Assembly (NCBI RefSeq): GCF_001194135.2
Contig: NC_068987.1
Span: 44,772,945-44,827,808, forward strand
Direction: 5' to 3'
Source: Octopus bimaculoides
Taxonomy: Eukaryota
Length of the DNA stretch: 54,864 bases
A program made the position numbers and the translations under genes. Shown here piece after piece: positions 1 to 54,864 of this stretch (positions are counted from its first letter, which is position 1; each line of letters begins with the position of its first letter). The notes beneath the pieces are model-generated. The model made no database searches, had not been told where the DNA came from, and saw only the letters and a list, made by a program, of their open reading frames with translations.

Positions 1-26309: not shown

Positions 26310-27190
26310 ATAAAAGTATAGGGTGAGATCAGGAAGAGTGGGCAGTTAAGTTTGCAACAGTGTGAAAGGAGACTGACAGATGGTTAGAGATGAGGGATAG
26401 GGATGAATGCAGTGAGTGGTGAACATAAGTTGTAGGGAGGAGCAGAGGATAAACAGTGGCAGAACAGTGGGGTGAGATGTGAAGTGCATGAGAGAAGGGG
26501 GATGTACAGAGGTCAAAAGTACATAGGAATGGATATAATGAGAAAGGAGGTGGGGAAATACATCTAAGACAGATATGAAAGCGTTCAGGGTTTGTCAAGG
26601 GAAAATAAAGTGGTAAGGGGAGAGACTAACAATGAGGAGTGGCTGACAAGGGAAGCCTTTCCAAATAGAGAGATAACTAGTAGTAAGTACAAATGAGAAA
26701 TGAAATATGTGCAGTTCTGCTCCCATAATAACAGTAGCTGAGCAAATAGTGCTGTGGTTAGAAGTGTGATGGAAGGATGAGTATTAGGAAGAAAAGTTGC
26801 AGGGATGGCTTGAGAGGGCAGATTGGATGCAGAGACAGACATAATATAATATGCTTTTAGGACTTCATTTTTTTGCCGAGATGGGCGAGTTTTCTAGAGT
26901 ACAGTGACTTGCCAATCACCTTGGTCCTTTGTCATCTCCTGAGGTCAGTTTTTACTACTTTGTCCCACTTCTTCCTGAGTCTCCCTCTCCCACAAATTCC
27001 ATCTAGCTTAAGCTATCAGCACTTTATGTAGTATCCAATACACACTGTTAAGGTGGATGACATAAGGAAGGGCATCCAGCTGTAGAAACTGTGCCAAAGT
27101 AGACACTGGAGCTTGACGTAATCCCCTGGCCCATTGGATCCTGTTGAAAACTGTTCAACCCAGGCTAGTTTGGAAAACATGATGCTATCA
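26310..27190 (+). mobile_element. Highly decayed RTE-type 3' region ending in the family tail
   Basis: Purine-rich debris followed by ggaagggcatccagctgtagaaac tail at about 27065-27185. Confidence 0.45.
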
Positions 27191-28044
27191 TAGAAAACAC
27201 AATATTACCATACATAATTTAAACTCTATTGCACTTCAGCTTGAATAATATATTTAATTTACATCAGCTATCACCAATCTAAATATTGTCACTCCCTAGA
27301 GAATAATGGGGAAATAGATAACTTTTTTTCATGTATAATACATAAGCCTAATTTAAGTCTTAAAAATCTGGGAGGTTTGTATTTACATGAATACAGAAAT
27401 CATTTCAATATTCACAGCTATCAGTAACTAATGTGCGGTATATTACTGGTATTAGACTGGAGACTACAGATGGTTCAAAGTAAAAGCAAAACTAGAAAGT
27501 TTTGAACATAAAGTAAAAGGCTTTCACTGAACAATGTATTTTATATATCAGTCACCTATTAATATATCCTTACATTGATTTCTATGATTATGTAAGCCAG
27601 TTTTCATTAACTGTCATTTTATCAAACTCAGAAAGAAGATGAAAGTCAAAGTTAGCCTCAGTCACAACACCAAAAGGAATTTTGTCTAACACTAACTGTT
27701 CTGCCAATCCACTGCTGTAACATGTTCTAATGTTAGCAGCTAAATTGCTAATAGCAGACACAAGCATCTGTATGTGTGTTAATTCATCAAACTTGAAAAG
27801 AAAATGGCCACAATGACAAAAGTAAGCCATCATAGAAAAAAAAAATCCAAAAGCTATTAATCACAAAGAAAGTGATTTTTTTATTTTTTACTGTTATCCA
27901 ATACATTTTCTATTTCTGCTTTAGCTCTTAGAGGTTTAAAAATCTATTTCAATACTCCAATGTGGTTAGAGCCCTTTTATTAAATGTGTTTGTTACATTC
28001 TTTCACACAGCCAGCTCACAAGGACTTCTAACATGGGTACGTCA

Positions 28045-28250
28045 TCACCATCATTTAAAATCCATGTTCCATGCCTGCATGGGTTAGATAGTTTGACAGG
28101 GTCTGACAGGCCCAAGGACTGCATTGCATTCCACTGTCTCTTTTGGCATGGTTTCTACAGTTGAATGCTCTTCCTAATGGCAACCATTTTAGTGTGTACT
28201 AGTGCCTTTTCCATCCCACCAACTCTAGTGAGGTCACTATGAAGCTTGCA
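28045..28250 (-). mobile_element. RTE-type 3' tail copy
   Basis: catcaccatcattt...ccatgcctgcatgggttagatagtttgac...tctacagttgaatgctcttcc. Confidence 0.7.
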
Positions 28251-28254
28251 AAAC

Positions 28255-28760
28255 CAAAAATCCTAAGAGAGGTGGCTTTATAATAGATGATGGCAGAGAA
28301 GAAAAGGTTTCGAGCAGTATGGCTACATACATTTGTAGTGAAGAGGTGTCTGGGTGAACACTCAAAGTACAAAATGAGCAGAAGTGTGTGCAGGATGTAG
28401 TACAAAAGAACCAAGTGTGAGTGGGTAGAGATTGCAAGAGTGTGTAAGAGTGAGATGAAGAGAATAAAATAAAAAACAAGTGTTGAGGGGGAAGACTTAG
28501 TGAACGGTGGATAATAGGTAGGGAGACCAAGGCACAAGGCCATACATTTAAGGGAAGGGTGGTACTGGTGCTAGGTAAAATGCTGTAAAATTTGCCGACA
28601 AGAAGGCAACCAGCAGTAGAAATCAGGCCTAATATGGGATATACAAGATGTGGGCCTCAGTTTGTATGGGATATACAAGATGTGGGCCTCAGTTTGTATG
28701 GGATAGCAAGAACTCGACTGACGACCAGTTTAATCTATGCCAGCCTTGAAAACAGACATT
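28255..28760 (+). mobile_element. Decayed RTE 3' end including a 32-bp tandem duplication
   Basis: Translated debris ending ...VEG...GRPR followed by tail-like sequence; tatgggatatacaagatgtgggcctcagtttg repeated at 28633 and 28665. Confidence 0.45.
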
Positions 28761-29092
28761 AAAACCAATCAGTATTTGGATGGTAATAATTTTATTGAAC
28801 CAGTAACAAAATACAAGGCATTCTGTCTATCATTTAATTCTGACATGGTCATAAAATCTAAGGAACAGGCTCTGGTTTCCTCCAGTCAAAACAAGTACAC
28901 AGTACAAGTTTTATCTATCTTGGTCCGAACGAACTTACAACAGATGGCTGCAGCTAGAATATTGCAGGGCATATAGTTCGCTACTTCCCCTCTCCACACA
29001 CACACACTCACCCATCTCCTTAATAGCAAATATCACACAGCTGTCACTCCTTTTGAAGAGAAAATGGAAACATTTTACCAAATTATTCTTAC

Positions 29093-29220
29093 CTTATCTA
29101 CTGTCTGTTCTTCTTTGAAAAGGACAAAGCCAAAACCTCTGGATCTCTTTGTAACAGGGTCTGTTTTTAGATTACAATGTTCTACTTCCCCAAATTTAGA
29201 GAAATATTCTCTTAAGTCCT
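29093..29220 (-). CDS. sqd: hnRNP D/AB-like coding exon 3, RRM1 with RNP1 RGFGFVLF
   Basis: ctcttcag acceptor, gtaaga donor, 128 nt, phase 1-0; [42 protein letters not shown]. Confidence 0.97.
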
Positions 29221-30135
29221 CTGAAGAGAGACAGGGGTGAAAAAGAAAAATCACTTTATAAAGTACTGTTTTTGAACTCTGAAAGAGGAATTATAATCTT
29301 AGTTTAAATTATCCAAGTTGAAACTTAACTGGAATTTAAATTGGAAAAACTCAAAATTGATTAGAGAGAAGATATATTTCTAGATATCACTTAAAAACCA
29401 GCATTTAATTTATCCTTGGTGCAAATGATTTTTTATTAGGTATGAAAAGCCAAAGTCTTAGTCTGTAGCATGTACTGAAACTGAGAATTATACAATTGGA
29501 AAAGGAGGTAAATCAAAATGGGAGAAATCCCAGAGTGAAATCACATACCACGTCCATAGACCAAGTCTAGTATTTCCTACTGGATAGCTGAAAAAGATCA
29601 ACTTTCGCATGAAACATTTTCACACAGCAATTGAATGTTTCCACTAATGAAATCAAGTCATTAAAGAGCTTAAAATTACCTGCTAAATAAATTTTTTAAA
29701 ATTTAAACCGCCGTGTTTTAAGCATACAAATAATATACATATTAATTTAAAAGATAGTTTATTATACAAAAATATTTAATTTACTAGCTACCAAAAACAA
29801 AAAACAAAAATCCCTTGGCATTTAAACATCTAAATACACCGGCGTAATGTTAAGTAATTATTACTTTTAATGAGTACAAAATAAAGCAATCACTTGCTAG
29901 TAATAAAAAGTAAAATTGAAAAAAACTGCTTTTATATTTTTATGTAGGAATGCACCAGTTATTGTAGAGAAAAACTTAAAAACAATCAACATTTTAGTCA
30001 CACCAAACAATTTTCTTTCTTTTTTTTATTTTTAGAGAAAAAAAGGAAAAATTCGCCAACTAAAAATCTGAGATTGCAGACAAAACAGATATGAGAAAGG
30101 AAATAAGGCAGTTAGTTTAGATCTAGTAAGAAAAC

Positions 30136-30201
<66 letters not shown>

Positions 30202-31183
30202 AGTGGGGTGAACTGAAATATATACTTAGAAGAGAAAGAATCAAGTAGATGTGCACTGAGAGTGCAACAGACAGCGCCATAAAAGGAGGCAAGATCACTG
30301 GTGCAAAAAGTAGCCAACTGTTCAGAGCGTATAGCAGCAGAACTATTGACACGAAAGATGGCAACAATGACGATTCTTGTCATCATCTTGCAGCTCCTCT
30401 CTCCTGATTCTGACGATGAGGAAGTAAGAGAGAGATGGAGAATTCGAAATCTAATAAAAATGCTGAAAGAGTTATCACCGAAAGTAACCAGACATTAATG
30501 TTAATCCAAGAGAAGAAAGCTTTATTTGTCTAATTTGTCTTCGTAAACAGAATTTGTAAAACAGAAAAAAACCTCGTTTGATTTTTTTTTTAACATTTAA
30601 TTTGAACTGAATTTGGAGAGTTAGATGCTCGGTGTCAATGACCGAATATAGAAAATTGAAAGTATAGGAGTATTCCTGTGTTGAAAAGTATAAATTGAAC
30701 TGTCTCAAGCCGTTTCTCAGAGTTTCTCTGCACACGAGTATTAACGCTTCTCCTGTCAGCTATATATATGGTGGGGACGCCCGGAAAAGCCTTAATGCAC
30801 GTATGTGGAAACTCAAGATACGGCATAAACGGCTTGAGACATTCTACATGTAGTGAATACCTCACTTTATATACATATATATATATATAAATATAATTTA
30901 TATTTATAAATTTGGCATACCAGTATTTGGATAAACATCGATAATACAACAGTCCACAGCAAACGAAGAATTATTAATTTTCTTAGAATTCTCTTTTCTT
31001 TATTTATTTATTAAGTATATTCGACGAAATTTTTTAAAAATTTAATGAGTGAAATAATAATGAGATGAATGGTTTTCTTATATGAGAAAAGAGAAAGATG
31101 GGAAGAACAATGAATGAGGGTTCAACGGTTGACCGTGGTGTGTGTATATATGTACGTATATATGCATATACTCACTTTATATG

Positions 31184-31219
<36 letters not shown>

Positions 31220-32744
31220 GTGTGTGTGCGTGCGTGTAAATAATGTATGAGGAGAAAGAATTACGATGGGTGTCACGGAAATAGAACAACTCGAAGTGAA
31301 ACTGGTATTTGTGGGCAAGAGGAGTATAATACATCATAGATTAGAGAGATGTAGTGAGCCAGAATGAGACACGTAGTTCGAACAAGACTGGGGAAAGGAA
31401 TAGTTTGTTTCCCGGTTTTAAAATGTTTAGCTGGATATTTTTAATTGAACATGAACGATGAGGTGATGAGGATATGAAAGACGATACAGAAATATTGAAA
31501 GGGGAAAAAACAGGAAAAATGACAAAAGAAAAAATAATTCGAGATGAGGAAGGAGTGAAGGATTATAATTAGTCCAGCGTCACAAGCACCGGCTGTTTAT
31601 CGTTAGTTATTACAATTTAAACATTTTCGCAGTAGATTACTATAACTAACTCCTCTACAATTATAATTTATTTTTATAACTACACAGTCTAAAAATTAAT
31701 ATACATAACAATCGGCTTTTCTTTGTTATCAACGACGATAACCGGTTATTTTAGAGAAGGAAGTCACTAGTTTTAATGGTGAATCAAGCCAGAGAAACAA
31801 AATATTTAAGTCATTTAATCTGCGACTGATTTCTAGCTGTCTTAATCCACACACGGAATTAAAGCATTACTGGAGTTATCATTAACTAATTTGTTTATTA
31901 ACGACACATCATCAATAAATGCAAGTAAATGCCAAACTATAACGGATCAATAAGAATATCATGTGTATAAGTGATTTAGGCACGGCGACAATTATGCAGG
32001 AGAGGGTTGCAATCGAGATTACAGCTAATTATTTGGGTAATGGGGAGATAAAAAGTTAAGGCTGAATAATTAAATGGCAAAGCCGATTAAAAATTGTTGT
32101 GACTGACTGCAACTGCTCTCCTTTTAAAGGGATACTCCTGCTGCTGTCATCATCTAAAAAAAAACCATCGCCATAACTAAGTACACTTTATCATTTCAAA
32201 CAGATTTGGATACACACACACACATAATCAACCAGAGATGCACTACCACAGGTAACACACAACTTCGGACTGCATACACAGAATGTCTACTCATTCTATT
32301 GTTTATTCAATATACACGCTCCTACAGACATATACAGTCGTTAAATCAACAACGGCCTAGATATATACACTCCTCTGTTTGTAGCCGTCACAGAGCTGGA
32401 GTGATCGACTGATGGTGGTGAAACTGCAAAAGTGCATTAATGGTAACATTAAGAATAATAAGCAGTAATGAGAGAACAAAATTAGTCCCATGGTGTAAAA
32501 ATGGAGAAGAAAGAAAGGCTGACGACTGTGAGGGGGGGGAGCAAGATTGGCGGTGGTGATCTTAGAAGGTAAACCCGCGAAGAGAGAGAGAGAGAGAGAG
32601 AGGGAGGACTAGAACCTGAGTAATATGTGTACTGCTGATGCTATATGGAGGACTGCTTGAGAATTTATGTGAGACATCACGTTCTGCATTGCTGTCAGAG
32701 TCAGCGACTACATTACTCTGTAAATAATTGTATATCGGTTGCGC

Positions 32745-32791
<47 letters not shown>

Positions 32792-33199
32792 TGTGTGCGC
32801 GCGCGTGCGCGCAAATATACACACACGCACATAAATGTCAAGAGATTATATATTTATGCAGGAACATTTTTAATAGAGGTGTAAGCTTGAGAGCATGTAT
32901 AATTAATTACTTAGGTACATACATCCATGAACGATCATATCTAACAACCAGTGCCCGACGGGGAAGGGGTCTTAGCAGGTGCACAGTTTCAGACACGCTG
33001 GTGGTAAGTTCTTTCACAGATACGACACCGAAAATGTAGTGATGTACAAGAGATCATGGATCACAGTCAACATGAAACCATTCGCTAATTTAATCCTCAT
33101 AATTTCCAAAGAAATTTTAAACAACGTTTTCATTATTCTACACATTCACACGGTATCAGACAAACAACCCCTTTCGTAGAGGAGGAAGACACCGAGATC

Positions 33200-33420
33200 G
33201 AATACAGGAGTAGATGATACACAATTACTACTACTCTTACTACAACCAGCAACATCACTGCTGCTGTTATTACTGCTTCTGCTATAGCTAACTACTACTT
33301 TAACCAGTATCAATGTTGCTATTACTGCTTCTACTACAGCTAGTAGTAGGACTACTACTACTTTACCCAGTATCACCACTGCTGCTACTGCAGCTGATAC
33401 TACTACTATACAAGAGCTGT
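33200..33420. repeat. Degenerate (ACT/GCT)n trinucleotide low-complexity tract
   Basis: Directly visible. Confidence 0.8.
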
Positions 33421-33754
33421 TCATGTGTGAAAGAATTAAATGAATTGAAACAGCGATTTGTCTTGGAGAAAGAATTAAACCATAGAAATGTGTGATCGTA
33501 AAAAATTACTACAAAAGTGAATAAATTATGCTTAAAAGATGGGGGCGGTGCAGTGAAGAGAGAGATGGTAGTGATGGTGGGATTAATGTTTTAGAGAGAG
33601 AAAGAGAAGGGTTTAGCAGTAAAGTCAGATATGCACATGTAATTATATATAACTATTATTGTTAAGAATACATAAATGTGCGTGTGTGTATGCTTAATAT
33701 AGTCATCAGTGTTTGTGCTCAGTTATTTATAGCTACATATATGCCTGCGTATGT

Positions 33755-33818
<64 letters not shown>

Positions 33819-33880
33819 GCACACGCACACATGTGAAAGTGTAAGGTGCACACACATATATATATACATATATTACTTAC

Positions 33881-33921
33881 TGGCAGTTGTCTCCCAACTT
33901 AATCCTCCAACAAACAGTTTT
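33881..33921 (-). CDS. sqd: hnRNP D/AB-like coding exon 2, KLFVGGLSWETTA (RNP2 of RRM1)
   Basis: ttttacag acceptor, gtaagt donor, 41 nt, phase 2-1; KLFVGGLSWETT is the squid/hnRNP D signature. Confidence 0.97.
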
Positions 33922-35168
33922 CTGTAAAACAAATAAAAATCAGTTATAATAACAGAAAATTTACAATTTATTCAGTAAAACAACACTGAAAACACTTACG
34001 GGTGAAGGGTCAGATTTTATACATCTAAATATAATTATGTAAATATGAATGTATTTTATACACAAGCATTTGTAGAAGATAAGTATAATTATGAGAACTT
34101 AACTATTGTGATTTTAAAGCACCAATTGTGTCTGTACGTGTTTTATATATAATGTTAATTAATGTGTATATGAGTATATGAATATCTGTAAATATATATA
34201 TTTATGCATGTCAGCATGGAACATGTGTACGTTAAATGATGGACGTGTATATTTTATACACACACACAGAGAGGGAATTATGTACACTTTAAATATACGA
34301 AATCCAATAAAATAACGTGAAGAAAAGACGGATATTCCCTCAACTAAGTCTTCCTTTAACAGAAAAGGAGAGAAAAAAAAGCTACAAAGGAAGCCATCTT
34401 TGATAAGAACCGGCGTTAAGGTGGACGGCCACAAAATCGTGGAATTATTTCAAATATAATTTTTTCCCCAATACATTTTGACGTGTGAACTTCATACATC
34501 CGCTTCTAATTCATCTTGCTTACACTATAAAAGATCAAGATCTAATTCTTTTTTTCTTCTTTATTTCTACGAGAAAATGGCACCACTATAACCATAGAAA
34601 TTGCAAACAAAAGCCATAATTGTATTTCATGTTTATGTTTTTGAAATGGCTTTTAATTTTCACATCGAAAATATATTTTCGAAATCATTATTACTAAGAT
34701 AATATAGATCTATTTGTCGACTATTACAGAACATCTCTCTCACACGAAAACTAAAAATTAGATAAGCTACTGAATCATTGTATACACACACACAACGGAC
34801 TCGTACTCAGTTTTCGAGAAGACAAGTCTGCCAAAAGTTCAAGTCTTAGCAGAGACATTTTCGCTGAAGTTATGAGAGTGTACGTCAGATTCGTTGTCCA
34901 AAAGTGACATGAAACAACGGTTATAAAATGCTTTAGTATCTAGTACACGGTCATCTAATTTAGAGAGAAGTGGAGAATTCCATATTTATTTAGCAGAGCA
35001 AGTGAACGAGAAAAAGCAAAAAAAGAAACGGAACATTTCAAATATGCCTAGATCTTTTAAAAACAATTTAATTGTATCAAAATATTTCTGTTTATCAATA
35101 ACGGAGTGATGTTAGAACGATGAATAAGCCGCATGGCTGAAACGAATAAAAGAATGCGTGTGTGCGTG

Positions 35169-35231
<63 letters not shown>

Positions 35232-36439
35232 GAGAGAAGTAGGACTGCTGTGGCGATGCAGCAATACATCTTGTTTGTTCAACACCTGATCGCAACTGAA
35301 ATTCCTCCCTGCTTGCCAACTAAAATATCAAGGAATTCCAAGACACATACACACACTTGTGTGAGAGAAACCATTTTAAGAGTTTAAAACAAAACAAAAA
35401 CATCAATAATATTGTTGAGCAGTGTTCAATTACCTAGACCAGATACACTGATTGCCTGGTATAATGTAATTAAAATATCAGAAAGTGCCAATAAATACCA
35501 GTGTATATGAATCTGTAGAATTATACACATACATGTTCCTGAAGTTAAGGTATGTGTTAAAGATATAATTTTTTTAGAGACCAGGAAGTGAAAAAAAGAA
35601 AGAGACGAGTTTATAATTTAACACTGACATTAATGTGCACAGCGTCTGATATACATATTTACAAATGTGTGTAATCTGAAGAATGGAAAAACATCTCTCG
35701 CACCAAAGAAATCGGATTCTAAGTTCTTATCAGTGAAATAAACCATTTTCTTCGTTATACCACTACTTTGCCAATTATTACTAAAGCTTCTATATAACTA
35801 CAATACAGTGAAAACCGGTAAATAATTACTGATAACGTTATCAAAATAAGTGGGTCCCTAAAAATATAGACCAGGATATCTTTACATTCAATGTTTATGA
35901 TACAATCCCAGTGGTCACAGTAACGATCTTCCACAGTAGTTCGAACCAACAATAGGGGTTCTCGATGTGATCAATCTGCTAGAAACAGCAGCCCCTCCCC
36001 CACCTTTACCCAAATCACCCCATCTTTAAAAAAATGGGTACAGTGAATACTGTAGTCCTATTTTAAAGGTTGAAAAGACTGCTCAATCAGGAGTGACTAA
36101 GGGTTAAATAACAACCCCTTTAGATCGTTATTTCCGCAGTACGAGATTGCTATTGCGGCATTATCGCTATTCTCCTCCTATATTATAATTATACCAAACA
36201 ACGAGCGAACCATCAATACACCACCTCTCCCCGCATAATATGAACTCAGCTCCATTTGCTAATTTTAGTACTAAATGATTTTTGCAGAAAGAAGATCACC
36301 AGAAATTTCTTCAAGCTTTCATTTTCTATGTTGTTGTATCAATTTCTGTACTTCCACTTCCTAAAAACTACAGTATTTCTTATCATATCGTTATTACTAT
36401 ATTGTTATTGCTCTTAACGTTCTGGGTTCAAATGTTGCC

Positions 36440-37000
36440 GAGCCATCTTTTCGAGGTCGATAAAATCAGAACCAGTCAAGTACGGAGATCGATGTAATTA
36501 ATTTCCCCCTCGTCAAAATTGCTGCCCTTGTGCCAAAGTTACGAGGAATTATTAAGACGACGGGGTTGGCAGAATCGTCAGCGCGCTAGACAAAATGCTT
36601 AGCGGCATTTCTTCCAGTTCTTTATGTTGAGTTCAAATTTCGACGGGGTAAATTTGGTCCTTTCATCCTTCTCGTAATCTATAAAATTTAAGTACCAATC
36701 AAGACGATGTAATTGACTTACCCTCTCCTGCAAATTTGTTGACCGAATGCCAAAAATTTGAAACCATTATTATTATTATTAAGGCAGTGAGCAGGCAGAA
36801 TCGTTAAGCACGCCGGCTTAGCGGTATTTCTTCCGACTTTACATTCTTAGTTCAAATGCCGTCAGGGTCGACTTTGCCTTTCTTCCTTTCGGGGTCGATA
36901 AAAGATGTACCAGTAGAACACTGGGGTTGATATAATTGACTTGACCCCTCCCCCTAAATTGCTGGTCTTGTGCCAAAATTTGAATTCATTACTACTACTA
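36440..37000 (+). mobile_element. Three head-to-tail copies of a tRNA-derived SINE (family B)
   Basis: Repeated ggcagaatcgt..agc head, gagttcaaat B-box and ggggtcgataaaa..gtaccag...tgccaaaatttgaa tail with (ATT)n/(ACT)n; units about 36440-36545, 36555-36780 and 36781-37000. Confidence 0.8.
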
Positions 37001-37799
37001 CTGACATACTACAGCGATATGCAATTGTCACTATTTAACTAGATATTAATACTACTACTACAGGCTAGCATCATTAGTTTCTTCAAATGAAATTGAGCAA
37101 ACATTTTCATGTTATAGACACATTTTCTTGGAAGGTTACGATACAACTAGGTTAATACATCATTGATTATTACAAAGAATAGTCGATGATATCGACCCAG
37201 TTCATGTCACTACTATTTTACTTCAGAATGGACACAAACGTAGCTAAAATACCTCCTTTTTTTATGAAATAATAAAATATATTTCCTCTTGCCTATCATC
37301 CATATTATTAACGTAGAATGCTTTTGCATCGCTAGATTTCTGTTAAGTTCAGTTGTTTGATTCTGTTTAGATACTATTGCTTCGAAATGAGACATATTAA
37401 ACCAATTCCGACCGAATTTGAACTCGGAACTGAGCAAAAAGTAAGGACGTCAAAAGCATTTAGTGAAACATTCGTTCAATCAACACCAACGCCAATTTAG
37501 ACAGGTTTGTAGTATATAAACGACAGAATCGACCACATTATAATTACTGGTACTTATTTCATCTAGCTTCGAAGAAATCTCATTGATAATCGAACTTGGA
37601 ACAGTGCCGTTCTGTTATACTAGTTACCCTAAAACCAACCAACCAGTGCGTCGTACAACCATCTCTTTTACCTGCAAGTTGAGTTATGTATCTTGCCAAG
37701 GGACACAACAAAATTAGTACAGGCACGTTATCAGAATATTTTTAAAACTCTAGATCTGCCACTAGATTCTAAGAACCGTCATAGACCAATATATCATTT

Positions 37800-37920
37800 A
37801 TTTTGCCTTTCATCCTTTCGGGGTCGATAAATTAAGTACTAGTTAAGTACTGGAGTCGATCTAATCGACTGGCCCCCTCCCCCAAAATGTCGGGCCTTGT
37901 GCCTAGAGTAGAAAAGAATA
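37800..37920 (+). mobile_element. 3' half of SINE family B
   Basis: tttgcctttcatcctttcggggtcgataaattaagtactag matches 36865-36920. Confidence 0.75.
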
Positions 37921-38948
37921 TATTATTTTTTATAAATCAAGATCCACTACTATAATTTTGAGAGCCTCAACTATTTATCCACAATTTCTACAAGACACAG
38001 CAATTTTAGTAAAGGTTGAAGGATATAAAATCGACCCCAGGGGAGATGAAAGACAATATACAGTGACGAAGAGACAAACTACAAAACAGATTTATTTTTG
38101 TTATTGTTGGTAAATTTTTAGAAGTTGTAAAAATTTACCGTTTTTTTTTTTACGCCGCAACAATATTGATGAAAATACTTCCTTTATTGCAACAGCTATT
38201 TTCCTCTATTGCCAAGCATTCCCGGAGATGCTCCCATTTTCCTGGATCACGACAGACAAAACTTAAATACAGTAGTCAACAATAATTACGTTGTTTTTCC
38301 AACATTTCTGCCAAATTCGATGTTCCATTGCAGCAACAACCATAAAACTATTAATAGTTCTTCATAACGTGAAGTGGAAAGAACTTTTTGCGATGTAGAA
38401 GTAAAGCAGTTTTAATTGAGAATCGAAACCGAGACATGGACTCCATGTTTATTAAGGAAAAAAATACTAACGCTTTTAAATTCACACAAAACGGATATTT
38501 TTTATACATATATGCTTCGAGAAATGTTTCTTACAATATTCATACCTTTTCTAAAGAACACAATAATGGTAAATTCTTACATAGGAACATACTTCCCAAT
38601 AAGAAAAGAGAGAAAATTGGTAATGTAGAATTGTTATACATTAGGAATCGAAATGTGATCGTGAACAGTGATCGCTAAAAGCCATCCAGAAAGGAAGTCA
38701 AAAATGAAGCGGGGAATGGGTATATGATGTTCATTCTATTGTAAAGAACAGCTGAGACAAATTAAGCGAAGTGAAAGTATTACAAGATGGAATCGAAACC
38801 GGGTCACGGATTGGGACAGCTTCATATTGAACTCCTTTAAGGATTCAGATGTACAAAATGGGAGATTTAAAACTGTGTGATGCTACGTTTCAATAAATCG
38901 TAATATTGTCAATAATAATAAAAAGAAGAAATCAAAACTACATCTCAC

Positions 38949-39115
38949 CTACTATCTTCATCATCATTGCCTTTACTTTCCTCTCCATCAACTGTCTCCA
39001 TTGCCGCCGACTCCTCAAAAGTAGTGACGGCTTTCTCCACATTTTCGTGGCCATCAATGTTGTTAGCTCCATTTTCTCCGTCCATCTCCACAGTGTCAGT
39101 CTGGAATTCTGCCAT
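38949..39115 (-). CDS. sqd: hnRNP D/AB-family (squid/hrp40/AUF1-like) coding exon 1, acidic N-terminus. Full CDS: complement join(38949-39115, 33881-33921, 29093-29220, 25208-25360, 24044-24175, 22742-22796, 20539-20721, 17737-17778, 16352-16428) = 978 nt, 325 aa
   Basis: ATG at 39115, MAEFQTDTVEMDGENG...GNDDEDSR; AG/gtgaga donor in phase 2 joins exon 2 to give DSRKLFVGG; all junctions are GT-AG and keep frame. Vertebrate HNRNPD/AB/DL are co-orthologues, so the invertebrate symbol is used. Confidence 0.9.
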
Positions 39116-39154
39116 TATTTGTGTATATGTGTATATATTTGTGTATATGTGTAT

Positions 39155-39246
39155 CTAAAGTTATCTATATTATATATTTAGCGAAATATCTATCTATATG
39201 ATATAGATTCAATCTTTAGATGAAAGTGGGGGGACAATACACTTAC
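39155..39246 (-). other. Predicted 5'UTR intron of the hnRNP gene
   Basis: GTAAGT donor at 39246 (alternative GTGAGT at 39255) and ctttag acceptor at 39155, 39 nt before the ATG. Confidence 0.6.
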
Positions 39247-39399
39247 GACACTCACGAGAAAGGTAGCAAAAAGAGATTAAAAAAAAGTTAAACACTGTCT
39301 TCCTGTACGTTGGTGTTCAAATGTATATAAATATATAAAAAAAAATGGTTTAAAATCCCTAAAAAAAATTAAGCTAAGCCCCTAAAAAAATAGAGACCT

Positions 39400-39520
39400 T
39401 TGGCAGCGTGCTTAGCGCTGACAATGTCGTGTCTACAGCAAAAGAAAAAATCCTAAATGCAATTCTTCCAGCTAAACTCAAATAGTTTGATTCTGATTGG
39501 CTGAAGCAGAGAAACGAGCT
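39400..39520 (-). promoter_or_regulatory. Probable hnRNP gene promoter with CCAAT box
   Basis: agCCAATcag at 39500-39496 on the - strand, in CpG-rich sequence just upstream of the predicted first exon; TSS not determined. Confidence 0.45.
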
Positions 39521-41254
39521 CATTAACATAATTGCAATCTCACGAGATTTTCGGTTAGAAGGAAAAGACGATGAACTCGAACACAAAGAGAAATGGACGG
39601 TTGAGTACAAGCACTCACTCACAAATATATTTTATGTGCAGAACTATGTTTATATAATTTTTTGTAATGATAAACACAAAAACTGCTAAATATGTTGACT
39701 GCTGTGCAAATGTAGGGATTAAATATATATATATACAACTTTGCGCGTATATATGAGAAAAAGCACAGATAAATTCAAATAGACAGGGACATACACAAGT
39801 AGGTATCACTCGTATGCATGCGTGTTTGTGTGTGTATATTTATAAATATATATATATATATTTATAAAATTCATATTGCGGGATTTGTGCTACCGTATAC
39901 ATACGCACACTGAGTGATCGGGACAAAAAAATATAGAGTCAAGCACAAATGAAAAGGTATGTTTATTCGTATGCATAACATTTAAAGAGCTATGTACACG
40001 CATATAGTCGGAAAACGTCATGGCTGCACATAATAAATATACAGACACGCACTCTCATGGAATACTCGGATTATGAGAAGGGGAGGAAGTGTTACAACGA
40101 CAAAAGAAGGAGATAACAAAGACATAAACGAGAGGTGCTGATTAAGTGGCGGAGTAGGAGGTGAATTATGTAGAAATTAAAACGTGGAGCAGAAAGTGTA
40201 ATAGCGAGAGAAAGGGAGCAGTAGTATGAGGTTGTTGAATGAAGTAATACAGTAGAATATAGAAGGTGGAAGGGGAGGTAACGATGTGAGTGAAAGGCTA
40301 TACTAACAACAGAGTGGGGTAACGAATGAATAAGCAACGCCAAAGTAGTGAGGGAAGGTAAGGAGGGGTACGTCGGCGTATTGACGCGGAACAAAAATTC
40401 AAAGAAATCTAAATAAAAACTCAAACAAAACGAAACGGGAAAAACTAGACACAACATCCGTCTTCATAACTCTTATATCTGTCTCCCTACCTCGTTCTCT
40501 TACTCTCTCTGTCACTATAGTTCCATCACACACTCTCTTTATACACACCTCACTACTTTACACTTTCGTCGTGGGCGATTGCGAAGCTTGTTCATGGTTT
40601 ACTCTCAACTGTTGTAATAACGCCAGTTGTGGATTGCCTTGAATGATATATAAATAGACAACACACAAACGCAACTCATATATACTCAGAATGCACAGTC
40701 ATACATGCCTTAATAACACGCACATGACAATTAAGAGATGCATATACATACACAGCTGCAGACTGTGTTCCTACTTCGACACAGTGCCAGACGAAAAGAA
40801 CAAATTAAACAGTTATGTAAATTTTTGAATAATTTGAGGCCTTGAAGCATAAATTGATGCCCACTCGGAGGGAAATATTTGAACAGTTCCTAGCACATTG
40901 TTCGCTAGCACTTTTCTATTGTATAGGACTGCAATTTTCAGCACTACTGCACATTACACAAAAATAAAATAAAATATTTAAATTGTGTCAATGCTCAAGT
41001 CACAACCCTCTCTCGCTCTCTCTCTCTCCCTCCCTCCCTTTCACGCTCACATACAGACACAAAGCTTACAACGCGAAGGAAGTCCCAAAGGATTGGGTAC
41101 CAGACAATCAGCTGAAAAGTGCACAGTTCGTATCGTGACCTTGACCTGTCGATTAGGTTTAAGGTTCATCGATCATGCTCGTCTGGGAGGGCCATCCCTT
41201 TCTCTTCTCACTAATTTATTATGTAAAAAAAAAATACTGCAACTCTATTGCTTC

Positions 41255-41460
41255 TCAATATACCATAATTCTGCTACACTGCTGCATCATCTATACTACT
41301 ACTGCATCACATACTGCGTGACACTACTACATTTCCTGTCTTTCACACAATACCGCGCTACACTGCTATACTAGTGCATCACACTATACAACCTTGCACT
41401 TCTACACTACTGCATCACACTATACAACACAACACTGCTAGTCCACTGCATCATACTATA
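41255..41460. repeat. Imperfect tandem repeat (actgcatcacactatac-like units)
   Basis: Directly visible recurring ctgcatcac/ctacact motifs. Confidence 0.6.
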
Positions 41461-42084
41461 AATTGTTGCCAAATCTCAACTCTGTTACATCCTATTGTCT
41501 AAAATATAAGGAAGGATATATTAGACAATGTAACCTCTGACATACAACTTTGAACATAGATCTACTACATCACATCTGACCTAAAGCTAAATAAAATATC
41601 TATAGAAATAGACAGGATACTGGAGAGAATCCAATACATTCAGATAGTCAAACTGCATCCCATACAATTAACAACTGCATGTCAGAGTGTACTGTATGGT
41701 CATCAAGTAGGAAAAGGCATGGTATATCTGGAATAATACATCTTTGTATAACCGCAGATGCATGCTATAGGTCTGTTCAACCAAGCTTAACTTGAATCCC
41801 CTCTACAAAATTCATCCATCTTTCCTACTCTTTTCATTATCTTCAGTCCAAGTGCTTCACAATATAGCCATTTTTTGTCTTTGAGCAAAAGTCTGACTGT
41901 ACAAAAATTCAAGTTTGCCTAGAATATTTTCTTTTCATTCCAGACTTAATAGTAAATCTACTCCAATTTGGAAACAAGGGACACTGTTTGTATGATGGTG
42001 ATGTTCATTTATAACTATTATGTGATGCCATGAAAAGGAGAAGCAAACACGCGCACCCACACACGCACACACACATACATACAC

Positions 42085-42235
42085 GCGACAGACGTCTTTC
42101 AGTTTCTGCTTTCGAAATCCACTCACAAGGCTTTTGTCAGCTTGGGGTTGCAATAGAAGACACTTGATCAAGTGGGACTGAGCCTGAATCTATATGGTTG
42201 AGAAGTAAACTTCTTAACCACCCACCATGTCTTTG
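42085..42235 (-). mobile_element. SINE family A head
   Basis: aatccactcacaaggc...gacacttg...aaacttcttaacca matches 52735-52880. Confidence 0.65.
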
Positions 42236-42709
42236 TGTGGTCAAAGATTAGAAGAATCATGGGGGTGTCTATGTCTGCTCACAACTACATAGGCACCTAA
42301 AATAATTAATGAAAGTGTCATACATGTTACCAAACCATACTTGTTCACAGGTGATGGCTGCAGCTCTCTATTACAAAATTAGTTCTGCATATTAATACAC
42401 AATCATTAGTATGGATAGTCTAAAAATTATTATATTTTTAAAAATTCACAGTACATCTAGATACCCTCTGCAGCACAACATTTGAGATCTTCTACACTAC
42501 ATGGTTGCTTAGCCTGCTAGAAATAGCAGCCAAAGCTCATGTTAAGAAGTTTGCTTCCCAACCACATGGTTTTAAGTTCAGTACTCAATATTTACATGCT
42601 ACTGTGTATAGCTTTATGTGTGCTTTCAGATTCATTATTCCAAAAAAGAATTATTTCGCATTCTCTCTAAAGTTAATCAAATTTGTATGATGTTAACAAG
42701 TGTGTGTGT

Positions 42710-43905
42710 GTTACAGTAAGGGTCATAGCCCAACTAATTAGGAAGAGAGTTAGTCTAGATGAGATGCAGTTTGGTTTTGTATCTGGGAGAAGCACCACTA
42801 ATGCTATATTTCTGGTGAGGCAGCTGCAGAAGTACCTAGCCAAAAATAAACTTCTGCACTTGGCTTTTGTTGACATGAAGAAGGCCTTTGACAGAGTCCA
42901 CCACTCCCTTATCTGGTGGTCAATGTGGAAACTAGGGATAGATGAGAGGTTGGTGAGAGCTGTACAAGCCACATATAGGGATGCTGTCAGTAAGATGAGG
43001 GTTGGCAACAAGTATAATGATGAATTTAGGGTAAAGGTAGAGGTTCACCAAGGATCAGTCCTCAGCTCCCACTTCTTCATCAGAGTCCTCCAGGCAATAA
43101 CAGGAATTTAAGATGGGCTGCCCTTGGGAGCTCCTCTATGCTGATGACCTTGTTCTTATAATTGAATCTCTTCCAGAACTAGAGAAGAAATTTCAGGTGT
43201 AGAAGGAAGGTCTAGAATCAAAGGGCCTTAGAGTTGACCTACCAAAAACCAAAATCTTAGTAAGTAGGAAAGCAGACAAATCACAAATCCCTTTCAGGTA
43301 GATGGCCCTGCTCAATCTGTAGAAAAGGCATAGGTAGAAACTCCATAAGATGTACCCAGTGTAAGCTAGTACACATAAGGTGTACAGAAGAAGGTTAACG
43401 GGGAAAATAGGTTTTGTGTGTGGAAGGTGCACAGGTACAACAAACACTAAAATTGTACAGAAAATAGACTCCATCAAATGCCAGTGGGGAAAGCTGGAAG
43501 TAGTTGATAGCTTCCTTTATCTAGGTGGCCAAGTCAGTAGCAGAGGTGGCTGCTCTGAGAGCGTAGATACTAGAATAAGAATAGACTAGGCAAAGTTCAG
43601 AGAGCTCCTACCTCTGTTGTTAACAAAGGGCTCCTCCCTCAGAGTGAAAGGTAGACTGTATGATGCCTGTGTGGGAACAGCTATGTTACACGAAAGTGAA
43701 ACATGGGCTGTAACTGCTGAGGACATGCATAGGCTTGAAAGAGAGGAAGGCAGTATGCTTTGCTGGATGTGCAATGTTAGTGTTCATGTACAACAAAGTG
43801 TAAGCCTCTAGAGAGAAAAGCTGGGCATAAGAGGCATCAGTTGTGGTGTGCAAGAGAGATGACTGTACTGGTATAGTCATGTGATGCATATGGACAAAGA
43901 TGGCT
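42710..43905 (+). mobile_element. RTE-clade LINE reverse transcriptase pseudogene fragment
   Basis: DEMQFGF..GRSTTNAIF, AFVDMKKAFDRV, VHQGSVLS, LLYADD, KTK, FLYLG and SETW motifs across three frames, with stops and frameshifts. Confidence 0.93.
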
Positions 43906-44037
43906 CCGAGTTCGATTCCAAGCAGTGACCTGAATAATAATAATAATAATGATGATGATGATGATAGTAATAATAATAATAATAATAACATTGAAAAATA
44001 CCTCAGGGATGAGAACCCAGGTTCGAAATTTCCCCAA

Positions 44038-44083
44038 GACACCTGATGAAGGCTGGAGGGTGTATCAGCCGAAACGTTGTATT
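44038..44083 (+). ncRNA. Minimal type-I hammerhead ribozyme-like motif
   Basis: gacac-CTGATGA-a-GGCTG...CAGCC-GAAA-CGTT-gtatt: both core motifs, 5-bp stem II, palindromic AACGTT stem III, imperfect stem I. Confidence 0.6.
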
Positions 44084-46364
44084 AACAGCATTAATTCTGT
44101 TTGATTCGTCCAAGTAAGGAAAAGGGAACATTAAAATGGTGATGATGATGATGATGATGGTCACAGCTAGAATGTCTTTGATGATAAGGTCTATTCAGTC
44201 AAGGCTGACCTGGAGTTAAACAGCAACAACAACCTTATTATCCCCAGACACTATGCTGGAATGCACATGAGCAATAATAAATGCAGAAGAACAGTCAGGG
44301 TAGTAGAAAAAAAAGTAAAGTGCACAGAATATTACACTACATCTTATTGCCTCTCAGGTCATTGAAGAAGCTTCTGTGGAGTCGCTGAATCAGCTAGTAG
44401 CCATATTTCCTATAAATCATACTTGGGATATATTAGACACTGTTGTACCTGATATATAAAAAGACTAGATGGTCATCATGGTTGGAACAGTGTTGATCAT
44501 ATGTCTGATCAACCAGGACTGACCTGGAGCTAAACAACAAGAACAGCTCATTCCATGCTAGAGTTTACAGTGTGGTTTCTCAAATAATGTGGGAGTATGG
44601 TATGAGAATTTATTTAATTCACTCCTGCCACCCCCTCACCACCCTAGTCTGAAATGATTTTGGCCATTTTTTTTTCACTATGCACTTAAAACCTACGAGA
44701 GAAATATTTTTGGTTTTTAAAAAAGTTGTTAATAATTTCAGAAGAAAATGTGTGATTTAAGGGAGATCTGGCTGTTGTTTCTAGTACATCCCAAAACCTC
44801 CCTCCTCGTATCTTTCTCACTCACACATCTATTGATATTTTTCAATATTTTTCTCCCCATAAACAAATGTTATGGAATGATGATGTCAAAGTAACACACA
44901 TGTATCCTAACCAAGCAAGGCCATGTTATGTGTAGGTGTAAGAAAAAATACCTAAAAACATCTTTAGTGTTCATATTAATCTGTCAAATATAGTGCTTAT
45001 TTGTTCACATTATTTTGAATTATTCAGGTTCAAGAGGGGTGTCCACAATATTTGCTTGTAATGTTGTAAATTTTTTACATACAGATTTGAAATCTTGTCA
45101 GTGGGTGCTTTATATACCACTGGTTTATAGTTATGTAATTTTTGCTGATCTTGCTGTGTAAATTTAATTAACAGTTGTAAAAGCAAGAACACTATGGATA
45201 ATCACTAAAATTGAAATTCTTAATGCATCTTAACTGTTTGATTATCCCAGATGGGATAATCAAATATGCTAAGACAATCTGAAAACAATAGAAACTTTTA
45301 TATGTTTACCGGTTTTTATGAAATTTTGGGGTTAACAAACTTGGGTTAACAAAAATGTTAACTTCATTAATTAAGGATTAACAGATTAACAGACTTAAGC
45401 CCAATTTTGCATNNNNNNNNNNNNNNNNNNNNNNNNNNNNNNNNNNNNNNNNNNNNNNNNNNNNNNNNNNNNNNNNNNNNNNNNNNNNNNNNNNNNNNNN
45501 NNNNNNNNNNNNNNNNNNNNNNNNNNNNNNNNNNNNNNNNNNNNNNNNNNNNNNNNNNNNNNNNNNNNNNNNNNNNNNNNNNNNNNNNNNNNNNNNNNNN
45601 NNNNNNNNNNNNNNNNNNNNNNNNNNNNNNNNNNNNNNNNNNNNNNNNNNNNNNNNNNNNNNNNNNNNNNNNNNNNNNNNNNNNNNNNNNNNNNNNNNNN
45701 NNNNNNNNNNNNNNNNNNNNNNNNNNNNNNNNNNNNNNNNNNNNNNNNNNNNNNNNNNNNNNNNNNNNNNNNNNNNNNNNNNNNNNNNNNNNNNNNNNNN
45801 NNNNNNNNNNNNNNNNNNNNNNNNNNNNNNNNNNNNNNNNNNNNNNNNNNNNNNNNNNNNNNNNNNNNNNNNNNNNNNNNNNNNNNNNNNNNNNNNNNNN
45901 NNNNNNNNNNNNNNNNNNNNNNNNNNNNNNNNNNNNNNNNNNNNNNNNNNNNNNNNNNNNNNNNNNNNNNNNNNNNNNNNNNNNNNNNNNNNNNNNNNNN
46001 NNNNNNNNNNNNNNNNNNNNNNNNNNNNNNNNNNNNNNNNNNNNNNNNNNNNNNNNNNNNNNNNNNNNNNNNNNNNNNNNNNNNNNNNNNNNNNNNNNNN
46101 NNNNNNNNNNNNNNNNNTATATATATATGTGTGTGTGTGTGCGTGTATGATAATAAATAAAATGAAGAAAGCAAAGCTTCTAACAATGCAGAGATGAAAG
46201 TTGAAAAACCTTTTATATATTTCTGGTGCAAAGCCTATCTTCAGAAGAGTACAGCCAAGGAAATGTGTGTCAACATAGATCCTGCCATTTGGATAGATGG
46301 ATGGGCAGTGATATATATCTTTTATCTTTTACTCATGTCAGTCACAGGTCACTGCCTTGAAGAA

Positions 46365-46620
46365 TCCTTAGTCAAATGAATTGACCCTAGTACTTATTTG
46401 TTTTTAAGCCTGGTACTTATTCTATGAGTCTCTGTTGCTGAACCACTAAGTTACAAGGACATAAACACACCAACATTGGTTGTCAAGCATTAGTGGGAAA
46501 CAAACACACACACACACACACATATACAATGGGCTTCTTTCACTTTCCGTCTACCAACTCCACTTACAAGGCTTTGGATAGCCCTAGGCTATATAGCAGA
46601 ACACACTTGCCCAAGCTATA
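46365..46620 (-). mobile_element. SINE family A copy
   Basis: Body aaccactaagttac...acataaacacaccaacatt... matches 15115-15160; head matches the other family A copies. Confidence 0.75.
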
Positions 46621-46759
46621 TAACAACAAGCAGGTGTATTAGTTTGACGCTCGGGAAAGTCAGAAAGTCTTTTATGTTTCGAGCCTACACTCTTCAGTTT
46701 ATTTAAATAGGTAATTTAGTCATTCTTGAATGTAATGACAGTAATGGCAAATTTAGTTA

Positions 46760-47395
46760 TTGAAGTATTCATGTTGCATTAAAAGTGAATATTTCTTTAT
46801 AAGCAATGTTTTTTTGTTTTATTTCAGGGTGCATTTGCCTTTGTGCACTTCTTCATAAGTTTCTGCACAATTAGGGTTGTACCATTGCATAATTTTTGTT
46901 GAGACAAATTACACAGCTCCTACACATGATGATCTTACATAAATTTGGCCATGTGGAAAGCATGCTTCTCCAAGTTGCAATCCAGCAACTTTTAATGTTT
47001 GACCCTGAGTTTTATTAATGTTCATGGCAAAAGAAACATGGATAGGAAACTGTAACCACTTAAATTGGAATGGTACTATAGATGGTATAACTGGTATGCA
47101 AGGAATGAAGACGGTGTCACCTTTACCACAACCAGTGAGAATATTTGCCTCAGCACAGTTCATCATAAGTTTGTGCACAATTAGTATTGTACCATTGCAT
47201 GATTTTTGTTGAGATAAATTAGGCAATAGCATAATAGCTTCCCCTGAACTAGTTACTTACATTTTGCCAGAGAAAGAAAGAGACAGAATTTCGATTTCAT
47301 ATATATAGAAAAAGTATAAGAGCTTCCCCTGAACCATTTACTTTCATTTTGCAGTACAAACAAACAAGCAGACAGATTCTCTGTTTTATATATAA

Positions 47396-47427
<32 letters not shown>

Positions 47428-47430
47428 GGA
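46760..47430 (-). mobile_element. Helitron remnant with PIF1-like helicase C-terminal fragment
   Basis: CNGT...ILTGCGKGDTVFIP...QFPIHVSFAMNINKTQGQTL...HGQIYV are Helitron helicase motifs; the upstream end resembles Helitron 5' termini (tatatataaaa...tctgtctg..tgtttgt). Confidence 0.85.
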
Positions 47431-48009
47431 GAACATTCTTTTTTATGTGTTACCTTGAATACATAACTGTGGTCAAGATTTATCTTCTTTATTTTAGATT
47501 TTTCATATTTTCTTCTTAGTTGTTTTTCAGTTGCTGTGGAACAATAAAGTTCCTAAATTTTTCATATAATCTAGGTGAATTCAAATATCTTTAATTTACC
47601 ATCCAGCTCATAATGGTTCTGGTTGAATTTCTACAAATGCAATCAGTTTCCAGTAATACAGTTGTGTCCTAATCTAATATATATTTCATTTGGATATATA
47701 AGACATGGATTATTTTTGATTCAGTTATTCTTTTCATTTATATTTTAATTCAGTAGCAAGTCCCTACCAATCTTTTGCTTCATACTAAGGGAAGTAAGTC
47801 AAATAGTGAAGAAAGAAACAGTAGTTATGGTAGTGATGGTGGTGGAGATAGAGATGTTGATAATAGTGAATGGAGAAAGTTAGAGAAAATAAAAATAAGA
47901 GATGATAGTGGTTAATGGTGTTGGTACTTGTAACAATGAAGTTTATACTGAAATATTAGAGTAGGAATGAAATCTGAGAGAGAGGAAGGTAACTTGGAGT
48001 TGTAATGGG

Positions 48010-48043
<34 letters not shown>

Positions 48044-48393
48044 GGAAAGATAGACAGACAGACAGATTGTAAGGCAGAAGGTTCTGAGAGGCTTTGACTA
48101 TCAATATATGGACTCATTGATCTAGAATTATAAAAAGCAGACACAGACACTATGACACACACATTTCACAAACATCAAACATTTTTTAGAAGAAAAAAAC
48201 AATATCTCTGTTGGCAGCAATAACAGCAATGATAATAACATTTGCAATAGCTGAATGGTGAGGGATATAAAAGACAATAAGATACACAAGACAACAACAA
48301 CAGAAGAGAAAAGAAAGAGAAGGGAAGGGAGGGTAAAAATAGTCAGTGACTGCAATGTCAATCAAGCAAATTATAAATATATTCAGTTAAAGA

Positions 48394-48438
<45 letters not shown>

Positions 48439-48439
48439 G

Positions 48440-48610
48440 GCACAGGCATGGCTGTGTGGTTGAGAAGTTTGATTTCCAACCATGGAATTTTGAGTTCAAT
48501 CCACTGTGTGGCATCTTAGGCAAATGTTTTGTACTACAGCCATAAGACAACCAAAGCCTTGTTAGTGGATTTGGTAGATGGAATCTGAAATGAGCCATCA
48601 TATATCTGTA
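48440..48610 (+). mobile_element. SINE family A head
   Basis: ggcatggctgtgtggttgagaagtttg...gagttcaatcc...accaaagccttgttagtggatttggtagatgg. Confidence 0.75.
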
Positions 48611-49959
48611 TATACATATAGCTTGATCTGTGTACCTCCAAAATACATATACCAAACTCTTTGTCTTCTCACTTTTCAAACTCTGTTACATGGCTTGTAT
48701 GAATACTCATTCAATAACGGAGGCTTTCAGATAAGATAAGATATCTAACTTTTCCCTACAATTAAAACTTTCATCTAGTCCTTTATTCATTCACTTAACA
48801 TTAGTATTATGATTAAAAGAATAGAAGTGATTCAAACCCTAACTGCTAGACACTCAGTTAGGCCTTACAAGCAAGTCACCACAGTTTCACATGATTGATC
48901 TAGAAATTAATCAATTAGCATGAAGCTGTGGCATAATATAGCTTTCTCAGATGTTTTAGAATTTGGCCCCTTGTCACCTTATAAAAACAGTTTGGCACTT
49001 AACTCATCACAGAGTGTTGAGGGCAGCAAATTGATTGATACACCTCACCTCTCACCATGCAGAAAACTGCATATCTCACGAACTTATCATTGTTATATAG
49101 ACATTCTTTCAGAATTTTTCTGTATTCAATGCATGAAAAAGTACAGCTAAGCCATTACTAGATGCTATCAGTATTATAATATCATAGCTTAAGGAGGTAG
49201 GTATTGTGGTGATAAAATTATTAGCTTTTGACATCTGCTCATTTGATCTTTACATACTGTTGTTGGTAGTGGTAGGAATGATTTGATGTTCTTGAGGTTG
49301 ATGAATCAGATCACTATTGCCACAGTTTTTGCTGGCCTTTTCTTGTGTCTGGTCAGCAGCAAATGTCAAGAAGACGAATGTCAGTTGTCACCAATATTGT
49401 GATTTTACTGGCCTTTTCTTGAGTCATGTGGTTTGCTTGTTGCTTGAGCTGAACTGGTCAATGATGATATACTTCAGATGTCTGAGTCACCATTGTCAAA
49501 GTGGATGACTTAATTATTATTGTTGTATGAACATTATTGCAGCATTGTTGTAGTGTATATGTGGAATGTGGTTGCTGGTTGCATGAATAAAAACTGGAGC
49601 AAACTCATGAACACTTAACTGTAGTATTTATTCCTGGACATAATATATTTGATTTTGGCAATTTACAGTGAACAATGATGGTAATTTCCACCTGGGAAGA
49701 GAGATAAACTGCTCTGTGAATGTAGAAAACTATTTGTGGAACATCATGTAGTGTGTCCAAGTGCCTGGAGTTGTCTGCGCAAAGGTCAACTCCACTCCTA
49801 CTTTAATGAAATGTTTGCCTTTTCTTTCTCTTTCCTTCCTGAGCTGTTGACACATTTAAATTTCTTCCCTAAGACTTTCTTCTGTTCATCTCTGGTTTGG
49901 TCACGATGCACTCAACCATATACATAGAGACCACATTATCAAAACAGGCGACATCAATG

Positions 49960-51108
49960 AATATTAAATGGCTTTGATGATGGCCATGGCTTAAGAAATG
50001 AGGCAGATGTAAAGGTTCTGAAGATTTGTAATGCAACTGTTCTAACAATTTGCAACGCTCTCTTTAAGGAATTATCTAACCACCTTATCGCCTACAAATA
50101 TGGCGAATACACAGATAGATTACATTCTCATCAGACAACAGGATAGAACTATTATTGTGAATACCAAAACCTTTCCTGGCAAAGAATGCACTATGCAGCA
50201 TAGGTTAGTGACTTCTATACCAGAGCTTGGTGGACACAGGAAAAGAAAAAAACAGCATAGAGAAGGAAGCTTTGAAAATTAAAAGATCCAGCAATTGAGA
50301 ACTGATTTAGAGAAATTCTAAGTGATGTACATATCTGCAAAGGAGAAGATTTAATTAACTGTAGCATAGGCATCAATGGGAGATTTTATGAGATAATCTG
50401 CTTAGGGTTACACATCTGACATGTGGCTGAAGAAGAGTACCACCTAAGTCAAAAGTAGCGTAGTGGTGGAATGATAAGGTTGATAGGGCAGTCAAGGCCA
50501 AGAGACAAGTGGAAGGATGATGGTGGTAGGGACCACTACTTAATGACAAGAAAGGCATCTAGGCATCAGATGTACTTGGTTAAAGGTGAGGCAAAAAGAA
50601 GAGATTTGCACATCCTGTAACAGGAAGATCAAAGACTAGAAGTATTCAGGATTGTAAGATAATGTGTGAGAAAGAATCAAGATGTCATGGTAAGAAGTGT
50701 GTTTGGAATAATGACAGCAAGCTCACTATTGATATGGAATGAAAGACACTTGTATGGAAGTGCTACCAAAGTAGGTTAATGAATGTGGGGAATGCATGAG
50801 ATAAACAGGGCTTACACTATTCTGACCCAAAAGAGGGGCTAACAAATCAAGTTTGACAGCAGTGTGTTAGATAAAAAGATCAAGGTTATGAAGAAGGGGA
50901 AAGCTGTGGGTTCATCAGGGATAGTTGCAAAGACACTTAGTATATATGGGGAAGTGGGATGCAAGATTATCACCTAGATAGTTAATCAAGTCATTCAGGA
51001 GAATGTTATACCCAATGACTGGCATAGCTGTATCATCATAAACTGCTGCAAGGGCTAAGGTGATACCTAAGAGAGAAGCAACTCTAGAGGAATCAAACTT
51101 CTGGATCA
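49960..51108 (+). mobile_element. RTE-clade LINE fragment: AP-endonuclease C-terminus to RT entry
   Basis: QIDYIL...GKEC..QHRLV (endonuclease), WWND, KAVGSSGI, PNDW and RGIKLLDQ motifs; degenerate. Confidence 0.85.
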
Positions 51109-51189
51109 AATTTCTTTTTATGTTATAATAAAAACAGTCTTACATTAAACTGAGAGGATTAATCAATACCTTTAGACTGATGATAGTTT

Positions 51190-51268
51190 AGCTAGCCAAA
51201 ACTTCCAAGTTACTGTCAATACTATTCTTGTTAATGAATAACAATTGTGTGTATATATATATATTTAT

Positions 51269-51301
<33 letters not shown>

Positions 51302-51372
51302 TACATGCATACATACATACATGCATACATACATACATACATACATACATACATACATACATACATGCATGC
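51190..51372. repeat. (TA)/(TACA)n microsatellite
   Basis: Directly visible from about 51245. Confidence 0.85.
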
Positions 51373-51399
51373 ATAAATGGAGTTAGACGCAGGTGTTAT

Positions 51400-52675
51400 T
51401 CAAATTCTTTTACTTCTGACACATGTTTCGAAGATATCACTGGAATAAAATGGTATAAAACAATGTAATCTTCTCTTCAGGGAAATGAAGAAATGAAACT
51501 CGTGAATAAGACATTTTAACAGAATAGATGGATATGTATAGTGATCACTGTTTCTGGGATTGTGTGTTGATATAAATAGTAGTGTTTTGAGATGAGTTGT
51601 GGTGTTATGTCTTGTTGTTCTTAGTGTTTTTATGTCTAATTTTTTGGCACGTATAATTCCCTCATCTACAAGTGAGGGTGGATATTGTCTTTCAGTAAGC
51701 GTTGTTTTGAGGTCTTGAAGACGAAGGTCCCGAGTTGTTCTATCAGACACAATTGTGCAAATCCTTGTTTTGGGTGGCATGAGCTAAAGAGGAGATATTG
51801 TTTAGAATCAGTTGGTTTATAATAGATGTCAGTTATGATTTGATTGTTGACTATTTTTATCATGATGTCTAAAAATGGAAGCTGTTCTTTGTTATATTCC
51901 ATTGTGAATTGAATGTTACTATTTATATCATTTAGTGTTGATTTGAAATCCAAAAGTTTGTCAATATTCTCCTTCCAAATGATGAAACAGTCANNNNNNN
52001 NNNGGGGCTACTTTCGTTCCCATCACAATTCCGCATTTCTGACGATAGTATGTGTCATCAAATAGAAAATAATTGTTCTGAAGTATAAATTTTAAAGATT
52101 CAATAATAAAGACCTGGGTTATGCGTTCCGGGAGTACTTCAGGGTATTTTTCCAGCCAGAATTTAATTGTTTTTATTCCATAATCATGTGGGATGTTGAT
52201 TAATAACATCGAGCGTAACCAATATTGCCTCTTCATTAATTGTTTTTGGTAGGTGTTCTAGCATGTCTAAATCGTCTCTAATGAAACTTTTGATGTATTT
52301 CAGCAAGGGTTTCAGTAGGATGTCTAGAAAATTGCTTAGGCGGTGGGTTTCACAGGCTGGGCCAGCTATAATGGGCCTTAACTTTAAGTCTTCTGGCGTT
52401 TGGATATTTATGTATTTGCCTGGTGTTTGTTTGCAGGCTTTATTGATTATCTTGCTCTTGTGTATTTTAGGAAGGCCGTAAAAAAGACTGGGTTTGCATT
52501 TGAAGTTCGTGATGTAGTCTGTGTCTTTTTCTCTCAGGCCTTTTCCATATAGAAGAATTAAGGATGCAAGATTTTTCATTGTTTTTTGTTGTTTATAGTT
52601 TATAACTTTTTCGTAGAAGGCTTCGTTTTCTAGTATGGATAATACTAGGTTTTTATAGCATTCTGTGTCCATCAT
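51400..52675 (-). mobile_element. Penelope-like element reverse transcriptase fragment
   Basis: FYGLPKIHK, LRPII, TLDV..NIP, YRQKCGIVMGT, DCFIIW, LPFLD, IYYKPT and SCHP motifs; frameshifted, with an N gap at 51994-52003 over the catalytic region; no GIY-YIG seen. Confidence 0.9.
51412..51486 (-). ncRNA. Minimal type-I hammerhead ribozyme-like motif at the 3' side of the Penelope fragment
   Basis: atttcc-CTGAAGA-GAAGAT...ATCTTC-GAAA-CATGTGTC-agaagt: canonical core, 6-bp stem II, GUC triplet, stem I with a core-proximal mismatch. Confidence 0.6.
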
Positions 52676-52734
52676 ATATATATATAAGATGAACTTCTTT
52701 ATATATAAGATGAACTTATATATACATATGAGAT

Positions 52735-52880
52735 GAACTTCTTTCAGTTTCCATTAATCAAATCCACTCACAAGGTTTTGGTTAACCCAAGACACTTGCC
52801 CAAGGTGCCATGCAGTGGAATGAACCCAGAATCATGTGGTTAAGAAGCAAACTTCTTACCACACAACCATGCCTGCACCT
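52735..52880 (-). mobile_element. SINE family A head
   Basis: Reverse complement of gtggtaagaagtttgcttcttaaccacatgattctgggttcattccactgcatggcaccttgggcaagtgtcttgg. Confidence 0.75.
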
Positions 52881-52949
52881 ATATTTGTTAGATAATGTAA
52901 TATATATGTAATATACATTAAAAATCTAATATATTAGTATATTTTATAT

Positions 52950-53336
52950 GTCGTTGTTGTTGGCACTCCGTCGGTTATGATGACAATTGTTCCAGTTGAT
53001 CCGATCAACGGAGCAGCCTGCTCGTGAAATTAATGTGCAAGTGACTGAGCACTCCACAGAAATGTTTACCCTTAACGTAGTTCTTGGATGATTCAGCGTG
53101 ACACAGTGTGACAAGGCTGGCCCTTTGAAATACAGGTACAACAGAAACAGGAAGAAAGAGTGAGAGAAAGTTGTGGTGAAAGAGTATAGCAGGGTTCACC
53201 ACCACCCCCTGCCAGAGCCTTGTGGAGCTTTAGGTGTTTTTGCTCAATAAACACTCACAATGCCTGGTCTGGGAATCGAAACCGCGATCCTAAGACCACG
53301 AGTCTGCTGCCCTAACCACTGGGCTATTGCACCTCT
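52950..53336 (-). mobile_element. Well-preserved tRNA-derived SINE (family C)
   Basis: A-box tagcccagtgg, B-box ggtttcgattccc, body shared with 21375, (AAC)n tail. Confidence 0.85.
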
Positions 53337-53339
53337 ACT

Positions 53340-53486
53340 GTGCAAAGGTGGAGCAAGCCCCTAACTCTTCACCTCATTCTAAAACTCAGTTTAATGTCGA
53401 TGGTCCCAAATAGGGACCATATCAGATATTAAGCTGATAAGAACAGATACTACGCTTTGATCTTAGCCAAAAGGCTGAGAAGCGAT
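53340..53486 (-). pseudogene. U2: 3'-truncated U2 snRNA copy
   Basis: atcgcttctcagccttttggctaagatcaaagcgtagtatctgttcttatcagcttaatatctgata... matches the U2 5' end through stem III (ggggcttgctccacc); Sm site altered (gagttttag), substitutions near the branch-pairing region, stem IV absent. Confidence 0.92.
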
Positions 53487-53652
53487 GCTTCTCTTTAATT
53501 TATGCTCTTCTCATTGTAAACTTACCCTATCTTTATACATTTACCACACTCTCTTTCACTCTGTATATTTTATACATATTGAATATATAAAAGGATATCT
53601 GCTATATCTATCATATAAATGAGAGTGTATGTGTGTATCAGGCACATGCCAT

Positions 53653-54048
53653 CAGTAATTACTTAGGGTAGGCAGTTGGCGACCTTTATGTAGTAAAGCA
53701 CACAAAAAAAATAAGCGAAACACAGGTGCACAACTGAGTTGAAGGCAGATCTATTTCTGCCTTTATAGCACGTAAAGAAAATGGTGTTGCAGAAATGTAT
53801 GTAGCACATGCACTACAGCAGTACTATGTGTAGTTTAAATACTGAGATTGAAGAGCAGGGGTGAATTATGCCTACCTAATCTACAAAAACATAAAACATT
53901 TTGCATTTTATATATATAGTAATCAGACTAATCTTCATAATTTTATTGAATTAGGTGCATATTTTGCCATGATAGGAAAATGTTGCTATCGATCTGTTTA
54001 TTCAAGGTAGGCACTGCCTACCTTACCTACCTAGGCAGTACGTCCCTG
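53653..54048. mobile_element. MITE-like element with decayed terminal inverted repeats
   Basis: Right end aggtaggcactgcctaccttacctacctaggcagtacgtccctg; left end ...gggtaggcagttggcgacct is a partial inverse. Confidence 0.5.
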
Positions 54049-54379
54049 GTGTGTATGTATAGCTCCCAAAAGTTCTGAAACAGTGTATCCTTGAGAAAAA
54101 CGGGTTTGAGAAAAATGGGAAGGTATTCAGTTATAATTAATCAAAAAATATTATTTGCTACAAGAAATAATTCAACTTTTAGATTGACAAATCTACCACT
54201 CTCTATCTGTCTCCTGCAGGCTCTCTCTTTTATGTCTTCCCCTCTCTATATATGTTTACCACACCATTTATCACTCTCTGTATATATATCTCTTACGCAT
54301 GCTATCCCTTCTCTCACTATGACATGCAATTACTTTCATTTTGTTCAAAACCTTGTCTTGTAGTGTTTGCTTTCATTTT

Positions 54380-54864
54380 ATGATAGACAGCTATCACACA
54401 GAAAATGCCACCTTCCAAATCCTGTTTTCTAAAATTTCTCTAGAATAAATGAATTACAAAATCAGATTCAGCATGAATCTGATGTGTGGGAGCATTCTAT
54501 TTTCTCTGCCAGTTCCCTTGTCGTTTGACAAGAATTTTCGTGCAAAAGTTGGTTTAATTGCTCTTCAGCAAACTCAACTGGACGGTCAGAACGAGGTGCA
54601 TCTTTGAGGCCAAAATTTCCATTTTTGAACTTGGCATACCAAGCGATTCTTTCAGCTATGGCACCCTCTCCATACACAGCACAAATGTTGCAAGCAGAAC
54701 CTTGATTAAAAGCAAAAAGAAGGAGGTGTTGAAAATGCTCATTTTTCTTAACTTGACATTCCATTTTAATGATCTGAAAATAAACAAAAATAAATTAAAA
54801 TTAACTAGAAAAAAAAAACAAAATAGATTCCAAAATTTTTCAAAAATAGAATTCTCGAAAAAAA
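54380..54864 (-). mobile_element. Mariner transposon remnant, N-terminal HTH of transposase (ORF 54468-54764)
   Basis: MECQVKKNEHFQHLLLFAFNQG...WYAKFKNGNFGLKDAPRSDRP...TTRELA is a mariner DNA-binding region; truncated before the catalytic domain. Confidence 0.9.

What the first reader, a model, noticed from the sequence alone, without database searches (positions are those of the whole stretch)
30697..30844. About 150-nt intronic hairpin whose wobble pairs favour the transcribed strand
Seen: nested inverted repeats 30701-30715/30827-30841 (15 bp perfect), 30720-30726/30808-30814 (7 bp), 30731-30736/30800-30805 (6 bp) and 30740-30753/30783-30796 (14 positions, one G-G mismatch), around a 29-nt loop. 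The two other imperfect positions are G-U pairs on the - strand (hnRNP sense) but C-A mismatches on the + strand. There is no second copy in the window. Established: coleoids have many lineage-specific miRNAs and abundant ADAR editing. Inference: an intronic miRNA/hairpin RNA, ADAR substrate or splicing-regulatory structure about 1.1 kb upstream of the candidate poison exon. A decayed MITE is the alternative.
Basis: partly seen in the sequence, partly recalled or inferred. Interest (0 to 1): 0.72.

Follow-up and report, generated by a model that had tools for sequence, protein, structure and literature searches.

The report
Ordinary intronic inverted repeat in octopus
A real, very stable 148-base hairpin lies deep in an intron of an Octopus bimaculoides hnRNP gene, but it changes about as fast as the surrounding intron and was found only in the genus Octopus, so it is most likely an ordinary decaying inverted repeat rather than a microRNA or regulatory RNA.

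Summary
The hairpin at 30697-30844 is real. It has 15-bp perfect outer arms, about 50 base pairs, a 29-nt loop and an MFE near -58 kcal/mol (z about -7). The window is Octopus bimaculoides. The hairpin lies in intron 2 of the minus-strand hnRNP D-like-A gene, 3.0 kb from the donor and 1.5 kb upstream of exon 3.

The claim that wobble pairs favour the transcribed strand does not hold. Both strands fold equally well in O. bimaculoides, and the antisense strand folds better in O. vulgaris and O. sinensis.

The hairpin is present at the orthologous site in those two species. Its arms are 95% identical, against 92.5-93.7% for the intron as a whole. Sequence and covariance searches found it in neither Argonauta nor Acanthosepion, whereas a nearby intronic block is 82-95% conserved to Argonauta. 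There is no Rfam match, no second copy in any DNA I could reach, and no clear target-site duplication.

The best reading is a neutrally decaying palindrome, either a MITE/foldback relic or an in-situ inverted duplication. It may be edited incidentally by ADAR. A role as a miRNA or in splicing is not excluded, but nothing supports it. Genome-wide copy number and small-RNA or editing reads could not be checked with these tools.

The parts
30697..30844 (-). Whole imperfect palindrome or hairpin, about 49-52 bp of stem. The strand given is that of the host pre-mRNA. As DNA the element is strand-symmetric.
   Evidence: Orthologous copies are at L004:9930-10087 (O. sinensis) and L005:10082-10238 (O. 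vulgaris).
30701..30715 (.). Outer arm, left copy (TGTCTCAAGCCGTTT).
   Evidence: I3: 15 nt, 100% complementary to 30827-30841.
30827..30841 (.). Outer arm, right copy (AAACGGCTTGAGACA).
   Evidence: I3.
30754..30782 (.). Apical loop. It is 29 nt in O. bimaculoides and 39-40 nt in O. vulgaris and O. sinensis, because of poly-C and (TA)n length changes.
   Evidence: Loop identity is only 79%.
30816..30826 (.). One-sided internal loop of about 9-10 nt on the 5' side of the sense strand. It separates the outer 17-bp helix from the inner helices of about 33 bp.
   Evidence: Dot-bracket structures.
33881..33921 (-). Exon 2 of hnRNP D-like-A (..RKLFVGGLSWETTA). The donor of the host intron is just downstream in the sense direction.
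29093..29220 (-). Exon 3 ([16 protein letters not shown]...TVDK). The acceptor of the host intron is at 29221/29220.
29330..29690 (-). Context only, not part of the hairpin. This is the deeply conserved intronic block that includes the exon-like unit at about 29549-29587. It serves as the internal control for what a constrained element in this intron looks like.

Best explanation
The feature is a lineage-restricted imperfect DNA palindrome that arose in the ancestor of O. bimaculoides and O. vulgaris/O. sinensis and has been decaying at roughly the neutral rate since. It arose either by insertion of a small foldback or MITE-like element, or by an in-situ inverted duplication through a replication template switch.

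It lies deep in intron 2 of the hnRNP D-like-A (HNRNPABD) gene, so it is transcribed as part of the pre-mRNA. There it would fold into an imperfect duplex of about 50 bp, long enough to be edited incidentally by ADAR before the intron is degraded. It has no sequence-specific, selected function.

Shown: the structure, the intronic position, presence in three Octopus genomes, no detectable counterpart in the Argonauta and Acanthosepion orthologues, near-background substitution rate, and no strand preference.
Inferred: the mode of origin, the neutrality, and any editing.
For: - Host and position. The window is 100% identical to O. bimaculoides CM046607.1.
- Rate. Between O. bimaculoides and O. 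vulgaris the arms are 95.2% and 94.5% identical and the loop is 79%. The whole intron is 93.7%, or 92.5% outside its conserved blocks.
- Arm divergence. The two arms differ from each other by 13% in O. bimaculoides and 18.5% in O. vulgaris, plus about 10 indel columns. That is about twice the between-species neutral divergence. It is what a perfect palindrome born before the split and left to drift would show.
- Depth. No counterpart turned up in the orthologous gene of Argonauta hians or Acanthosepion pharaonis by blastn, nhmmer or covariance model. In the same intron, 29330-29690 is 82-95% identical to Argonauta, and 30245-30371 is 78% identical.
- Strand. There is no consistent preference in MFE.
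- Fold damage. The 7 arm substitutions harm the fold somewhat less than random transitions do, on both strands alike. The fractions of simulations at least as stable are 0.19 and 0.018 (sense) and 0.17 and 0.07 (antisense).
- Known families. There is no Rfam family match.
Against: - One fully compensatory pair (U-A to C-G) and three wobble-to-Watson-Crick changes keep pairing on the sense strand. Only one substitution breaks a pair. In one direction of the simulation only 1.8% of random transition sets preserve the fold as well. Mild selection for pairing therefore cannot be excluded.
- The inner part has a pri-miRNA-like geometry: about 12 bp of lower stem, about 23 bp of upper stem and a loop of at least 29 nt.
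- Neither origin was demonstrated. I found no other family copy and no target-site duplication, and no empty orthologous site that would reveal a duplication template.
- Only two effectively independent lineages carry the element, so the rate comparison has little power: 6 arm substitutions observed against about 9 expected.
Confidence: 0.6

Rival explanations
1. Origin sub-hypothesis: the hairpin is one old copy of a dispersed MITE or foldback transposon family of the Octopus genome, inserted into the intron before the O. bimaculoides / O. vulgaris split.
For: - The whole element is a 148-nt non-coding palindrome whose best-matched part is terminal, with 15-bp perfect ends.
- The window carries transposon relics. 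An RT fragment at 42677-43108 has a 79% copy in the unlinked locus L040, and there is an ORF I read as mariner-like at 54471-54794.
- Arm divergence fits an old insertion.
Against: - There is no second copy in the 54.9-kb window, in 31 kb of unlinked O. bimaculoides DNA (L040), or in the O. sinensis, O. vulgaris and Argonauta loci. At least ten other repeat segments of the window are recovered in L040, so the hairpin does not belong to a very abundant family.
- No target-site duplication is better than chance.
- A translated six-frame search of 5.8 billion predicted proteins found nothing.
- The 34 metagenome hits belong to an unrelated MITE that shares only the 12-mer I searched for.
Confidence: 0.3
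2. Origin sub-hypothesis: the hairpin was made in place by a replication template switch or inverted duplication of local intron sequence, and was never mobile.
For: - It is single-copy as far as I could see, and has no target-site duplication.
- Template switching is documented as creating long perfect stems, and as producing apparently compensatory changes in one step (PMC8794818, PMC5453318).
- The clustered change at alignment columns 5, 6 and 154 is of that kind.
- Fold preservation is alike on both strands, as expected for a DNA-level process.
Against: No outgroup with an alignable empty site was available, so no donor template can be shown. The Argonauta intron is too diverged around this position.
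Confidence: 0.3
3. The hairpin is the precursor of an Octopus-specific intronic miRNA, or a short hairpin RNA that yields siRNAs, processed from the hnRNP pre-mRNA.
For: - The hairpin is shared by two Octopus lineages said to have split about 50 Myr ago. Thirty-five miRNA families are reported as Octopus-restricted (PMC9699675).
- The inner module has about 12 bp of lower stem, about 23 bp of upper stem and a loop of at least 29 nt. A CGGC (CNNC-type) motif lies about 17 nt 3' of the putative Drosha cut (my reading).
- Five of six substitutions at paired positions keep sense-strand pairing, and one pair is compensatory.
Against: - There is no Rfam miRNA match. The best is mir-3149 at E=4, 16.8 bits against a gathering score of 100.
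- The arms are not more conserved than the intron.
- The stem is about 50 bp, with a further 17-bp helix below a merely one-sided bulge, rather than single-stranded basal flanks.
- Loop length changes by 10 nt through microsatellite slippage.
- The antisense strand folds as well or better.
- Twelve plausible seed-match 8-mers are absent from the target tables of PMC9699675. This is weak evidence, because those files are truncated and hold no full miRNA sequences.
- The prior is low: such hairpins should vastly outnumber the roughly 35 genus-specific miRNA families.
Confidence: 0.06
4. The hairpin is a selected RNA structure in the pre-mRNA. It could be an ADAR-recruiting duplex, or a structure that modulates splicing of the conserved cassette about 1.1 kb downstream or of exon 3.
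For: - A duplex of about 50 bp forms in the sense transcript.
- Coleoid introns are reported to be rich in editing at hairpins (PMC9699675).
- It lies near two deeply conserved intronic blocks.
- There is a mild excess of pair-preserving changes.
Against: - Sequence and structure searches do not find it in Argonauta, although the cassette it would regulate is 82-95% conserved there.
- It evolves at the background rate.
- It is a self-contained local hairpin that does not bracket or occlude any splice site. It lies 1.1 kb from the cassette and 1.5 kb from exon 3.
- Fold preservation is not specific to the sense strand.
Confidence: 0.08

Closest known systems
[quoted passage not shown]
   Same: It is short (148 nt), non-coding and palindromic, with its best-matching part at the termini. 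It lies in an intron and would form a hairpin when transcribed.
   Different: I found no target-site duplication and no second copy. Whole-genome copy number could not be measured. The termini match no superfamily signature that I could recognise from memory.
Hairpins created and maintained by replication template switching (Monttinen and Loytynoja 2022, PMC8794818; Loytynoja and Goldman 2017, PMC5453318)
   Same: It is a long near-perfect stem arising within a lineage. Clustered substitutions include an apparently compensatory pair, and both strands are equally foldable.
   Different: The donor and the ancestral empty state could not be reconstructed, so the mechanism is inferred rather than shown.
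Inverted-repeat dsRNA in introns as promiscuous ADAR substrates (for example paired Alu elements in human introns; hairpins in coleoid introns and 3'UTRs, PMC9699675)
   Same: It is an intramolecular duplex of about 50 bp in a pre-mRNA of a broadly expressed gene, in a clade with heavy A-to-I editing.
   Different: It is a single compact hairpin rather than two separate repeats. No editing data could be examined.
Transposon- or inverted-duplication-derived young miRNA genes (reviews: PMC4091103, PMC3086885)
   Same: It is a young, lineage-restricted hairpin of the kind from which new miRNAs are thought to emerge, and its inner module has roughly pri-miRNA dimensions.
   Different: There is no evidence of processing. 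The stem is longer than the canonical 35 bp or so, it lacks single-stranded basal flanks, and the arms are not constrained.

Membership tests
MITE / foldback transposon | Terminal inverted repeats | tested here: met
   The termini are 15 bp and perfect, and the whole element is an imperfect palindrome.
MITE / foldback transposon | Small size and no coding capacity | tested here: met
   The element is 148 nt. A six-frame translation has no similarity to any of 5.8 billion proteins.
MITE / foldback transposon | Target-site duplication flanking the ends | tested here: not met
   I scanned all boundaries within about 7 nt of the ends, for lengths 2-10. Only chance-level matches appeared, the best being 5/6 and 4/5 at offset boundaries. 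Decay of an old duplication cannot be excluded.
MITE / foldback transposon | Many dispersed copies in the genome | tested here: inconclusive
   No copy was found in the 54.9-kb window, in 31 kb of unlinked O. bimaculoides DNA, or in the other octopod loci. That excludes only very abundant families. The whole assembly cannot be searched with these tools.
Animal miRNA precursor (MirGeneDB-type criteria) | Hairpin with at least 16 paired nucleotides between putative 5p and 3p arms and a loop of at least 8 nt | tested here: met
   The inner 23-position duplex has 18 Watson-Crick and 2 G-U pairs, and the loop is 29-40 nt.
Animal miRNA precursor (MirGeneDB-type criteria) | Reads from both arms with homogeneous 5' ends and 2-nt 3' overhangs | not testable with these tools
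   No small-RNA read data are accessible. The supplements of PMC9699675 hold no full miRNA sequences.
Animal miRNA precursor (MirGeneDB-type criteria) | A stem of about 35 bp flanked by single-stranded basal segments | tested here: not met
   The stem has about 50 bp. Below the inner module there is only a one-sided bulge of 9-10 nt, followed by a further 17-bp helix.
Animal miRNA precursor (MirGeneDB-type criteria) | Mature arms conserved above the neutral background between species that share the miRNA | tested here: not met
   The arms are 95% identical against an intron background of 92.5-93.7%. That is 6 substitutions observed against about 9 expected.
Any Rfam 15 family | Score at or above the gathering threshold | tested here: not met
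   The only window hit is U2 snRNA, elsewhere in the window. In the hairpin the best hit is mir-3149, at 16.8 bits against a threshold of 100.
Conserved structured RNA | Covariation supporting the helices | tested here: inconclusive
   One of 49 pairs shows a compensatory change, three change on one side only, and one breaks. Only two effectively independent lineages are available. Simulations give 0.018-0.19 on the sense strand and 0.07-0.17 on the antisense strand.
Conserved structured RNA | Presence in more distant relatives that keep the host intron | tested here: not met
   No match was found in the Argonauta hians or Acanthosepion pharaonis orthologous loci, by sequence or by covariance model.
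ADAR substrate | Intramolecular duplex of tens of base pairs within a transcribed RNA | tested here: met
   The hairpin has 49-52 pairs and a longest perfect run of 15 bp. It lies inside an intron of a gene whose spliced mRNA is present in public transcript assemblies (P0001).
ADAR substrate | Clustered A-to-G RNA/DNA differences on the transcribed strand | not testable with these tools
   No read-level RNA data are accessible.

The most novel reading that the evidence does not exclude
The hairpin is a young, Octopus-genus-specific functional RNA: either an intronic miRNA or a dedicated ADAR-recruiting duplex. It is hosted in an hnRNP gene just upstream of that gene's deeply conserved cassette exon, and so would link small-RNA or editing output to hnRNP autoregulation.
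Probability: 0.06. Interest if true: 0.5.

Novelty: new member of a known kind. Interest (0 to 1): 0.12.

Why it matters
As it stands it matters little. Intronic inverted repeats are common raw material in large, repeat-rich genomes, and this one shows no sign of constraint.

It is useful as a worked control. In the same intron, truly constrained non-coding blocks stand out clearly: 100% identity between Octopus species and 82-95% to Argonauta. The hairpin does not stand out.

If small-RNA or editing data later showed processing, it would be a datable example, younger than the Octopus-Argonauta split, of how new regulatory hairpins are born in coleoids.

Tried and rejected
- Rfam at gathering and permissive thresholds gave nothing at the hairpin.
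- I searched a six-frame translation of the hairpin against 5.8 billion predicted proteins, hoping to catch ORFs called on other copies in public octopus assemblies. There were no hits, not even the locus itself, so that resource evidently holds no such non-coding ORFs and the negative result is weak.
- I made one metagenome scan for both 12-nt termini at the right spacing. It hit 34 contigs of a single assembly, JAAUYG01. They belong to an unrelated palindromic MITE that shares only the 12-mer I searched for: nhmmer E is 0.5-10 and there is no similarity to any octopod locus. For palindromic elements the pattern amounts to only 12 specified bases, so I rejected these hits as chance.
- I searched the supplements of Zolotarov et al. 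2022 (PMC9699675) for 12-13-mers of the arms and for 12 candidate seed-match 8-mers. There were no hits, but the files are truncated and contain no full miRNA sequences.
- I fetched extra octopus DNA through a reverse-transcriptase relic of the window. This added only about 31 kb of usable unlinked O. bimaculoides sequence plus 41 kb of uncertain origin. No copy was found.
- The scan for target-site duplications gave nothing convincing.
- A second strong fold in the same intron, at 32701-32850, is only a (GT)n/(GC)n microsatellite.
- Same-register energy on the two strands favours the sense strand. I discounted this because the register was derived from the sense strand.

Full report

Yes. Window 30697-30844 contains a nested inverted repeat. 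Its outer arms, 30701-30715 and 30827-30841, are 15 nt and 100% complementary.

Folded as RNA, the + strand gives -58.0 kcal/mol (z -6.55) and the - strand -58.6 kcal/mol (z -7.15). None of 200 dinucleotide shuffles reaches either value.

In a 150-nt sliding scan of the whole window on both strands (4182 windows, mean -26.2, sd 9.3), this locus is among the roughly ten most stable. Apart from a weaker fold at 53301-53450 that overlaps the U2 snRNA gene, it is the only one of mixed sequence. The other top-ranked folds I inspected are TA or GT/GC microsatellites, including the apparent hairpin at 32701-32850.

No second copy exists in the window by blastn with word size 7, by nhmmer, or by covariance model.

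**2. Where is it?**

The window is 100% identical over 22.5 kb to Octopus bimaculoides chromosome CM046607.1, assembly GCA_001194135.2.

The minus strand carries a two-RRM hnRNP gene. Its protein is 100% identical to public octopus sequences named heterogeneous nuclear ribonucleoprotein D-like-A, called HNRNPABD in Acanthosepion.

- Exon 1 runs from the ATG at 39115 to 38949.
- Exon 2 is 33921-33881.
- Exon 3 is 29220-29093.

The hairpin therefore lies in the 4.66-kb intron 2, which splits RRM1. It is about 3.0 kb from the donor and about 1.48 kb from the exon 3 acceptor.

**3. Strand bias**

The finding's title claim fails.

- The free MFE structures have 4 G-U pairs on the sense strand and 5 on the antisense strand, and differ by 0.6 kcal/mol.
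- If the sense-strand register is imposed, there are 5 G-U positions on the sense strand against one position (C-A on the sense strand) that would be G-U only on the antisense strand. In O. vulgaris the count is 4 against 2.
- Counting shared and lineage-specific events together gives about 6 to 2, a one-sided binomial of about 0.15 by my arithmetic. This is not significant.
- The gene body shows T over A on the sense strand (AT skew +0.05 to +0.2 on the + strand). That would nudge the ratio the same way without any selection.
- In O. sinensis and O. vulgaris the antisense strand folds better: -59.7 and -60.5 against -54.6 and -54.7.

**4. Comparative evidence**

I obtained the orthologous loci through the host protein:

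- L004, O. sinensis
- L005, O. vulgaris
- L001, Argonauta hians
- L002, Acanthosepion pharaonis

The hairpin is present at the orthologous position in O. sinensis (L004:9930-10087) and O. vulgaris (L005:10082-10238).

Between O. bimaculoides and O. vulgaris, identity is as follows:

| Region | Identity |
|---|---|
| Hairpin arms | 95.2% and 94.5% |
| Hairpin loop | 79% (with poly-C and TA length changes) |
| Intron 2 overall | 93.7% |
| Intron 2 outside its conserved blocks | 92.5% |

So the arms evolve at about the background rate: 6 substitutions where about 9 would be expected.

In the same intron two blocks are clearly constrained. Block 30251-30400 is 99% identical, and block 29351-29650 is 100% identical. 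The stretch 29330-29690 is 82-95% identical even to Argonauta, as conserved as coding exon 3.

The hairpin has no detectable counterpart in Argonauta or Acanthosepion by sensitive blastn, by nhmmer, or by a covariance model built on the three Octopus sequences. The only other covariance-model hits are microsatellites.

**5. Pairing constraint**

Of 49 consensus pairs, one shows a compensatory change (U-A to C-G). Three change on one side between wobble and Watson-Crick pairing. One pair present in O. bimaculoides (G-C) becomes A-C in O. vulgaris and O. sinensis.

I placed the same number (7) of random transitions in the arms and refolded. The real substitutions are gentler than average:

| Strand | O. 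bimaculoides to O. vulgaris | O. vulgaris to O. bimaculoides |
|---|---|---|
| Sense | 0.19 | 0.018 |
| Antisense | 0.17 | 0.07 |

The values are the fraction of simulations at least as stable as the observed sequence. This is a weak hint that pairing is preserved. It is not strand-specific, so it fits a DNA-level process or chance as well as it fits RNA-level selection. Replication template switching is one such process; it is documented to create stems and to yield compensatory-looking changes in one step (PMC8794818, PMC5453318).

The two arms differ from each other by 13% in O. bimaculoides and 18.5% in O. vulgaris, plus about 10 indel columns. That is about twice the between-species neutral divergence. 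It matches a perfect palindrome formed somewhat before the species split and left to drift. PMC9699675 puts that split at about 50 Myr.

**6. Is it a MITE?**

It has terminal inverted repeats, is small and is non-coding. But no target-site duplication beats chance, and I found no other copy.

The DNA I could search is limited:

- the 54.9-kb window
- 31 kb of unlinked O. bimaculoides sequence (L040)
- the O. sinensis, O. vulgaris and Argonauta loci
- 41 kb of uncertain origin

As a positive control, at least ten other segments of the window do have copies in L040. The hairpin therefore does not belong to one of the very abundant repeat families. Families of low or moderate copy number remain possible.

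A metagenome scan for both termini returned 34 contigs of one assembly, JAAUYG01. Alignment and a profile search show that these are an unrelated palindromic MITE sharing only the 12-mer I had specified. I treat this as a chance match.

**7. Is it a miRNA or other functional RNA?**

There is no Rfam match.

The inner part has roughly pri-miRNA dimensions: about 12 bp of lower stem, about 23 bp of upper stem, and a loop of at least 29 nt. However, it sits on top of a further 17-bp helix, with only a one-sided bulge where single-stranded flanks would be expected.

The supplements of the octopus miRNA paper hold no precursor sequences. Twelve plausible seed-match 8-mers are absent from its truncated target tables. 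This is weak negative evidence.

Small-RNA reads, MirGeneDB and editing calls could not be consulted.

A duplex of about 50 bp in a neural-expressed pre-mRNA of a coleoid is a plausible incidental ADAR substrate. PMC9699675 reports that most editing is in introns and 3'UTRs, at hairpins.

**8. Verdict**

This is a real but ordinary feature: a genus-restricted, neutrally decaying intronic palindrome. It is either a MITE/foldback relic or an in-situ inverted duplication, and which one is unresolved. It has no demonstrated function, and a selected role has low residual probability (about 0.06-0.08 each for miRNA and for a structural or editing role).

The genuinely constrained elements of this intron lie elsewhere, at 30251-30400 and 29330-29690.

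Noticed in passing
window 29330-29690 (- strand), core about 29549-29587: An intronic block is 100% identical between O. bimaculoides and O. vulgaris and 82-95% identical to Argonauta hians, as conserved as coding exon 3. It contains an exon-like unit: CTTTTTCAG, then 39 nt carrying TAG triplets, then GTATGT.
   Followed up: partly
window 30251-30400 (- strand): A second conserved intronic block is 99% identical to O. vulgaris. A 127-nt part of it (30245-30371) is 78% identical to Argonauta (L001:16013-16149). It starts only about 300 nt downstream (sense direction) of the hairpin, which is not conserved.
   Followed up: partly
window 53322-53486 (- strand): There is a full-length U2 spliceosomal snRNA gene (Rfam RF00004, 124.7 bits, E 6e-25). 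The stretch 52955-53338, which just overlaps its 3' end, has an 82% copy in an unlinked O. bimaculoides locus (L040:29341-29702), so the U2 gene may lie in or beside a dispersed repeat unit.
   Followed up: no
L006-L039 (contigs JAAUYG010...): A high-copy palindromic MITE of about 165 nt was hit by chance, on 34 different contigs of one public assembly. Its consensus is TAGCCGGAAAACCTGGCTCCTCAAGCCGTTTTACTAG...CTAGTAAAACGGCTTGAGGAGCCAGGTTTTCCGGCTA. In several copies the 6 nt outside the element are also reverse complements of each other, which I cannot explain. The organism was not identified.
   Followed up: partly
window 42677-43808 (+ strand) and 54471-54794 (- strand): These are transposon relics. 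The first is a frameshifted reverse-transcriptase (LINE-type, RVT_1) fragment with a 79% copy in L040. The second is an ORF whose sequence I read as a mariner-type transposase N-terminal domain; that reading was not checked against a profile library.
   Followed up: partly
window about 31225-31340 (- strand): An older UniProt gene model for O. bimaculoides (A0A0L8FTD7, P0006) begins inside intron 2 (MYYTPLAHKYQFHFELFYF...) and joins exon 3. It is either an alternative first exon upstream of the hairpin or a prediction artefact.
   Followed up: no
window 32754-32804: A (GT)n/(GC)n microsatellite expansion of about 50 nt is present in O. bimaculoides but not in O. vulgaris or O. sinensis. It produces a spurious, strongly strand-asymmetric 'hairpin': -57 kcal/mol on the + strand against -30 on the - strand.
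   Followed up: yes
window 1 to about 8640 (+ strand): The neighbouring gene is a very large one (3713 aa in the O. bimaculoides locus table). In the O. sinensis and O. vulgaris loci its product carries SMG1, PI3/PI4-kinase and FATC Pfam hits. It converges on the 3' end of the hnRNP gene.
   Followed up: no
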